From: an uncultured Mycoplasmatota bacterium
GTDB taxonomy: Bacteria; Bacillota_I; Bacilli_A; RF39; UBA660
Length of the DNA: 55,631 bases
Direction of reading: 5' to 3'
Assembly: GCA_946494015.1 (NCBI GenBank)
Contig: CAMMBL010000003.1
Location: 1-55,631 of the forward strand
In this document: one piece after another, positions 1 to 55,631 of the stretch
Position numbering within the stretch: position 1 is the first letter of the stretch
Layout: each line of letters begins with the position of its first letter
Translations under genes and position numbers: made by a program
Notes under the pieces: model-generated
Seen by the model: the letters and a program-made list of their open reading frames with translations, nothing else
What the model was told of the DNA's origin: nothing
Database searches by the model: none

Positions 1-140
1 AGTAAATACCCCCTCTGAAACCAGTACCAAATATTGACATAACTCCCAACGGGTGTTCATCATCTTTTACCTACTCCTTCCTTCTATCTTCTTATAACTT
101 TATGTTAACATATTTAGATAACATCAATCAACAATAAATT

Positions 141-1166
141 TTAATTACTTTTATCTTTTAAACTAACACCATAAAACTCCCTAACTTTTTCTTCTATTTC
201 ATTACATAAATCTTTTTTATCTTTTAACAATAATTTAACATTCTCTTTACCTTGGCCTAATTTTTCACCATTATATGAATACCAAGCACCAGTTTTATCA
301 ACAACCCCAGCTTCAACACCTAAATCAATTATTTCCCCTTCCCTAGAAATACCTTCACCATACATGATATCAACAACTGCACTTTTGAAAGGTGGAGCCA
401 CTTTATTCTTAACTACTTTAACAGTAGTTTTATTTCCCATTATTTTATCACCAACTTTAAGTTGTTCATTACGTCTAATATCAAGTCTAATTGTAGAATA
501 AAACTTTAAAGCCCTTCCTCCTGGAGTTGTTTCTGGATTACCAAACATTACTCCAACCTTTTCTCTTAATTGATTAATAAAAATAGCAATTGTATTAGTT
601 TTATTAATAGTACCAGAAAGTTTTCTTAAAGCTTGACTCATAAGTCTAGCTTGAAGCCCAACATGAGAATCACCCATCTCACCATTTATCTCAGCTTGTG
701 GCACTAAAGCCGCTACTGAATCAATAACAACAATATTAACAGCTTCACTTCTAACTAAAGCTTCACATATTTCAAGAGCCTGTTCTCCCGTATCTGGTTG
801 CGACAAAATAAGCTCATTAGTATTAACTCCTAATCTTTTAGCATAAACAGGATCCAATGCATGTTCAGCATCAATAAAAGCCGCCCTTCCTCCTTCTTTT
901 TGAACTTCTGCAATAGCTTGCAACGCAAAGGTAGTTTTACCACTAGACTCGGGTCCATATATTTCGATAATCCTACCTTTAGGATATCCACCAATACCAA
1001 GAGCAATATCTAAACTTAAACATCCACTTGATACAACATCCATTTTCATATGAGGATTATCCCCTAAACGCATAACAGCACCTTTACCAAATTGTTTTTC
1101 TATATCAGCTAAAACTTGTTCTAAATTTTTATCTTTATTTATTTTACTACTAGCAACTTTACTCAT
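141..1166 (-). CDS. recA: Recombinase A
   Basis: GPESSGKTT Walker [40 protein letters not shown]. Start placed at ATG 1166 behind a GGGAGG RBS; the ORF track extends to 1190. Confidence 0.99.
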
Positions 1167-1233
1167 AAATTCCTCCCAAAAATCAATCACAATACCATTT
1201 TATAAAGATACAATAAAAATGTCAAGCCAATTT

Positions 1234-1247
1234 CGAACAAAAGTTTG
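1234..1247. promoter_or_regulatory. LexA (Cheo/SOS) box upstream of recA
   Basis: CGAACAAAAGTTTG matches the Firmicute CGAAC-N4-GTTCG box with one mismatch. It lies just upstream of a minus-strand TTGACA-17-TAAAAT promoter (-35 at 1220-1225). Confidence 0.75.
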
Positions 1248-1337
1248 TTAAAATTAAAAATTTTTTAACATACAAAATTAAAAATTAAATTTCTTAATTA
1301 GTAATTTTTAATTTTTATAAAGAAAAAAAGAACAATT

Positions 1338-1940
1338 TTAAATTTGCTCCTCCTCTTTAAAAATCAACTTTTTATTAAGATTAAAATATTCAATCATTGA
1401 AATAATCGACATGATAGTTGCAAAATAAAGTAAAAAATCAGCAACTCTTATATTCCATAATTCAAATGGTAAATTATAAAAAAATGTTAAAACTAAACCG
1501 ACCATCATAGATGCTGTTTTAATCTTTCCTGATTTAATAGCAGCAACAACCTTTCCTTTACTAGAAGCTTCCATTTTAATTGCATCTACTATTATATCTC
1601 TAAATATAATAACAACAGGAACAACAACAGGAATAAATCCTTTATAAGATAAAATAATTAAAGCCGTATTAACTAAAGCCTTATCAGCAATAGCATCTAA
1701 CATTTTTCCAAGATCTGTAACTTGATTATTTTTCCTAGCTAAATACCCATCAAAAAAATCAGTTAAACTAGCTAACATAAAAATAACACCTGCAACTAAA
1801 TATTCCGTTTTAATATAAACACCAGAAACATATATTTGCGGAAAACTTACTCCAAGCAAATAAAATGGAAAAATCAAAATTATAATCATTACAACAGTTA
1901 AGATTATTCTTAACATAGTCAATTTAGTAGGTAAATTCAT
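1338..1940 (-). CDS. pgsA: CDP-diacylglycerol--glycerol-3-phosphate 3-phosphatidyltransferase
   Basis: CDP-alcohol phosphotransferase motif DFFDGYLAR...G.MLDAIADK; N-terminal NLPTKLT.LR; Bacillus-like synteny with recA. Confidence 0.95.
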   Translation of the reverse strand: MNLPTKLTMLRIILTVVMIIILIFPFYLLGVSFPQIYVSGVYIKTEYLVAGVIFMLASLTDFFDGYLARKNNQVTDLGKMLDAIADKALVNTALIILSYKGFIPVVVPVVIIFRDIIVDAIKMEASSKGKVVAAIKSGKIKTASMMVGLVLTFFYNLPFELWNIRVADFLLYFATIMSIISMIEYFNLNKKLIFKEEEQI

Positions 1941-2421
1941 AAACTTTTATTCCTTTCAATTCACTAGAAATAGCTGGTTCTTTATTAACCGTTTTTATTA
2001 CAATTATTGAAATAATAATAGCACTCACAAAAATAACAATACCTAAAACTATAGGTAATTTTTTAATTTTATTCTTATATACTTTTGTATAAGGAGATTG
2101 AACTTTCTTAGTGCTTTTTTCTTTCTCAGCTGCTTCTTTTTTCTTTTTCGCTTCCATTATATCATCTAAAGATATTTTAGAAGTATGTTCAAATAAGAAA
2201 TCATTAAATTCATCTTGTACTTTAATAGGATCAAGTCCTAAATATTTTGCATAATCTTTAATTAAATCTTTTAAATAATAAACATCTTTAAAAGCTCTAA
2301 CATTTGCACTTTCTATATTTTCAAGAAGTAAAACATCTACACCTAAATCAGTTGCTGCTTCTTCAAGACTAACACCATTACTACGTCTAACATCCTGAAG
2401 ATATTCACCCAATTCTTTCAT
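1924..2421 (-). CDS. RodZ/YmfM-like HTH membrane protein (short form)
   Basis: N-terminal LGEYLQDVRRSNGVSLEE HTH, DYAKYLGLDP motif, single C-terminal TM, upstream of pgsA. Confidence 0.8.
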   Translation of the reverse strand: MKELGEYLQDVRRSNGVSLEEAATDLGVDVLLLENIESANVRAFKDVYYLKDLIKDYAKYLGLDPIKVQDEFNDFLFEHTSKISLDDIMEAKKKKEAAEKEKSTKKVQSPYTKVYKNKIKKLPIVLGIVIFVSAIIISIIVIKTVNKEPAISSELKGIKVYEFTY

Positions 2422-2439
2422 TACTCACCTCTTATAATT

Positions 2440-2784
2440 AATATTTAATAAGCCATGTTCTGTACCTATTTCTAGGTGACAAGTATCTATCTACTATTTC
2501 TAGTTCTCAAAAAAATTCATTTCTCTTTTTGAAACTCCCCTACCATAATTTGGGTTTCTCACTCGTGGGGTTTACCGCGTTTCACTTTTTAGTTTCCTAA
2601 AAAATCGTCACTGTGGCACTTTATAAGTCTTTACCATAGAAACTCCTTAGGTAAAGACTAAGCCGTTAGTGTAAAAACACTACCTTAAGTTATTTTTTCC
2701 TTAAGCACGAACACTACAATCATCTCAGACTGTGTGAGCATGGACTTTCCTCTAAGAATAAATTCTCAGCACTTGTCTAAAATA
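2440..2784 (-). ncRNA. rnpB: RNase P RNA, bacterial type B
   Basis: Minus strand carries GAGGAAAGTCCATGCTC, AGTGCCACAGTGACG, GAAACGCGGTAAACCCC and terminal ACAGAACATGGCTTA; directly downstream of gpsB as in Bacillus. Ends approximate. Confidence 0.95.
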
Positions 2785-3117
2785 TTAATCATTTTCTCTA
2801 CCATATACTTCTTTTTCAAGCTGACTTAATCTTCTTAAAATATCAAGATTATTAAATTCAGCTGTATCAGTACTATTTCTAGCAATTTCAACATTCACTT
2901 TAGCATTTCTAAGATCTTGTTTCAAAGTCATTATCTCTCTTAAAAGTTCAGCTTTTTCTTTTTCTAAACTATCAATAATTGCAAAAAATTGCTCATAATC
3001 GCCAATAATAACATCAAGAAATTGATCAACTTCTTTTAAACGATAACCTCTAGTGTCAATCTTAAAATCTTTCTCTAAAATCTCTTGTGGCGTTAATGTA
3101 ATTTTATTCTGATACAT
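2785..3117 (-). CDS. gpsB: Cell-cycle adaptor GpsB (DivIVA domain)
   Basis: LTPQEILEKDFK...RGY...EVDQFLD DivIVA motif; C-terminal NLDILRRLSQLEKEVYG typical of GpsB. Confidence 0.92.
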   Translation of the reverse strand: MYQNKITLTPQEILEKDFKIDTRGYRLKEVDQFLDVIIGDYEQFFAIIDSLEKEKAELLREIMTLKQDLRNAKVNVEIARNSTDTAEFNNLDILRRLSQLEKEVYGREND

Positions 3118-3162
3118 CTAAATCACCAATCCCTTTACACTACTTATTTTAAGAAATATCTG

Positions 3163-3270
3163 TTATTTTGTCAATCTTTTCCGAATAACTTCTACTTCAT
3201 TTAATCTCAAAGCTAATTTAATATTATTATTAATTTTTGTTAAAAGAAAAATAACATCTTTATTATTCAA
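3163..3270 (-). CDS. Unannotated 35-aa ORF (MNNKDVIFLLTKINNNIKLALRLNEVEVIRKRLTK)
   Basis: TTG start about 11 nt after AAAGGA; below the ORF-track length cutoff; overlaps the gpsB -35 box. Confidence 0.3.
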   Translation of the reverse strand: MNNKDVIFLLTKINNNIKLALRLNEVEVIRKRLTK

Positions 3271-3406
3271 TTTAATCGCATCCTTTCTTTATATTTTTAT
3301 AATAAAAAGTTTTTTAGCAAAGAACAACAAATTCGACAAAACTATATTTTCTTTGACAAATAAAAAAAATTGAGTATAATAAAGTCAGTTTTTAAGAGGT
3401 GTAATA

Positions 3407-4105
3407 ATGACTATAATTGAAAAAATAAATGAATGTTTAAATAATAAAGATCTACAAAAACTTTTAGAAGTTAAAGACTATATAAGTTTTTTTGCCAATG
3501 ACTGGTTTTATCTATTTGAAAAGAAGAAAAAAATATTAGAAAAGATGCTTGTTTTAACAGAGGATGGTAGTACTAATAGAATTCGTTTTAAAGGAAATAA
3601 TATTGCTTTTAGTTTAGGTAAAGATCCCATGGAAAAATTTTATTTAGACCATCTTTTACTAGGTGATATTAAAAATGAAGAATTCATATTTTCATTAAGA
3701 CATCAATATTTAGAAAATGATGAAGTTATTGCTGTAAAATTAGTAGATAATGGTATTTTACATACTTTTAATATTAGTAAAAATTCTTTAAGTATTGAAA
3801 AAACATATGCTAAAGAAATCGATTATACTAATTATAATAAGGATGAGGAAGTAACTTATGAAACACAAATTTTTAATTTAAAAAAAGAAAACAATGAAAT
3901 AAAGGTTTGGAATAATATTGATAATAAAGAACATGAACAAGATATTATGAAAGAATTTCAAATATTAGAAAATTTTTATCCAACAATAACTAGTTATATT
4001 AGTGGATATCTTCCATTCTTATCTGAATGTATTATTAATACTAAAAATATTCAAAAAGAAAAAACTAAAATCTATAAAATTAAAAGAAAAACAACAAACA
4101 ATTAG
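3407..4105 (+). CDS. Hypothetical protein (232 aa)
   Basis: Long ORF with GAGGTG RBS and TTGACA(3353)-16-TATAAT(3375) promoter; no recognised motif. Confidence 0.75.
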   Translation: MTIIEKINECLNNKDLQKLLEVKDYISFFANDWFYLFEKKKKILEKMLVLTEDGSTNRIRFKGNNIAFSLGKDPMEKFYLDHLLLGDIKNEEFIFSLRHQYLENDEVIAVKLVDNGILHTFNISKNSLSIEKTYAKEIDYTNYNKDEEVTYETQIFNLKKENNEIKVWNNIDNKEHEQDIMKEFQILENFYPTITSYISGYLPFLSECIINTKNIQKEKTKIYKIKRKTTNN

Positions 4106-4180
4106 ACAAATAAGTAAATAAAATTCTTATTTGTCTTTTATTATAGCTATTTTTGTATAAATATAGTATAATTATATTAG

Positions 4181-4780
4181 GTGATACAAATGAATTATCC
4201 TACTGGGATAAAAAAAAGTCATAATGTAATTATCAACTATAGTCATAGAGGAATGACACTAGAAGATGATATAAATCAAACTAATAAATACTATAGAGAT
4301 AATGATATTGCATATATATATAAAAAACCTACACCTATAAAAGTTACAAAAGTAGATTTTAGAAAAGATAGAACTTCAACTATTAAAGAAGCTTTTTATG
4401 AAGAACCATCTACTACTGATTATAATGGTATTTACAAAGGATTTTATATTGACTTTGAAGCAAAAGAGACCAAAAATAAAACATCATTCCCACTAGCTAA
4501 TATTCATAAACACCAATTAAAACATTTAGAAAATATTATAAGACATGGGGGAATCGGCTTTATAGTTGTACGTTTTAGTATGCTAAATGAAACATATCTA
4601 TTAAAAGCAGAAGACCTTTTTTCTTTTACTAAAAGCAGCCAAAGAAAATCAATACCAAGATCTTATTTTAAAGATAAAGGAAAAATGCTAAAAGAAAGCT
4701 TTAGGCCACGATTAGACTATTTAAAAGTAATAGATAATTTTTTGGAGGTAAAAAATAATGACAAAGAAAAAGACAAATAA
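4181..4780 (+). CDS. recU: Holliday junction resolvase RecU
   Basis: MNYPTG start, RGMTLE, YIYKKPTPI, TTDYNGIYKGFYIDFEAKET, HQLKHL motifs; upstream of ponA. Confidence 0.97.
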   Translation: MIQMNYPTGIKKSHNVIINYSHRGMTLEDDINQTNKYYRDNDIAYIYKKPTPIKVTKVDFRKDRTSTIKEAFYEEPSTTDYNGIYKGFYIDFEAKETKNKTSFPLANIHKHQLKHLENIIRHGGIGFIVVRFSMLNETYLLKAEDLFSFTKSSQRKSIPRSYFKDKGKMLKESFRPRLDYLKVIDNFLEVKNNDKEKDK

Positions 4781-7589
4781 AAATAAAAAAAATAATTTAC
4801 TAATTCCTATAGCAATTATTTATATAATTCTAATTATAATTAGCTATTTTATACTAGGATTATTAGTAACTGTTTTTATGGGCGTTGGTATCTTAATAAT
4901 AATAGGTATTGCCAAACTAGTAGATAGTGTAAAAAATAAACCTAAGCAAAAAAAGATAGTTAATACTATTTTAATTATAATTTTATCTATTGGTATATTA
5001 GTTATGCTAGCTGGGATAGTCTTTATGATTTATATAGCTATTTCAGCTAATTCAAAATTTGATGCTAGCAAACTAGATAGTAGTGAACCAACTGTTTTAT
5101 ATGATATAAATGGTGATGAATATGCTAAACTTGGTAATGAAATGAGAGATAAAGTAACGTATGATGAATTACCTGAAGTATTAGTTGATGCTATTGTAGC
5201 TACTGAAGATTCAAGATTCTTTCAACATAATGGATTTGATGCTCCAAGATTCTTTAAAGCTTCTTTAGGACAATTAATAGGTAATTCAGATGCTGGTGGA
5301 GCTTCTACTTTATCTATGCAAGTAATTAAAAACAAATTAACATCACGAGTAGCATCTGGAATAGATGGAATTATTAGAAAATTCCAAGATATATATCTAG
5401 CTATTTTCAAACTTGAAAAAAATTATACTAAAGAACAAATAATAGAGTTTTATGTAAACAATCATGGATTAGGTGGAAATATATATGGTGTTAGTCAAGC
5501 AGCTAGAGTATACTTTAATAAAGATATTCAAGACTTAAATCTTGCTGAAGCTAGTATTATTGCTGGAATGTTCCAAGCTCCTAATACATATCGTCCTACT
5601 AATGAAGAAAATATAGAGGCTGTTACTAAACGTCGTAATACTGTTTTATACTTAATGGAACGACATGGATATATTTCTAAAGAAGAAAGAGAAATAGCAA
5701 GTTCAATTAGTGTTGAAAGTCTAGTCAATTATAATGAAACAGCTGATATTAGTGGTAATAGTGAATATCAAGGATATATTGATACAGTAGTAGCGGAAGT
5801 AGAAGATAAATATGATGCTAATCCATACACTACTCCAATGAAAATTTATACTAATTTAGATCGAGAAAAACAAGATGGTGTTAATCGAGTTATGAATGGA
5901 GAAAGCTATACTTGGATTAATGATGTTATTCAAAGTGGAGTTTCTGTACTTGATAGTGAAACAGGAAAAATACTAGCTATAGGAGCTGGTAGAAATAAAA
6001 CGGGAGTTAATACTCTTAATTATGCTACAAGTATAAAAAGACAACCTGGATCGACTGCAAAACCATTATTTGATTATGGACCATTAATTGAATACAATAA
6101 TGCTTCAACTTTTGGATATAATGATGGAAAAGATAACTATAAAATGTTTGTAGATGAACCATATTCCTATACTAATGGCAAAGAAATTAACAACTGGGAT
6201 GGTAAATTTATGGGTAATATGACTACAAGGAGAGCTCTTTCTTTATCAAGAAATATTCCAGCTCTAAAAGCATTCCAACAAGTTGACAATTCTAAAATAA
6301 TTGAATTTGTAGAAAAATTAGGAATTAAACCAGAAGTAGAAAATGGTAAAATTCATGAAGCTCATGCTCTAGGTGCTTTTGATGGTGTTAATTCCCTTCA
6401 AATGGCAGCAGCTTATGCGGCATTCTCTAATGGTGGCTATTATAATGAACCATATTCTGTAAGTAAAGTTGTCTTTACTCAAAGTGGTGAAGAATATGAA
6501 CATAAAAATAAAAAAGAAAAAGTAATGGAAGATTCTACTGCTTTTATGATTACAAGTATACTAGATGATACTAGTATTACTGGTGGAGGAGCAATTGATA
6601 AAGTTGCTATGAAAACTGGTACTACAAATTTTGATGAAAACTATCGTAAACAATTAGGGATGGCTGATGATGCTATTAGAGATTCATGGGTTATTGGTTA
6701 TACAACTAAAACAGTAATTGGATTATGGTATGGTTATAAAGAAACTACCCCTGAATCTGTTGCTCAAGGCTATTATTGCCATAACTTAGCTGGTACAGTT
6801 CAACGTGATAGATTATTTACTGCCTTATCTAATGAAGTATTTGAAAAGAATAAAGAAGATTTTAAAATGCCTGATAGCGTTGTTAAAGTACCATTAGTAG
6901 CTAACAGTAGTACAGCTAAAGTAGCTGGTACAGGTTATACTGGTTCCATAATATATGAATACTTTAAAAAAGATCATGAACCAACAGGTAAACAAGAAAT
7001 AAGCAATTTATCAGCGCCAAGTAATTTAACAGCTACTTATAAAAATGGTAGTGTTCATCTAAATTGGACTGGAGTTAATCCAGGAGTTACTGATTCTTCT
7101 TATGGTGAATTTGGATACAATGTATATCTAAATAATACGCTATTAGGATTTACAACTAATACAAGTTATACAGTTAATAATCCTAGTAATCCATATGGTA
7201 CTTATAAAGTAATTGCTACTTTCAAAAATTATGATGGTCTAGATAGTACAGCTGCTACTTATGAATTAAAGAAAAGTAGTGCTAATTTAAAAATTAATGC
7301 CAGTAGTATAAATGTTGATAAATTCTATATAAATGATATAACTAAATACTTAACTGTATATGATGGTAGTACTAATGTAACAAGTCAAACTAGTAATTGG
7401 ACATTATCAAGTATTTCAGGACCTACAACCTCAACAGCTACAACAGTTTTATCAACACCAGGTACTTATACCTTAAAATATCGCTTTACCTATGATGGTG
7501 AAACTAAAGAAACAGGTAACATAACGGTTACTATAAATGAAAAGAAAGAACCTGAAATATCAGAGCCTAGTACTGATCCTACAACCTAA
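4758..7589 (+). CDS. ponA: Class A penicillin-binding protein 1A with C-terminal FN3/Ig-like region
   Basis: Transglycosylase motifs ATEDSRF, GASTLSMQ, RKFQD; transpeptidase STAK, SRN, KTGT; recU-ponA operon. Confidence 0.93.
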   Translation: MTKKKTNKNKKNNLLIPIAIIYIILIIISYFILGLLVTVFMGVGILIIIGIAKLVDSVKNKPKQKKIVNTILIIILSIGILVMLAGIVFMIYIAISANSKFDASKLDSSEPTVLYDINGDEYAKLGNEMRDKVTYDELPEVLVDAIVATEDSRFFQHNGFDAPRFFKASLGQLIGNSDAGGASTLSMQVIKNKLTSRVASGIDGIIRKFQDIYLAIFKLEKNYTKEQIIEFYVNNHGLGGNIYGVSQAARVYFNKDIQDLNLAEASIIAGMFQAPNTYRPTNEENIEAVTKRRNTVLYLMERHGYISKEEREIASSISVESLVNYNETADISGNSEYQGYIDTVVAEVEDKYDANPYTTPMKIYTNLDREKQDGVNRVMNGESYTWINDVIQSGVSVLDSETGKILAIGAGRNKTGVNTLNYATSIKRQPGSTAKPLFDYGPLIEYNNASTFGYNDGKDNYKMFVDEPYSYTNGKEINNWDGKFMGNMTTRRALSLSRNIPALKAFQQVDNSKIIEFVEKLGIKPEVENGKIHEAHALGAFDGVNSLQMAAAYAAFSNGGYYNEPYSVSKVVFTQSGEEYEHKNKKEKVMEDSTAFMITSILDDTSITGGGAIDKVAMKTGTTNFDENYRKQLGMADDAIRDSWVIGYTTKTVIGLWYGYKETTPESVAQGYYCHNLAGTVQRDRLFTALSNEVFEKNKEDFKMPDSVVKVPLVANSSTAKVAGTGYTGSIIYEYFKKDHEPTGKQEISNLSAPSNLTATYKNGSVHLNWTGVNPGVTDSSYGEFGYNVYLNNTLLGFTTNTSYTVNNPSNPYGTYKVIATFKNYDGLDSTAATYELKKSSANLKINASSINVDKFYINDITKYLTVYDGSTNVTSQTSNWTLSSISGPTTSTATTVLSTPGTYTLKYRFTYDGETKETGNITVTINEKKEPEISEPSTDPTT

Positions 7590-7598
7590 AAAAGAAGC

Positions 7599-8282
7599 TT
7601 ATTTTAACAGCTTCTTTTCTTTTTTACAAATATTTTTTAACTCACAATTATCACATAGAGGTTTAACTGCTTTACAATAATATCTTCCAAATAAAACTAA
7701 CTGTAAGTGTCTTTTAGCCCAAACTTCACGTTTAAATGCTCTTTTAAGTTTTTCTTCTACTTCTATAACACTATCCTTTTCTTTAGCAAGATATAATCTT
7801 TTAGAAACTCTTTCCACATGAGTATCTACCGCTATAGCCGGTATATTATAAAATTCACTTAAAAATACATTAACTGTTTTCCTTCCTACTCCTGGAAAAG
7901 ATTCTAATATCTTTCTACTTTTAGGAACTCTACCATCATACTTAAAACACAACAATTTAGCTATTTCTTTAACATATAAAGCCTTTTTATGATAAGACCC
8001 TATTGGCCTTAAAATATCTTCCAAATCTTCTAAATTAGCCTTAGATAAACTATCAAGATTAGGATACTTTTCTAATAAAATAGGCATAACACTATTAACA
8101 CGTTTATCTGTAGACTGTGCACTTAAAACAATAGCAATCAATAATTCATAATCCGTATTATAATTAAGTTCACATTTAGGATCAGGAAATAAATAATCTA
8201 AATAATTTTCAATAATTTTTACTCTATTCTCTTTCTTCATCATCATCAAACCAATCATAATCAAATACTTCAATTGGTTCAT
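7599..8282 (-). CDS. nth: Endonuclease III
   Basis: LLIAIVLSAQSTD, PGVGRKT HhH motif, VDTHV, C-terminal CxxxxxxCxxCxxxxxC 4Fe-4S cluster. True start probably MMKKENR. Confidence 0.96.
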   Translation of the reverse strand: MNQLKYLIMIGLMMMKKENRVKIIENYLDYLFPDPKCELNYNTDYELLIAIVLSAQSTDKRVNSVMPILLEKYPNLDSLSKANLEDLEDILRPIGSYHKKALYVKEIAKLLCFKYDGRVPKSRKILESFPGVGRKTVNVFLSEFYNIPAIAVDTHVERVSKRLYLAKEKDSVIEVEEKLKRAFKREVWAKRHLQLVLFGRYYCKAVKPLCDNCELKNICKKEKKLLK

Positions 8283-8895
8283 TTAACTCCTTACTTTTCT
8301 TATTTAAAAAATGAATAACATCTTCTTTAGTCTTAATTCCCTTTTTATCCCATTCATATAATATTCTATCTATATATCTAATACTAGAAACCCCATTTAA
8401 AGAAGCCTCTTTAACCGCTTCTATTATCACTTCATTATTAAAATTACTAGCCCAAGCTTTAATAAATTCTATTTCACTAGAATTCAAAGTCCTACCAAAT
8501 TCTTTTTCTATAATTGAAAATACATTCTCATCCAATTCATTATTAACATTATCATCAACTACCTCATCTAGCATAATACTAGTAATTTTTTCATAAAACA
8601 AACTTAAATTTATTTTTTCTTCTATTGTTCCCTTATCATTTTTATAAGTATCTATAACTAATAATTTTTTATCATTTAAAGAAGATATTAATGTTAAAAC
8701 TTCAACAGTTTTTAATCCTAAATCTTCAGATATTCTAACTGGATTAAAAGTAATCAAATTACCTTTTCCTTTTAAATACATTAAGAAAAAAAACTCATCT
8801 AAACTTATATCTAATTTCTTATAACATTTATAAAAACTTAAGGGTACAACAATATTATCTTCTTTTAATAAATCAACTAGAAACTTTTCTTTCAT
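8224..8895 (-). CDS. dnaD: DnaD domain replication protein
   Basis: EKEFGRTL...E.E.I..W, EAVKEA, RYIDRIL.EW.KKGIKT; dnaD-nth synteny. Confidence 0.88.
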   Translation of the reverse strand: MKEKFLVDLLKEDNIVVPLSFYKCYKKLDISLDEFFFLMYLKGKGNLITFNPVRISEDLGLKTVEVLTLISSLNDKKLLVIDTYKNDKGTIEEKINLSLFYEKITSIMLDEVVDDNVNNELDENVFSIIEKEFGRTLNSSEIEFIKAWASNFNNEVIIEAVKEASLNGVSSIRYIDRILYEWDKKGIKTKEDVIHFLNKKSKELNEPIEVFDYDWFDDDEERE

Positions 8896-10006
8896 CGCTA
8901 CCCTCCTTTAACAAATTAAGATATATTTCTTTCGCTAAAAGTAATAGATCTTCTTTTTTATTAGCAACTTTTAACTCAAGAATATAATTCTCTATCTCTT
9001 GCCAAATTTCACGTAAAACAGGTCCTTCTTCAATATCTAAAGTACTCATAATATCATAAGAATCTATTACTATATCACTTCTTTTATGAATAGGCATATC
9101 TTCATATAAATCAACAACTTTCTTTTTATCATATCCCATTATTTCAGAAGCAACTGTACAAACATATAAATCATAATCATATAAAGTTCTAACTGCCAAA
9201 GGATTCTTATCTAATGCTTCTCTTATACTACTCATCAAATTAAGTTCATTTCTAGTAAAAGGATATATATCATCAACTTCTAATAAAGTCCAAATTCCAA
9301 TAACTTGGCTACAAGGCTTTACCTTATTAAGATTTTTTAACTCTAAAAAATTAGTAAGTTCTAATTCTTTAAGTAATTTAATTCCTTTAATTAAATTATT
9401 ACTACTAAAGATTTTATCTAGTTCTTCTTTCTTTCTATTTACAGATAAATCCTTTAATAAATATTTATCTTGTCTAATCGCCTCTTTTAAACTACCATCT
9501 AGTTCAAAATCTAAAGTAGTTGCAAATCTAATAGCCCGTAATATTCTAAGAGAATCAAAAGAAATTGATTTTAAAGGATCGACAACCGTTTTAATTATTT
9601 TTTTATCTATATCTCCTTTATTATTTAATAAATCAATTATATTACCAAATTTATCCATACATATAGTATTAATAGTAAAATCCCTTCTTTTTAAATCTGT
9701 TTTTAAATCATTTACATAAGTTATAACATCAGGATGTCTATTATCACTATAACAATATTCACATCTATAAGTAGTAATTTCAAATCTAATACCATCTAAA
9801 TATATACTAACACTTCCATATGAAGCATTCTCTAAATTAGCATTAGGAAATATCTTAATTAATTCCTTAGGTTTAGCATTAGTAGTAATATCTACATCAT
9901 TAGATTTAACCCCCATTAAATAATCTCTAACAAATCCTCCTACTATATATGCTTCATAAGAATTATCTTCAATCATATTTAAAACTTTTAAGGCTGTATC
10001 TAACAT
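8873..10006 (-). CDS. cca: CCA-adding tRNA nucleotidyltransferase
   Basis: YIVGGFVRD, DVDITT, EITTYR, DLKRRDFTIN, DSLRILRAIRF. Confidence 0.92.
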   Translation of the reverse strand: MLDTALKVLNMIEDNSYEAYIVGGFVRDYLMGVKSNDVDITTNAKPKELIKIFPNANLENASYGSVSIYLDGIRFEITTYRCEYCYSDNRHPDVITYVNDLKTDLKRRDFTINTICMDKFGNIIDLLNNKGDIDKKIIKTVVDPLKSISFDSLRILRAIRFATTLDFELDGSLKEAIRQDKYLLKDLSVNRKKEELDKIFSSNNLIKGIKLLKELELTNFLELKNLNKVKPCSQVIGIWTLLEVDDIYPFTRNELNLMSSIREALDKNPLAVRTLYDYDLYVCTVASEIMGYDKKKVVDLYEDMPIHKRSDIVIDSYDIMSTLDIEEGPVLREIWQEIENYILELKVANKKEDLLLLAKEIYLNLLKEGSDERKVSS

Positions 10007-10062
10007 TATTATATCACCACTACTATTGTATCACATTTAATTTATTTTTTTAAATTATAAAA

Positions 10063-10314
10063 TTATAGACTATCCAAATAATAAAGTATAATCCATATTA
10101 AAAGAAATATTATATTAATAATATAAAAACCTATTTTTGAAGTTTTATGTCTAAATAAAAGCATTGCTAAAAAAGCTCCTAATGCTCCTCCTAAAACACT
10201 AAAACCAAATAATAGTTTTTCACTAATTCTATAATACCCAAAAACTGCTAGAAATTTATCTATTCCATAAAATATAAAAGTAAAAATATTAATCCAAATT
10301 AAATATATATACAT
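10063..10314 (-). CDS. DUF1294 (YsdA-like) small membrane protein
   Basis: YGIDK.LA...YRISEK.L......GGA.GA..AM..FRHKT.K. Confidence 0.88.
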   Translation of the reverse strand: MYIYLIWINIFTFIFYGIDKFLAVFGYYRISEKLLFGFSVLGGALGAFLAMLLFRHKTSKIGFYIINIIFLLIWIILYYLDSL

Positions 10315-10342
10315 AAAGAAAAAAAGCCATTACTGGCTAATT

Positions 10343-10615
10343 TTAATTTACTGCGTCTTTAAGAGCAGATCCTGCTTTAAATGAAACAACATTTCTAGCT
10401 TCAATTTGAACAGTTTCTCCAGTTCTAGGATTACGTCCTTCACGTGCTGCTCTTTTTGATACACTAAATGTACCAAAACCAACTAGTGGAACTTTATCTC
10501 CTTTAGCTAATGCTTCAGCAATAGCTTCACAAAATGCATCAGTAGCACGTACTGCATCAGCTTTAGTTAAACCAGCTTTTTCAGCAACAGCTTCGATTAA
10601 TTCTACTTTTTTCAT
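10343..10615 (-). CDS. hup: Histone-like DNA-binding protein HU
   Basis: GFGTFSV..RAAREGRNPRTGE...I......FKAG..LKDAV. Confidence 0.97.
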   Translation of the reverse strand: MKKVELIEAVAEKAGLTKADAVRATDAFCEAIAEALAKGDKVPLVGFGTFSVSKRAAREGRNPRTGETVQIEARNVVSFKAGSALKDAVN

Positions 10616-10776
10616 TTAAAAACCTCCTATTATATTAAGCATATCTTGCTTACATAATAAGGATACCATGAAAGCCTTTTTAAATCAATGATTTTTAGTG
10701 TTTTTAAAGATAAAAATAAAACAGTTATTTTTATTAAAATATTTTTATAACTGTTTTATATTTCTTGATTTTTTAT

Positions 10777-11253
10777 TTAATTACTAGGAATTTTTAATAT
10801 TTGACCAACAGACAATAAATTAGTTGTTAAATTATTCAAAGATTTAATTGCATCTACTGTTGTATTAAATCTATTAGCTATACTCCATAAACTATCTCCA
10901 CTTTTAACCGTATAATTAACAGGAGTTATATTATTAGAAGATGGTATAAGTAAAACTTGACCTATAGAAAGTAAATTAGATGTTAAACTATTGGCATCTT
11001 TTAAAGCTGCAACTGTAACTCCAAATTGATTGGCAATACTCCATAGACTATCTCCAGACTTTACAGTATAAGTATTTGTAGTTATATTATCATTATCATT
11101 ATTATTATCTTCTTCTAAATCATCACTAGCACTAATACCAGGAATAATCAAAGACTGTCCTATGCTTAAAGTATCACTAATTAAGTCATTTGCATCCCTT
11201 ATTTCTTGAACTGTAATTCCAAATTTCCTAGCTATACTCCAAAGGTTATCTCC
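10777..11253 (-). pseudogene. 3' fragment of the interrupted amidase-LysM gene (rest of LysM4, LysM5, LysM6)
   Basis: The open frame extends 34 codons upstream of the tracked 11151 start as GDNLWSIARKFGITVQEIRDANDLISDTLSIGQSLIIP, beginning exactly at the attachment core. It is in frame with the 5' fragment. Confidence 0.93.
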
Positions 11254-11269
11254 AGATACATTTTTTATG
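11247..11269. repeat. Left attachment junction (core TATCTCC plus arm AGATACATTTTTTATG)
   Basis: Read directly; the arm is the 15/16 reverse complement of the arm at 15369-15384. Confidence 0.92.
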
Positions 11270-12830
11270 TAACATTTTTAAATGTAAATATAATATCTAT
11301 CGTTTTGTCCTGATAGATATAAATTTTTTCAACCAAATTTATTATCAATTCTCTAGTTGGATTTTCTAATGATAAAAATTCATTAATATATTTTTCTATC
11401 ATTTTATTATCTATTTTATTGGATTCACTATTTTCATTTTTAAGATTATCAATACTTGATTTATTATTTTCTATTTCATGCTTTAGATTTTCACTAACTC
11501 TTATATATTGTTCTTCATCAATAATACCCTTTAACATATTCATATAATTTTTATCCAAAGTTTCAGTTAAGTTATTATTTGCAAATTCTAAACTTTCTAT
11601 TTGCTTTTTTATTTTTAAAGTATTATCTATAGGGCTTATATTACCAATAGATTCTTTTACCTTATTTCTATCTAAATACTTTTTGCAAACTCCTTTTATA
11701 TTATCTAAAATAATCCTTTCTAGATTTTCATAATTGTTTGTATGAGTTGTGCAAACATGATATTTAGAATATGTTCTGTAATAATCACAAGTGGTATAAC
11801 TTCTACCTGTTTTATTTTGGTATCTAATTGTTATTCTGTGTTTACAATCTCCACAATATAAAAGCCCATCTAATAAATAAAATCTTTTTTTATCAGGTCT
11901 TTTAACATTTTTAGGTAGTAAAGTTTGTACATAATTAAATTTATCTCTATCAATAATTGCCTCATGGGTATTCTCAACTATAATATAGTCATTGGGGTTA
12001 TTTTTAACCGTCTTTTTAAGTTTATAATTAATCTTTTTAGTTTTACCTTGAACTGTATCTCCTACATATATCTGATTAGTAAGTATTGCTTTTACAGTAG
12101 TATCAACCCATATACCATATTCTTGGCTTATACAATTTGTATTTATGCACTTTGTATTCCATACATAATTATAATAAGATGCTGGAGTTTTAATTTTTCT
12201 TTCTGTAAGATATTGTGCTATATAATGGTAGGTATTACCTTTTAGTGCTAAATCAAATATCAATTTAACAGTATCTGCTTGTTCAACATTCACTACTAAA
12301 TGATTTTTATTTGTTGGATCTTTTATATAACCAAAAGGACATCTACCAGATACATATAATCCTTCTTTCATTCTAGAATGTAAACTTGTTTTAACTTTTT
12401 TAGAAATATCTTTAGCATACATATCATTCATTATTGCTTTAAAAGGTGCTATGTCATTATTAGTATTATCTATAAATGTGTCTATACCATCATTAATAGC
12501 AATATACCTAACATTTTTATTTGGAAAATACTTTTCTATTAATTCACCTGTACCAATATAATCTCTACCTAATCTAGACATGTCTTTGGTAATAATCATA
12601 TTGATTTTACCAAGTTCAATATCTTTCATCATTTTTTTGAATGCTGGTCTATCAAAATTAGTTCCTGAAAATCCATCATCAACATATTCATCTACTACTA
12701 TGTAATTATTTTCTTTAACATATTGTTTTAGTAAACTTCTTTGACTAATAACACTATCAGATTCTATTTTTCCATCATCTCTTGATAATCTTATATATAA
12801 TCCTACTTTAAAACTACTATTCCCAATCAT
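11265..12830 (-). CDS. Large serine recombinase (resolvase, recombinase and zinc-ribbon domains; SpoIVCA/TnpX-like)
   Basis: YIRLS catalytic Ser, YVDDGFSGTNFDRPAF, KDMSRLGRD, PFGY, HEAIID, CGDC...C...C zinc ribbon, 521 aa. Confidence 0.96.
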   Translation of the reverse strand: MIGNSSFKVGLYIRLSRDDGKIESDSVISQRSLLKQYVKENNYIVVDEYVDDGFSGTNFDRPAFKKMMKDIELGKINMIITKDMSRLGRDYIGTGELIEKYFPNKNVRYIAINDGIDTFIDNTNNDIAPFKAIMNDMYAKDISKKVKTSLHSRMKEGLYVSGRCPFGYIKDPTNKNHLVVNVEQADTVKLIFDLALKGNTYHYIAQYLTERKIKTPASYYNYVWNTKCINTNCISQEYGIWVDTTVKAILTNQIYVGDTVQGKTKKINYKLKKTVKNNPNDYIIVENTHEAIIDRDKFNYVQTLLPKNVKRPDKKRFYLLDGLLYCGDCKHRITIRYQNKTGRSYTTCDYYRTYSKYHVCTTHTNNYENLERIILDNIKGVCKKYLDRNKVKESIGNISPIDNTLKIKKQIESLEFANNNLTETLDKNYMNMLKGIIDEEQYIRVSENLKHEIENNKSSIDNLKNENSESNKIDNKMIEKYINEFLSLENPTRELIINLVEKIYIYQDKTIDIIFTFKNVT

Positions 12831-13009
12831 TAATTATTTCTCCTTTCCTTTTGGGAATAATGAGTATGATTGAATGGTAGCTCTAAATTTAAAATATTAC
12901 AAGTCTTATTAATCTTTTTTTGTAATTCAATTTTTAATACTTCAGTTATTGTTTCGTTTAAAGATTTTCCATTTTCTTTAAACTTTAAATTAACTTTGTA
13001 TTCAACCAT
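12830..13009 (-). CDS. 59-aa basic protein coupled to the recombinase (candidate recombination directionality factor)
   Basis: ATG at 13009 after GGAGG; stop overlaps the recombinase start; the ORF track gives a 65-aa version. Function is inferred from position only. Confidence 0.6.
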   Translation of the reverse strand: MVEYKVNLKFKENGKSLNETITEVLKIELQKKINKTCNILNLELPFNHTHYSQKERRNN

Positions 13010-13109
13010 AGAGTTTATTACCTCCATTTAAACCTATGGCATTAACTTTAATTTTAGTAATATTATTTGGTATGCATATTACATACTCAAAAATATTACT
13101 TAACTTCAT
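13002..13109 (-). CDS. Unannotated 35-aa ORF (MKLSNIFEYVICIPNNITKIKVNAIGLNGGNKLYG)
   Basis: GGAGG RBS; overlaps both neighbouring small ORFs. Confidence 0.35.
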   Translation of the reverse strand: MKLSNIFEYVICIPNNITKIKVNAIGLNGGNKLYG

Positions 13110-13140
13110 ATTCCTCCATTATATTTTTCATAAACATCAT
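13096..13140 (-). CDS. Unannotated 14-aa leader ORF (MMFMKNIMEEYEVK)
   Basis: AAGGAG RBS immediately downstream of a sigma-A-like promoter. Confidence 0.3.
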   Translation of the reverse strand: MMFMKNIMEEYEVK

Positions 13141-13154
13141 CTCCTTTTGCATGG

Positions 13155-13183
13155 ATGATACCTCTTTAAAATATAGGAGTCAA
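13155..13183 (-). promoter_or_regulatory. Sigma-A-like promoter for the small ORFs and recombinase
   Basis: TTGACT-17 nt-TATCAT on the minus strand. Confidence 0.65.
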
Positions 13184-13250
13184 GTTATATTTTTATTGTT
13201 AATTTTTTATATTATCCTAAAATTCAAAAAAATTAATTAATTACTGATTA

Positions 13251-13340
13251 GCAGGATAAGAAGTAGGCGCCTTGATCCTTATTTTTCTTTATAAAATAAG
13301 TAAAATAGTAGGTGCCATTCTTATTTTGCACTTGCAAAAT
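13251..13340 (-). other. Candidate origin of transfer (MOBP/RP4-like nic motif with repeats)
   Basis: Minus strand GCCTACTTC-T-TATCCTGC versus RP4 oriT GCCTACTTC-ACC-TATCCTG^C (recalled); flanked by two AGTAGGYGCC...CTTATTTT direct repeats and short inverted repeats. Confidence 0.5.
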
Positions 13341-13456
13341 TCATCCTATTTTATAGGTTTATATTAAGGTTAAATATAAACAATATAAAATTTTAAGACA
13401 ATAAAAAATCATCCTTTTTTCCAATTTTTATTAAAAATAGTAGGATGATTAAATTT

Positions 13457-14182
13457 TTATTTTTGTTTAATGGTTTTTAATTTTTCATCATAATAATTAA
13501 ACATCTTCTGAATTATATTATCACCAAATTCATTAATCGTTGAAAAATCTGACATTAAATTTTTAAATTGCTCAATACTTAATATTTCTGATAAATATCT
13601 TATAGATAGATAACTTAAATCATAGCCATTATAGTTATCATTAATGAAAGAATTTCCATGTTTTAAATTATTCATTTGAGGTATTACTTTGGTTTGCTCC
13701 CTTACCCTTAAATAAAAATCATTAAAAACACCTGAATCGTTCAGTGAATCTTTTTCTCCTGACATAAATTGTGCCATTCCTTCATCGTACCAAACTATCC
13801 TTTTTGAATAATCATTGTGCAATATATATTTCATATATAAAATATGAAATAATTCATGGCTAGCAGTATACAATCTTTTTAACTGGAATTTAGGATTCAC
13901 ACACGCATTAACCATTTCATTATCATAAGTCCCTGTAGCATATTCGGGTAACGAATCTCTTTCACCTCTTAAAGAATATATAAATTCTCTAAATTCTTCT
14001 ACATTATCAAAATAATTAACAACTATTGGTTCATCACTAGAAATACTAAAAAATAATTTATATTCTTCTATCTTTTTATTAAGTAAGGAAACAGTTGCTT
14101 GTGCTAAATTTTCTAGGCTCTCTGAATAATTTATTTCACACAAGTTTGTTTTTAAACTTTTTCTCATTTTCATCACCACCAC
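13457..14182 (-). CDS. Gluzincin-type zinc metallopeptidase (MA clan-like), no signal peptide evident
   Basis: SHELFH (HExxH) followed by WYDEGMAQF (third-ligand EG.A motif) and C-terminal Y..SYL.I.YL helix. Confidence 0.72.
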   Translation of the reverse strand: MVVMKMRKSLKTNLCEINYSESLENLAQATVSLLNKKIEEYKLFFSISSDEPIVVNYFDNVEEFREFIYSLRGERDSLPEYATGTYDNEMVNACVNPKFQLKRLYTASHELFHILYMKYILHNDYSKRIVWYDEGMAQFMSGEKDSLNDSGVFNDFYLRVREQTKVIPQMNNLKHGNSFINDNYNGYDLSYLSIRYLSEILSIEQFKNLMSDFSTINEFGDNIIQKMFNYYDEKLKTIKQK

Positions 14183-14184
14183 AA

Positions 14185-15264
14185 TTAACTTTCTAAATCT
14201 TTTTCAGATAAATTTAACATATTCCTAGCTCTCAATAAGAGTTGCTGATAAGTAAGAATATGTATATTGTGATAAGAAGAATTCAATATTCTTAAATATT
14301 TTTTTTCTTCATCACTTAATTCATTCTTAGTACCAATTAATATAATACCTCTTGGTCTTGCTATGACACAATCATTATCATCTTGATAACTATTATTTGA
14401 AGTCATTTTTTCTAATTCAAAAATATAATTTTGAGTTTGTGCAATTGCTTTTGTTAATTCACTAGATGAATAATAATTTTTATGATTCGTATCATAATGA
14501 AATAACTCCGCAGTTGGTAATTTAACTTCTATTATATCAATAAAATCCTCTAAATTTTTAGGAATACCATCTAATATATTTTTAGAATTAATTTTTTCTT
14601 CTTTTACAAAAGTACAATATTCACTCCCAAAAAGCCACAAATTTTTCTTTAAAAATTTTTGTATAAAAACTTCATTTTTAAATTTACCATTAATTATTTT
14701 TTCTAGATCTAAAATTGCTTGTTCTTTCATTTTAATATTTACTAATTTATAATAATCATCTATGCTATCAATATTATTTTCTATTAATTTAAGAAAATCA
14801 TTTTTTGAAATAGCTTTATTATAATTGTTATTAGAAGTTTGAATTTTATATGACAAATCATTATTACATAATTTTATTTCATCTAAAAATTGTTTTAAAA
14901 CGCTTATTGCGTGAGGGTTTAATGTTACTTCTTGTTCATTGTAGATATTGCCTTTAGATGTTCTTCTACATATATGTAAACCAGAAGTTTTATTACCTTC
15001 TTCTGTCTCAACAAGCCAACACCAATATTTCTGTTGTCCTGTTGGTGATTCGAATAATTTTATCTTTTCTGAAATTTTAAATTCAAGAGATTGCTGTCCA
15101 ATCTCATATTGTTCTTCTGTATATGTATTTCCGCAATCTGATATTGCCTCAGCCATTCTATAATTATCTCCATCCTCTTTATTTATTTTTTTACCTATGT
15201 ATATTTTTCCATCTTTTTTATTATCATCAAAATTCGGATTAAAATTATTCAAGCAAATCACCAC
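14185..15264 (-). CDS. Shedu (SduA/DUF4263)-like anti-phage nuclease
   Basis: E.FIQKFLKKNLWLFG.EY, D...D.IEVK.P (PD-(D/E)xK), ELTKAIAQ..NY, PRGIILIG, I.ILTY..LL.RA: the DUF4263 core, preceded by an unrecognised N-terminal domain. Confidence 0.75.
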   Translation of the reverse strand: MVICLNNFNPNFDDNKKDGKIYIGKKINKEDGDNYRMAEAISDCGNTYTEEQYEIGQQSLEFKISEKIKLFESPTGQQKYWCWLVETEEGNKTSGLHICRRTSKGNIYNEQEVTLNPHAISVLKQFLDEIKLCNNDLSYKIQTSNNNYNKAISKNDFLKLIENNIDSIDDYYKLVNIKMKEQAILDLEKIINGKFKNEVFIQKFLKKNLWLFGSEYCTFVKEEKINSKNILDGIPKNLEDFIDIIEVKLPTAELFHYDTNHKNYYSSSELTKAIAQTQNYIFELEKMTSNNSYQDDNDCVIARPRGIILIGTKNELSDEEKKYLRILNSSYHNIHILTYQQLLLRARNMLNLSEKDLES

Positions 15265-15298
15265 CCAAAGTTTTTAGTTATCTATAATTATATCATAT

Positions 15299-15327
15299 AA
15301 AAAGGCACTTTTCTTAAAAAAGCCCTT
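15299..15327 (-). terminator. Intrinsic terminator supplied by the element downstream of the truncated amidase
   Basis: Minus strand AAGGGCTTTT-ttaag-AAAAGTGCC-TTTTT hairpin plus U-tract, 27 nt after the new stop codon. Confidence 0.55.
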
Positions 15328-15353
15328 AAGATTCCTTGTGATTTTAAATATTT

Positions 15354-16538
15354 CTACTCATTATTCCCCATAAAAATTGTATCTCCTTTTTCTACTGTGT
15401 AATAAAAGACAGCACCATTATTATCTCCTTGATTATTATTTTCACCACTAACACCAGGAATAGTTAGAACTTGGCCTACACTAAGAGTATCAGTTACAAG
15501 ATTATTAGCATCTCTTATTTGTTGAACTGTAACTCCAAATTGATTAGCAATCTTCCATAAACTATCTCCTTTTACTACCGTATAAGTAGTAGAGGGCTGT
15601 GTTTGATTATTATCTTCATTGTCATTACCTGCACCAGGAATTATTAAAACTTGGCCGATACTAAGGACATCACTTGTCAAATTATTAGCTCTCCTTAAAT
15701 CATTAACACTAATACCATAACGACTTGCTATACTCCATAAACTATCTCCCTTTTGAACAGTATAAGTAGTAGATCCACCTATATTATTATCATTATTTCC
15801 ATTATTACCAGGTATTCTTAAAACTTGTCCTACACTAAGAAGATCAGTTGTTAAATTATTAGCATCTCTTAACTCTTGTACAGTAACTCCAAAGCGATTA
15901 GCAATACTCCAAAGACTATCTCCTTTTTTTACTGTATAAAAATTAGTACCACTTCCTTCTGGTGGAGTATAAGGAACTCCAGCATATTCAGCAATTGCTC
16001 TAACTACTGCTTCTACATAATTTAATAAATCATTTTGTAACTTAACTCTATCATTAGCATTATCAATAAAACCATACTCTACAAGTAATGATTGCATAGG
16101 AGAAGTTTCTCTAATAATATAATAATAATCTTTTGAAGGATCTTCTGGTAATCTTCTTTGATAATATTTACGCATAATTTGTCCTTCAGAACCAATTTCT
16201 TCTAAAATATTTTGAGCTAAAGTAGAAGAATTACGCAAAGCATAAATAACTTCAGCACCTTCTCCTCCTCCAGCATTTATATGATTAGAAATAAGTATAG
16301 CATCCCTACTTCCACCAAAAGCCTCATTAGCACGTCTAAGCCGTTCTTCTCTACTCAAATTTTCATCAAAATCTCTTGTTAAAACTGCTGGTATACCTAG
16401 TTCTTGTAATCTTTCATACATATATAAAGAAGCATCTAATGTAAAATTTTTCTCTTGCAAGCCACCACTAACAGCTCCAGGATCAGAACCTCCATGTCCC
16501 GCATCTACAACAACACCTGTTACTCTACGCTCATTCAT
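15354..16538 (-). CDS. N-acetylmuramoyl-L-alanine amidase (Amidase_3) with 3 LysM repeats; 5' part of the interrupted gene
   Basis: VVVDAGHGGSDPGA, EKNFTL, ISNHINAGGGEGAE, LLVEYGF; three complete LysM repeats, then YTVEKGD breaking into the element-derived tail TIFMGNNE. Start at ATG 16538 after GAGGTG. Confidence 0.93.
   Translation of the reverse strand: MNERRVTGVVVDAGHGGSDPGAVSGGLQEKNFTLDASLYMYERLQELGIPAVLTRDFDENLSREERLRRANEAFGGSRDAILISNHINAGGGEGAEVIYALRNSSTLAQNILEEIGSEGQIMRKYYQRRLPEDPSKDYYYIIRETSPMQSLLVEYGFIDNANDRVKLQNDLLNYVEAVVRAIAEYAGVPYTPPEGSGTNFYTVKKGDSLWSIANRFGVTVQELRDANNLTTDLLSVGQVLRIPGNNGNNDNNIGGSTTYTVQKGDSLWSIASRYGISVNDLRRANNLTSDVLSIGQVLIIPGAGNDNEDNNQTQPSTTYTVVKGDSLWKIANQFGVTVQQIRDANNLVTDTLSVGQVLTIPGVSGENNNQGDNNGAVFYYTVEKGDTIFMGNNE
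15369..15386. repeat. Right attachment junction (arm CATAAAAATTGTATCT plus CC; core TATCTCC 15380-15386)
   Basis: Read directly. Confidence 0.92.
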
Positions 16539-16901
16539 AATATTCACCTCTACATTAAAATATGTAAAAAGGCCTATTTTGCTACTATTATAAGCATTAA
16601 GCTTAATAAAACTAACTATATTTTAAAAAATAAAAGATTTTCTAATGATGAAATATTATAAAACCAAAATAAAATATTAACAACAACAAAACATAACTTA
16701 AAAAAATTTGATAGAGGTGTATTTTCTAAAATGGAAAACAATACCAATGCTAAATTAAATACACTAGTAAAAAACTTACAGGCAAAAAAAATAACCTTTT
16801 GCTTTTTAGCAATACGGCTATTTTTATATAACAAATTACTTAATAACTTTTTATAGTTTTTGATATTAAATTCAATAAACTTATAATTCTTTCTTATTAA
16901 T

Positions 16902-18170
16902 CTACCAATCTCTATCTTGATAAGGAGTACTTTCAATACCTTCATTTTGCAATTTTTTTACAAGCTTATCTAATTTACCTTTCCACAATTTTTTAAACCA
17001 TTTAGTATTACCAAAAAGTTTAACTATTGTTGGACTAATAGTATAATATGTATGAATAAATAATCTTCCATACCACGTTTTTGCTAATTTATAATCTCTA
17101 TATCTTCTTAATGTCCAAACCTGAGGACAATCATATGATCCATAAACACAAGTAGCAACATAACATCCACCAGCATTACTATTAGATGGAGCTGGTCTAG
17201 GTGGTACTTCATAATTAGGATCAAGTTCTTTAATCTTATTATGATATTCCATAATCTTATCTATTAATTGTTCTTTATATTCTACTTTCCAAAATTTATC
17301 AGTAACCCATCCTCCCCTTTGTGAGCTATATGTATAAGATTTAGCCGCTTCAAGATCTGTTGTAATAATAATCAAATTTTTATAAATTTGAATATCATTT
17401 TCTTTATCATCATCACACAAACTAATAGCTGTTTCTAATAATAATATAGCTCCTTTTGTTTTCTCAGTATAATTTTCAAAATCATAATCATTAGGATGTC
17501 CATCTCTACCTACATAATCAGCCCTAATTTTATTATAAGCTGAAACAACAGAAACATTAATAACATCAGCTAACTCAGCATTTATATCATCCATATTAGC
17601 TTTGCATTTTATTAAAAACTTTAATGCAATTTTCTTTATTGTAAGTATTCCATTTAATATAGTATTTGCTTCTGATACACTTCCATATTTAGCATAATTC
17701 TTACAAGCAAGAGAAACTAATGCACTACATAAAGTTGTTGTTTCTTTAATCGCTTCTTTTTTCATTTCTTTAACTCTATCTTTAGGAGCACTATCAATTG
17801 CTTTTTGAAAAGCATTTACCGACTCATCAATTCTTAAATTTGCTAATGTAGATTGCCATCCAGCCGCTTTACCTTTCAATAACCAAGCATCACAATTAGT
17901 AGGTTCAATTTCAATAATTTTATTACAATAATTTTCAGCTTCTTTTTTATTATCAGCATCATAAGCATTATTTGCCATCATTAAATAATTTTTAATTTTA
18001 TCAGTATCATCAACTTTAACTTTACTTCCAGAAACATCTACTTTTCCTTCAACCATCATCTTCTTAGCTTCTTCAACAGAATATTTTGTCCCACAACTCT
18101 GACAAACAAACACATTATCCTTTTTTAATAAATCATTACTACCACACATTTCACATACAATTTTTTTCAT
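16902..18170 (-). CDS. TFIIB-type zinc ribbon + TPR + CFI-box-CTERM domain protein
   Basis: CEMCGS...CQSCGT; TPR-like EAENYCNKIIEIEPTNCDAWLLKG; C-terminal GGCYVATCVYGSYDCPQVWTLRRYRD...GRLFI.TYY.ISP. Confidence 0.8.
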   Translation of the reverse strand: MKKIVCEMCGSNDLLKKDNVFVCQSCGTKYSVEEAKKMMVEGKVDVSGSKVKVDDTDKIKNYLMMANNAYDADNKKEAENYCNKIIEIEPTNCDAWLLKGKAAGWQSTLANLRIDESVNAFQKAIDSAPKDRVKEMKKEAIKETTTLCSALVSLACKNYAKYGSVSEANTILNGILTIKKIALKFLIKCKANMDDINAELADVINVSVVSAYNKIRADYVGRDGHPNDYDFENYTEKTKGAILLLETAISLCDDDKENDIQIYKNLIIITTDLEAAKSYTYSSQRGGWVTDKFWKVEYKEQLIDKIMEYHNKIKELDPNYEVPPRPAPSNSNAGGCYVATCVYGSYDCPQVWTLRRYRDYKLAKTWYGRLFIHTYYTISPTIVKLFGNTKWFKKLWKGKLDKLVKKLQNEGIESTPYQDRDW

Positions 18171-18180
18171 TTACTCCACC

Positions 18181-18870
18181 TCATTTATTATTCTCAATAA
18201 TTACCTTTCTCTCATTAATTAATTTAATTAATTCTTTAATAGAATTAATATCTATATCTTTTTCTATCTTCTTTAATAGATTATCTATTTTAATATCTAA
18301 TTCTCTAGTAACATCATTTTCAACTGGATCCATATATTTAACAATTTCATATAAATTTGTTAAATCTTTTTTTATATCCTTATCAGTACAATTATTTAAT
18401 AATATCTCTATTCTTGTTTCTAAATCACTAACTCTTTTAGTTTTATTTACTATTTTTTCTTCTTGATTAATAATTAATTTATTACCATTTATTAAGAAAA
18501 AGAATAATACAAAACTTATAAGTACTAATATTAAATTTAAAATTACAACTATACTTGTATTAATAAAAATAAACTTAGAAAAAACTAGAAGAACAATTGT
18601 TATTATATTTAAGAAAATATAAATATATATTACTGATACATTTAATATATCTTTCTTTAAAATAGAACTTGTATTTTTACATATTACAAATAAAGATAAT
18701 ATATTAAAAATTAAATAGTATAAAAAAGTTATAATAAAACCAAGTTCATTTTGTATTTTTATAGGAATTAATAATATTATTATACTTATAATCAAAACGA
18801 TAATAATACTTGGAATCAAAAAATGCTTTTTACTCATAATTAACTTCTCTCTTTCCCACAATTTGGACAA
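18181..18870 (-). CDS. Four-TM membrane protein with cytoplasmic coiled-coil tail
   Basis: Four hydrophobic segments, then L..L.E.VKYMDPV motif; in operon with the SPFH gene. Confidence 0.7.
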   Translation of the reverse strand: MSKLWEREKLIMSKKHFLIPSIIIVLIISIIILLIPIKIQNELGFIITFLYYLIFNILSLFVICKNTSSILKKDILNVSVIYIYIFLNIITIVLLVFSKFIFINTSIVVILNLILVLISFVLFFFLINGNKLIINQEEKIVNKTKRVSDLETRIEILLNNCTDKDIKKDLTNLYEIVKYMDPVENDVTRELDIKIDNLLKKIEKDIDINSIKELIKLINERKVIIENNK

Positions 18871-19982
18871 TATTTACTATCTTTTTTAAATTTATATCCA
18901 CAAAATTTACATTTTGCTTCTACTCCTAATTTACTTCCACAATTATCACAAAATTGCTGTCCAGCTTCTAATTTATTACCACAATTATCACAATAATGTG
19001 TTTGATTATTATTAACATCATTAATCGCTGAACCAAAAGTACTATTAACAGTAGAACCAATACTTGTCATAATACCAAGCCCAATACCCGCACTACTAAA
19101 GTTTCCAGCTCCTTCATTTTGGGCAATTTTCTCAGCTACATCATACCCTCTTTCTTCTTGATATGAATATCCTTCAGTTTTCCTTTTTTCAGCTATACCT
19201 TCAGCTTCAATTATCATTTTCTTCTTTTCTGTTTCTTGATTAATAACATCTACTTTTTGTTTTAATTCAGCTTCAGCAATATCTGAATATTGTCTAAAAT
19301 ATAATTCTTTAAACTTTTCATATTGTGAATCTCCATCAGGTTTTATAATTGTCGTTATAAAAAAATGTTTTAAATCAATACCATATTCCATAAAATCTGG
19401 AATTAATAATTTTTCCATATCATTAGAAATAATCTCCAATTTTTCATCTATTTCAAATATATTAATTTTATTATCTTTAATATATTTTGAAAGATATGGT
19501 TTTAAATGAATTACAAGAAATGACTTAAAGTAACTAACTAATTTTTCTTTACTTAAATTAGTCTCAGTTCCAACTAACTTTAATAATAATTTCCTAGCAT
19601 CAGATATCGTTATAGCCATCTCACCATTAGCCCCAATACTTAAAGGAAATTTATAAGTTGGTTCAATAAATTGAAGCTTACTATCAGTCCCCCATTTAAT
19701 TGCAAGATGTTCGACTTTATTAATAAAATATATCTCGCAATGAAATTGAGACTCACCATTTGTTGGTATATTAATAAGCTTTGATAGTATAGGAAGATTA
19801 GAAGTTTCTAAAGTATATTTCCCTGCTTTAAATGAATCAAGTGCCTTCCCATCCATAAAGAAAATCGCTTCCTGTGATTCATGAACAATAAGTTGAGATC
19901 CATAGTTAAAATCTTCTTTAGGATGCTTCCATATAATTGTTTCATTATCCCCTTCATATTTAATTACATCTAAAATTTCCAT
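18840..19982 (-). CDS. SPFH/band-7 (YdjI/virion-core-like) protein with C-terminal double zinc ribbon
   Basis: GSQLIVHESQEAIFF.DGKALD.F.AG.YTL.T.NLP, F.CEIYFIN, KWGT; C-terminal CDNCG...FCDNCG...CKFCG...YCPNCG. Confidence 0.85.
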   Translation of the reverse strand: MEILDVIKYEGDNETIIWKHPKEDFNYGSQLIVHESQEAIFFMDGKALDSFKAGKYTLETSNLPILSKLINIPTNGESQFHCEIYFINKVEHLAIKWGTDSKLQFIEPTYKFPLSIGANGEMAITISDARKLLLKLVGTETNLSKEKLVSYFKSFLVIHLKPYLSKYIKDNKINIFEIDEKLEIISNDMEKLLIPDFMEYGIDLKHFFITTIIKPDGDSQYEKFKELYFRQYSDIAEAELKQKVDVINQETEKKKMIIEAEGIAEKRKTEGYSYQEERGYDVAEKIAQNEGAGNFSSAGIGLGIMTSIGSTVNSTFGSAINDVNNNQTHYCDNCGNKLEAGQQFCDNCGSKLGVEAKCKFCGYKFKKDSKYCPNCGKERS

Positions 19983-20076
19983 ATTTACCTCTTTTCTAAA
20001 TCATATTAAAAATTCTTTTTAGCAATATAATTATAACATGATTTTAAAAATAATACTATTTTAAATTATATTTTTA

Positions 20077-20113
20077 TAACTAATATTACTATAAGCCATA
20101 ATAATATTAGTTA
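20077..20113. promoter_or_regulatory. Perfect 12-bp inverted repeat between divergent SPFH and XRE genes (candidate operator)
   Basis: TAACTAATATTA (20077-20088), 13-nt spacer, TAATATTAGTTA (20102-20113). Confidence 0.45.
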
Positions 20114-20140
20114 AAATTTTATTAAAGGAGGTTAAAAGAT

Positions 20141-20579
20141 ATGAATAATATAAAAAAATTCGCTATGTTGTAGTTTTTGGGGGATATCCAATAAAATCAA
20201 TACATTTAATTGCTTATAATATATGCAATTTTAAAAGTTATCCCTCAAATTGTACAACATAGCCAAAAAATTAAGAAAAAATAAAAACATATTACAAACA
20301 AAATTAGCAATAGATCTTAATTTAACACAAGAAGCAATTAGTTCATATGAAACCGAAAGAGTTACTCCAAGTGCTGATATTTTAATAAAACTAGCTGATT
20401 ATTTTAATACTAATATTGACTATTTACTTTGTAGAACTAATTACGATTTACCCATATCTGATATTAAACCTACTAACATAAATGAAGAACAATTTCAATT
20501 ATTAACAAAAATAAATAAACTTTCAAAAATTGATATAGCAAAAGTTGAAGGATATATAGATGGATTAATTTCCAAATAA
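20141..20579 (+). pseudogene. XRE-family HTH regulator interrupted after codon 6 by a MITE
   Basis: AGGAGG RBS and ATG at 20141 (MNNIKK); removing the MITE plus one target duplication joins in frame to LRKNKNILQTKLAIDLNLTQEAISSYE (108 aa). The tracked 20250 TTG start lies inside the MITE. Confidence 0.8.
20161..20264. mobile_element. 104-bp MITE, probably IS1595-family derived
   Basis: 26-bp imperfect TIRs (CGCTATGTTGTAGTTTTTGGGGGATA and reverse complement GGCTATGTTGTACAATTTGAGGGATA); 8-bp duplication AAAAAATT at 20153-20160 and 20265-20272. Confidence 0.85.
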
Positions 20580-20605
20580 ATAGTTCTATCTAAATTTATA
20601 TAATA

Positions 20606-20655
20606 AAAAAAGAGACTGTCTAAAGATTATAACCTATCTTAACAGTCTCTTTTAT
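20606..20655. terminator. Bidirectional terminator between the XRE gene and pheT
   Basis: AAAAAAAGAGACTGT ... ACAGTCTCTTTTT. Confidence 0.65.
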
Positions 20656-20660
20656 AAATT

Positions 20661-23084
20661 TTATTCTCTACGAAGTTCTGCTCCACATTTATCATTAAGT
20701 ATCTTTATAATATTGTTCATACTATCATTAATTTGTTCTGAATTCATTGTACTATCATCATTACCTATTTTAATATGTAACATAATTGACTTTTTACCAT
20801 CAGGTATTTGATCACCTTTATATTCTTCAATAAACTCAAGATACTTAACTTTAGACTTAATAGCCTTAGAAATTTCTTCAAAAGTAACATCATTATCTAC
20901 TAAGATTGATAAATCTTTTGCCACTAATGGAAATTGTGGTAAAGCTTCAAAATTATTTGTTCTAGATGCATATGGAATAAATTTATCTGAATTAAGTTCA
21001 AAAACAGCTACATTAGTACGTTTTATCTTACTTTCCATCATAGTAAAGACAGATACTAAACCAAATGATCCTATAATTTCATTTTTACAAACCACATTTA
21101 AATAAACATCACTATCAGCCCATGAAGGTTTTTCTTTCTTTACAAAAGACAATTCTTCCATATGACAATATGAAGCCATAGATTCTATAACACCTTTAAG
21201 TTCATAAAATATTTTCTTAGCATCCTTACCAACAATACAGCCTGTTAAATATTTTTTATGAATTGGTAATGTTTCCTCTAAAGTAGATTCATGATATTCT
21301 CCCTTTTCAAAAACTTGTGCTATTTCAAACATTTTAAAATTATCAAAATATCTTAAATTCTTAGATACAGCTTCAAGCATTCCTGGTACAAGAGAACTTC
21401 TAAGAGTAGCTAAAGTTGGTGATGGTGGAGTAGCTAATCTAACAGAATTAGTAGTATCTATTTTAGCAGCATTAATATATTTAATATCTATCCAAGGATA
21501 AGTATATATTTCATTAAAACCACATCTAAATGCTAAATATTCTCTTAATCTTCTTTCTAATAAAACATCATTTTGCCTTACAGCATGATCAAATTTTATA
21601 GTTAAAGGTTTAGGTTCAAAACTTTGATAACCTAAAAGCCTTGCTATATCACCCATAACATCATCTTTAATAGAAACATCTCCAGTTGATCTCCATACTG
21701 GCGCTATAACATGATAAATGTTATTCTTATATTCTACATCATAACCAAGTAATTTAAGGACTTTCTCTATAGTTTCTCTAGTTAAAACTTTTCCTAATCT
21801 TATATCTAAAAATTCTTGTGGTACATCAATTACGCTTCTTTTTGTTTTAACTGGATAATTATCTCCATAAGCAACAACTTTACTTTCTTTAAATAATTCT
21901 TTAATTAATTGTAAAGACATAGAAACTCCTAAATCAACCCGTTCTGTATCCATGTTTTTCTCATATCTAATAGAAGCATCTGTTTTCTCATCAAATCTTT
22001 TACCTGTTTTTCTAATTGTTCCAGCAGTAAAATTGGCAACTTCTAATACAATTCCTTTAGTATCAGGAAGTATAGAATCTTTTTTCCCGCCACGAATACC
22101 AGCAAGACCAATAGCATTATTAACATCACTAATAACTAAATCATCTTCAGTAAAATTAAGAGTAGCATTATCAAGTAATAATAACTTCTCACCTTTTCTT
22201 GCATTTCTAACAATTATTTTTTCTCCTTCAACATGTGTTCTATCAAAAGCATGTAAAGGTTGGCCAACCGCTAACATTACATAATTAGTAATATCTACAA
22301 TAGCACTAATTGGTCTCATACCACCATTTATAATTAAAGCTTTCATCCATAAAGGTGATTCTTTAACATATACATTTTCAATCTCAATACCCACATATCT
22401 TTGACATTTTGTAGGTTCTTTTATCTCTATTTTATATTCAGGTAGATTAGGATCAATATCTATTTTAGGCAATTCCTTAAGTGGTACATCATAAATAGCT
22501 GATAATTCTCTAGCAATTCCATAATGTCCCCATAAATCTGGTCTGTTTGTTAAAGATTTATTATCAATTTCAAAAACTGTATCATTCATAAAAACAATAT
22601 CAGCAATATTTTGACCAGGCTTACAATCAACATCTTTAAGATCAACTATTTCAGAACTATCTTTCGCAGGAAAGAAATAGTCTAAATAAACTTCACAAGC
22701 AGAACAAATCATACCATAAGATTCTTCTCCTCGTATTTTAGACTTTCCAATTGTAACAGGTTCCCCTTCACCATGCCAAACTACTTTAGCACCTGGCTTA
22801 GATACAACAACATACTCTCCTTTATATAAATTAGAACCTCCACAAACAATTTGCACAGGATGATCTTCACCAATATCTGTAATACAAATTCTAAGCTCAT
22901 CAGCATTTGGATGATTTTTTACTTCTAAAATTTTACCAACAACTATATCACGATATTTTTCACTAGTATCTAAAACATCTTCTACTTCTACAGTTCTAAG
23001 TGTTAAATCATATGCTATTTGTTTAGGGGTTAAATCTTTTGGTAAATCTATATATTTTTTTATCCAATTTAATGATACTTTCAT
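20661..23084 (-). CDS. pheT: Phenylalanine--tRNA ligase beta subunit
   Basis: MKVSLNWI, HPNADEL, IVCGGSN, tRNA-binding RGEESYGMICS, NRPDLWGHYGIAREL, B3/4, B5 and FDX-ACB domains. Confidence 0.96.
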   Translation of the reverse strand: MKVSLNWIKKYIDLPKDLTPKQIAYDLTLRTVEVEDVLDTSEKYRDIVVGKILEVKNHPNADELRICITDIGEDHPVQIVCGGSNLYKGEYVVVSKPGAKVVWHGEGEPVTIGKSKIRGEESYGMICSACEVYLDYFFPAKDSSEIVDLKDVDCKPGQNIADIVFMNDTVFEIDNKSLTNRPDLWGHYGIARELSAIYDVPLKELPKIDIDPNLPEYKIEIKEPTKCQRYVGIEIENVYVKESPLWMKALIINGGMRPISAIVDITNYVMLAVGQPLHAFDRTHVEGEKIIVRNARKGEKLLLLDNATLNFTEDDLVISDVNNAIGLAGIRGGKKDSILPDTKGIVLEVANFTAGTIRKTGKRFDEKTDASIRYEKNMDTERVDLGVSMSLQLIKELFKESKVVAYGDNYPVKTKRSVIDVPQEFLDIRLGKVLTRETIEKVLKLLGYDVEYKNNIYHVIAPVWRSTGDVSIKDDVMGDIARLLGYQSFEPKPLTIKFDHAVRQNDVLLERRLREYLAFRCGFNEIYTYPWIDIKYINAAKIDTTNSVRLATPPSPTLATLRSSLVPGMLEAVSKNLRYFDNFKMFEIAQVFEKGEYHESTLEETLPIHKKYLTGCIVGKDAKKIFYELKGVIESMASYCHMEELSFVKKEKPSWADSDVYLNVVCKNEIIGSFGLVSVFTMMESKIKRTNVAVFELNSDKFIPYASRTNNFEALPQFPLVAKDLSILVDNDVTFEEISKAIKSKVKYLEFIEEYKGDQIPDGKKSIMLHIKIGNDDSTMNSEQINDSMNNIIKILNDKCGAELRRE

Positions 23085-23097
23085 ATACTCTCTCCTC

Positions 23098-24135
23098 CTA
23101 TTTAAATTGATCTAAAAATCTTAAATCAGCACTGTGGAATAATCTAATATCATCTACTCCATAACGCATCATTACAAGTCTTTCTAAACCTATATTAACA
23201 TAAAATCCTGTCCATTCATCTGGGTCAAGACCAGCTGATTTTAATACATTAGGATGAATAACACCACCTGGCATTATCTCTAACCAACCATTATGTTTAC
23301 AAACCTTACATCCTTTACCACCACAAACTAAACATTCCATATCAATTTCATATCCTGGTTCGACAAATGGGAAAAATCCTTCTCTCATTCTAACCTTTAT
23401 CTCACGTCCAAAAACTTTCTCTAAAATAGTTTGAATCATTACCATTCCAGATGAAAATGACATATCTTTATCAACTATTAATGCTTCATATTGAAAGAAA
23501 GCTCTTTCATGTCCAGAATCAATATCTTCATTTCGATATACCCTTCCTGGATATACAAAACGTGCTGGCGCTCCATGTTTTAATAAATATCTAACAGATG
23601 CTCCAGTTAAATGTGGCCTAAGACATAATCTTTCATTAGCAGCCTTATCTTCAGTTCCCTCTAACCAATAAGTATCCATCATTTGTCTTGCTGGATGATC
23701 TGGAGCAAAGTTTAAATTATCAAAAGCAAACTTTTCACTACTAATATCATCTTCACTAAACACTTCAAAACCAAGTGATAAAAAGGCATCATTCAAATCA
23801 TAACACATTTGCGTAATAGGATGAAGTGTACCTCTATTAATTTTCGTACCCGGTAATGTTAAATCAATAGGTTCATCTAATACTTTTTTAGATGCTACAA
23901 TCATATCTTCTTTTTCTTTTAACTTATCTAAAAATATATTTTTAATCTCAGTTGTTTTAATACCTATTTCTTTTCTTTCATCTAATGATAAACTTCCAAG
24001 ACTCTTTAAAACTTTAGAAAGCTCACTTTTCTTACCAGTAAGATTTTTTCTAACTTCTTGCAACTCTGAAATACTATTTGCATTTTCAATTTCTTTTAAA
24101 CCTTGAGTTTGAATTTCCTCTAACTTTTCTTTCAT
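23098..24135 (-). CDS. pheS: Phenylalanine--tRNA ligase alpha subunit
   Basis: HPARQMMDTY, PGRVYRNE, FFPFVEPG, C..CGG.GC..CK..GWLEI, G.ERL.M.RYG..DIRLF. Confidence 0.97.
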   Translation of the reverse strand: MKEKLEEIQTQGLKEIENANSISELQEVRKNLTGKKSELSKVLKSLGSLSLDERKEIGIKTTEIKNIFLDKLKEKEDMIVASKKVLDEPIDLTLPGTKINRGTLHPITQMCYDLNDAFLSLGFEVFSEDDISSEKFAFDNLNFAPDHPARQMMDTYWLEGTEDKAANERLCLRPHLTGASVRYLLKHGAPARFVYPGRVYRNEDIDSGHERAFFQYEALIVDKDMSFSSGMVMIQTILEKVFGREIKVRMREGFFPFVEPGYEIDMECLVCGGKGCKVCKHNGWLEIMPGGVIHPNVLKSAGLDPDEWTGFYVNIGLERLVMMRYGVDDIRLFHSADLRFLDQFK

Positions 24136-24185
24136 AATCTTCTTCCTTTCTTATAAACTTAATAAAGCAACATACGAAGTCATAA

Positions 24186-24410
24186 AAATAAAAACGAGCA
24201 ACCATCCCGAAAGGACGAATTGCTCGTGGTACCACCTTTGTTCATAGTATTTCTACTACCTCTTATAGATTAACGCTCTAATACGATTTGACTCCGTTAT
24301 TGAAATTCATTAACTTGCCTTATCTACTATGGTTCTCAGTCGCTGACCATAATTTCCTGTATAGAGTTTCAAATTAACTACTTAGATAACATCTAAATCA
24401 ACAAATTTCT
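24186..24410 (-). promoter_or_regulatory. T-box riboswitch (Phe) with terminator
   Basis: Minus strand AAAGGTGGTACCACG T-box, GACTGAG stem I apex, GAATTTC with a UUC specifier, terminator CGAGCAA...TTGCTCG-TTTTT. Confidence 0.88.
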
Positions 24411-24474
24411 ATTTGATTATAGTATAGTTTATTATTTTTGTCAAATTTTAAATACATTTTTTATAAATAATATC

Positions 24475-25854
24475 TTAAGCATTCATTAAGAAAGCTAAAT
24501 AACCACGATATGCTTCATAAATATCAACTTTACTAGTAACTTCAAATGGTGCATGCATATTTAAAACTCCAATTCCCCCATCTATTACTTTAACATTTAA
24601 ATTAGCAAGAATATAAGCAATAGTACCACCACCACCAGCATCTACTTTACCAAGTTCAGAAATTTGATAAGAAACATTTTCACTATCTAAAATATTTCTA
24701 ATATCAGCAATAAACTCAGCATCAGCATCATTACTACCACTCTTACCACGAGATCCTGTATACTTACAGAAAACTAAACCACGAGAAAGATATGAAGAAT
24801 TACGTTTATCCATAACAGATGAATATAAAGGATCATATGCAGCATTAACATCACTAGATAACATCTTAGAGTTTGCAAACACTCGTCTTACAGAAACCAA
24901 ACTATCTTCATGAAGTAAATGACAAATTTCAGCTACAGTATTTTCATAAAACTTAGATTCCATTCCTGTCGCTCCAACACTACCTATTTCTTCTTTATCT
25001 ACTAAAATACAACTTAAAGTCTTATCTGTAACTTCAGCATCAAGAAAAGCCATAAGAGATGAATAAGCACAACTTCTATCATCTTGACCATAGGCTAATA
25101 CCATACTCCTATCAAAGCCCATATCACGAGCACTTCCAGCTGGTACTACTTCTATTTCACTAGATAGAAAATCATCTTCCATAATATCATATTTTTCTTT
25201 TAATAAAGCTAAAACATTCGCTTTTACGCTTTCTTTTTCCTCTCCTTTTAAAGGCATATTACCAATTAAAACATCTAAAGCTTCTCCTTCAATTAAATTA
25301 GAAGCATTCTTCTTCATCTGTTCACTTGCTAAATGAGGAAGTAAATCAGTTATACAAAATACAGGATCTAAAGCATCCTCTCCAATATTAACCTCTATCT
25401 TACTACCATCTTTTTTCACAATAACTCCATGAAGGGCTAAAGGAATAGTAGTCCATTGGTATTTTTTTATTCCTCCATAATAATGAGTATCAAAATATGC
25501 AAAATCAGTATCTTCATATAAAGGATTAGCTTTTAAATCAAGTCTAGGCGAATCAATATGAGCCCCTAAAATATTCATTCCCTTAGTAATAGATTCGTTT
25601 CCAATTATAAAAAGAGCGACAGCCTTTCCTCTATTATCAGCATAAATCTTATCACCAGCTTTTAATTTTTTATCTTTATCAATATAATCTAAAATATTAC
25701 AAAAGCCTTTAGCTTCAGCTCTTTTAATAATTTCTTTATTACATTCTCTTTCTGTCTTTGCCAAAGATAAAAACTTCTTATAATCTTCTCCCATCTCTAA
25801 AATTTTAGAAACTTCTACAGCATCATATTTTTTCCATATATTTTCTTTCACCAC
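24475..25854 (-). CDS. M18 family aminopeptidase (ApeA-like)
   Basis: GAHIDSPRLDLK, YGQDDRSC, DKEEIGS, SSDV.AA.DP, NMHAPFE. Confidence 0.92.
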   Translation of the reverse strand: MVKENIWKKYDAVEVSKILEMGEDYKKFLSLAKTERECNKEIIKRAEAKGFCNILDYIDKDKKLKAGDKIYADNRGKAVALFIIGNESITKGMNILGAHIDSPRLDLKANPLYEDTDFAYFDTHYYGGIKKYQWTTIPLALHGVIVKKDGSKIEVNIGEDALDPVFCITDLLPHLASEQMKKNASNLIEGEALDVLIGNMPLKGEEKESVKANVLALLKEKYDIMEDDFLSSEIEVVPAGSARDMGFDRSMVLAYGQDDRSCAYSSLMAFLDAEVTDKTLSCILVDKEEIGSVGATGMESKFYENTVAEICHLLHEDSLVSVRRVFANSKMLSSDVNAAYDPLYSSVMDKRNSSYLSRGLVFCKYTGSRGKSGSNDADAEFIADIRNILDSENVSYQISELGKVDAGGGGTIAYILANLNVKVIDGGIGVLNMHAPFEVTSKVDIYEAYRGYLAFLMNA

Positions 25855-25920
25855 AAATCATCCTTTCTTATTGTAGTATACCACAAATAAATCAAATTAC
25901 ACTATCACAGCCAATATTAA

Positions 25921-26553
25921 TTATAACGTTTTATCTAAAGATACAGGTTTTAAAGCTTTCATAAATTCTAATTCTATAATTGATCTAAAAGCTCTACCTT
26001 TATCAATAACTTCATTAATAGCATCTTTATCAACATTAGCCCATGAAAAGTTAACTTCCCCTATTGGAAGTTCTCTACTCTTAGAATTTGCATATTCTCT
26101 TATAAACTCTCTAATAGTTCTACCATTACCTTCTCTAAACGGATGAATATTTAAAAGTTCAACATAATAAGTAGCAAGAAAAGAAGCAAAAGAAAACTTA
26201 GAATCAACAGTTTTAATTTCTTCATTCATCATTTTAAAAGTATAATCTAGTCTATAATCAATTTCTTCTACTGGAGCAAAATAAGAATTATTTTTTCCCA
26301 TATAAACAGTTCTATTTTTACCAGCAAAGGGATAAATATCTGAAAACAAATAAAAATGAATCATTCGCAAATGAGCAGTATCAAAATTCATATCAATTGG
26401 CTGCTTATATAATGAAACCATCTTCTCAAAAGTTATTTCAATTTCTTTTCTTTTTAATTCTTCTTTATCAGTTATACCTAAATTATTTTTCAAAACATCA
26501 CTACTAGGTATAAAATATTCATTCCATCTCTTTGTATTTTCAGCATCACTCAT
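25921..26553 (-). CDS. Fic-domain protein (canonical AMPylase motif)
   Basis: HPFREGNGRTIR; IH.YLF.DIY.FAGK.R.V. Confidence 0.9.
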   Translation of the reverse strand: MSDAENTKRWNEYFIPSSDVLKNNLGITDKEELKRKEIEITFEKMVSLYKQPIDMNFDTAHLRMIHFYLFSDIYPFAGKNRTVYMGKNNSYFAPVEEIDYRLDYTFKMMNEEIKTVDSKFSFASFLATYYVELLNIHPFREGNGRTIREFIREYANSKSRELPIGEVNFSWANVDKDAINEVIDKGRAFRSIIELEFMKALKPVSLDKTL

Positions 26554-26556
26554 AAA

Positions 26557-26721
26557 CTAAAGCCTCTCTTTATTTTTTAATACTAATTTTTTTTCTTCTT
26601 TTCTTTGTATATCCATTTCTTCTTTAACTTTCTCTATTATTAAATTAGGAACTATAAGAAAATCCATAGCAAAAGATGCTAAAACATCATCTATAATCTT
26701 ATTATTTACATCTCCCATCAT
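26557..26721 (-). CDS. Unannotated 54-aa ORF upstream of fic (candidate VbhA-like antitoxin)
   Basis: GAGGT RBS; MMGDVNNKIIDDVLASFAMDFLIVPNLIIEKVKEEMDIQRKEEKKLVLKNKERL; stop 3 nt before the fic ATG. Confidence 0.55.
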   Translation of the reverse strand: MMGDVNNKIIDDVLASFAMDFLIVPNLIIEKVKEEMDIQRKEEKKLVLKNKERL

Positions 26722-26778
26722 AAAACTACCTCTTATTAATATAATATCATAAAACTAATAGTATGATACATTAAATTA

Positions 26779-27990
26779 TTACTTATATAATATATCTATA
26801 TCAACAAAACCATTAATACCATCAATAACTCCATCTTGACATAACTGCCACATCATATAATCTTTATCATAATCAGTTTTCTCAGTATAATGAGCAAGCC
26901 ATACTTGATTAGTGTTATATTTCCAAATAGCATTTAAATAATTCTTACTACCATAAAGCATAGTTTTATACCCTTTATCTTCTAAAGTAGAAAAATAAGA
27001 CTTTGCAACTTCATTTAACTCAAATAAACTAAGATTCATAGTATTAAATGAAGAAAAGCATTCAAAATCAAAAGCAATTGGTAAAGTAATATTATAATCT
27101 TTTATTTGCTTAATTATCCATCTAGCCTGTTTCTTAGCTTCTTTATTACTATCAGCATAAGAATAAAAATATATTCCTACTTTTAAATCATTTTTTAGGG
27201 CTTCTTTAATATTTCTTTTAAAGTAAGGATCAAGAACATATTCGCCTCCTACTCCATTTTGATGCCCTACACGAATAATAACAAACTCAGCTCCAGCTTC
27301 TTTTACTTTAGAAAAATCTATCGCTCCTTGCCATTTTGAAACATCTATACCAACTAAAGTATCATTAGTTTTATGCTTAGTAACTATTTCTTTAAAATCA
27401 GTATAAGTAATATCACTATTACCGCCACCTCCAGTTACTTCTCTTGGTTCATAAACATACAAAGTAAAATCTACACTTTCTTTATTACCACTACTATCTT
27501 TAGCTTCATAAGTTAAAGAATAGTTCCCAGCTGTATTTAAATCATAATCTCCTATAATTTTACAACTAGGATTACTATCATAATTATCAGCACAGAGTAT
27601 CTCATCTTCTAAATTAACATCATCTCCTACTCTAACACTATAACTATTAGAAAGCCATATTAAAGGTTCCTCTAAGTCTTTTACTTCAACTTCAAAAGTA
27701 CCTATTCTTTTCTTATTGTCACTATTTAAATAAAGAAATTCTATATCAATTTTACCTAACTTATTAGTATTAATTTTATTATTATCAATAACTTTACCAT
27801 CAATATCTTTAATAAAATCTTTTACTTTAACATCACTATAAACATTAACAGTTAAATCATCTTTTAATGTAAAAGAACTATTATCTAAAACTATTCTATT
27901 ATTAAAATAAATTATTAAAACTATAATAAATATTAAAAAAATAAATATAGATGATATTATAATAACTTTATTTTTATTCAAAACTACCAC
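26779..27990 (-). CDS. Membrane-anchored GH25 muramidase with Ig-like (DUF5011-type) domains
   Basis: N-terminal TM; VGIDVSKWQG.IDF, AEFVIIRVG, GIYFYSYA, PIAFDFE, WLAHY, MWQ...G..DGI.G.VD.D. Confidence 0.88.
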   Translation of the reverse strand: MVVLNKNKVIIISSIFIFLIFIIVLIIYFNNRIVLDNSSFTLKDDLTVNVYSDVKVKDFIKDIDGKVIDNNKINTNKLGKIDIEFLYLNSDNKKRIGTFEVEVKDLEEPLIWLSNSYSVRVGDDVNLEDEILCADNYDSNPSCKIIGDYDLNTAGNYSLTYEAKDSSGNKESVDFTLYVYEPREVTGGGGNSDITYTDFKEIVTKHKTNDTLVGIDVSKWQGAIDFSKVKEAGAEFVIIRVGHQNGVGGEYVLDPYFKRNIKEALKNDLKVGIYFYSYADSNKEAKKQARWIIKQIKDYNITLPIAFDFECFSSFNTMNLSLFELNEVAKSYFSTLEDKGYKTMLYGSKNYLNAIWKYNTNQVWLAHYTEKTDYDKDYMMWQLCQDGVIDGINGFVDIDILYK

Positions 27991-27997
27991 CTCAATT

Positions 27998-28888
27998 TTA
28001 ATTTTTTCTTACTTTTATTATATCATCTTTTTCTAACTCACCAATAAGTAAAGATGAATTTACATTATGCTGTTTATAATTACTAATAACATCACTTTCA
28101 TTATAATTAGCATAACAATAACGACAAAAATGTTTACAAGAATTATAATAACCTATATCAACCATTTCTACACAATTACATAGATTACCTTTTCTAATTC
28201 TACTTTTCTTAAATTTAGTCTTTCCAGTAAGCCTTTTAGCAAGTTCTACTCCTAAACAATCTCCTTTAATAAAACCATACTCTACAAGATTTTCTTTTTC
28301 AAAGCAAGTTTGTACTGTCATATTATATTTATTTGCAATAGAACTAAAAGATGTTCCTATTATTTTATAATCTTCAAAATCAAAAGGTTTAACTCTTAAT
28401 ACGCTCATATTTTTCCTTACATTTTTATAATCATCTATAAAAGAAACAATAATATGTTTAACATATCCATTAAGTAAACTACAAAGTCTCTTGAAGGCTT
28501 TAATATGATAAGCCAAATTATATTTATCACTCAAAAATATAGGATCATATCTAACATAAATATTATCACTTCCTATTATCTTAGATATTTCTATAACACT
28601 TTCTATTATCTTATCTTTATTAAATACATTAGGTTCAATATCTCTTTTATAAGGAGTAATTGTAACATTAAAAATAATTGGTTTATTTATCTCTTTTAAG
28701 TAAGGAATAATAGGTCTAGGATTCTTAGTACAAAAGTAAATCAAATCTACATCACTAAAATATATCCTACTAACTTGTTTCTTATAAAAAGGATTTCTAA
28801 CATCAACATATCCTTCCTTTAATCGTTTCATAAACCAAGGAGTATAGAATGCTACTATATCACATCTACCACTTACAAAAAGAATCAC
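27998..28888 (-). CDS. DUF1848 family protein
   Basis: ILFVSGRCDIVAFY..WF..RLKEG.V.VRNPF, FCTKNP, RYDPI, C.CV..VDIG.YNSC.H.C.YCYAN. Start moved to GTG 28888 (RBS AAGGT). Confidence 0.88.
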   Translation of the reverse strand: MILFVSGRCDIVAFYTPWFMKRLKEGYVDVRNPFYKKQVSRIYFSDVDLIYFCTKNPRPIIPYLKEINKPIIFNVTITPYKRDIEPNVFNKDKIIESVIEISKIIGSDNIYVRYDPIFLSDKYNLAYHIKAFKRLCSLLNGYVKHIIVSFIDDYKNVRKNMSVLRVKPFDFEDYKIIGTSFSSIANKYNMTVQTCFEKENLVEYGFIKGDCLGVELAKRLTGKTKFKKSRIRKGNLCNCVEMVDIGYYNSCKHFCRYCYANYNESDVISNYKQHNVNSSLLIGELEKDDIIKVRKN

Positions 28889-29047
28889 ATTTATCACTAC
28901 CTTAACACATATAATATTACAAAAACTTGAAACTAATTTATTACAGCTTCTATTGCTATACAAAATTTAATTTGATACTATATTTATAAGGAACATTTCA
29001 ATATGAGTGTCGTCTCCTTCCAACTTATAAAAGGAGGCTTGAAAAAT

Positions 29048-29140
29048 ATGAAAATTAAAACTTTTATATTAAGACTTTTAAAGTCTCTTGCTTTTATTAT
29101 TTTAAGCCTTGCCATATTGGTAATAGCCATTAAAATATAA
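29048..29140 (+). CDS. Unannotated 30-aa hydrophobic peptide, candidate type I toxin
   Basis: MKIKTFILRLLKSLAFIILSLAILVIAIKI; AAAGGAGG RBS; anti-SD CTCCTT upstream; promoter TTGCTA(28953)-17-TACTAT(28976). Confidence 0.75.
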   Translation: MKIKTFILRLLKSLAFIILSLAILVIAIKI

Positions 29141-29252
29141 AAACGGCACTCTAATCATCATGACTAGAGTGTCAAACCCATTTTTTGATGAGACATTCAC
29201 TTGACGAATTGAATTGTTCCTCTTTTTATATTGTATGAAAATTTTTTTTACA
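29141..29252 (-). ncRNA. Candidate antisense antitoxin RNA (about 110 nt)
   Basis: Convergent promoter TTGCAT(29281-29286)-17-TATGAT(29258-29263); terminator GACACTCTA...TAGAGTGCC-GTTTTT ending near 29141. Confidence 0.55.
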
Positions 29253-29296
29253 TATACATCATATCATAATTATTACATTTATGCAAATTTATATTT

Positions 29297-31243
29297 TTAA
29301 AATTCTACATATCTATTACTATTATAAATAGTTCCATCTACTTCTACATAAATAGAATATTTCCCACTAAGTCCTTCTTCATTAATATATTTAGTAACAC
29401 TAATACCTTCTTTAGTTTCTTCTTCTGTAAATATATCAACACATAAAGCTGTATAAGGTTTCCTACTTATAGGAACATTATAAATATTTTTTGTACCATT
29501 TTTGTAAAGGATAACATTAACATTAGTACCTCTTTTAAACTTACCAGTAAATACTAATCTATCAACTTCTTTAGTAATACTAATATTATGTTCTTCTTCT
29601 ATATCCTTAAAATCTTTACTATTTAAAACAAAACCTAACTTATTACTAGTAACAGGAGTTTCTCCTAAACTACCAACTCTTTCAGCTTTTTCTAAAGTAA
29701 AGTTTTCATTTTCTGGATACAAGCTCATCTTTTCTACTCGATAATTATTAGTAGGTAAAACGATTTCAAAGATAACCTCTCCATCTTTATATTCGACAGT
29801 ATCACTAACTAACTTATCCGCTCCACCAATTCCAGCAGGCTGATTAGAGTTCTTTCCATCTACATAAACTATACCACCAGAATGAATTATATAATGGTCA
29901 TTATCTAAGTAATCAACATCAGATATATAAGGAGAATAAAACTCACTACCACGTTCTTTTCCATATTCAAAGACTTGTTCAATAGTCATATTATCTGTAT
30001 CTATCTTATACATAACACCACGAGAATAACTATCACTAGCATCAACATATTCATCTTTATTTTTAGATTTATTATTACCATTATCAAAGATAAATACATA
30101 ACCTTCAGGAGTAATCATCGCAGCATGTTGACTCCATTGCCACTCAAAATCATCACCTACAGGTTTAAAGAAATACTTCTGATATTCACTACTCCAATTG
30201 GTAGAATCTCCTATTATCCAGTTTAAATCCCCACTATCATAATCTATATTAATAACAGCATCTTGATGTCTTCCAGATAATGTTATGGAATTCGTCTTTT
30301 CATCATACCAAACAGAATTATTATGGAACCAGTCATACTGTGTCCAGTTTTCACTCTTACCATCTTCCATATTTAAAACATCTTTTAAATCAAAATGTTT
30401 AACAATTTTACCAGTTTCTCTATCAAGTTCTACAACATAATCTTCAACAGTACCATCTCCACTAGTAAAATCATCACTTGCAACTAGCAAATTACCATTA
30501 GGCATTTCATAATAATCATGATGGTACCCTCCTGGTAAACTATACTCTTTATATATCTTACCTAACATATCCATCTCATATAAACCTGTCATATAATAAG
30601 GACTATTAACTAATCTTTCTGTACTTAACATTAAATGGCCATTATCGAGTCTATTAACCTCCCAAATAGAGTTAATAGTTAAATACCATCGAACACTCCC
30701 ATTTACATCATATGCACAAGTATAACCACCACTAGATGGTGTAAAGAAATATAAGTCGTTTGTTAATTCACTTTTATCAGCATTAACAGAAGTAGGCAAG
30801 ATAAAATCATCAGGTAATGCTTCCGTAGTAATTGTAAACTCACGTCTTACATCACCATATTCTACAACTACTATATTATCTCTATCAGGATAAAGTCCAT
30901 ATATAGGTAAATAATGTTCAGTTCCTTCCTCAAAAGTATATTCATAAGTTGTAAGTTCATCATCACCTTCTATAGTAACTTTAGGACTAACGGACTTCTC
31001 AGTCTTAAAGATAATAAGTGCCGTTAAAGGTGAAATCTCATAAGGATTAACAATTACATCAGCATCAGCAAGATCTTTAAGTTTTATAGGAAAATCATCC
31101 TCTAACTTACTCTCCCTCTCTATTAAACTACTAACAAATTTTACTTCTTTATTATTAGTACTTAAATCATTTAAAACTAAAAAAGAACCTAAAACTAATA
31201 CAAAAATAATTATAATAGTTATAATAACAATTTTCTTCTTCAT
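29297..31243 (-). CDS. Aryl-sulfate sulfotransferase (ASST), N-terminally membrane anchored
   Basis: NPY..SPLTALI.F N-terminal domain, YHHD, DWFHNNS, GRHQDAV, SQHA, FDNGNN, SPYISDV motifs. Confidence 0.88.
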   Translation of the reverse strand: MKKKIVIITIIIIFVLVLGSFLVLNDLSTNNKEVKFVSSLIERESKLEDDFPIKLKDLADADVIVNPYEISPLTALIIFKTEKSVSPKVTIEGDDELTTYEYTFEEGTEHYLPIYGLYPDRDNIVVVEYGDVRREFTITTEALPDDFILPTSVNADKSELTNDLYFFTPSSGGYTCAYDVNGSVRWYLTINSIWEVNRLDNGHLMLSTERLVNSPYYMTGLYEMDMLGKIYKEYSLPGGYHHDYYEMPNGNLLVASDDFTSGDGTVEDYVVELDRETGKIVKHFDLKDVLNMEDGKSENWTQYDWFHNNSVWYDEKTNSITLSGRHQDAVINIDYDSGDLNWIIGDSTNWSSEYQKYFFKPVGDDFEWQWSQHAAMITPEGYVFIFDNGNNKSKNKDEYVDASDSYSRGVMYKIDTDNMTIEQVFEYGKERGSEFYSPYISDVDYLDNDHYIIHSGGIVYVDGKNSNQPAGIGGADKLVSDTVEYKDGEVIFEIVLPTNNYRVEKMSLYPENENFTLEKAERVGSLGETPVTSNKLGFVLNSKDFKDIEEEHNISITKEVDRLVFTGKFKRGTNVNVILYKNGTKNIYNVPISRKPYTALCVDIFTEEETKEGISVTKYINEEGLSGKYSIYVEVDGTIYNSNRYVEF

Positions 31244-31314
31244 AAAATCTCCTCCACAGTTTTATTTTACTTTAAAGAAAACTACTAAGTAAATAAAACA
31301 GCAGTTGAAAAAAC

Positions 31315-32025
31315 TCAACTATCAGTTGAGTCTAAACAATTATCATCAAAACTTAAAGGGACTTCATAAGTAACAGTCTTATCATCAAGACTAGTAGCAT
31401 TAATCTCCAATACTAACTGATTATCTTTAAATAACTTACAACTACTAGCATAATCATCTACTGTAAAATCTATATTACTAAGTAAATCTTTAAGAGTCTC
31501 TACATCTCTATTATCACTCTTACAACTACTAATCTTAGTCTTAGCATCACCATTAACATCATAAAGATTACAACTTAAACTCTTATATTCTGTATCATCA
31601 TCACTATTATTATAGTTAATACTAGATATATAAATAGATGACTTATCAGGAGAAAAGGCAAGTACTCCACTAACATCAAAATCATTAGAATCAGTTTCTA
31701 ACACTTTAAATTCATAAGTTTCTTTATGAGTGACAAAAAACACCAATATTCCTATAAAACAAATACCTAAAACTGATATCGGAATAAGTATTTTCTTATT
31801 TAACTTCTTCCTATCTTTAACAGTTCCCTCTAATAACTCGTCTATATTAACATTAAATATCTCACTAATAGTTTTAAGAATGACAATATCAGGTATACTT
31901 TTCCCATTCTCCCATTTACTAACCGCTTGATAAGTAACCCCTAACTTCTTAGCAAGTTCATCTTGTGTTAAGTTATTATCTTTTCTAAGTTTCTTTATAA
32001 ATTTACCAATTCTCTCTTGATCCAT
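31315..32025 (-). CDS. XRE HTH + single TM + extracytoplasmic domain regulator
   Basis: IGKFIKKLRKDNNLTQDELAKKLGVTYQAVSKWENG, followed by a TM segment. Confidence 0.85.
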   Translation of the reverse strand: MDQERIGKFIKKLRKDNNLTQDELAKKLGVTYQAVSKWENGKSIPDIVILKTISEIFNVNIDELLEGTVKDRKKLNKKILIPISVLGICFIGILVFFVTHKETYEFKVLETDSNDFDVSGVLAFSPDKSSIYISSINYNNSDDDTEYKSLSCNLYDVNGDAKTKISSCKSDNRDVETLKDLLSNIDFTVDDYASSCKLFKDNQLVLEINATSLDDKTVTYEVPLSFDDNCLDSTDS

Positions 32026-32121
32026 TTACATCACTTTCTTCCCCTAAACAATATTATATTAATATTATAACACATAGAAAGTTATTCTTTTATAGTAAAA
32101 AATAGTTGATCAACAACTATC

Positions 32122-32874
32122 TCATTTAACTTCTAACTCTATCGGACAGTGATCACTTCCAAACACATCACTGTCTATTTTCATATCCTTTACACTCTCT
32201 ATAAATCTATTTGACACTAGAAAATAGTCAATTCTCCAACCTATATTCTTCTCTCTTGCTCTACCCATATAACTCCACCAAGTATAAGCATCAGTCCTAT
32301 CTTTATATAGATAACGATAAACATCAGTAAAGCCCCCATCTAAAAGTCTTGTAAAAGCATCACGTTCTTCAACAGTAAAACCAGCATTACCAACATTACC
32401 TTTAGGATTAGCAAGATCTATTTCTTTATGAGCAACATTAAAATCTCCACAAACTATAACAGGTTTCTTTTTGTCAAGGCTCTGTAAATATTTAAGAAAA
32501 TCTTCTTCCCAAGTCATTCGATAATCAAGCCTTGACAAGTCTCTCTTTACATTAGGAACATATACACAAACTAAGAAAAAGTCATCATATTCAAGTGTTA
32601 TAACTCTCCCTTCATGATCATGAATATCAACATCAATTCCATAAGCCACATCAAGAGGTTTAACTCTAGAATAAACAGCCACCCCAGAATAACCTTTCTT
32701 ATCAGCAGTATTTAAATAAAAGTTGTACCCCTCCGGTCTAAATGGAATCTCACTTTCAATTGCTTTAACTTCCTGCAAACAATAAACATCAGCATTAGAC
32801 TCTTTAAAGAAGTCTTCAAAACCTTTCTTTAAACATGCTCTAAAACCAGCTACATTAAAAGATACTATCTTCAT
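32122..32874 (-). CDS. exoA: Exodeoxyribonuclease III / AP endonuclease
   Basis: SFNVAG, CLQEVK, KGYSGVA, EGRVITLE, CGDFNVAH, YTWWSY, GWRIDYF, SDHCP. Confidence 0.96.
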   Translation of the reverse strand: MKIVSFNVAGFRACLKKGFEDFFKESNADVYCLQEVKAIESEIPFRPEGYNFYLNTADKKGYSGVAVYSRVKPLDVAYGIDVDIHDHEGRVITLEYDDFFLVCVYVPNVKRDLSRLDYRMTWEEDFLKYLQSLDKKKPVIVCGDFNVAHKEIDLANPKGNVGNAGFTVEERDAFTRLLDGGFTDVYRYLYKDRTDAYTWWSYMGRAREKNIGWRIDYFLVSNRFIESVKDMKIDSDVFGSDHCPIELEVK

Positions 32875-32881
32875 AATACAC

Positions 32882-33889
32882 CTACTTACTATTCATTGCT
32901 TGTAAAGCTGTAATTGCCACAACACCTACTATATCATTAGCATTACAACCACGTGACAAATCATTAACAGGTTTAGCAAGTCCTTGGGTAACAGGTCCAT
33001 ATGCTTTCGCATGAGCAAGACGTTCTGTAATTTTATAACCAATGTTTCCAGCATCTAAATCTGGAAAAATTAATACATTAGCTTTACCAGCAACACTACT
33101 ATTAGGAGCTTTACTCTTAGCAACAAGAGGAACAACAGCAGCATCAAACTGTAATTCTCCATCTAAATTAATATCAGGATATTCCCTCTTAGCCATCTCA
33201 ACAGCCTTTACTACTTTATCAACATCAGCACATTTAGAAGATCCAAAAGTAGAATGAGATAAAAAGGCTACATTAGGTTCTTCTTCTACCAATAATTTAA
33301 AAGTTTTTGCACTCTCTTTAGCAATCTCTACTAATTCTTCACTACTAGGATTTTGGATCATTCCACAATCAGAATAAACAAACACACCATTAGAACCATA
33401 TTCACAATTAGGAACAACCATTAAAAAGAAAGCAGAAGCAACTTTTGTATCTTTACTAGTCTTAATTATCTGTAAAGCTGGTCTTAGAGTATCAGCACTA
33501 CTATGACGAGCTCCAGAAACAACCCCATCAGCAAACCCGTTTTTAACTAACATATTAGCAAAATAAACATAATCATTTAAAATAGTATTTCTTGCTTCAT
33601 CTAAACTAATACCTTTATGTTTTCTAAGAAGATAATAGTCATTAATTAACTTTTCACTATCACTAAAAGTCTCTGGATTAATAATAGTAACCCCATTAAT
33701 ATCAATATTATTATCTTTAGCAAGACTTTCTATTTCACTTTCCCTACCTACTAAAATAATATCAGCGAAAGCTTCTTTTTTTATAATAGAAGCCGCCTCT
33801 AACACTCTAACATCATTAGATTCAGGTAAAACTATTTTCTTAAAATCAGCTTTAACTCTTGCCTTTATTTTATCAATAAATTCCATCAA
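32882..33889 (-). CDS. pta: Phosphate acetyltransferase
   Basis: IVLPESND.RVL, LRPALQIIK, DGELQFDAA, FPDLDAGNIGYK, PVNDLSRGC. Confidence 0.97.
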   Translation of the reverse strand: MMEFIDKIKARVKADFKKIVLPESNDVRVLEAASIIKKEAFADIILVGRESEIESLAKDNNIDINGVTIINPETFSDSEKLINDYYLLRKHKGISLDEARNTILNDYVYFANMLVKNGFADGVVSGARHSSADTLRPALQIIKTSKDTKVASAFFLMVVPNCEYGSNGVFVYSDCGMIQNPSSEELVEIAKESAKTFKLLVEEEPNVAFLSHSTFGSSKCADVDKVVKAVEMAKREYPDINLDGELQFDAAVVPLVAKSKAPNSSVAGKANVLIFPDLDAGNIGYKITERLAHAKAYGPVTQGLAKPVNDLSRGCNANDIVGVVAITALQAMNSK

Positions 33890-34067
33890 ATCATCTCCAT
33901 AAACATTTTATCAAAGCAAAAGATTTAAGTCTATATCAAATATATTTTATTACAAAAGAAAAATAGAGCTCCATCGAAAGACAGTGCCCTTATTTAATAT
34001 TTTTTTCTTGCATAAACAATATACCATATGTTACTACTTATATCAAACTATTATCAATATTTTCTTA

Positions 34068-35018
34068 TTAATTTTCTTTATTTATTTTATGTTCAATACG
34101 TTTTACCAACTGTACACTAGCTTCCACATCATCAACACTACGATTAGTAAATTCAGCTATTTCCCTAACATTAGCTTTAGATGAAAGATTATACCTACTT
34201 GCATGAATAACCTTACTAATAGTTATCAAAGCTTCATTCATATCATCTTCATCATGAATTACATCCATAATACTATCACCAACAATTTCAATTATTTTTC
34301 TAGATTCGTCTGCTAATTTAATATTATCTTTAACTTCATTAACTAACCCAAATGGATACATTTTTTTAACCATTTCTTTAAGTTTCAAAGACATTGGCAT
34401 TTTTTTCTTTCCCATTAAATAAAAAGCATAATCACAATCTAAAGTTATACCAAACTCTGATAATATAGACATCATAGTTTGGACTTTAACATTAATATCT
34501 TCACTACTAAAGTCAGGATTTTCTTTATAAAATAACTTATATATTTCTATTAGTGCTTTATCATTATCATTAATTATAATAGGACCTACATTAGATAAAT
34601 CAGAAATATATTTCATAATATCGCTTAAATCATCAGTATATTTTTTTAAATTATCTACCTCATTATGATAATTAAGCTCTAATCCCATAATATTGTCATA
34701 CTTTATTTTATATTTTTGTGAATTTTTAGTAAAATTAAACCAATGAAGATTATATAAATTAAGATAAAAAACCTTTTCTTTTTCATCATCACAACTAACA
34801 ATAACATCAAGCGATATTTCCTGATACTCCCTTAAGATCGTTCTTAAAATTGTTACATTTTCTATCATATTATCATGTTTATGATTATCTACAAAATTTC
34901 TTATCATACGTTTAACTTCGTCTTCATCAATATCTTGTTTTAAAGGAATGCCTTCGTATTTAACTTCTATACTTTCACCCTCAAAGTTACACATTTCACT
35001 AAAACTTACCGTTTCCAT
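34068..35018 (-). CDS. Hypothetical protein (316 aa); C-terminal half weakly YwgA/Panacea-like
   Basis: AGGAGG RBS; segment KVQTMMSIL..FG..L..DY.F...P.S..L. Confidence 0.7.
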   Translation of the reverse strand: METVSFSEMCNFEGESIEVKYEGIPLKQDIDEDEVKRMIRNFVDNHKHDNMIENVTILRTILREYQEISLDVIVSCDDEKEKVFYLNLYNLHWFNFTKNSQKYKIKYDNIMGLELNYHNEVDNLKKYTDDLSDIMKYISDLSNVGPIIINDNDKALIEIYKLFYKENPDFSSEDINVKVQTMMSILSEFGITLDCDYAFYLMGKKKMPMSLKLKEMVKKMYPFGLVNEVKDNIKLADESRKIIEIVGDSIMDVIHDEDDMNEALITISKVIHASRYNLSSKANVREIAEFTNRSVDDVEASVQLVKRIEHKINKEN

Positions 35019-35153
35019 ATGTTCCTCCTTTATTTGACTAATTATTATATACTATAAGACCTTTTTCTACAATGCCTTTATTAAAAAATAGGTCTATGTT
35101 TGTAAGAATTTGCAAAAATAATTTAACATTTTTCTCTCATAATTAATATATAA

Positions 35154-35378
35154 TTATCTACAATGTTTATGTTTTTCTTGTAAAGAATCATCGTCTTGAA
35201 TCATCATAACATCATAAAAAGCTTTACTTACTGCATCAACTTGTTCCATAGTTGCATATTCCTTACCATCAATAGCCTTATAACTAATTCCTTTTCCATA
35301 ATCTGTTAAATTATCAATATTATAATCGTTACTTGCTTTTATTTTATTATCAATATACGTATATTCCTCCACTTGCAA
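35154..35378 (-). CDS. Small hypothetical protein (74 aa)
   Basis: ORF track; start uncertain (an internal GTGGAGG may be the RBS of a later start). Confidence 0.5.
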   Translation of the reverse strand: MQVEEYTYIDNKIKASNDYNIDNLTDYGKGISYKAIDGKEYATMEQVDAVSKAFYDVMMIQDDDSLQEKHKHCR

Positions 35379-35394
35379 TTAAAATATCATACTA

Positions 35395-37911
35395 TTATCT
35401 AACTCTCTTTCTATAATAAATAAGAGTTCCTAAAAACATCACTAAACAAACACAAGATATAACTAATCCTTCTTTAAATAAGGGAGAGACATAAACTAAT
35501 TTAATATTATGATTACCTTCATTTATCTTAAAGCCAATAAAACTCTTATTAACAACTTCATAAGTAGTCTTTTCACCATCAACATATATTTCAAAACCTT
35601 TATCATAAGGAATAGATAGTTTAAAGTAACCATCATTCTTAACATCAATATTACCTTCTATAACATCACCTTTAGTCTTATCTCTATCAATAACAAAAGG
35701 AGATATTTCATCATTAATAGACACTAAATCATTATAATTATAGATAGCAGAAGAAAGATTAGATAACCTAAATTTACCTTCACTAAAAGTAATCTCTAAA
35801 GTATTATTACCACTTAAAGAATATTCAAAGTTATAATTATTATTATGATATTTCCATTTTCTACAACTAAGTTTATTACTAACCCCATTAATAGTAATAT
35901 AAGAGTCCCCCACACTGCATTTACTATTATAAAGCATCTTAAACTTTAAAAGTAAAATATCACTATCACTAATATTATTTAATTTAATAACTAGTTTATT
36001 ATCTTTAGAAGCTTTAATAGAGTATTCTCCCTTATCTTCCTCTATCTTTAAGTTCTTACTTTCTAAAACTTCAAAATCAGGTACATAATCTTTAACTTTT
36101 TTAACATAACTATCACTATAATCTCCATCAACAATAGCATAATTCAAATAAGCATCTAACTTCTCAAAATAAGATAAACTATTATACTCATCTAAACTCA
36201 TTATCTTACTAGTACTATAACCGGTAGGAAAAACATCTTCATTTCTATAAATACTATCAGCAACTTTTTTATAACCTAACATATTATTACTACTATTAAG
36301 TAAATACTTATTACCCATATAAAAGTTATAGAAAATATTATTATTACCCGTAAGCATACCATAACTTCTATAAATAAATTCATTATTAATTAAATTATTA
36401 TAGAAATCTTTATAATAAGAATTAGATAAAGAAGAATAAATACTACCTGTATAATAATTTACATCATAAATATAATTTGCCTTATCTAACTTAACACTTT
36501 GATCACTCATTCTATAAAAACTCTTATCTCTATCTAATACTTGATGTACTTTATCACTAGTTTCTTCATAATCTAAAGTATCATAAAAATCTTTAGTTAC
36601 AAAAATATCAGAAAAGTTAGTTGGAATAACTAAGACTAATGACATAACTCCAAGATAAATATAAAAAATAATATTCTTTTTAAGCTTAAAACTAATAAGT
36701 AAAAAGATAAGCAGAAGAACCATATCAACAACAAACAATAAGCATAAGAATTCATTCTTATAAACGAAAATAAGAAGATTGATAACTACAACTATTAAAG
36801 AAGTAATAATACTAATCTTTAATTTATTCTTATTGTTAAAAACATTCTTAAGAAAATACCCTATTAAAAGAATTGCAGGAGGTAGCATTGGTATAAAAGC
36901 TTTACCATTTAAATACATGCCTCCATTAAATACATAATCAAAAATAGGAAATACTAACAAAATGCTAAAAATTATACTAATTACTTTAACTTCACGTTTT
37001 TTAGTAATAATTCCATATATCAAAGCTATTATAAAGATGGCACTAAGTCCTAAAGAATAAGCTGAATACAGAGTATTAGAAATATCAAAGTTAGGAATAA
37101 ATAATCCAAATAATGAAATATCTTTATTAGTAGCAGTTCTACCACTTAGTAAAGCTGATGCTGTTGGAAGTAAAAGAAAACAACTCAAAAGCACTGGTAT
37201 TAACATTATAAAGACAAACCTAAAGCCTTCCCGAAAGAAATCTTTTACTGTAATTTTATCATTTCTTTTATCTTCTATATATCTATAAATACCATAAAGT
37301 AAAACACTAACTAAACCAACAACACTAAAATAATAACTAGTTAAAATTATTAAGAAAATAGCTATAACTAATAAAGATATTATCTTCTTATCAAAGTATT
37401 TATCGACACCTATTAAAGCCATAAGTAGGAATGGCATATAGTCAACAAACATAATATGTCTATGTAAATGAAAGATAAAACATCCTGATGTTAAAAATAA
37501 TAAAGTACTAACAAAACTAACTTTTAAATCAAATCTTCTTCTCAAAAAATAATACATTAAAACGATACTTACTATTAGACAAATAATCATACTAAACGGT
37601 ATATAAGTAATCATAGATACAAAAGGTAATAAATAAGAAATTAAAATAATAGGATTAAAAAGCCCATAATAAGAAATATTGTAAATATTTTGTCCTCCCC
37701 CAAGATTAAAAGCAAAATTAGGAAAAATATCACCAGTATCATAAAATAACTTTCTTAAATAATCAGGAAACATAATATGTTGACTAAGCCAGTCTTTCTT
37801 AGACCCAAAAAAATTAGTAAAGTTAACAAGTACTAATATAATAACTAAACTAATAATAATTAAAGTTAAAATATTTATAATATCATTTCTATGTTTTCTA
37901 ATTTTTTGCAA
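35395..37911 (-). CDS. YfhO-family polytopic membrane glycosyltransferase-like protein
   Basis: D...QH..F..Y, G.GG.N.Y....YY....P, multiple TMs, C-terminal SIPYDKGF..YVDG......VN..FIG.....G.H.I.L.Y. Confidence 0.88.
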   Translation of the reverse strand: MQKIRKHRNDIINILTLIIISLVIILVLVNFTNFFGSKKDWLSQHIMFPDYLRKLFYDTGDIFPNFAFNLGGGQNIYNISYYGLFNPIILISYLLPFVSMITYIPFSMIICLIVSIVLMYYFLRRRFDLKVSFVSTLLFLTSGCFIFHLHRHIMFVDYMPFLLMALIGVDKYFDKKIISLLVIAIFLIILTSYYFSVVGLVSVLLYGIYRYIEDKRNDKITVKDFFREGFRFVFIMLIPVLLSCFLLLPTASALLSGRTATNKDISLFGLFIPNFDISNTLYSAYSLGLSAIFIIALIYGIITKKREVKVISIIFSILLVFPIFDYVFNGGMYLNGKAFIPMLPPAILLIGYFLKNVFNNKNKLKISIITSLIVVVINLLIFVYKNEFLCLLFVVDMVLLLIFLLISFKLKKNIIFYIYLGVMSLVLVIPTNFSDIFVTKDFYDTLDYEETSDKVHQVLDRDKSFYRMSDQSVKLDKANYIYDVNYYTGSIYSSLSNSYYKDFYNNLINNEFIYRSYGMLTGNNNIFYNFYMGNKYLLNSSNNMLGYKKVADSIYRNEDVFPTGYSTSKIMSLDEYNSLSYFEKLDAYLNYAIVDGDYSDSYVKKVKDYVPDFEVLESKNLKIEEDKGEYSIKASKDNKLVIKLNNISDSDILLLKFKMLYNSKCSVGDSYITINGVSNKLSCRKWKYHNNNYNFEYSLSGNNTLEITFSEGKFRLSNLSSAIYNYNDLVSINDEISPFVIDRDKTKGDVIEGNIDVKNDGYFKLSIPYDKGFEIYVDGEKTTYEVVNKSFIGFKINEGNHNIKLVYVSPLFKEGLVISCVCLVMFLGTLIYYRKRVR

Positions 37912-37923
37912 ATTATCAATCTC

Positions 37924-39030
37924 CTAACTAAATACAATATTACTATTAAGTGGTACTACTTGGATCATTGTATTACCATCACTAACAACTAACTCATTAC
38001 CACTCTTATAATAATAATGAGTTTTATCAGTCCTAGAAGCTTTACTCCAAGTAATAGGAATAGCATAGCCATTAGTAATATAATATCCTTCCCCATTACC
38101 TACAGTATCTAAATCTTGTCTACCATAACTATCTAAAGTATGGTTATTAACTCTCATAATAATTATATTTTTATAATGATATTGTTTCCCACTATCTCTA
38201 TCAATATGTGGACTATTATTCATATAACGTAAATAATATCTATTAGTAGCATCATAAGTATAACTTCTAACCCCACTATTAGAATATGTCATAGTAATGT
38301 TATTAGCAGTTAATAAATCACTTGTATCATTAAATGCAACTTCATCAGTAGTATAATTTAAAAGACTATAATTATTACTAGTAATGCGATAATTTTTACT
38401 AGTAGCACTATCATATAAATTTTCTATACTAGTAAAAACATTATGAGGAGCAGCAATTTGATTATTACGATAATATCCATTATCATAAAGGCCATTTATA
38501 TTATTAACCCCTAAACTTTTAATATCATTTTCAGCATATGGACTCCATCCATAATGAGCATATATCGCATCACTCTCAAGGGCATAATCTAAAAAATAGT
38601 GTCTACTACTTCTAACTGGACCAATTACGCTAGTATTAATATCTTTAAAAATAGCCATTATTCTAGTTAGTCCACCTTCTACTATTATCTCATAAGTTAA
38701 ATAAGCATCTTGTAATCCTACATGAGCATTATTAAAAACATTATTATCAATCATAATAGCGATAGGTCGTTTATTACTATTAACATCATAAACAGTTAAA
38801 TCTTTCTTTTCTAAAGTCGAAACATCATCAATTTTTAATTTTTCTTTATTCTTAGGTTTACTATCATTAATAGATAATAAAAAATAGAAAATTCCTGTTA
38901 ATACCAAAAACAATAACAAACTAACTAAAATAACTATAATTAATTTCTTTTTTTTATTCTTAGGTTTAATTCTAGCATCTTTTAAAGACTTTGGCCTTCT
39001 CACAATTACCACCCAACTAAATTTTAGCAT
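37924..39030 (-). CDS. DUF3048 (YerB-like) membrane-anchored protein, copy 1
   Basis: RPIAIMIDN, GLQDAYLTYEIIVEGGLTR, GPVRSSRHYF, APHNVF. Confidence 0.9.
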   Translation of the reverse strand: MLKFSWVVIVRRPKSLKDARIKPKNKKKKLIIVILVSLLLFLVLTGIFYFLLSINDSKPKNKEKLKIDDVSTLEKKDLTVYDVNSNKRPIAIMIDNNVFNNAHVGLQDAYLTYEIIVEGGLTRIMAIFKDINTSVIGPVRSSRHYFLDYALESDAIYAHYGWSPYAENDIKSLGVNNINGLYDNGYYRNNQIAAPHNVFTSIENLYDSATSKNYRITSNNYSLLNYTTDEVAFNDTSDLLTANNITMTYSNSGVRSYTYDATNRYYLRYMNNSPHIDRDSGKQYHYKNIIIMRVNNHTLDSYGRQDLDTVGNGEGYYITNGYAIPITWSKASRTDKTHYYYKSGNELVVSDGNTMIQVVPLNSNIVFS

Positions 39031-39106
39031 ATAATAAAGAATTATTAAACTTTTATATAAAAATATTCTCAGTTAATTTATAACGAGAATATTTTTATTT
39101 ATATAA

Positions 39107-39328
39107 TTATTTTACAAGCTTTTTTACATAAGGACTTTCTACAGATTTATATCCCTTAAAAGACTCCATACTATTAACATCTTCTTTTCTATTTTGAAAA
39201 AAAATTAATTTATTAGCATTTTTTAATTCAATCTTATCGGCTTTATCAATACTTTTTACAACTTTACCTGACCTAGTCACACTAGTACCGGGCAAAGTCT
39301 TTTCTTTCATTTTATCTGCCATTCCCAT
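39107..39328 (-). CDS. Small hypothetical protein (73 aa)
   Basis: GGGAGG RBS; own downstream hairpin at about 39060-39095. Confidence 0.6.
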   Translation of the reverse strand: MGMADKMKEKTLPGTSVTRSGKVVKSIDKADKIELKNANKLIFFQNRKEDVNSMESFKGYKSVESPYVKKLVK

Positions 39329-39345
39329 AAACTAAAACCTCCCTA

Positions 39346-40398
39346 TTAATTAACAACTATATCTCTATCACTAGGCATAACTTGTATAAAAGTATTACCA
39401 TCACTAACCTCTATTTCATCCCCATTACTATAAGAATAAAGTGTCTTACCACTTCTTGAGTCTTTCTCCCAAGTAATAGGCATAGCATAACCATTAGTAA
39501 TATAATAACCAACTCCTGTACCTACAGTATCTAAATCTTGTCTACCATAATCATCAAGAGTACTATTATTAACTTTCATAATAATTATATTTTTATAATG
39601 ATATTGTTCTCCACTATCTCTATCAGTATGGGCAATTCCATTCATATAACGAAGATAATAACCATTATCACTATCATAAGTATAACTTCTAACTTCACTA
39701 TTAGAATAAGGTATTTCAATACTAGTTAAAGTACTTCCTTCTAATTCACAATTATCTCCATCACAATTTAATGATTTATCTATTTTTTCTAAGTCTACCT
39801 TGTTAGCTACAAAATTTAAATTTTCATAATTACTAGATGTCGTATCATAACCTAATTGTTTGGCCATCAAATACAAATTATCAATACTAGTAAAAACATT
39901 ATGAGGAGCGGCAATTTTATTATCACGATAAAATGCATCATCATAAAGACCGTTAATATTATCAACATCTAAAGATTTTATATCATTTTCAGCATATGTA
40001 CTCCAACCATAATGAGCATAAATTGCATCATTTTCAAGCGCATAATCTAAAAAGTAATGTCTACTACTACGAACTGGCCCTATTACAGTAGTATCAACAT
40101 CTTTATAAATAGCCATTATTCTAGTTAAACCACCCTCAACAATTATCTCATAAGTTAAATATGCATCTTGCAATCCTACTTGTTCATCATTTTCTACATT
40201 ATTATCAATCATAACAGCGATAGGCCGTTTATTACTATTAACATCATAAACTTTTAACTCTTGCTTTTCCTTGACTATAGGTATATCATTACCTAAATAA
40301 ACAAAATAATAATAAAAAGCTCCTGCTACTATTAAAAGTAAAATTATTATCATCACTACAATAATTTTTCTTTTTTTCTTTTTTTTCAAAAGTATCAT
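39346..40398 (-). CDS. DUF3048 (YerB-like) membrane-anchored protein, copy 2
   Basis: Same motifs as copy 1; long stretches of near-identical DNA shared with 37924-39030. Confidence 0.9.
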   Translation of the reverse strand: MILLKKKKKRKIIVVMIIILLLIVAGAFYYYFVYLGNDIPIVKEKQELKVYDVNSNKRPIAVMIDNNVENDEQVGLQDAYLTYEIIVEGGLTRIMAIYKDVDTTVIGPVRSSRHYFLDYALENDAIYAHYGWSTYAENDIKSLDVDNINGLYDDAFYRDNKIAAPHNVFTSIDNLYLMAKQLGYDTTSSNYENLNFVANKVDLEKIDKSLNCDGDNCELEGSTLTSIEIPYSNSEVRSYTYDSDNGYYLRYMNGIAHTDRDSGEQYHYKNIIIMKVNNSTLDDYGRQDLDTVGTGVGYYITNGYAMPITWEKDSRSGKTLYSYSNGDEIEVSDGNTFIQVMPSDRDIVVN

Positions 40399-40438
40399 CT
40401 CCTAATTACATTTTATCATAAATACTTCTAACTTAATA

Positions 40439-40467
40439 GAACTTTTTATAAAGTAAAACATAAAGTA
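40439..40467 (+). promoter_or_regulatory. Sigma-K/E-like sporulation promoter of cwlJ
   Basis: GAAC-16 nt-CATAAAGTA fits the AC-N16-CATAnnnTA mother-cell consensus. Confidence 0.45.
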
Positions 40468-40473
40468 TATTAG

Positions 40474-40914
40474 GTGATCAAAATGTCCCAAATAGTTCAA
40501 TATACAAATAAAGAATTAGATTTATTGGCAAGATTAATGAGAGCAGAAGCAGTTGGTGAAGGAGAATATGGTATGTTAATGGTTGGTAATGTAGGAGTAA
40601 ATAGAGTCCTTGCTAATTGTTATACTTTTAAAAAAATTAATACCATAACACAAATGGTTTATCAAAATCCTGGCGGTTTTGCTGGTATTAATAGTCCTCA
40701 ATTTACATCAGGATCTACTATTAAAGAACGTGAATTAGCTCAAAGAAATTTAAAAGGTGAATGCTACTATCCTGCTACTAATGCCCTATGGTTTTATGCT
40801 CCTGGAAGAAATAACAACTGTATTAGTACTTGGTATGATCAAGCACTAGCAGGAAGATTTAAAAATCACTGTTTTTATGCTCCTGATCCTAATATTTGTC
40901 CACCCCTTCACTAA
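40474..40914 (+). CDS. cwlJ: Spore cortex-lytic enzyme CwlJ (Hydrolase_2)
   Basis: LDLLARLMRAEAVGEGEYGMLMVGNVGVNRV.ANC, LWFYAP, WY.Q...RFKNHCFY.P...C closely follow B. subtilis CwlJ. Confidence 0.88.
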   Translation: MIKMSQIVQYTNKELDLLARLMRAEAVGEGEYGMLMVGNVGVNRVLANCYTFKKINTITQMVYQNPGGFAGINSPQFTSGSTIKERELAQRNLKGECYYPATNALWFYAPGRNNNCISTWYDQALAGRFKNHCFYAPDPNICPPLH

Positions 40915-40976
40915 AAATATATTGTCAAAATAAAATAAACTATGCTATAATGAATGTGTTCAAGAAATAAACCCAT

Positions 40977-41050
40977 AGGGGCGTGGTATAATGGTAGCAT
41001 AGGAGTCTCCAAAACTTTTGATGGGAGTTCGATTCTCTCCGCCCCTGCCA
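40977..41050 (+). tRNA. tRNA-Trp (CCA)
   Basis: AGGGGCG/CGCCCCT acceptor stem, CT-CCA-AA anticodon loop, TTCGATT T-loop, encoded 3' CCA; 74 nt. Confidence 0.95.
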
Positions 41051-41085
41051 TAAAAATAAACTCTACTAAGAGTGTTAATATAAAT

Positions 41086-41120
41086 AAAACCATGATTTTT
41101 ATAATAAGTCATGGTTTTTC
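41086..41120 (+). terminator. Terminator after tRNA-Trp
   Basis: AAAACCATGA ... TCATGGTTTTT hairpin. Confidence 0.6.
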
Positions 41121-41262
41121 ATTTAACAAAAAAAATTAGATAAAAAAGAATCTAGGAAAATATTCTAAATCTATTATATTAAGCTTATTAATTTATACAA
41201 TTATGAAAAAATACCAAAATATGGTACAATAACTTTATCCATAGCCTTTAAGGAGTGATAAA

Positions 41263-42744
41263 ATGAGTCAATTAAATTTTAGAACTTATCAAAGAAGAAA
41301 TGTAACTCGCGAAAGTGGTTACCACACTTGTAAAGAAACTACTGGTAGTGAATGTATAGTTATTCATGCTAATAGATGTAATATTAATCAAAATGAAATA
41401 TTCACCTTTAAAAAAAATAATTTACATCTTAAAAAAACATTTGGAAAAAATAGTAGTATTTTAGCTTTTGGAGGATATATATATTGTCAAAAAAGTATTA
41501 ATATTACATATGATCTATCATATATAAAAAACAAAAAAACATTTAATTATACTATTAACCAAACTACACCACTTAATGCAAATGATTGGAACAATATAGG
41601 ATTTCATAAATTAATTGAAATAGAAAATTACCCTTTATTAGAAAATATTATTATAAAAATGAAAATAGCAACACCTGATAATAACTATATAGATTTAATT
41701 GGTTTCGATATCAATATTATTGACAAAAGTGAATTTGAAGATGAAAAATTTGCTAAAAGTTTTTATCAAAAAACAAATATGCATATACCTCATATATATT
41801 ACTTAAACACAACCTTACCAATTAAAGAATATTTAATATCTAATCAACAATTTTCTAAAGGGCAACTAGTAGTATTAAAAAGTTGTAATAGATGTGGAAG
41901 ATTTTTACCAATAAATATAAAAAATGAAATAAATACTCTTGCTTTTTCATTACATTGTAAAAAGCAAGCACCTTGCAAACATTCAGCTTTTAAAGCATAT
42001 AAAATTCAAAATAAAATTAATAAACAAGAATTAATAGATTTTGGAATAAAAATAGAAAATGATAAAGTTATTAGTTATTATGGACATCAATTAGAATGTA
42101 AAGCTTGTAAAAAGTTCTTTGTAAATACTCCCCTTAATCCCCAAAGAAATGCCCAACAATTTAAAGAAGATGGACTACGACGTCGAGCTATTGAAATTTT
42201 AATAAATGAACTATTACACACTAACTTAATTCACTTTGAATTTGAAAAGAAAACAAGAAAACAATTTGCCGAATATATTTGGAATAAATTTGATCATAAG
42301 TGTTTTAAATGTAAAAAAGAATTAACCTTAAATGAAATGAACTTAGATCATACAATGCCCTTAGCCTATTTATATAGACTAGATGATACAGCAACATGTC
42401 TATGTTCTACCCATAATTCTCAAAAAAGTGATACTTTTCCAGTTGATTATTATTCTAAAGATGAGCTTATTGAGTTAAGTAAAATAACTGGATTACCTTT
42501 AAAAAAATTACAATCTAAAGAAATAAATAAAGAAGTGCTAAATTTATTAGTAAAAAATGTGGTATGGTTCTATGATGATTTTTTAATGCATCCTGAATAT
42601 CAGAAAAAACGTGATGGAATACTAACAGCTAATAAAATTAATGATTCCCTAAAACGAGTAATTGCTAATAAAGTTGATTTAGCTGAAGAATATAAAAAAA
42701 GAACTGGTCATTATCCAAGTTCTATTACAATTATAGAAAAATAA
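41263..42744 (+). CDS. HNH/zinc-finger type IIS restriction endonuclease, SapI/BspQI-like
   Basis: LKSCNRCGRFLPI, HQLECKACKK...NP.R, W.KF..KCFKC.K.L.L.E..LDHTMPLAYL..LD.TATCLC..HN..K.D.FPVDYYS follow the SapI pattern as recalled. Confidence 0.75.
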   Translation: MSQLNFRTYQRRNVTRESGYHTCKETTGSECIVIHANRCNINQNEIFTFKKNNLHLKKTFGKNSSILAFGGYIYCQKSINITYDLSYIKNKKTFNYTINQTTPLNANDWNNIGFHKLIEIENYPLLENIIIKMKIATPDNNYIDLIGFDINIIDKSEFEDEKFAKSFYQKTNMHIPHIYYLNTTLPIKEYLISNQQFSKGQLVVLKSCNRCGRFLPINIKNEINTLAFSLHCKKQAPCKHSAFKAYKIQNKINKQELIDFGIKIENDKVISYYGHQLECKACKKFFVNTPLNPQRNAQQFKEDGLRRRAIEILINELLHTNLIHFEFEKKTRKQFAEYIWNKFDHKCFKCKKELTLNEMNLDHTMPLAYLYRLDDTATCLCSTHNSQKSDTFPVDYYSKDELIELSKITGLPLKKLQSKEINKEVLNLLVKNVVWFYDDFLMHPEYQKKRDGILTANKINDSLKRVIANKVDLAEEYKKRTGHYPSSITIIEK

Positions 42745-42764
42745 TAGTACTTTGCTTAATACTA

Positions 42765-45143
42765 TTATTTTTTTATTAAAAACATAAATTCATGCTCTAC
42801 TGTATTACCCTTATCTTTTATTCCATGTTTTTCTATATTAGATACATTCTCTTTCCCAATATAAACTATATCAAAATATTTTGAAGCATATTTTTCTAAT
42901 TCACATGCCATATCTATTTTAGAAGTTTTCCCAAGATGTAAAATAACCTTACCATCTTTTTTTAATACTTTACTACACATTTTAAAAAAAGAATCATAAA
43001 CACTAAAATCTTTTTTTTGTTTTGAATCCAAAAATAATTGTTCAGCATCTTTAAAATGTTTTTTATCCCAACCACATAACCATAATCTCATCCAATTTTG
43101 CATATAAAATTTAATTGAATCAGCGAAGGGAGGAGAACAAATAATATAATCAACTTCTAAATTATATGAAACTATATTACTATAATCTCCATATATAGCT
43201 CTACCCTTTACGTAATTAGAAAAATCACCAGTTTTATATGCAGCATCTATTTTATCTTTTATATGCTTAATAACATTTTTATAAACAAACTCTCCTTTTG
43301 GTGCATAAGGAGTTAAAGAATGTGAAATTCTAGATAAAGCATAAGGTCTATTTCCATGTAAAACATGCATAAACGCTGATAATATAACAGCATCAGAAGA
43401 TGTAATATTATGTATATTTGTTAAAAAATATTCTCTTGCACATATTATTTCTCTAAAAGTATCTTCATGAAAATAGGCTGCTAAAGTCTTATTATAACCA
43501 AAATCTTTATTTTCTAAAATCTTTTGAGCTATCTTTTTCGTATCTTTATTTTTTAAAATATACTTATCTAACTTATCAAGTGCAATTTTTACTTCTTCAT
43601 AATCAGGTTTTTCTAATTTAGCTTTAGAAACAACAAAAGCCATTTCACTTAAATCATTACCAATACCAATTCTTCCTTGTAAACATGCTTCAAAAGGAAT
43701 AGTACCAACTCCTGATAAAGGATCTAAAACTATATCACCTTCTTCAGTAAAATCTTTTATTAAAAAATAAGCAATAGCTGGTTTTAATTTACCATGATAT
43801 GAACATAAAGAATGCCAAGGATGACCCCAATTTCTTCCTACATAAGGTTTATTTTTGTAAGGCATAATCTTAATAAAGTCCGTAGCTTTTTTTAAAAACT
43901 TTTGAGCTTCTTTATTATGTTCATCTACTAACTTATTCTTTTCTAATTTAAAGCGAAGAATTCTTTGCGATAAAACCATCTTATTTTTAGATCTCCTCTT
44001 TCTTAAAATGCTCTCATCATACTTAATAAACCCATAATTTTCACATATCTGAGATAAAATTTCATGAGTAGGAATATGTACTCCAGCAAATTGTGAATCA
44101 CCAATATCCATAATAAATATACCATTATCTTTAAGAGCAACTGACAATTTTTTAATAACAGTATCCATATCATTAAAATATCCAATTATCATTTTAACTA
44201 TTCTTTTATCATAGACAATAGGTTCTAACCTATCAACATATGGTTTAACAAAATCTAATGGAATAAAATTTTCATTTCTTTTTGAAACATTATTAATACC
44301 AGCGATAATACCTTTTGAATGAAAAAAAGGCATATTACTTTCATCAGTTATAAAATCATTAAGCTTCAACTCTAATTTTGTATTTCTAATATAATTAGTT
44401 CCATTTAAATAAGGAGGAGAGGTAATAACACAATCAAATAAATTTTCTTCACTAATATCCCTTGCATCTGGCTTTAATAAAGTTGTTTCACATTTTAAGG
44501 TATTACCATAATACTCAATATCATTAATAATACTTTCTAATTTTTTAATAAATAAATCTATAACACTATCTTTATTTTTTTTAATCATTTCTTTTTCAGT
44601 GGCATATCGCAAATCACCACGTCTAACAGTTTTAGAACTAGGTACAACAATAGAAGATAATGCTAACATCAAAATTTTTCTAGTATTTTCTTCTTTTACC
44701 TTAAAAATTTCTTTTTTAATTTGCAAAATTATATTTAATCTTTCTTCTTCAAAAAACTTTTCAAATCCTCCCCATTCAATATTTTTAATACTTTTAAAGT
44801 TCTTTTTTTCAATTTTATCTAAAAATTCTTTTAATAAAGTTGTCCCTATTTTTTCATTACATATTTTTCTTACACAATTAATTTTAGTGTCAATAACATT
44901 TAACATAAAAGGATTAGTCTCACTATAATATGATTTAATCCCTCGTTGACTTGCCACAAGGGGTGTTGTTCCTGTACCGGCAAAAGGATCATATATACAT
45001 TCAATCTTTTTATCTTTAATCATATCTAATTCATTTATAACCAAACATGCTGAATATCCTTCAACATAAGAATACCAATTATGAATAGGTTCTATTTTAT
45101 TTAATTCAAAAGTTCCCGCTTTTTTCAAATCTTCTTTTTTCAT
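42765..45143 (-). CDS. Fused tandem alpha-class amino-methyltransferase (two probable m4C domains)
   Basis: Domain 1 YDPFAGTGTT ... VITSPPY; domain 2 LDPLSGVGT ... IICSPPF; 792 aa; convergent with the endonuclease. Confidence 0.88.
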   Translation of the reverse strand: MKKEDLKKAGTFELNKIEPIHNWYSYVEGYSACLVINELDMIKDKKIECIYDPFAGTGTTPLVASQRGIKSYYSETNPFMLNVIDTKINCVRKICNEKIGTTLLKEFLDKIEKKNFKSIKNIEWGGFEKFFEEERLNIILQIKKEIFKVKEENTRKILMLALSSIVVPSSKTVRRGDLRYATEKEMIKKNKDSVIDLFIKKLESIINDIEYYGNTLKCETTLLKPDARDISEENLFDCVITSPPYLNGTNYIRNTKLELKLNDFITDESNMPFFHSKGIIAGINNVSKRNENFIPLDFVKPYVDRLEPIVYDKRIVKMIIGYFNDMDTVIKKLSVALKDNGIFIMDIGDSQFAGVHIPTHEILSQICENYGFIKYDESILRKRRSKNKMVLSQRILRFKLEKNKLVDEHNKEAQKFLKKATDFIKIMPYKNKPYVGRNWGHPWHSLCSYHGKLKPAIAYFLIKDFTEEGDIVLDPLSGVGTIPFEACLQGRIGIGNDLSEMAFVVSKAKLEKPDYEEVKIALDKLDKYILKNKDTKKIAQKILENKDFGYNKTLAAYFHEDTFREIICAREYFLTNIHNITSSDAVILSAFMHVLHGNRPYALSRISHSLTPYAPKGEFVYKNVIKHIKDKIDAAYKTGDFSNYVKGRAIYGDYSNIVSYNLEVDYIICSPPFADSIKFYMQNWMRLWLCGWDKKHFKDAEQLFLDSKQKKDFSVYDSFFKMCSKVLKKDGKVILHLGKTSKIDMACELEKYASKYFDIVYIGKENVSNIEKHGIKDKGNTVEHEFMFLIKK

Positions 45144-45214
45144 TGTTTTCCTTTACCCATCAAAAAATCAGTAATACTTTCTTTAATATGATATGATTTC
45201 AATAAATATCTCAT
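45140..45214 (-). CDS. 24-aa leader ORF overlapping the methyltransferase start (ATGA)
   Basis: AAGGAG RBS; MRYLLKSYHIKESITDFLMGKGKQ; its TGA overlaps the MTase ATG. Confidence 0.4.
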   Translation of the reverse strand: MRYLLKSYHIKESITDFLMGKGKQ

Positions 45215-45228
45215 TTTTAAGACTCCTT

Positions 45229-45248
45229 TTAGACTAAATACAGTCTAA
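45229..45248. promoter_or_regulatory. Palindrome TTAGACT-N6-AGTCTAA at the methyltransferase promoter
   Basis: Perfect 7-bp arms immediately downstream of a minus-strand TTGACG-18-TAAAAT promoter with extended -10 TG. Confidence 0.45.
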
Positions 45249-45290
45249 TTTTAGCACTGAAAATAACCCTTCGTCAATAAATTATAAGTA

Positions 45291-47474
45291 TTAAAAATCT
45301 TTTATTTTACTAAGTCTAAGTGAATTTAACACTACTGTTAAACTGCTAATTGTCATAGCAATACTTGCAAACATAGGACTCATACTTACTCCATAATTTT
45401 CAAATAAACCAATAGCGATAGGAATCATAAGTAAATTATAGAAAAAAGCCCAGAATAAATTCTCTTTAATTATAAGATATGCTTTTTTACTTATTTTAAT
45501 AAGATCTAAAATATTAGAAATATCATTATTCATAAGGATAACATCAGCAGAATCCATCGCTACATCAGTTCCATCATTAACACTTATACCAATAGTAGAA
45601 TTTACTAAGGCAGGAGCATCATTAATACCATCTCCTACCATTATTACTTTTCTACCTTTAGAAACTAAGTCTTTAATAGTACTTGCCTTCTTCTTTGGTA
45701 AGACATTAGAAATCACTTTAGTTATACCAAGTTCTTTGGCAATAATACTAGCCGTTATTTCATTATCTCCTGTTAACATTATTACTTCTATATTATTATC
45801 ATTAAATTTCTTAATTACATCTTTTATATTATCTCTAACTATATCTTTAACACCTATAAGACCAATAACTGTTTTATCTTCTATTACATAGATAATACTA
45901 CAACCATTATTTATTAGAGTAATATAATCTTCTTCATGACTATCTTTTATTTTTAAATCTTTTAATAAAGTATTATTTCCTAGATAATATTCTTTATTAT
46001 TAACACTTGCCTTAATTCCTTTACCATTTATTGTTTTAAAGTCAGTTACACCTAATTTCTTTTTAACTTTAAAAGCCGTACTAATAGGATGAGAGGAGTT
46101 CTTTTCAATATTAGATACAATATTAATTAAATCATAATCTTTATAGTTAGAGTAATTATAAGCTTTGAATATTTTCAAATTACCATAGGTAAGGGTTCCT
46201 GTTTTATCAAAGACAACTGTATCAATAGTTCTTGCTTTCTCCAAGACTTCACTATTTCTTAAGATTAAGCCTTTCTTAGCACATATTCCATTACTTACAA
46301 CTACAACAAGTGGTACGGCAAGTCCTAAAGCACAAGGACAAGCGACTACTAGGACTGTTACCATATGAATTAGTGCTTCATTTAAAGGTAGACCTATTAT
46401 TAGTTGAATAATAAATGTTAAAAAGGCAATGATTAAGATTACTGGAACAAAGATACCACTTACTTTATCGGCAATTCTTTGTATTTTTGTTTTGGTATTA
46501 GTAGATTCTACTACTAGTTTAACTATTTCAGAGATGGTAGAGTCTCTTCCTATTCTTTTAGCTTTATATTCAATAAGTCCATCATAACTAATAGAACCAG
46601 CGATAACAGTTGCACCTTTTTCTTTTAGGACAGGGGCACTTTCTCCTGTAATAAAGCTTTCGTTAACATAAGTCTTACCTTTAGTAACAATACCATCAAC
46701 AGCGATTTTCTCTCCTGCTTTACAAATTAGAGTATCCCCTACTTCTACTTCATCAATAGTTACTTTTAACTCTTTGTTATTCTTTTTAACTACAGCATAA
46801 CTTGGAGTTATTTGGACTAACTTTCTAATAGCATCTTTTGTTTTATCTTTACTAGAGTCTTCAATAACACGACCTAGTTTAATAAAATAGATAACCATAC
46901 AAGTAGATTCAAAATATAGATTATGAAGTAAAGTGTTATTTCCCCCTAATATATTTATATAATTGTAAAGACTATATAGAAAACTAAAGATAACACTAAA
47001 CATAACAAGGGTATCCATATTAGGCATCTTATGAAGTAAATTCTTTATACCGCTTTTTATAATGTCTAATCCATAGATTAAATAGACTAAAGTAATTATC
47101 AACATAGTTGTGGATAAAATAAGAGGGTAATTGTGATTAAGATAAGGTATACTTGGTAGGTTTAACATATTTCCCATAGATATATACATCATAAAGATAA
47201 TTAATAATCCCAAAAGAATTAATTTTATCTTATCATTTTTATTAGTAACTTTATCTTCTATGCCTTTAAACTCTCCTAGACTAGTAAAACCAGCTTCTTT
47301 AATATATCTTTCTATATCTTTAACTGTTATATTTTCATAGTAAATAGTAGCGATTGATAAGACTAAATTAACTGTCGCTTCTTTTACTCCCTCTTGTTTA
47401 TTTAGATACTTTTCAAGACCTGATGAACAGGCACTACAAGTCATTCCACCTATTTTTAAAACTATTTTTTTCAT
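45291..47474 (-). CDS. copA: Cu(I)-transporting P1B-1 ATPase
   Basis: N-terminal GMTCSAC, TGES, CPCALGLA, DKTGTLT, GDGINDAP, YN and MxxSS helices. Confidence 0.9.
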   Translation of the reverse strand: MKKIVLKIGGMTCSACSSGLEKYLNKQEGVKEATVNLVLSIATIYYENITVKDIERYIKEAGFTSLGEFKGIEDKVTNKNDKIKLILLGLLIIFMMYISMGNMLNLPSIPYLNHNYPLILSTTMLIITLVYLIYGLDIIKSGIKNLLHKMPNMDTLVMFSVIFSFLYSLYNYINILGGNNTLLHNLYFESTCMVIYFIKLGRVIEDSSKDKTKDAIRKLVQITPSYAVVKKNNKELKVTIDEVEVGDTLICKAGEKIAVDGIVTKGKTYVNESFITGESAPVLKEKGATVIAGSISYDGLIEYKAKRIGRDSTISEIVKLVVESTNTKTKIQRIADKVSGIFVPVILIIAFLTFIIQLIIGLPLNEALIHMVTVLVVACPCALGLAVPLVVVVSNGICAKKGLILRNSEVLEKARTIDTVVFDKTGTLTYGNLKIFKAYNYSNYKDYDLINIVSNIEKNSSHPISTAFKVKKKLGVTDFKTINGKGIKASVNNKEYYLGNNTLLKDLKIKDSHEEDYITLINNGCSIIYVIEDKTVIGLIGVKDIVRDNIKDVIKKFNDNNIEVIMLTGDNEITASIIAKELGITKVISNVLPKKKASTIKDLVSKGRKVIMVGDGINDAPALVNSTIGISVNDGTDVAMDSADVILMNNDISNILDLIKISKKAYLIIKENLFWAFFYNLLMIPIAIGLFENYGVSMSPMFASIAMTISSLTVVLNSLRLSKIKDF

Positions 47475-47476
47475 AC

Positions 47477-49324
47477 TTAATCCTTCTTTACTCTTAATAT
47501 TCTTAAAGCATTAATGATAGCGATAACAGAAACACCAACATCGGCGAATACAGCTGCCCACATTGTAGCAATACCGATGGCACTGAATAACAATACTACT
47601 ATTTTAACAGTAATAGCAAAGATAATATTTTCTTTTACTATTTTCATTGTCTTTTTACTTATTTTAATAGTACTTGCTAGTTTAGAAGGCTCATCTGTCA
47701 TAATGACAATATCAGATGCTTCTATCGCAGCATCACTACCAAGACCTCCCATTGCAACACCAATATCTGATAAAGCAAGAACTGGAGCATCATTAATACC
47801 ATCTCCGATAAAGACTAGTTTACCATATTCGCTTTTTTCTTTCATTAAAGACTCTACTTTTTTTACTTTATCCTGAGGAAGTAGTTCAGCATAATATTTA
47901 TCTAGCTTTAATTCTTTTGCAACATTTTTACTAATTTCTTCTCTATCTCCTGTTAACATTACTATTTTCTTAACATTGTTTTTTCTAAACTCTTTTACCG
48001 CTTTATAAGCATCTTCTTTAATTTTATCAGAGATTATAATAGTACCAGCGAAAATTTTATCAATAGCAATATAAATGACCGTTCCAATATCATTACTCTT
48101 AATATAGTCAATATTATACTCTATCATTAACTTTTCATTACCTACTAGAACTTCTTTAGACTCTACTTTTGCTATTACACCTTTTCCTTTAAGTTCTTTT
48201 GTTTTCGTAACTTGCTTTTCATTTATATCTTTACCATAAGCTTCTTTTATAGATAAGGCAATTGGATGATTAGAATAATTTTCAGTATAACTTGTATATC
48301 TTAATAAATCTTCTTTAGAATAACCTATAGGATTAACTTTTTGAACTTCAAAAATACCTTCGGTTAGAGTTCCTGTTTTATCGGACACTATAATTTCAGT
48401 ATTAGCAAGATCTTCTAAATAATTACTTCCTTTTACTAAAACACCTATTTTAGAAGCTGCACCTATTCCTCCAAAGAAACTCAAAGGTATTGATATTACT
48501 AAAGCACAAGGACATGAAACAACTAAAAATGATAAAGCTCTATATATCCATATTTTAAAAGAAGTATCTAATATTAAAGGCGGAATTAATGCTAGGAAAA
48601 TAGCAATTATTACAACGATAGGAGTATAATATTTAGCAAATTTACTGATAAAGTTTTCTGATTTAGATTTCCTACTACTAGCATTTTCTACTAAGTCTAA
48701 GATTTTACTGACAGTAGATTCACCATACTCTTTAGTTACTTTAACTTTTAATATTCCTTCATTATTAATACAACCGCTTAATACCTCATCATTAACACTT
48801 ACACTTTTTGGAACTGCTTCTCCTGTAAGGGCAAGAGTATTAAGAGTAGATGGACCTTCTACGACAATACCATCTAAAGGTATCTTTTCACCTGGCTTTA
48901 TTAAGATAATATCCCCAACTTTAACTTTATTAGGGTCTACTCTTTCAGTCTTTTTATCATGATAAAGATTAGCATAGTCAGGTCTTATATCCATAAGTGA
49001 TGCCACACTCTTTCTTGATTTATCAACAGCATAACTTTGGAATAATTCTCCTACTTGATAAAATAGCATTACAGCGACTGCTTCAGGAAACTCGCTAATA
49101 AAAAAGGCTCCAATGGTGGCAATAGTCATTAAGAAGTTTTCATCAAAGACTTTTCCTCTTGTAATGTTTCTTAAGGCTTTTAAGATGATATCATAACCTA
49201 CTATTAAATAAGCACTAATAAATAAAATATTTTTAATAATACTATAATTTAAAATCATAGCAATTATCAAAAGAATAAACGCTATAATAATTCTAATTAA
49301 TTTCTTCTTCATTTTTTTAGTCAT
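47477..49324 (-). CDS. cadA: Zn/Cd-transporting P1B-2 ATPase lacking an N-terminal HMA domain
   Basis: FDENFLM.IAT.GAF, TGE, SCPCALVIS, DKTGTLT, K and ADVG transmembrane signature. Confidence 0.9.
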   Translation of the reverse strand: MTKKMKKKLIRIIIAFILLIIAMILNYSIIKNILFISAYLIVGYDIILKALRNITRGKVFDENFLMTIATIGAFFISEFPEAVAVMLFYQVGELFQSYAVDKSRKSVASLMDIRPDYANLYHDKKTERVDPNKVKVGDIILIKPGEKIPLDGIVVEGPSTLNTLALTGEAVPKSVSVNDEVLSGCINNEGILKVKVTKEYGESTVSKILDLVENASSRKSKSENFISKFAKYYTPIVVIIAIFLALIPPLILDTSFKIWIYRALSFLVVSCPCALVISIPLSFFGGIGAASKIGVLVKGSNYLEDLANTEIIVSDKTGTLTEGIFEVQKVNPIGYSKEDLLRYTSYTENYSNHPIALSIKEAYGKDINEKQVTKTKELKGKGVIAKVESKEVLVGNEKLMIEYNIDYIKSNDIGTVIYIAIDKIFAGTIIISDKIKEDAYKAVKEFRKNNVKKIVMLTGDREEISKNVAKELKLDKYYAELLPQDKVKKVESLMKEKSEYGKLVFIGDGINDAPVLALSDIGVAMGGLGSDAAIEASDIVIMTDEPSKLASTIKISKKTMKIVKENIIFAITVKIVVLLFSAIGIATMWAAVFADVGVSVIAIINALRILRVKKD

Positions 49325-49326
49325 TA

Positions 49327-49551
49327 TTAAATCTCCTCAATACTAACATCTGGTTCTTCTTTTCTTATTATCTTTTTTATTTGTTTTAAAGCATTATTTA
49401 AATTATTTTCGTAACAACTAAAAACTAAACTTTCCATCATAAAATTAATAGAAACATTGTCTATTAAAGTAATTTTTCTTAAAGCTTCCTCTAATTCATT
49501 AGCACAGTTTACACAGTCTAAACCTTCTATTTTAAATTTGTAATTTTTCAT
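49327..49551 (-). CDS. Stand-alone HMA metal-binding domain protein
   Basis: FKIEGLDCVNCANELE; its 3' end contains the GAGGAG RBS of the ATPase. Confidence 0.85.
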   Translation of the reverse strand: MKNYKFKIEGLDCVNCANELEEALRKITLIDNVSINFMMESLVFSCYENNLNNALKQIKKIIRKEEPDVSIEEI

Positions 49552-49565
49552 ACTACTCCTTCTTT

Positions 49566-49928
49566 CTAATTTTTATGATTAATATGCTCTAGGCCTATTT
49601 CAAAAAGTTTTACAATATGATCATCATCTAAAGTATAATAAACTTCTTTACCGCTTCTTCTACATTTAACAATCCCACTTTCTCTTAAAGTTGCTAATTG
49701 ATGAGAAACACTCGATTTAGTCATATTCAAAACATTAGCAAGATCACAAACACACATTTCATCTTGATCAAGAGCAAAGAGAATTTTACATCTTGTTGTA
49801 TCACCAATTAATTTAAATAACTTAGCTAGTTGACTAAATGTAATATCTTTGGGTATTTTCTCTAAAACTTTATTAACAATATCTTCATGAATAATATTAC
49901 AATCACAAGTAAATTCATTTCTAGACAT
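49566..49928 (-). CDS. ArsR/SmtB (CadC/ZiaR-like) metalloregulator
   Basis: CDCNIIH, FK.IGD.TRCKIL, EMCVCDLA, SSVSHQL..LR, RRSGK.VYYTL.D.HI. Confidence 0.92.
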   Translation of the reverse strand: MSRNEFTCDCNIIHEDIVNKVLEKIPKDITFSQLAKLFKLIGDTTRCKILFALDQDEMCVCDLANVLNMTKSSVSHQLATLRESGIVKCRRSGKEVYYTLDDDHIVKLFEIGLEHINHKN

Positions 49929-49956
49929 TTTTACACCCCTTACTATTATATTATTA

Positions 49957-50015
49957 AATAGTTGAATACACTCTCAACTATTATTAGTATAATTGAATAA
50001 TTATTCAATTGTCAA
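49957..50015 (-). promoter_or_regulatory. Metal-operon promoter with two ArsR/SmtB-type operators
   Basis: Palindrome AATTGAATAATTATTCAATT (49991-50010; TGAA-N6-TTCA core) between TTGACA and TATACT; second repeat AATAGTTGA-N8-TCAACTATT at 49957-49982. Confidence 0.75.
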
Positions 50016-50074
50016 CAGTTAATATTTAATAATATTTGAATCTAACTAATCTTTGAATTATAATATAATTAGAG

Positions 50075-50905
50075 GTGATATTTTTGATAGTATGTCCAAA
50101 TTGTCATACTGAAAATGATGATGATGCTAAATTTTGTAAAAATTGTAGTTATTATTTCTTAGAAACTAATAATGAAAATAATAAAAAAGAGAAAACTAAA
50201 AATTCTAAAGGAAAAGTAAAAAAGAAAACTAAAACGAAAAATAAAGTTAAGACTAAAGTAAAAAAAGAAAAAGCTAATAGAAATAATACTAATAGAGAAA
50301 ATCACAATTTCTTCACTAAATTTCTTTTATTCTTTTTTATACTTATTAGTTTAATACTAATCGCTGTTACTGCTATTTTTGCCTACAATTATTATCAAGA
50401 ACAAAACATTATAGTACCAAATGTACTAGGTTATTCAACTAATGAAGCAAAAGAAGTATTAAAAGAAGCAAAACTTAGTTATGAAATAAAAGAAGAAGAA
50501 ACAACTAACGAAAACGAAATTGGTCTTGTTATAAAACAAAATAAAAAAGCTGGATCAAAAGTCCATGAAAATACCATTATTACTTTAACTATAGGTATAT
50601 TAGATAATCATATTATTGTACCAAATGTTGTAGGAATGCCTATAGAAGAAGCTCTTAATCTTTTAAATAATGATGGTATTGCATATCAAATTATTTATCA
50701 AGAAACTTCTACTGATAATGACAAAGTTTTAAAACAAAGTATAAAAGCTGGAAAAAAAATTGAAAAAACAGAAATAATAACTCTAACCGTTAATAAAAGT
50801 ATTGAAGAAAAGAAAGATACTATTAGTAAAGACGATGAAGATGAAGATATTACTGATAATAAAAATACTATTGATAATAATGATAATTCAACTAAATCAG
50901 AATAA
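50075..50905 (+). CDS. Zinc ribbon + Lys-rich linker + TM + two PASTA domains
   Basis: CPNC......A.FC.NC; VPNVLG.S..EA...L and VPNVVG...EEA...L PASTA repeats; no kinase domain. Confidence 0.8.
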   Translation: MIFLIVCPNCHTENDDDAKFCKNCSYYFLETNNENNKKEKTKNSKGKVKKKTKTKNKVKTKVKKEKANRNNTNRENHNFFTKFLLFFFILISLILIAVTAIFAYNYYQEQNIIVPNVLGYSTNEAKEVLKEAKLSYEIKEEETTNENEIGLVIKQNKKAGSKVHENTIITLTIGILDNHIIVPNVVGMPIEEALNLLNNDGIAYQIIYQETSTDNDKVLKQSIKAGKKIEKTEIITLTVNKSIEEKKDTISKDDEDEDITDNKNTIDNNDNSTKSE

Positions 50906-50946
50906 AAAAACAAAAAGATATAATGATCACATGTTATATCTTTTTA

Positions 50947-51987
50947 TTAATCTAAATTTTTACTATCAACATTAGCCTTATTTACAACCACTTTAGTTTC
51001 AGGATTAAAACAAGAAGGTAATAATTGTTTAAGATATATCGCTTCATATGGAACAGTCTTATCATAAGGTAAATTATTTATCGATTTCAACTCATCAGAA
51101 AGTCCATCATTAAGATTTAAACGTAATAAATAATTATTTTTAATAGAATAATTATTTAAATAATAATCATAGCGACTTAAACCATCTAAAAATTTATTAG
51201 CATCTAACTGTTCACCTTCAGGTACAGCAATTGTAACAGTAGGAGCATTACTAACAACATTTTCAATATCTGAAGGAACTAATTTCGTATTGTCTTCTGA
51301 AACACTATAAACTCCACGCTGTATACCACTACCAATAACATCAGCCTCATTAAATGATGAAACTAATCCTAATGCCAACAAATCTGAATTAGTATTGCCA
51401 GAATTATAATTACCTATAATTTTAGGAACCTTTCCCTTATAAGAAGTCAAAGCAACATAAGTTTCAACATCACTTACATCCAAACTATTAATATCTCTAA
51501 CTTCTACTTCTAAACCATCATTAGTTAATTCATTAGATAATCCTTCAATTTGTATATCAGATACTCCATCATTAACTAAAACTAAATCAAGACTAGATAA
51601 CTCACTAATATTAGTTTCAATAACATTATCAAAGTCATCATTATTATTAATATTATTTTCTTCATAAGTAATACTTATATTATTAGAAGATATTGTCTTA
51701 TCCTTACTTAAAGAATTAGCAAAAATACCTGCTGCTAAAGCAGCAGCTGATATACCTATAATCATTCCTACAATCTTTTTCTTATTAACAACATATTTCT
51801 TATGAGAACATTTTGCAACTTCTTTAGTAACTACAACATTTCTTGCAATAAATCTTTCATAACGATCCCTATTTCCTTCAATAGGAAAAAATTCAATCTC
51901 ATCTTTATTATAATCAGTTCCCGTTTTCTTTAATTTCCTTTTTTCTATAATTCTTTTCCCATCACCAATATTAATAATCTCAGCCAT
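50947..51987 (-). CDS. Hypothetical single-TM protein (346 aa)
   Basis: Basic N-terminus, TM at about residues 70-90, Asn/Asp-rich linker. Confidence 0.7.
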   Translation of the reverse strand: MAEIINIGDGKRIIEKRKLKKTGTDYNKDEIEFFPIEGNRDRYERFIARNVVVTKEVAKCSHKKYVVNKKKIVGMIIGISAAALAAGIFANSLSKDKTISSNNISITYEENNINNNDDFDNVIETNISELSSLDLVLVNDGVSDIQIEGLSNELTNDGLEVEVRDINSLDVSDVETYVALTSYKGKVPKIIGNYNSGNTNSDLLALGLVSSFNEADVIGSGIQRGVYSVSEDNTKLVPSDIENVVSNAPTVTIAVPEGEQLDANKFLDGLSRYDYYLNNYSIKNNYLLRLNLNDGLSDELKSINNLPYDKTVPYEAIYLKQLLPSCFNPETKVVVNKANVDSKNLD

Positions 51988-51995
51988 ATTATCAC

Positions 51996-52391
51996 CTACT
52001 TCTTACCTTTATTAGCTGCTATTTCTCTAAGTAAATTTATAATTTCACCCATACCATAAATTAAACTACAAAAAACAAAGCTACATAGCCAAAATAAAAT
52101 AGTTAAAGATAAATTATATTCTGTTTTTGTACAAGTATCAAACAAATTAGAAGTCTCACTACAAGCGGGAAATAAATTACCTAAAATTACACCAGCAATA
52201 AATAAAAATATAAATAAACAAACTGCCAACTGTTGATAAAAATTATAATTTCGTTTTTTTTGAACTTCTTTACTAATCTTTTTCAATCTAGGTAATTCTT
52301 TACGTTCTTCGTCTATTTCATCAAACAGATCCTTCATTTTTTTCCTCCTTTTTATCAGTTTCCTTCTTTTTAGAATTATTCTTACTAACAT
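51996..52391 (-). CDS. Two-TM membrane protein with a Cys pair in the loop
   Basis: Likely start MKDLFDE after GGAGG; FPAC......TC loop; GMGEIINLL.EI tail. Confidence 0.7.
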   Translation of the reverse strand: MLVRIILKRRKLIKRRKKMKDLFDEIDEERKELPRLKKISKEVQKKRNYNFYQQLAVCLFIFLFIAGVILGNLFPACSETSNLFDTCTKTEYNLSLTILFWLCSFVFCSLIYGMGEIINLLREIAANKGKK

Positions 52392-53034
52392 TTTTATTAT
52401 CTATGTATTCTTTATACAAATAAATATATCTAATAAATAAGAAATTATACATACTTTCTAACAGATAAACAACAACATCTTCAAAGCTATTAACTGAAAC
52501 TAATGAAACAATCAAACTAATTCCTATAATTCCAACTAATAAATAATAATATTGTCCATTTTCTATTTCAGAAAGAGGACTATCAAAAAGGCCTAAATCT
52601 TTTCCAATAACAGTATTACTAAAAAAAGAATAACCAAAATAAAGAACAATCAATACATTAAATGCTAAACTTAAAATAGAACTAAAACCAAATGATTGAA
52701 ATATAGTAAATAAACTAGCAAAAGCTGAAAGCAAGTAAAATATAAACATAATTACATTTAAATAATCAAAATATCTTTTACCAACTTTAGTTCTAATTAA
52801 AATAAAATAAATCAAAGCTACCAAATATATACTATTTTGATTTATAATAGATCTAAAAATTTCTGTAGCACTCAAATGACTTTGAATAGCAAAAGATTGT
52901 GATAAAATAATTAAAACTATTAATAAACCAATCATAATAAATGTAATAATATTTGGACTATCAAAAAAGTCTTTTTCATTTTTTCTACTCATATAAACCT
53001 CCTTATCCTCCTTAATTATAACATAAAAAGACAA
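52321..53034 (-). CDS. Polytopic membrane protein
   Basis: About six hydrophobic segments; likely start MSRKNE after GGAGG. Confidence 0.7.
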   Translation of the reverse strand: MSFYVIIKEDKEVYMSRKNEKDFFDSPNIITFIMIGLLIVLIILSQSFAIQSHLSATEIFRSIINQNSIYLVALIYFILIRTKVGKRYFDYLNVIMFIFYLLSAFASLFTIFQSFGFSSILSLAFNVLIVLYFGYSFFSNTVIGKDLGLFDSPLSEIENGQYYYLLVGIIGISLIVSLVSVNSFEDVVVYLLESMYNFLFIRYIYLYKEYIDNKNVSKNNSKKKETDKKEEKNEGSV

Positions 53035-53050
53035 AAACCATCATATAAAT

Positions 53051-53662
53051 TTAATTAACTAGCACACGTTTACGATAAGCTTTCTTCTCTTTAACTTCAT
53101 AATCTTTTTTTATTTCTTTTAAATTATTATATTTACTACCATAACTATCCATAACTAATCTTATAAATAAATTCTTTTCATAATATCCATTTAATAATTG
53201 TTTACCATCTTTAAACAAAGTATAAAGAACAGTAACATCAACATGAGATCCTTTTTTTTCTTTAAAAGACCAATCACTAACTTTATAAATATTATAATCT
53301 TTTTTTGTTATATCCTGATTATAAATCAAATAATCTCCACATCTAAAAGTAACAAGTCTCTTATCATCTTTAAACTCAACCTTAGAATCATAAATATTAC
53401 AAAATTCATCATCCGAAAAAGTATTTTTCATATTAGTAACTAAATTATCATTTATCATTTCATATAAATATACAGTTTCGTCATTATAATTAATAGCATT
53501 AATACCAATTATCTTTGCATTATATTTAAAAACTTGAAAACTAGTTTGTTTATCAACATTAATAACTATTAATAAAACAATTACTGTTATAATTAAGCAA
53601 ACAAAAACAATAACTAAAAACTCATACGTCCCACTACCACGTTCTTTAAATAATTCTCTCAT
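53051..53662 (-). CDS. Hypothetical protein with prepilin-like N-terminus
   Basis: KERG-SGTYE-FLVIVFVCLIITVIVLL (Gly -1, Glu +5, hydrophobic helix). Confidence 0.55.
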   Translation of the reverse strand: MRELFKERGSGTYEFLVIVFVCLIITVIVLLIVINVDKQTSFQVFKYNAKIIGINAINYNDETVYLYEMINDNLVTNMKNTFSDDEFCNIYDSKVEFKDDKRLVTFRCGDYLIYNQDITKKDYNIYKVSDWSFKEKKGSHVDVTVLYTLFKDGKQLLNGYYEKNLFIRLVMDSYGSKYNNLKEIKKDYEVKEKKAYRKRVLVN

Positions 53663-55368
53663 ATTTTTTTCAACTTACTTTCAATATTATCATCAACTAT
53701 TTTTAAGGTTTCAATACTTAATTTAAAAGAACTCTCATAATCACCTTTATAAAATAAATTAGTGGCTCTATTAAGACCAGTATTTATCTCCTCATACAAA
53801 AATCTATATCTATTTCCATAAACTATTACCATTTCACTAAGTTTAGCTTTCTTAATCATATTTAAAGTTGTATTATATAATTTTAAAACTAAGTCCCTTG
53901 CTGTATCAACACGAGTATTAAGAGTTTTTATTACAATAGGTTTACGAGATAATTCCTTTACAATTTCCAAAATTGCTTCATTTGCTTCACTAAGTTCCAC
54001 AAAATAATTATCACTAATAATAGGCAATTTAAACTCTCTCATCTTTTCTTTACATTCACGTAATAGTTTATCAATTTCTTCTAATTGTTCCCTTGCTCTT
54101 TGTTCATCTTCATACATATTGCCAAGAGATTTTAAAGCAACATCCAAAGTAGATTCAGTTTGTTTAAGTCTAATTGTAAGATCATCCACTTCTTTAGTAA
54201 TTAAAGAATAAGGTGTTGCAAAGTTTTTAACTCTGCCAATTATATTTTTATAATCATCCTTTATAGATGTTAAATCTTTATTAACTTCATAAATGATATT
54301 AACATCTTCTTCATTAAGATCATACATATTTTTTATATCATCTAATTGTTCATAAATATCTGTTACAATCTTATCAGTTTTCTTTAATTTTTTAGCAAAA
54401 TCTTTAATACCTTCTTCATAAACCTTACGTGAAAGTCTTTCTTTCTCAAAATCAACAAAAATACTATCTAAATAATCTAAAATTGTTTTTAACTCAAACA
54501 TACAATCTTCAAGATTTAAAACTTTAATACGATCAAGAATAGTATCAACATTTTTCTTCGATTCTTTTAAATTATAATCAAGATTTAAATATTCTATAGG
54601 ATAACCTTTTTCAATCATATCTTCACTAGTATCTTCGATTTCTTTAATTCGTTTAGGAATTAATTGTTTACACATCAACATTAAATCAGGAACTTCAGAA
54701 ACAACAATTTCCATATGTTCAATCATAGTATCTAAAGCTTTAACAATATGTACAACATCACTATACATATTATCATCCATGGCTTTTTCAAATTCTAAAA
54801 ATCTTTTTTCTATATTTTCAAGTTGCAATTCAATAGCTTCACTCATTTCTTCATAAAGATTTTTATGTTCATTATACTCTTTATTTAAAGCCCTATATTT
54901 AGTTTTAAGCTTACTAATAATACTCCGATATTTTTCTTCACTCAAGGTAATTTCTTTTATTTGATCTAATAAATCATCAGCTTGTTCTCTTAATTTATAG
55001 ACTTCCATTTCACATTTAGCAATTCTAAATTTAGCTGTTTTATATTCTTTTTTAGCAATTAAAGTATCTAAATCTATAAGCATATCGTCAATTTTAGGTA
55101 AGTCTTCATTTTTAATGATATCAAATCTTTCTTCCCATTTTTGATATTTTTCTTCCATTTTTTCATTTTTTACAATAGGCTCTAATTTAGATAATTCTAA
55201 AAGAACAGGAGTACTCCCAATTAAATTTTTCTCACGTTCTAATTCATTATATATATTTTGATAATACTTCTTTTGCTTACTTTTTAAAATAGTGATAATA
55301 GCAATTACTAAAATCAAAACTACAATAATACCAACAACAAACAAAAGTGTATGACTCATTACTATCAC
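53659..55368 (-). CDS. ezrA: Septation ring formation regulator EzrA
   Basis: N-terminal TM, long acidic coiled-coil spectrin-like repeats, C-terminal SEMVIVYGNRYR equivalent to the QNR patch. Confidence 0.88.
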   Translation of the reverse strand: MIVMSHTLLFVVGIIVVLILVIAIITILKSKQKKYYQNIYNELEREKNLIGSTPVLLELSKLEPIVKNEKMEEKYQKWEERFDIIKNEDLPKIDDMLIDLDTLIAKKEYKTAKFRIAKCEMEVYKLREQADDLLDQIKEITLSEEKYRSIISKLKTKYRALNKEYNEHKNLYEEMSEAIELQLENIEKRFLEFEKAMDDNMYSDVVHIVKALDTMIEHMEIVVSEVPDLMLMCKQLIPKRIKEIEDTSEDMIEKGYPIEYLNLDYNLKESKKNVDTILDRIKVLNLEDCMFELKTILDYLDSIFVDFEKERLSRKVYEEGIKDFAKKLKKTDKIVTDIYEQLDDIKNMYDLNEEDVNIIYEVNKDLTSIKDDYKNIIGRVKNFATPYSLITKEVDDLTIRLKQTESTLDVALKSLGNMYEDEQRAREQLEEIDKLLRECKEKMREFKLPIISDNYFVELSEANEAILEIVKELSRKPIVIKTLNTRVDTARDLVLKLYNTTLNMIKKAKLSEMVIVYGNRYRFLYEEINTGLNRATNLFYKGDYESSFKLSIETLKIVDDNIESKLKKI

Positions 55369-55450
55369 CTCTACTATACCATAATAACATAAACTAACAT
55401 TTTCTGCTACTTAAATTCAGATATTTTTAAAACCTTTTTAAGATGAAGAT

Positions 55451-55575
55451 CTTGACAAACTAATCTTTTCATAATATGATATTAGAGCATATTTACTTGA
55501 AACAGCAATGTTTTACTTTATTCAATGTGTTTTCTAAATTTATAGTAACTTTTGTGCTGTAAAGTGAAAGAAATA
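55451..55575 (+). promoter_or_regulatory. Sigma-A promoter and structured leader divergent from ezrA (possibly the rpsD leader)
   Basis: TTGACA near 55452 and TATGAT downstream; ACAGCA...GTAAC...TGCTGT pairing. The downstream gene is outside the window. Confidence 0.3.
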
Positions 55576-55631
55576 CTCCCTAGTTTGACAGTTTTGTTAT
55601 AAAAATCCTTGCAACCCTAGATAAAATCTAG

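Follow-up and report, generated by a model that had tools for sequence, protein, structure and literature searches.

CwlC of Bacillus subtilis is a late mother-cell lysis amidase with an N-terminal Amidase_3 domain, no signal peptide and SPOR repeats that bind the wall. Tn4451 and Tn4453 are integrative mobilizable elements with serine recombinases, and Tn4451 features a resistance gene, a Mob protein and a loose choice of target. Mother-cell genes are interrupted by skin in sigK (B. subtilis and C. difficile) and by SPbeta in spsM; in these systems the element stays in the germ line, and its excision is under the control of a directionality factor (PMC5025042, PMC4191935, PMC5499854). In Bacillus cereus ATCC 10987, gin is excised from gerE during sporulation, for which the need of GirC and GirX was shown experimentally, and the truncated 5'-GerE is inactive (Abe et al. 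2017, PMC5595907). The effect of LysM number has been studied with engineered truncations of secreted vegetative autolysins, namely AtlA of E. faecalis (PMC4083421) and, as cited in that paper, AcmA of L. lactis (Steen et al. 2005). A search of the literature yielded no report of an intervening element in the gene for CwlC or for any other amidase.

Here, we describe a 4.1-kb mobile island within the spore-type cell-wall amidase gene of an uncultured spore-former from the chicken gut, contained in a stretch of 55,631 nt, the whole of which is referred to as the window. Like gin, the island is a non-phage element with a serine recombinase and defence-type cargo (restriction-modification in gin), and it splits a mother-cell-type gene within a short common core with inverted repeats, the precise joining of which gives an intact ORF. 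Unlike in gin, the predicted truncated product retains the catalytic domain, the element spans only 4.1 kb, and its family enters any LysM repeat, in several genes. The interruption of a mother-cell-type gene by a large serine recombinase (LSR) element is shared with skin and SPbeta, but these are prophages or remnants with one fixed site per gene, whereas the amidase has at least three site classes and up to three elements. As with Tn4451 and Tn4453, the LSR is borne by a small island without conjugation genes; unlike in Tn4451, the recombinase family targets the codons of the LysM motif. The amidase shares with CwlC the N-terminal Amidase_3 domain, the lack of a signal peptide, the C-terminal wall-binding repeats and, as predicted from sequence, the late mother-cell promoter type, and differs from it in that the repeats are LysM instead of SPOR. 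Nothing in the AtlA and AcmA studies was recombination-controlled. The locus extends the series of split and probably rebuilt genes (sigK, spsM, gerE, spoVFB, yabG) to a cell-wall lysin. With moderate confidence, we read the stop codon and hairpin at the island entry as the island's promoter-facing shield module, the short amidase as a by-product, and the gene as a cwlC-like landing pad that is restored by precise excision.

The island and the gene it interrupts

The features used below are given as positions in the window, in the order in which the amidase is read.
16556 to 16585, minus strand: predicted mother-cell (sigma-K/E-type) promoter of the amidase, GTAGCA-N15-CATATTTTA, conserved, about 8 nt before the RBS GAGGTG
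15381 to 16538, minus strand: amidase 5' part, codons 1-386, with Amidase_3, LysM1-3 and the first strand of LysM4 (Pfam, sequence)
15380 to 15386, no strand: left copy of the core TATCTCC (GGAGATA on the gene strand), the junction toward the amidase promoter; empty-site alignments overlap by exactly these 7 bp
15354 to 15380, minus strand: island-encoded tail TIFMGNNE (15380-15357) and TAG (15356-15354), in or adjoining an attP arm
15297 to 15327, minus strand: entry hairpin and U-run, a terminator-like putative insulator, dG -6.7 kcal/mol, conserved in relatives
15287 to 15295, minus strand: extended -10 box TGATATAAT, likely cargo promoter as read from the sequence, 2 nt past the U-run
14185 to 15264, minus strand: cargo gene 1, Shedu SduA-type nuclease (PF14082 SduA_C, E = 1.3e-19, 71.4 bits)
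13457 to 14182, minus strand: cargo gene 2, HExxH metallopeptidase-like (weak matches to Peptidase_M9, Peptidase_MA_2 and flagellinolysin)
12830 to 13027, minus strand: ORF of 65 aa that overlaps the start of the recombinase gene, a candidate regulator or directionality factor, conserved in the relatives G007, G051 and G063
11265 to 12830, minus strand: large serine recombinase, 521 aa, with Resolvase, Recombinase and Zn_ribbon_recom domains
11247 to 11253, no strand: right copy of the core TATCTCC, 7 bp, from the same empty-site alignments
10777 to 11247, minus strand: amidase 3' part, with the remaining LysM4, LysM5 and LysM6; its frame is open over 157 codons and has no separate start (Pfam, sequence)
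10708 to 10759, minus strand: native amidase terminator, 13-bp stem and U-run, dG -11.6 kcal/mol, z = -3.0

The interrupted amidase ORF (16547/16538 to 15354, minus strand) begins with MNERRVTGVVVDAGHGG, which enters the catalytic domain directly, with no signal peptide to be read from the sequence, and ends in YYTVEKGD followed, across the junction, by TIFMGNNE and the stop. The Amidase_3 domain is full (residues 12-186, profile positions 1-173 of 174; Pfam), has its zinc ligands and can be aligned with the amidase structures 5J72, 7RAG and 1JWQ. It is followed by three complete LysM repeats (Pfam), as had been claimed in a first-pass annotation of the sequence, according to which the catalytic domain and three repeats stay intact. 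Against NCBIfam, the match to CwlD is sub-threshold (75.7 bits, cut-off 221) and no CwlC model matches, and the C-terminal repeats are LysM, not SPOR, by Pfam. We therefore call the gene cwlC-like, with a predicted function at most like that of CwlC, and do not class it as CwlC. When position 15381 is joined to 11247 via the common core TATCTCC, an ORF of 542/545 aa with six LysM repeats results, with the junction peptide ...EKGDNLWSIARK.... The first-pass annotation had also suggested that a free 2-LysM protein could start from a TTG at 11151. The AGGA-6 nt-TTG arrangement is present, but the protein is without support: the pair is at chance level, being one of three internal SD-like/NTG pairs in the amidase gene, and the TTG is the Leu codon of GQSLIIPG.

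The host, an uncultured organism, is an endospore former as judged from its genes, which include Spo0A_C (140 bits), SpoIVA (363 bits), sigma-E-like and sigma-K-like genes as well as SpoVIF, BclA-like and CwlJ/SleB-like genes. A 45-bp block containing the amidase promoter is conserved in 15 species, with an invariant CATA..TA and unrelated sequence farther upstream, and the same promoter type precedes the amidase genes struck by this element family in other taxa. Its class, AC/GC-N16-CATAnnnTA, is also found ahead of the SpoVIF, CwlJ/SleB-like, BclA-like, YqfQ-like and SOD genes. A strict genome-wide scan for GTNNCR-N15/16-CATAnnnTA gave no enrichment (11 found, 14 expected). In a looser scan, for which CATAnnnTA with an RBS within 30 nt was taken and the bases at -18/-17 were then read, AC stood at -18/-17 in 9/19 sites vs. 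4.7% of the background, and such sites precede recognisable spore genes. These promoter features suggest expression of the amidase in the mother cell.

The island measures 4,133 bp and carries the large serine recombinase, the small conserved ORF, the Shedu nuclease and the peptidase-like gene, and it entered the Gly-Asp codons of LysM4 by site-specific recombination. The recombinase has the complete LSR domain set, with PF00239, PF07508 and PF13408 all over cut-off, and its relatives share 99% (G051), 87% (G007) and 82% (G063) amino acid identity; the profile search gave no family match for the 65-aa ORF. Joined together, the island ends read CATAAAAAATGTATC-TGGA-GATACAATTTTTATG, an imperfect palindrome around the core, in which two attP arms of 15 nt each, complementary at 14/15 positions, surround TGGA; attL and attR have the 7-bp core in common.

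The exact 80-mer predicted as the empty site (attB) occurs in five metagenome contigs from different samples (L088-L092), in which the 5' and 3' parts of the amidase are contiguous. These contigs are 99.7-100% identical to both island flanks, with 99.7% for the amidase 5' part, and a further contig (L093) repeats the occupied state. Occupancy of the site is thus polymorphic among near-identical strains, and a recombination-set coding difference between three and six LysM repeats therefore exists naturally. In this strain, we infer excision. Each of the seven amidase allele sequences of the species (from the five contigs, L093 and the window) carries an interruption at some point, and a search of 5.8 billion proteins found no fully intact allele of the species, the best intact match being 84% identical.

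Stop, hairpin and promoter at the island edge

The gain of eight codons (TIFMGNNE) by the interrupted frame, the stop, and the hairpin with its U-tract are all present where the first-pass annotation had placed them. The stop itself is at chance level, as a frame that enters the island anywhere ends after a median of 8 codons (6 in shuffles). The tail is conserved as T[IF]FMGN[NS]E in G007, G051, P0083 and 32 metagenome contigs, and the stop lies at codon 9 in 17/22 distinct related island ends, where it is TAA, TAG or TGA; every clear copy of the hairpin among these ends has a stop ahead of it.

The entry hairpin (AAGGGCUUUUUUAAGAAAAGUGCCUU then UUUAUAU) folds into a stem of 11 bp that has a single bulge and 3 G-C pairs, and has the tail UUUUUAUAU. 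Its dG is that of dinucleotide shuffles (z = -0.04) and ranks within the lowest 2% when compared with mononucleotide shuffles, and a terminator scan did not call it. Among the 22 distinct related ends, 14 have the hairpin at the same position, with stem changes that preserve pairing, and in the 13 others besides our own it is stronger (dG -8.2 to -10.9); it is absent from the remaining 8/22. Since it is weak here, shuffle-like and missing in these 8 ends, the hairpin may leak or be dispensable; its terminator activity is putative. Downstream, TG[AG]TA[TA]AAT follows in 10/14 of the hairpin ends, with TG[AG]TATAAT retained at a constant offset among related island ends. The module of stop, hairpin and promoter recurs with different cargo, in our island, in G007 and G051 and in metagenome ends, and by this comparison the hairpin and the putative promoter are part of a conserved island-end module. 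We also examined 11 ends of unrelated LSR elements at the two other amidase sites, 0 and 1; every one of them has a hairpin with a T-run within about 200 nt of the entry, compared with 35/150 random windows (23%).

The recombinase always inserts in one codon register of a LysM repeat, and the incoming host reading frame is therefore fixed as well. This frame crosses the attP arm (T-I/F-F-M-G-N-N/S-E) and then stops, with the hairpin and U-run about 30 nt past the stop and the TGnTATAAT cargo promoter after it. Under our preferred reading, the module most likely halts host transcription and translation at the island edge, beyond which cargo and recombinase would be driven by the island's own promoters, and precise excision would restore the six-LysM gene, either in the sporulating mother cell, as for skin and gin, or sporadically upon movement of the island. 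Taken alone, a stop plus hairpin is ordinary mobile-element housekeeping; what the family illustrates is that islands inserting in a single register can build a fixed edge module of stop, terminator and own promoter.

Each time the host promoter is active, the three-LysM amidase is probably produced. Because of the AtlA and AcmA studies, it is expected to fold and to bind the wall more weakly than the six-LysM form, which it probably does; the view of the first-pass annotation that LysM number tunes binding agrees with the additive scaling of peptidoglycan binding with LysM count (PMC4083421). The short enzyme is most likely a side effect rather than a designed state.

Target choice and competing explanations

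In all 32 metagenome contigs of the recombinase family, the landing point follows the "GD" of a LysM repeat, and the target consists of the codons of the LysM protein motif Y-x-V-x-x-G-D, in several genes. In G051, another species, it is LysM2 that contains the 99% identical recombinase, and further relatives are inserted in LysM3 of 5 and in LysM6. Other LSR elements, of 8-23 kb, cut the amidase at codon 13/14 and/or codon 93 in 28/40 informative species of the genus (about 70%), splitting the catalytic domain. The gene thus has at least three site classes with different LSR lineages, with three elements in one gene in G007, and is a general landing pad for mobile islands. These sites may be places where anti-phage systems, for instance Shedu and restriction-modification, are exchanged.

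For genomes interrupted at site 1, pairwise dN/dS is 0.09-0.25, and the gene fragments stay open despite the turnover of the elements. Dating the insertions by assuming that the site-1 recombinases had diverged along with their hosts was considered and rejected: hosts at dS 0.08 have recombinases that are 54% identical, and distant hosts ones that are 96-98% identical. As these identities mismatch the host distances, insertion ages are unreadable from them. A sporulation-type amidase that is broken in most species of the genus, yet under selection, is a context that outweighs the stop plus hairpin.

The alternative that survives best, which we regard as possible though doubtful, is a programmed, skin-like rearrangement, in which the germ line (growing cells and forespore) keeps the island and the terminal mother cell excises it, the recombinase acting together with a directionality factor, to make the six-LysM lysin; the short form would be irrelevant. 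The endospore core set of the host, the conserved mother-cell-type promoter of an amidase without signal peptide, and the fact that roughly 70% of species have this gene split, at three or more sites, into intact fragments under purifying selection all speak for it, as do the interruption of all seven allele sequences of the species and the precedents gin/gerE, skin/sigK and SPbeta/spsM (PMC5595907, PMC5025042, PMC4191935). On the other side, no mother-cell promoter is conserved upstream of the recombinase or the 65-aa ORF; the only conserved promoter of this operon is sigma-A-like (TTGACT-17-TATCAT), and sporulation-timed excision is therefore not favoured. A CCATAG upstream of the operon was considered as a mother-cell promoter and set aside, as it is conserved but misfits CATAnnnTA and its AC spacing is variable. 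Further, the elements move between species, with recombinases 96-99% identical across hosts whose amidases differ by dS 0.55-0.64, and much of the interruption pattern could therefore be turnover. The 32 metagenome contigs that carry the island end also include no excised circle (attP).

It is unlikely that the insertion is a tolerated knock-down of a dispensable or redundant gene, with an island that happened to land in conserved sequence and no biological role for the truncated protein or for later excision. Insertions that kill the catalytic domain are indeed common, and a second Amidase_3 gene, CwlD-like and 31-34% identical, is present in every genome examined. In B. subtilis, CwlC and LytC act redundantly in mother-cell lysis. 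A dispensable gene, however, fits poorly with the low dN/dS between site-1-interrupted pairs, with the lack of any decayed amidase fragment in about 30 interrupted species, and with a promoter block that is kept even on detached 13-codon pieces.

More speculative still, and improbable in our view, is that throughout a clade of uncultured spore-forming gut Bacilli one late mother-cell lysin gene serves as a standard germ-line-safe dock for up to three exchangeable serine-recombinase islands, all of them removed in the mother cell, with the LysM-targeting lineage providing a graded lysin rheostat. If true, a lysin of graded, reduced strength would still be available when excision failed or came late, as the LysM-targeting islands spare the catalytic domain and take away anything from a single wall-binding repeat to the full set. 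This would amount to a rheostat for mother-cell lysis and spore release and would place the toggle of the first-pass annotation in a developmental setting.

Very improbable, finally, is the switch put forward by the first-pass annotation, in which host or island toggles between a weak three-LysM and a strong six-LysM lysin and the stop and terminator evolved for the short form: the catalytic domain and three repeats are intact, LysM modules behave as independent beads whose number raises binding (PMC4083421), and the stop is kept in 17/22 distinct ends via all three stop codons, but the stop is at chance level and in or adjoining the attP arm, the hairpin and promoter belong to an island-end module that the island's own needs account for, the family also inserts in LysM2, LysM3 and LysM6 besides LysM4 and mostly leaves no complete LysM (20/32 contigs have none upstream), the gene loses its catalytic domain to insertions of other families, and close amidase orthologues vary only from 5 to 6 LysM repeats. 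Of the proposed domain-number toggle, the part that stands is the existence of both coding states in near-identical strains; a designed switch, with three and six repeats as its states and a stop and hairpin serving a tuned enzyme, finds no support. The recombinase family, whose attB is a common protein-repeat codon pattern, may be of interest to those seeking many-site integrases.

The interrupted amidase gene and its empty site

The island is 4,133 bp long with a G+C content of 24%, and the sequence TATCTCC is common to both of its junctions with the amidase gene. The features of the interrupted gene and the element are as follows.

16538 to 15356-15354, minus strand: 5' part of the amidase gene, from ATG (GTG 16547 in the ORF listing) to TAG, its product ending ...AVFYYTVEKGD/TIFMGNNE before the stop
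15380-15386 and 11247-11253: the two TATCTCC copies
15327-15297, minus strand: hairpin AAGGGCUUUUUUAAGAAAAGUGCCUU followed by UUUAUAU
Within the element, minus strand, in order: Shedu SduA gene, HExxH peptidase-like gene, 65-aa ORF, 521-aa large serine recombinase (LSR)
11259-10777: unstarted frame with three further LysM stretches (Pfam)

The TIFMGNNE tail, stop and hairpin described in the first-pass annotation are all present, and by Pfam the shortened ORF retains Amidase_3 in full along with three complete LysM repeats. When the flanks are joined in silico, a 542-aa ORF (545 from GTG) with six LysM repeats results, with the junction EKGDNLWSIARK. The two ends of the element, once joined, make up an imperfect palindrome, CATAAAAAATGTATC-TGGA-GATACAATTTTTATG, which fits the expectation for a serine-integrase attP.

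The empty site was found in near-identical strains. A protein search returned P0067, which from Met122 to its C-terminus differs from the joined protein at one residue, has an uninterrupted LysM4 and is encoded by five contigs of the window's species from different samples (L088-L092). These contigs align at 99.7-100% to 16270-15380 and then from 11253 onwards, the overlap being the 7-bp core, and the predicted 80-mer attB is found exactly in all five. A sixth contig (L093) again represents the occupied state, with Shedu cargo. The homology of the five contigs to the window ends at 16270, which is codon 93 of the amidase, and other recombinase-bearing DNA starts there. All alleles seen are interrupted: the five contigs at codon 93, with an empty LysM4, and the window and L093 in LysM4, with an undisturbed codon 93. 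The protein search found no allele of this species that is intact throughout, the best intact protein being 84% identical. Among the five contigs, L088 has a DNA methylase and a MutH-like gene adjoining its 555-aa recombinase, and in L090 a protein kinase gene lies at the codon-93 break.

The conserved element end and the choice of LysM repeat

Taken alone, the element end is not above chance. Reading frames entering the element anywhere end after a median of 8 codons (6 in shuffles), so the stop is at chance level. The hairpin (-6.7 kcal/mol) falls within the lowest 2% of mononucleotide shuffles, shows no excess stability against dinucleotide shuffles (z = -0.04) and was not called in a terminator scan; for comparison, the native amidase terminator at 10759-10708 reaches -11.6 kcal/mol (z = -3.0). 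The AGGA-6 nt-TTG at 11151, from which a free two-LysM protein had been proposed, is present, but this TTG encodes the Leu of GQSLIIPG, and three internal NTG codons of the amidase gene, this one included, are paired with an SD-like tetramer; it was rejected as a chance occurrence.

The verdict on the hairpin is altered by its conservation in related elements. Two related genomes, G007 (recombinase 87% identical, different cargo) and G051 (99% identical over 275 residues on two contig ends), carry AAGGCAUUUUGAAGAAAAAUGUCUU (-8.7) and then UUUUACAUGGUAUAAU at the equivalent position. Among 32 metagenome contigs with 22 distinct element ends, the hairpin is found in 14 ends, some variants having G-C in place of a G-U pair, and 10 of these 14 have an extended -10 box, TG[AG]TA[TA]AAT, at fixed spacing after it. 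Every clear hairpin copy has an incoming-frame stop upstream; the stop is codon 9 in 17 of the 22 distinct ends, with TAA, TAG and TGA all used. In many human-gut contigs (L123, L128, L133, L134, L139, L141, L143 and L145), the element end interrupts an M23-type peptidase-LysM gene at its first or second LysM and lacks the hairpin.

Intrinsic terminators act only once ribosomes are off the RNA, and a stop in a fixed incoming frame ahead of the hairpin therefore fits an insulator that would halt transcription arriving from the host promoter. This reading is further supported by the elements inserted in the catalytic domain at codon 13/14 (site-0) and codon 93 (site-1): in every end examined, nine at site-0 (six distinct sequences) and two at site-1, a hairpin of -6.8 to -15.6 kcal/mol with a T-run behind it lies no more than about 200 nt from the promoter-facing junction, the same criteria being satisfied by 35 of 150 random 280-nt windows of the host genome.

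The first-pass proposal of a designed switch between three and six LysM repeats does not survive comparison of the insertion points, as the same family enters LysM2, LysM3 and the last LysM, and 20 of the 32 metagenome contigs have no complete LysM upstream of the insertion (one in 6, two in 3, four in 3). In G051 the element sits in LysM2 (...VTYTVQRGD/TIFMGNSE, then stop) with five more LysM stretches beyond it, in G007 in LysM 3 of 5, and in the protein P0083 five complete repeats come before the C-terminal GDTLFMGNNE. In another genome (L021, G063:C120), a recombinase relative of 82% identity occupies the final LysM of a different gene; the cargo there includes a tyrosine recombinase, so that this element holds two recombinase types. 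In 32/32 metagenome contigs the element end comes after the GD in a Y/I-x-V-x-x-G-D motif, most hosts being other Amidase_3-LysM genes without a signal peptide and the remainder including an M23-like peptidase with LysM and proteins starting with a LysM repeat. Given insertions in so many different repeats, the recombinase reads the codon pattern of the LysM repeat, and the leftover repeat count is incidental.

On the best-supported reading of these sequences, a mobile LSR island landed in a cwlC-like gene, and its stop, hairpin and promoter together make up its entry module. The amidase with three LysM repeats would then be a by-product of insertion, and precise excision would bring back the full six-LysM gene. 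Since LysM modules are independent and binding rises additively with their number (PMC4083421), the short enzyme is probably active with weaker binding.

The amidase gene as a landing pad across the genus

We compared 53 genomes of the genus, 40 of which had an informative match to the catalytic domain.

Contiguous: 12 genomes, including the window's own
Lacking codons 1-13 only: 8 genomes
Starting near codon 89 or ending at codon 93: 15 genomes
Broken at both places: 5 genomes

The two hot spots are thus occupied in 28 of the 40 informative species, by elements of 8-23 kb (represented by loci L011, L013, L014, L015, L085 and L086), while both are empty in the window (about 16500 and 16270). 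The breakpoints, ...DAG/HGG... (codon 13/14) and ...HINAGG/GGEGAE... (codon 93), separate the zinc ligands, and in cases with sequence a gene for a 539-562 aa serine recombinase adjoins the break. The detached promoter with 13 codons was located 8-15 kb off in 10 of 13 genomes searched, and detached codons 1-93 at a distance of 11-15 kb. In G007 all three insertion kinds occur in one amidase gene, in at least four pieces (including L015 on C13, L116 at C9 8419-8523, and C9 16587-16829) with three different serine-recombinase elements; the cargo of its LysM-site element comprises two methyltransferases, a restriction enzyme and two unknown genes.

Every fragment is open, with dN/dS of 0.09-0.25 between genome pairs interrupted at site-1. 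Site-1 recombinases are only 54% identical in hosts at dS 0.08 and 96-98% identical in hosts at dS 0.55-0.64; they do not co-diverge with their hosts, so the elements turn over and pass from species to species. One genome, G054, has two amidase promoter blocks 3.3 kb apart (C1:36137-36205 and 32794-32897; L118, L120), one of which may be a remnant of earlier element exchange.

Promoter, gene type and timing of excision

The amidase product begins directly in Amidase_3, without a signal peptide, as judged from sequence reading and alignment to solved amidases. The uncultured host, whose relatives are annotated as Candidatus Onthousia (class Bacilli), has a genome of 1.23 Mb with 26% G+C that encodes Spo0A, SpoIVA and sigma-K-like and sigma-E-like factors. 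A 45-bp block, (A/T)AGTAGCAAAATAGGCCTTTTTACATATTTTAATGTAGAGGTG, upstream of the amidase is common to 15 species, the DNA farther upstream being unrelated; CATA and TA are fixed even in the three species that diverge most, where the intervening bases vary. The sigma-K consensus of B. subtilis is AC-16/17-CATAnnnTA. Genome-wide, 19 CATAnnnTA sites lie 12-30 nt ahead of an RBS and ATG, and AC stands at -18/-17 in nine of them, against 4.7% of all CATAnnnTA sites (GC in three); a stricter promoter pattern showed no enrichment genome-wide. The genes behind such sites include those for SpoVIF, a CwlJ/SleB-type hydrolase, two collagen-repeat BclA-like proteins, a YqfQ-like protein, superoxide dismutase and a GT2-TPR protein. 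The same motif stands ahead of amidase genes hit by the element family in other taxa. Together this suggests a predicted amidase promoter of sigma-K type, and the gene set sharing it looks like a late mother-cell regulon of a spore former of ~1.2 Mb.

C8:31053, C34:5576, C1:6760 (minus strand), C30:8118, C6:7437 and C26:610 of the own genome: AC/GC-N16-CATAnnnTA promoters with very short leaders, at the genes for the two BclA-like proteins, SpoVIF, the YqfQ-like protein, superoxide dismutase and the GT2-TPR protein
About 40430-40910, plus strand: 143-aa CwlJ/SleB-type hydrolase (PF07486; at about 40,480), with a predicted promoter AC-N16-CATAAAGTA of textbook form and the same class as that of the amidase, and an 8-nt leader to the RBS

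Excision of the island could be timed to the mother cell, as with gin, skin and SPbeta (PMC5595907, PMC5025042, PMC4191935), and the type of host gene, the frequent interruption and the fragments without decay speak for such timing; the clear mobility of the elements, and TTGACT-17-TATCAT as the only conserved promoter ahead of the recombinase operon, speak against it.

The DNA between the amidase promoter and the next gene upstream is unconserved across species; that gene (16902-18170, minus strand) codes for a zinc-ribbon/TPR protein of 422 aa that contains a CFI-box-CTERM domain (NF041770, 69 bits).

Follow-up and report, generated by a model that had tools for sequence, protein, structure and literature searches.

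Disruption of genes by bacterial MITEs is well known. Among these elements are the Correia elements of Neisseria and the RUP elements of Streptococcus pneumoniae, which occur in tens to hundreds of copies per genome as small, non-coding fold-back elements with terminal repeats and a target duplication, are mobilised in trans by a related insertion sequence and alter the expression of the gene that is hit or of genes nearby. Homopolymer-tract phase variation is known for regulators and surface genes of Mollicutes and other bacteria. Insertion sequences of the IS1595 family (Siguier, Gagnevin & Chandler 2009, as summarised in PMC8101967) are characterised by a single transposase gene, which encodes an N-terminal zinc-binding domain and an IS1595-type DDE domain, by short terminal repeats and by 8-bp target duplications. 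In the literature searched, no description of the mobile elements of the uncultured small-genome gut Bacilli treated here was found, and the search for IS1595-derived MITEs and MITE insertion polymorphisms yielded nothing specific to the present element.

The whole stretch of DNA analysed (55,631 nucleotides, hereafter the window) is contig C3 of an assembly of 1.23 Mb in 78 contigs, which has a G + C content of 25.9% and is about 94% complete. Related records are MAGs of uncultured Bacilli or Tenericutes from animal guts, and the sister-species protein at NCBI comes from Candidatus Onthousia excrementipullorum. In the window, direct reading of the sequence revealed a non-coding element of 104 bp (20161-20264) inside the gene of an XRE (HTH_3) regulator. 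With a probability of about 0.88, this element is a MITE, a miniature non-coding derivative of a 1.2-kb IS1595-family insertion sequence, that inserted recently and left behind an XRE allele that is likely null or strongly hypomorphic. The identity and boundaries of the element, its target duplication, the empty sites, the autonomous relatives and their transposase family are all matters of observation.

The full-length relatives found in other genomes agree with the IS1595 family in their single transposase gene with zinc-binding and DDE domains, their short repeats and their 8-bp duplications, and the window element has the same ends and the same duplication length as these relatives. It differs from the family in being transposase-less and of about one twelfth the length, and the specific 1.2-kb elements differ in coming from uncultured gut Bacilli. 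The architecture of the window element, small, non-coding and folding back, with terminal repeats and a target duplication and with presumed mobilisation in trans by a related insertion sequence, is that of the Correia and RUP elements, and an effect on the expression of the gene hit or of its neighbours would, as predicted from the sequence, be a further likeness. In contrast to these elements, only one copy per genome is present in the two genomes that carry the window-type element, and no promoter, terminator or RNA-processing function was found for the element itself. The novelty lies in the particular element, in the parent insertion sequence that uncultured gut Bacilli carry, and in the natural occurrence of filled and empty alleles of a small regulator that is widespread.

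The element begins with a left terminal inverted repeat CGCTATGTTGTAGTTTTTGGGGGATA (20161-20186, plus strand), which is identical at 26 of 26 positions to seven insertion-sequence ends of other genomes, and ends with a right terminal inverted repeat at 20239-20264 (minus strand), the reverse complement of which reads GGCTATGTTGTACAATTTGAGGGATA. The two 26-bp repeats are imperfect and match each other at 21 of 26 positions, 11 of them consecutive; compared by eye with the common insertion-sequence end type ...GAATTTGAGGGATA, the right repeat shows two differences in 26 positions. The ends, (C/G)GCTATG, fit the motif GGCnnTG, which we take to be that of the ISPna2 subgroup of IS1595. The element is flanked by an exact 8-bp target-site duplication AAAAAATT, with the left copy at 20153-20160 and the right copy at 20265-20272. 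It was recognised by direct reading and by allele alignment; empty alleles carry a single copy, and their BLAST pieces overlap by 8 bp. The boundaries, the imperfect 26-bp repeats and the exact duplication that had been claimed in the preliminary description were thus all borne out.

The insertion point lies between codons 6 and 7 of the XRE gene, where the target is an A-tract at codons 5-7. The element has no coding capacity of its own and contains only read-through fragments of the host gene; its length falls well under the limit of about 600 bp of the MITE size class. Its structure exceeds chance expectation in the folding, in the duplication and in the left end shared with insertion sequences of other genomes: folding of the DNA gave z = -5.65, with none of 200 shuffled sequences folding equally well, and an 8-mer recurs at an offset of 112 at only about 1e-4 of genome positions.

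A TATAAT within the element had been pointed out previously. The hexamer is indeed present at 20215-20220; as its background rate in this 26% G + C genome is 2.1 per kb and strand, its occurrence is at chance level and carries no weight. No -35 partner was found for it on the plus strand. A promoter inside the element was rejected as a candidate, with no promoter-like site on the plus strand, one 9/12 match on the minus strand and a regional total not above that of shuffled sequences. A native conserved regulatory hairpin or terminator was likewise discarded: relatives and conspecific strains precisely lack the element, and no terminator-like site was found.

At least 11 contigs of the same species encode the intact predicted protein (P0001); 10 of them were read, and these all come from different samples. 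As far as each of these 10 empty contigs extends, it shows the same SPFH/XRE/pheT arrangement. In the alignment they lack exactly the 104 bp and one 8-bp copy, and otherwise show at most one intergenic difference and no coding difference; in flank comparisons reaching as far as 3 kb to each side, their identity to the window is 99.7% or higher. The filled allele, which is called from a TTG codon as P0004, was found on at least 23 contigs and in 35 index blocks. Among the nine complete carrier copies that were read, the element shows 100% identity, and a tenth carrier contig, which starts within the element, is identical over the part present. The flanks of the carriers are 99.1-100% identical to the window. 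An assembly artefact is ruled out, as the ten carrier contigs showing the identical element stem from several assemblers.

An empty site was also found in the sister species (G215), which is 94% identical at the locus. In addition, the in-genome paralogue of the XRE gene and its homologues elsewhere start with M(K)NN[IL]K..[IL]R behind a Shine-Dalgarno (SD) sequence. Since the outgroups are empty and the paralogue and homologues have such intact starts, the empty state is ancestral and the insertion recent. That the insertion is recent also follows from the identity of the element in ten carriers and from the near-identical flanks in both allele classes. The locus is still polymorphic within the species. 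The recent non-autonomous insertion that had been proposed earlier is confirmed in this way by precise empty sites in other strains and in the sister species. The contrary expectation, that relatives carry the 104 bp as a conserved part of the locus, with no empty site and no related insertion-sequence ends, is contradicted by the data, as both empty sites and related ends were found.

Autonomous relatives were searched with an exact-pattern scan of one genome per species, in which the left repeat was detected in 95 stretches. These stretches comprise 102 matched ends, 83 of which are no more than 200 bp away from the end of a contig. This clustering at contig termini is the signature of a multicopy repeat that breaks short-read assemblies, and the 1.2-kb parent insertion sequence thus breaks many assemblies of these bacteria. 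Seven complete full-length elements with a length of 1206-1233 bp were recovered. Exact 8-bp duplications were found around four of them, L107, L120, L122 and L137; the four duplications are TAAAGTTT, ATTTAAAA, ATATTATA and ATTTTTTT. In total, six of nine complete elements have an exact 8-bp duplication, two of which are MITEs (L069 and L133). L139, L145 and L073 are full-length copies without matching 8-bp duplications, which could be explained by recombination between copies or by adjacent deletions.

Among the four elements with listed ORFs, a single ORF of 356-400 aa fills L122, L137 and L139, and the ORF of L107 is split in two. The 357-aa ORF of L139 matches the IS1595-family transposase model NF033547 of NCBIfam with 120.3 bits (cut-off 75) and the IS1/IS1595 N-terminal zinc-binding domain NF050000 with 49.8 bits (cut-off 28), and reaches 25 bits with Pfam PF12762 (DDE_Tnp_IS1595), just below the cut-off of 27. 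Together with the 8-bp duplications of the full-length relatives, these matches uphold the IS1595-family relationship that had been suggested from the ends and the 8-bp duplication. In three genomes of the same genus as the window (G207, G254 and G258), element ends are identical to the left repeat at 25-26 of 26 positions, and a homologous transposase is present in 14 of 53 genomes of the genus. In a family-wide DNA search, the left repeat was also found at many contig ends of one MAG (G155; CALVOU..., BRZ_II bin7). Contigs of this MAG break off 50-75 bp inside the same IS1595-family element at 12 or more of their ends (L023, L043, L046, L049-L061); here an expansion of the insertion sequence fragments the assembly, and the bin lacks the element's interior.

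In its own genome the window element is single-copy. The search for further copies and for a parent transposase, as proposed in the preliminary description, found neither in the window's own assembly: no further copy was detected by BLASTN or by a pattern search with up to six mismatches, and no related transposase by TBLASTN in this bin, which is about 94% complete and of a kind that often loses repeats. The parents are instead present in genomes of the same genus. An 11-mer at C28:2031 was rejected as a second copy, as no repeat context surrounds it and about 0.7 chance matches are expected by our own estimate. The complete circular genome OZ006970 (G260) of the same genus contains one full-length element and one MITE copy at a different site, at about 898930-899033 (L196, 1499-1612). 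This copy is identical to the window element at 99 of 104 positions, including the interior, and is flanked by the duplication TATTTATT. Its insertion point is the stop codon of a gene encoding at least 491 aa; the insertion recreates a stop there (TAA to TAG), so that the protein is unchanged.

In another MAG, a 103-bp element (L133) with the duplication AAAAAATA is 76-79% identical to the window element. In 185,579 species genomes and the window's genome, only these three elements of 103-104 bp were found. As copies are located at different sites, transposition of the 104-bp element has occurred in two lineages or more. With one copy in each of the two genomes that have the 104-bp element, the multicopy trait of classical MITE families is absent, and the window element is an IS1595-family MITE of low copy number. 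JGI metagenomes scanned for the element interior and for the two-repeat MITE pattern gave no match to either. With filled and empty alleles, the sister species as an outgroup, autonomous relatives within the genus and another copy in a different genome, the case is fully documented.

Removal of the element and of one duplication copy restores an in-frame gene, MNNIKKLRKNKNILQTK..., for a 108-aa protein, as had been predicted, and the same protein is encoded by the real empty alleles, in which the native SD and ATG open the intact gene. The joined flanks (MNNIKKLRKNKNILQ...) match Pfam HTH_3 with E = 4e-12 over residues 4-58 of the restored protein, which confirms a Cro/C1-type helix-turn-helix domain for the disrupted regulator. 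In the filled allele, the native SD AGGAGG (20126-20131) and the ATG at 20141 open an ORF of only 10 codons, MNNIKKFAML, on the plus strand (20126-20173 including the SD), which is terminated by a premature TAG at 20171-20173. For the remainder of the XRE/HTH_3 gene (20250-20579, plus strand), the only start that can be called is a TTG within the right repeat, from which a product of 109 aa would result, beginning MYNIAKKLRK... This TTG at 20250 is the sole canonical in-frame start remaining, and it has no SD. Both the truncated reading from the native start and the SD-less TTG of the ORF track agree with the original observation.

In this genome, an SD core is found near the candidate start of 70% of long ORFs, compared with 6.6% of control positions. 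In the predicted transcript fold, the repeats pair in a hairpin of -34.9 kcal/mol (z = -4.8) that includes the TTG at 20250. Translational coupling is unlikely because the TTG lies 77 nt beyond the stop of the short upstream ORF. A TTG that lacks an SD and is paired in the repeat hairpin makes loss of function likely: the MITE-bearing allele most likely is a null allele or a strong hypomorph, with the protein probably lost or strongly reduced. The gene call at TTG 20250 is an artefact of the insertion, and the locus deserves annotation as a disrupted gene. In one filled allele (L190, 1352-1681), two amino acids of the HTH region are replaced (L to V and A to G) and synonymous changes are absent, which as a single observation hints at relaxed constraint.

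Upstream of the XRE gene and divergent from it lies a cluster of three genes on the minus strand (16902-19982), which had been proposed as a possible target of the regulator. According to the family scan, the genes encode an SPFH/Band_7_1 and zinc-ribbon protein (18840-19982), a 218-aa protein without a family match (18181-18837) and a 422-aa zinc-ribbon/TPR-like protein (16902-18170), all on the minus strand; the gaps between them are only 2 and 10 nt. The cluster is intact in all alleles of this species and of the sister species. PADLOC gave no match, and the idea that the cluster is a known defence system was therefore rejected. Between the cluster and the XRE gene, a perfect 12-bp inverted repeat, TAACTAATATTA-N13-TAATATTAGTTA (20077-20113, with arms at 20077-20088 and 20102-20113), overlaps promoter-like hexamers on both strands and is a candidate operator.

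The A-tract at codons 5-6 is itself polymorphic in the XRE gene of the sister species, where it has seven or six A (L159, 1493-1520; L207-L216). The A7 allele is in frame and encodes an intact 108-aa protein (P0006, 11 contigs). The A6 allele is frameshifted to MNNIKN* and is called from an internal TTG as a 95-aa protein (P0045, 60 index blocks). This frameshift is a lesion independent of the MITE in the same A-tract. The length polymorphism, which switches the reading frame of a regulator, resembles homopolymer phase variation, whereas the window allele differs in being off by transposon insertion and not by slippage. In both species, disrupted alleles outnumber intact ones among the assemblies, where counts of assemblies and index blocks are not population frequencies. 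The natural filled/empty pair and the frameshift pair of the sister species offer a comparison for learning the targets of this widespread 108-aa regulator. In a distant XRE homologue beside TM2/BLIP genes (L217, 953-1110), the start is corrupted to ATG TAT TAA and an A-run is frameshifted, indicating a decaying copy.

The following course of events would account for the locus. A 1.2-kb IS1595-family insertion sequence circulates in this genus of uncultured low-G + C, small-genome gut Bacilli, and its transposase would recognise the 26-bp terminal repeats in trans. The element would thereby have been inserted into the target AAAAAATT in the A-tract of the XRE gene, duplicating it. Ribosomes starting at the native SD and ATG would then stop after 10 codons, and the gene body would be reachable only from the TTG in the right repeat, which lacks an SD and is predicted to be base-paired in the hairpin. 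Should the regulator's own promoter or the divergent SPFH cluster be derepressed, the loss of the regulator would be the cause.

Against a loss of function it may be held that the insertion is functionally silent or only hypomorphic and the SPFH cluster not derepressed, which we regard as rather unlikely. The TTG at 20250 is in frame, and its near-native 109-aa product would keep the whole HTH_3 domain, which begins at residue 4 of the intact protein; the paralogue at C1:60702-61013, which is 71% identical and has a partly similar upstream motif, could cover the function. The filled allele is moreover common, with 35 index blocks, and nine of the ten carrier contigs do not differ from empty alleles in their coding sequence. 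Such identity is expected anyway because the event is so recent, and the one filled allele with coding changes has solely non-synonymous ones. The missing SD in a genome that normally uses SD sequences, the pairing of the TTG in a hairpin of -35 kcal/mol and the 77 nt that separate it from the upstream stop all argue against efficient translation of the remainder, so that a null or strongly hypomorphic allele is still the preferred reading. It is a different question whether the loss was accidental, as the 5' A-tract could be a recurrent off-switch, with loss of the regulator favoured by selection or subject to phase-variable control. This would turn on the regulator's own promoter and its other targets, including the adjacent SPFH/zinc-ribbon cluster. 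In support of such a switch, which is nevertheless unlikely, the same tract was hit independently by the MITE here and by the A7-to-A6 change in the sister species, a third and more distant copy (L217) has a decayed 5' end, and the SPFH cluster is intact in every allele. The allele listings (A6 in 60 blocks and A7 on 11 contigs; the MITE in 35 blocks and the empty site on 11 contigs) point the same way, but they differ from population frequencies. The coincidence of site needs no selection, because both slippage and insertion of the element, the duplications of which are all AT-rich, are expected to concentrate at an AT-rich homopolymer such as the A7 run; in addition, homologues with 84-92% identity have different divergent neighbours.

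A switch of another kind would exist if the empty alleles were products of precise excision and not sites that were never occupied. The flanks of empty and filled alleles are almost indistinguishable, and empty sites contain exactly one 8-bp target copy, as such a reversible event would leave them. We consider this highly improbable: all outgroups and homologues examined are empty, and the ancestral empty state explains the data, which makes excision unnecessary. Precise loss of a DDE element together with one duplication copy is rare, and a transposase was not found in the window's genome.

The consequence for the divergent cluster is less certain. A region of about 90 bp upstream of the XRE gene is largely conserved in homologues that have different neighbours, which fits autoregulation and possibly control of the divergent promoter. 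Three sets of homologues with 84-92% identity (L201-L206 and L218-L221) adjoin a divergent TM2-domain gene, followed in two of the three sets (P0009 and P0051) by a BLIP-family gene; their contexts otherwise vary. The in-genome paralogue adjoins an unrelated 188-aa gene and is preceded by the partly similar motif TAACTAATATTG. A fixed XRE-SPFH partnership is ruled out by these other neighbours of homologues and paralogue; the link is therefore specific to this species pair and does not reflect a conserved regulon. It may be that the regulator moves together with its divergent partner as a small module. As the homologues adjoin a different divergent pair (TM2 with or without BLIP), the proposal that the insertion derepresses the SPFH cluster is somewhat weakened, and such derepression would now appear possible, with the odds about two to one against it. 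The surroundings of the paralogue (C1:56498-61025) contain two ORFs that by eye are serine-recombinase-like, as well as other genes typical of mobile elements.

Follow-up and report, generated by a model that had tools for sequence, protein, structure and literature searches.

A large unannotated family of putative type I toxin-antitoxin-like modules with a bsrG/SR4-like architecture in uncultured gut Bacilli

[quoted passage not shown] In the bsrG/SR4 system of Bacillus subtilis (BsrE-G-H group), the probed toxin mRNA carries a helix between its 5' and 3' parts (P1), which is opened by an antitoxin that overlaps its 3' end. Probing also showed that antitoxin binding turns nucleotides 1-33 single-stranded and extends the pairing of the Shine-Dalgarno (SD) sequence (PMC3834814). 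Here we describe a locus in a 55,631-nucleotide stretch of DNA (the window), in which a membrane-peptide gene facing a small putative antisense RNA gene fills the gap between two ordinary genes (Table 1). To our knowledge, the helix-opening mechanism has been demonstrated by experiment only for bsrG/SR4.

We consider it likely that the locus is a real type I toxin-antitoxin-like module, belonging to a sequence family that we did not find described and most likely working as bsrG/SR4 does. The plus strand would give a ~240-nt mRNA for a 30-residue cationic hydrophobic membrane peptide. The first ~24 nt of this mRNA would pair with the last ~40 nt before its U-tract, forming a long helix that encloses the ORF, and an upstream anti-SD would lock the ribosome-binding site; such a message should be stable yet hardly translatable. 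On the minus strand, a convergent promoter of the sigma-70 type, its -10 extended, would produce an antisense RNA of ~115 nt. This transcript would stop at a hairpin and U-tract overlapping the stop codon, and its complementarity would cover the 3' UTR and with it the 3' strand of the long helix. Contact could begin at the complementary loops of the shared hairpin. Pairing would then displace the mRNA 5' end and keep or tighten SD sequestration. RNase III would be offered a ~92-bp duplex, and RNase J or RNase Y a single-stranded 5' end, so that the toxin mRNA would be silenced and degraded. Genes for RNase III and for two RNase J paralogues are present in the host.

Table 1. Features of the locus, with positions counted from the first base of the window
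Feature	Position	Strand	Basis or detail
Toxin promoter	28953..28981	+	-35 TTGCTA 28953-28958, 17-nt spacer, TGn 28973-28975, -10 TACTAT 28976-28981; sequence
Predicted toxin mRNA, ~240 nt	28988..29228	+	both ends inferred; fold
Long-range helix, 5' strand AGGAACAUUUCAAU	28989..29002	+	fold, covariation
X box UGAGUGUC, partner of the 3' box, repeated in a hairpin arm	29004..29011	+	pairing counts
Anti-SD GUCUCCUU	29012..29019	+	pairs with SD in minimum-energy fold
Shine-Dalgarno AAAGGAGG, 10 nt upstream of AUG	29030..29037	+	sequence
30-codon ORF encoding MKIKTFILRLLKSLAFIILSLAILVIAIKI	29048..29140	+	sequence, translation
Hairpin just past the stop codon	29145..29173	.	minus: antisense terminator, stem 29171-29147, U-tract 29143-29131; plus: internal 3' UTR stem-loop
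3' box GACAUUCA, X-box partner	29192..29199	+	fold, pairing counts
Long-range helix, 3' strand AUUGAAUUGUUCCU	29208..29221	+	fold, covariation
U-tract directly after the long-range helix, presumed toxin mRNA 3' end	29223..29227	+	T-run kept in the family
Predicted antisense (antitoxin) RNA, ~115 nt	29137..29251	-	bounded by conserved promoter and terminator
Antisense promoter	29258..29286	-	-35 TTGCAT 29286-29281, 17-nt spacer, TGn 29266-29264, -10 TATGAT 29263-29258

The first-pass annotation had proposed a type I module from six features of this single copy, all of which are present, with coordinates agreeing within 1-2 bases. From related gut Bacilli we gathered 126 full-length copies, 88 of them added by a pattern scan. 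The features are more than chance, because they are conserved and covary in these homologous copies. At the sequence level, the type I reading is thus supported by hallmarks kept across a large family: a small Lys-flanked hydrophobic peptide under purifying selection, an SD held in pairing, 5' and 3' ends that fold back on each other with covariation, and a convergent promoter and terminator at fixed positions. Paralogous copies, which the annotation had proposed searching for, were found in the same genome: at least five complete copies are present in the 1.23-Mb host genome, three close and two divergent. Matches by blastn, scored up to 12 per genome, were obtained in 35 of 36 same-genus genomes, often in tandem. 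The family reaches 5 to at least 12 copies per genome; in reduced genomes of 1.0-1.6 Mb, this is a notable share of the intergenic space. Across the same bacterial family, the 5' motif occurred in 71 of 401 genomes and 38 of 145 genera, and a reversed control gave 0 matches.

The toxin promoter proposed earlier (TTGCTA-17-TACTAT) is present, and a TG at 28973-28974, missed in the first reading, makes its -10 TGn-extended. In 102 of the 126 copies, the best toxin -10 stops 6-7 nt short of the conserved AGGAAC 5' end, and the promoter spacer is 17 nt in 103. Folding of the predicted mRNA, a check suggested at the outset, gave -67.8 kcal/mol, compared with -37.3 +/- 4.1 kcal/mol for shuffled sequences (z = -7.5; 0/200 shuffles as good). 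A T-run of at least four follows the long-range helix in essentially all 126 copies. We did not find an ordinary terminator for the toxin mRNA, the local 3' hairpin (-4.3 kcal/mol) being no better than shuffles, and this counts against the type I module reading.

In the minimum-energy fold, GGAACATTTCAAT (28990-29002) is paired with ATTGAATTGTTCC (29208-29220) and TGAGTGTC with GACATTCA (29192-29199), which bears out both long-range pairings noted in the first reading; the TGAGTGTC box, at 29004-29011, is shifted by one base from the position implied there. Minimum-energy folds paired the 5' end to the 3' end just before the U-tract in all 126 copies, with compensatory changes. Cognate 5'/3' duplexes had a mean energy of -32.4 kcal/mol vs -27.0 kcal/mol with non-cognate partners, and were better in 116/126 copies (p = 1e-19). 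Helix position 10 alternates between A-U, G-C and C-G across copies, with 0/500 partner shuffles as good in an anchored, alignment-free pair table, and the aligned pair count, in which helix 1 is under-counted, gave 94.8% of cells paired vs 89.3% in shuffles and 38-51% with slid partners, with 12 pairs altered on both sides (0/500 shuffles); because the copies are interrelated, these shuffle statistics overstate independence. The under-count arose because, in the MAFFT alignment, the 3' strand of the long helix is displaced by one column for the window subgroup, and the anchored count was used instead.

Pairing between the X box and the 3' box was found in 99% of cells, again with compensatory changes. 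The direct repeat GAGTGTC, reported in the first reading, was located at 29005-29011 and 29167-29173. Among clearly identified hairpins, to which this comparison is confined as automatic picking missed several divergent copies, the X box co-varies with the hairpin arm in divergent subfamilies.

The complementary 5' and 3' segments could alternatively be the terminal inverted repeats of a miniature transposable element (MITE), with the ORF and the promoters incidental. In favour of this are its copy number (5 to at least 12 per genome), its length (~340 bp) and the ~13-bp inverted repeats near its ends. However, homology runs past these repeats as far as both promoters, and copies inside one genome are only ~70% identical. 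The pairing is kept by compensatory changes, and the conserved G-U pairs, including those between the X box and the 3' box, function on plus-strand RNA only. The ORF is moreover under frame-specific purifying selection. A DUF1848 gene adjoins a module in most close species, so the module, kept in this position across a clade of species, is a long-term resident. A MITE is thus a very improbable account of the family.

The anti-SD GUCUCCUU, first noted as able to pair with the ribosome-binding site, does pair with AAGGAGGC (29031-29038) in the minimum-energy fold. The predicted unpaired probability of the SD averaged 0.11 over 110 copies and was 0.005 in the window copy. Blocking the 3' UTR in silico raised the unpaired probability of the 5' end from 0.05 to 0.43 and lowered SD accessibility from 0.11 to 0.05, the SD becoming less accessible in 58/110 copies and more accessible in 7/110. 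In the window copy, the predicted SD stays closed whether or not the antisense RNA is bound (0.005 vs 0.035), a point against the bsrG/SR4-like reading because the peptide would then have no evident route to translation.

The 30-aa peptide is encoded where the first-pass annotation had placed it. It has a GRAVY of 1.9, a net charge of +5 and a 16-residue uncharged core flanked by Lys/Arg, laid out as a Lys-rich N-terminus, a hydrophobic remainder and a KI/KK end. The 16-residue stretch is short for a transmembrane helix, which weighs against a membrane toxin. The reading frame is under purifying selection (dN/dS 0.33 in frame vs 1.0 in frame +2; frame +1 is closed). An ORF of 30 aa is present in 72 of the 126 copies and one of 25-33 aa in most others; in ~10% of copies the ORF is broken or absent, which also counts against the preferred explanation. 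A 45-aa ORF starting at an upstream in-frame ATG (29003) was rejected as the product, because the SD falls within its codons and the frame is open in the closest orthologues only. A search with this extended ORF returned one unnamed ENA protein, 45 aa long, among 5.8 billion protein clusters.

The peptide could not be assigned to a named family in the first reading, and we likewise obtained no match for it in Pfam, NCBIfam, PHROGs or PDB; for five family peptides, Pfam and NCBIfam gave no family at E <= 1-10. A search of Rfam gave nothing better than E = 0.9, all matches being to unrelated eukaryotic or enterobacterial families. The family is thus absent from Pfam, NCBIfam, PHROGs and Rfam, and almost no gene caller reports the peptide.

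A conserved small membrane or secreted peptide under cis-antisense control need not poison its own cell; it might be a small membrane-protein regulator or a leaderless cationic peptide hitting other cells. Purifying selection fits any functional peptide, and the 16-residue hydrophobic core and +5 charge resemble those of amphipathic cationic peptides. Furthermore, no relatives were found when the DNA was compared with phage and plasmid collections, and this missing link to known phages and plasmids counts against a toxin-antitoxin role. In contrast, layered translational silencing, with both the SD and the 5' end closed, is typical of self-toxic products, as is a convergent antisense gene devoted to the locus, its extended -10 being strong. 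Multiple copies, tandem amplification, subfamilies and occasional ORF decay are the pattern of a type I toxin-antitoxin family, and no transporter or immunity gene recurs beside the copies. We judge a non-toxic peptide unlikely.

On the other strand, the convergent promoter reported earlier (TTGCAT-17-TATGAT) is present and carries a TGn. This TGn-extended -10 is found in 124/126 copies, and it lies 29-30 nt from the toxin T-run in 102/126. The predicted antisense RNA is perfectly complementary to ~92 nt of the toxin 3' UTR; its 5' two-thirds are predicted to be unstructured, and its 3' end consists of an 11-bp terminator stem. A scan confirmed the minus-strand terminator of the first reading as the sole terminator-like site in 801 bases (0.1 expected). 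The hairpin is paired in 96.6% of cells, with changes on both sides in 6/8 pairs, and the last Ile/Lys codons together with the stop codon encode the minus-strand U-tract. A plus-strand U-tract after the hairpin is missing in most copies, and conserved 3' UTR elements lie beyond it.

The hairpin at 29147-29171 might be only the terminator of the upstream ASST gene, in which case the minus-strand promoter would be inactive and there would be no separate antisense RNA. No other terminator stands between the hairpin and the end of ASST (29297, minus strand), and family-wide, a gene reading in the antisense direction stops at the module in most cases (52 vs 21). However, the TGn-extended -10 and the -35 position are fixed in 124/126 copies whatever the neighbour, including in tandem arrays and at sites with no adjacent gene, and changes in the hairpin are matched in the X box of the toxin 5' UTR. 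A terminator with no antisense gene behind it is hardly credible in the face of this. The terminator and antisense roles are compatible, because read-through from ASST would simply add antisense RNA.

Within the type I reading, a more elaborate scheme is possible, if doubtful, and we offer it tentatively. Lacking its own terminator hairpin, the toxin mRNA would acquire a 3' end only once its 5' end closes the helix before the U-tract, which would make the 5' end necessary for both termination and end protection. In addition, a box of 7-13 nt is present in four copies, one in the 5' UTR, one in each hairpin arm and one in the 3' UTR, and all of them co-vary across subfamilies. This would allow the mRNA to switch between two conformations, and the antisense terminator arm to touch the toxin 5' UTR as a further contact in trans. 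RNAduplex comparison of the antisense RNA with the toxin 5' region gave long, loop-ridden duplexes and pointed only to GACACUC/GAGUGUC and CCUCC/GGAGG contacts. If this scheme is true, the module would be a hybrid of bsrG/SR4 (opening of P1 through 3' overlap) and par (repeat-mediated 5' contact), joining two established modes of regulation in a combination for which we know no precedent.

Judged by its sequences, the family is large, unannotated and housed in uncultured gut Bacilli, with a bsrG/SR4-like architecture and unrelated sequence. It could matter for genome stability, phage defence or persistence, and its 126 diverged copies amount to a natural mutagenesis set in which helix opening can be studied.

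The first-pass annotation had drawn parallels with hok/Sok, Fst/par and TxpA/RatA. The convergent 3' overlap is indeed shared with txpA/RatA, but hok/Sok and Fst/par are not the closest systems; the closest is bsrG/SR4. Like this locus as predicted, hok/Sok (plasmid R1) and aapA1/IsoA1 (Helicobacter pylori) have a full-length mRNA made inert by a 5'/3' interaction, with the SD sequestered (PMC4147584, PMC8594479, PMC6733600). Their antisense RNA, however, lies within the mRNA and pairs with the 5' leader or start region, whereas the antisense gene here is at the 3' end; their hosts are Gram-negative, and they have no sequence relation to the present family. AapA1 is likewise a 30-residue peptide and has a basic N-terminal half.

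In par (Fst, RNA I-RNA II; Enterococcus faecalis pAD1), as predicted here, convergent RNAs are arranged around one hairpin, and the antisense RNA is similar in size (PMC4147584, PMC8594479). Also par-like is the GAGTGTC repeat in the toxin 5' UTR and near the hairpin, which co-varies across subfamilies and would make the predicted antisense RNA partly complementary to the 5' UTR. The present peptide is not Fst-like (no Pfam match), and its charge layout is reversed, with a Lys-rich N-terminus. The predicted toxin mRNA reads through the shared hairpin rather than ending at a bidirectional terminator, and the main complementarity is the 3' overlap. A translational block via direct repeats is not evident, because the repeat precedes the SD and the sequence complementary to it is hidden within the antisense terminator stem.

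The Clostridioides difficile type I systems (CD2517.1/RCd8 and relatives) likewise have convergent genes with a long complementary region, and encode unannotated small membrane peptides with several paralogues per genome. They differ in that their toxins, of 34-59 aa and unrelated in sequence, have a hydrophobic N-terminus and a Lys-rich C-terminus, and their loci lie in prophages or adjoin CRISPR arrays; a hydrophobic N-terminus and a charged C-terminus are the arrangement of type I toxins in general (PMC6563280). In Bacillus subtilis, txpA/RatA comprises convergent genes overlapping at their 3' ends, its antitoxin is not complementary to the ribosome-binding site, and the proposed mechanism is mRNA decay triggered by RNase III (PMC4147584). 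TxpA differs in being 59 aa long and unrelated in sequence, and the present RNA has no Rfam match (which covers RatA if it is represented there).

The differences from bsrG/SR4 concern sequence, setting and detail. The family peptides match neither Hol_Tox nor any other Pfam entry, so no homology to BsrG, BsrE or BsrH was detected, and the RNA has no Rfam match. BsrG has a hydrophobic N-terminus and a charged C-terminus, an arrangement unlike that of the present peptide, which is Lys-rich at its N-terminus. In bsrG, a separate terminator stem-loop follows P1, whereas here the U-tract abuts the long helix, and the predicted antisense RNA is ~115 nt compared with ~180 nt. While bsrG is located on the SPbeta prophage, the locus here is chromosomal and multi-copy, in small-genome gut Bacilli. 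In architecture, the two nevertheless run in parallel. The toxin mRNA is ~240-290 nt long, and its 5' end and 3' segment lie in a long ORF-enclosing helix, predicted here and probed in bsrG. The SD falls in a double-stranded stretch of bsrG and, by prediction, of the present mRNA. SR4 and the predicted antisense RNA here both converge on the toxin gene and match the 3' part of the message, with the 3' strand of P1 in the complementary region. The opening of the 5' end on antitoxin binding is predicted in silico for the present family, as is a tighter SD in 58/110 copies, the antisense terminator loop would be free for a first contact, and RNase III is encoded in the host.

The first-pass annotation had proposed a type I toxin-antitoxin-like locus, which lies between the ASST and DUF1848 genes, and direct reading of window 28500-29700 placed its elements within one or two bases of the positions it had assigned. 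The predicted mRNA (28988-29232) folded at -67.8 kcal/mol, compared with -37.3 ± 4.1 kcal/mol for dinucleotide shuffles (z = -7.5). This fold contained all of the pairings listed in the annotation, namely 5' end with 3' end, X box UGAGUGUC with 3' box GACAUUCA, and anti-SD with SD.

Features of the window locus and of related elements on other contigs of the same genome
Feature	Position	Strand	Basis
Toxin promoter	TTGCTA 28953-58, spacer 17 nt, TACTAT 28976-81	+	read from window 28500-29700
Extended -10 of toxin promoter	TG at 28973-74	+	sequence
Leader start, AAGGAACAUUUCAAU		+	sequence
X box, UGAGUGUC	29004-11	+	sequence
Anti-SD, GUCUCCUU	29012-19	+	sequence
SD, AAAGGAGG	29030-37	+	sequence
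ORF, 30 codons	29048-29140	+	sequence
Hairpin directly 3' of stop codon	29145-29173		sequence
3' box, GACAUUCA	29192-99	+	sequence
3' strand of long helix, AUUGAAUUGUUCC	29208-20	+	sequence
UUUUU	29223-27	+	sequence
Antisense promoter, towards toxin gene	TTGCAT 29286-81, spacer 17 nt, TATGAT 29263-58 with TGn	-	sequence
Second-subfamily module, complete, divergent	C48:~7070-7390	+	
Second-subfamily module, complete, divergent	C27:~2100-1780	-	
Lone antisense-promoter segment	C69:154-200		
Lone antisense-promoter segment	C13:5104-5174		

We assembled a family set of 126 distinct full-length copies. The best toxin -10 ended 6-7 nt 5' of a conserved AGGAAC in 102 of the 126, with a 17-nt spacer in 103, while the antisense -10 was TGn-extended in 124 and ended 29-30 nt from the toxin T-run in 102. 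Judged from sequence, each of the two promoters holds a fixed place in the module. From the fixed position of its promoter, the predicted antisense RNA would extend from ~29251 to ~29137 (~115 nt) and overlap the toxin 3' UTR by ~92 nt. Structure prediction left its 5' two-thirds unfolded and gave an 11-bp terminator stem at the 3' end; in a terminator scan, this minus-strand hairpin with its T-run was the sole terminator-like site in 801 bases (0.1 expected). The bases of the antisense U-tract (window 29131-29143) lie opposite the final Ile/Lys codons and stop codon of the toxin (29129-29140); one stretch of DNA thus specifies both the basic C-terminal residues of the peptide and the terminator of the antitoxin. 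Because most copies lack a U-tract after the hairpin on the plus strand, transcription of the toxin mRNA is expected to continue past it into the conserved 3' elements.

The view that the hairpin is only the ASST terminator is partly true and is compatible with a type I module. Across the 126 copies, the nearest gene on the antisense side was co-directional with the antisense RNA and ended at the module in 52 cases versus 21 in the opposite orientation, a bias by which neighbour read-through would add antisense RNA, never sense RNA. However, a terminator alone leaves the conserved extended -10 unexplained.

A six-frame search with the window peptide detected two paralogues in the same genome (48% peptide identity), whose DNA aligned with the window copy across the entire module, from toxin -35 to antisense -35. 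One paralogue stops at a contig edge (C17:23665-24019), and the antisense-promoter segment opens two other contigs (C13:1-120 and C63:1-120), beside what by eye was an apparent tRNA gene 3' end, indicating that the repeat breaks the assembly. Using a nucleotide profile, we found two further divergent complete copies in this genome, on contigs C48 and C27, and two isolated copies of the antisense-promoter segment alone. The C48 and C27 peptides (MRKMEKFLCYIIFSLVFVIITLIFALIRIVPTP and MRKIKKLLCLIIILLIILIYFIIIKLVPTP) both have a VPTP end, and the nucleotide likeness of these modules to the window copy lay mainly in the antisense promoter and 5' segment. Queried with window 29212-29260, the segment alone (45-50 nt, including the first antisense RNA bases) recurred at numerous sites, both in this genome and in related ones; the copy on C69 is followed by its own terminator hairpin. 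Each lone segment may represent an orphan small RNA resembling an antitoxin, or what is left of a decayed module. A CTTGTTCG(A/C)TTG motif, conserved in a subset of copies and overlapping or preceding the toxin -35 (e.g. C48:7033-7044, and in copies L025 and L014), could be an operator or a piece of another repeat.

With window 28985-29260 as the blastn query, 35 of 36 same-genus genomes gave matches, up to at least 12 and frequently in tandem. Of 401 genomes from the same bacterial family, 71 carried the 5' motif, spread over 38 of the 145 genera; none matched the reversed control. Species-representative genomes (596 Gb) were scanned with the pattern GGAACATTTN{3,5}TGAGTGTC, which matched at least 120 stretches. 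Among the matches listed, 74 stretches carried a total of 88 full-length modules, and most of these came from MAGs bearing the label uncultured Bacilli, Tenericutes or Erysipelotrichaceae; sources included rabbit, ruminant, Hadza and chicken samples, and Candidatus Onthousia faecipullorum and Firmicutes bacterium CAG:822 were among the carriers. The other listed matches, from unrelated phyla, fit the ~200 chance matches estimated for 596 Gb. Full-length modules were also seen in MAGs labelled Muribaculaceae, Roseburia or Cyanobacteria (L036, L052, L055, L071, L073, L079), which more probably reflects mis-binning or a wrong label than genuine presence. In L154 (ENA scaffold_32882, 755-2692), a close window-type module adjoins genes for a MerR-family protein and for a T4SS coupling protein (T4SS-DNA_transf); at least one module copy may therefore lie on a conjugative element.

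The ORF had 30 codons in 72 of the 126 copies and 25-33 codons in most others, and was absent or truncated in ~10%. Substitutions around the family consensus, MK(T/K)(K/R)TFI(I/L)K(V/L)L(K/R)LIAIILLL(S/L)TLLVLAIK(K/I), were conservative. In a set of 69 unique coding sequences of 90 nt, heterozygosity at codon positions 1, 2 and 3 was 0.29, 0.17 and 0.33, and mean dN / mean dS was 0.33 in the ORF frame and 1.0 in frame +2, with stop codons closing frame +1. These patterns indicate that the peptide is real. An alternative reading, less probable than a toxin, is a regulated peptide devoid of toxicity. The window peptide (GRAVY 1.9, net charge +5) has an uncharged core of 16 residues (13-28), preceded by an N-terminal third rich in Lys/Arg and followed by a C-terminal K. 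An upstream in-frame ATG within the X box opens a 45-aa ORF (window 29003-29140, plus strand), consisting of MSVVSFQLIKGGLKN plus the peptide, in which the SD is read as codons; an 89%-identical version appears in one gene-caller report from an ENA assembly (P0001). This longer ORF is probably not the product, because it is open in the closest orthologues only; it may be a mok-like leader.

In the minimum-energy folds of all 126 copies, at least 9 of the first 12 nt paired with the last 32 nt before the U-tract. Cognate 5'/3' duplexes averaged -32.4 kcal/mol, compared with -27.0 kcal/mol for non-cognate ones, and were the more stable in 116 of the 126 copies (Wilcoxon p = 1e-19). In an anchored, alignment-free count, positions 1-11 of this long helix were 87-100% canonical, a level of pairing reached by 0 of 500 partner shuffles, and position 10 was A-U in 48 copies, G-C in 46 and C-G in 7. 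RNAalifold on a MAFFT alignment of 38 copies retained the X-box/3'-box helix and the hairpin. Together with the terminal helix, these had 94.8% of cells paired, against 89.3 ± 0.4% in shuffles and 38-51% with slid partners; 12 pairs had changed in both partners and none of 500 shuffles equalled the alignment on every measure, but as the copies are mutually related, none of the shuffle figures is a probability. Further copies of the X box, as the sense sequence or its complement, occupy both hairpin arms and the 3' UTR. This four-fold repeat confirms the direct repeat of the first-pass annotation, as its copies change together in divergent subfamilies: UUGAGUAC paired with GUACUCAA at -11.4 kcal/mol versus -4.1 with the consensus arm, and GUUGGGUGG with GCCACCUAAC at -16.1 versus -6.6. 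The comparisons argue that the RNA structure is under selection. In many copies, a GGAGG pseudo-SD lies directly 5' of the 3' box and could rival the true SD in pairing with the anti-SD; the window copy lacks it. The local 3' hairpin (-4.3 kcal/mol) was no better than shuffles, and the U-tract lies directly 3' of the long helix.

At one position of the box helix, G-U was the commonest pair, which is possible in plus-strand RNA only and argues against a DNA-level inverted repeat. These strand-specific pairs also make it unlikely that the module is a MITE, as do the homology extending past the repeats, the frame-specific selection on the ORF, the ~70% identity of the paralogues and the retention of the module beside DUF1848. 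Where DUF1848 was at least 84% identical, 20 of 24 other same-genus loci had a full-length module directly alongside; the five examined loci whose DUF1848 orthologue was 70-73% identical had none. Among the same-genus DUF1848 loci (L155-L184), the module subfamily differed between species, tandem arrays reached three copies (L177) and the gene beyond the module was ASST in only about one third; more distant species of the genus had the DUF1848 locus without a module. Elsewhere in the window (25921-26721, minus strand), a Fic motif (HPFREGNGRT) occurs in a 210-aa protein whose gene has a 54-aa ORF upstream on the same strand; the pair could be a Fic toxin and a small partner resembling an antitoxin.

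No match to the locus was found in Rfam release 15, no sequence matching the family peptides tested was found in Pfam, NCBIfam, PHROGs or PDB, and full-text literature searches returned no account of the module family. T1TAdb comprises 24 families, the Gram-positive ones named there with a 3'-side antisense RNA being Fst/RNAII, TxpA/RatA, YonT, SprA1, SprG and BsrE-G-H (PMC8594479). The type I toxins in a review of Clostridia have a charge layout opposite to that of the window-family peptide (PMC6563280). On sequence grounds, the module family is outside every named family, its transcripts and toxicity being predicted, and we file it as a putative new sequence family of the type I toxin-antitoxin kind, with a 3'-overlapping antitoxin and a bsrG-like RNA architecture.

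Since the 3' strand of the long helix is the complement of part of the predicted antisense RNA, that RNA has the same sense as the mRNA 5' end and must compete with it. When bound antisense RNA was mimicked in silico by blocking the 3' UTR, the mean unpaired probability of the first 10 nt rose from 0.05 to 0.43, and SD accessibility fell from 0.11 to 0.05 (down in 58 of 110 copies, up in 7); the SD of the window copy was closed with or without the block. In bsrG/SR4, probing placed nt 1-35 in pairing with nt 232-262 in P1, the counterpart of the long helix, and the SD in a 4-bp stem; on SR4 binding, bsrG nt 1-33 become single-stranded and the SD stem extends to 8 bp (PMC3834814). First contact is made via the SR4 terminator loop, decay depends on RNase III, and wild-type bsrG mRNA gave no in vitro product (PMC3834814). 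The host genome encodes RNase III and two RNase J paralogues. Because the predicted 5'-end opening resembles that probed in bsrG/SR4 and the host has these RNases, we propose that the module would work by the same mechanism, in which transcripts, toxicity, neutralisation and decay steps are all predicted. Unlike bsrG/SR4, however, the window-family toxin mRNA has no separate terminator, its U-tract directly following the long helix, and its X box is repeated four-fold. This repeat recalls the DRa/DRb repeats of par (PMC4147584), but its complement lies inside a stem and upstream of the SD.
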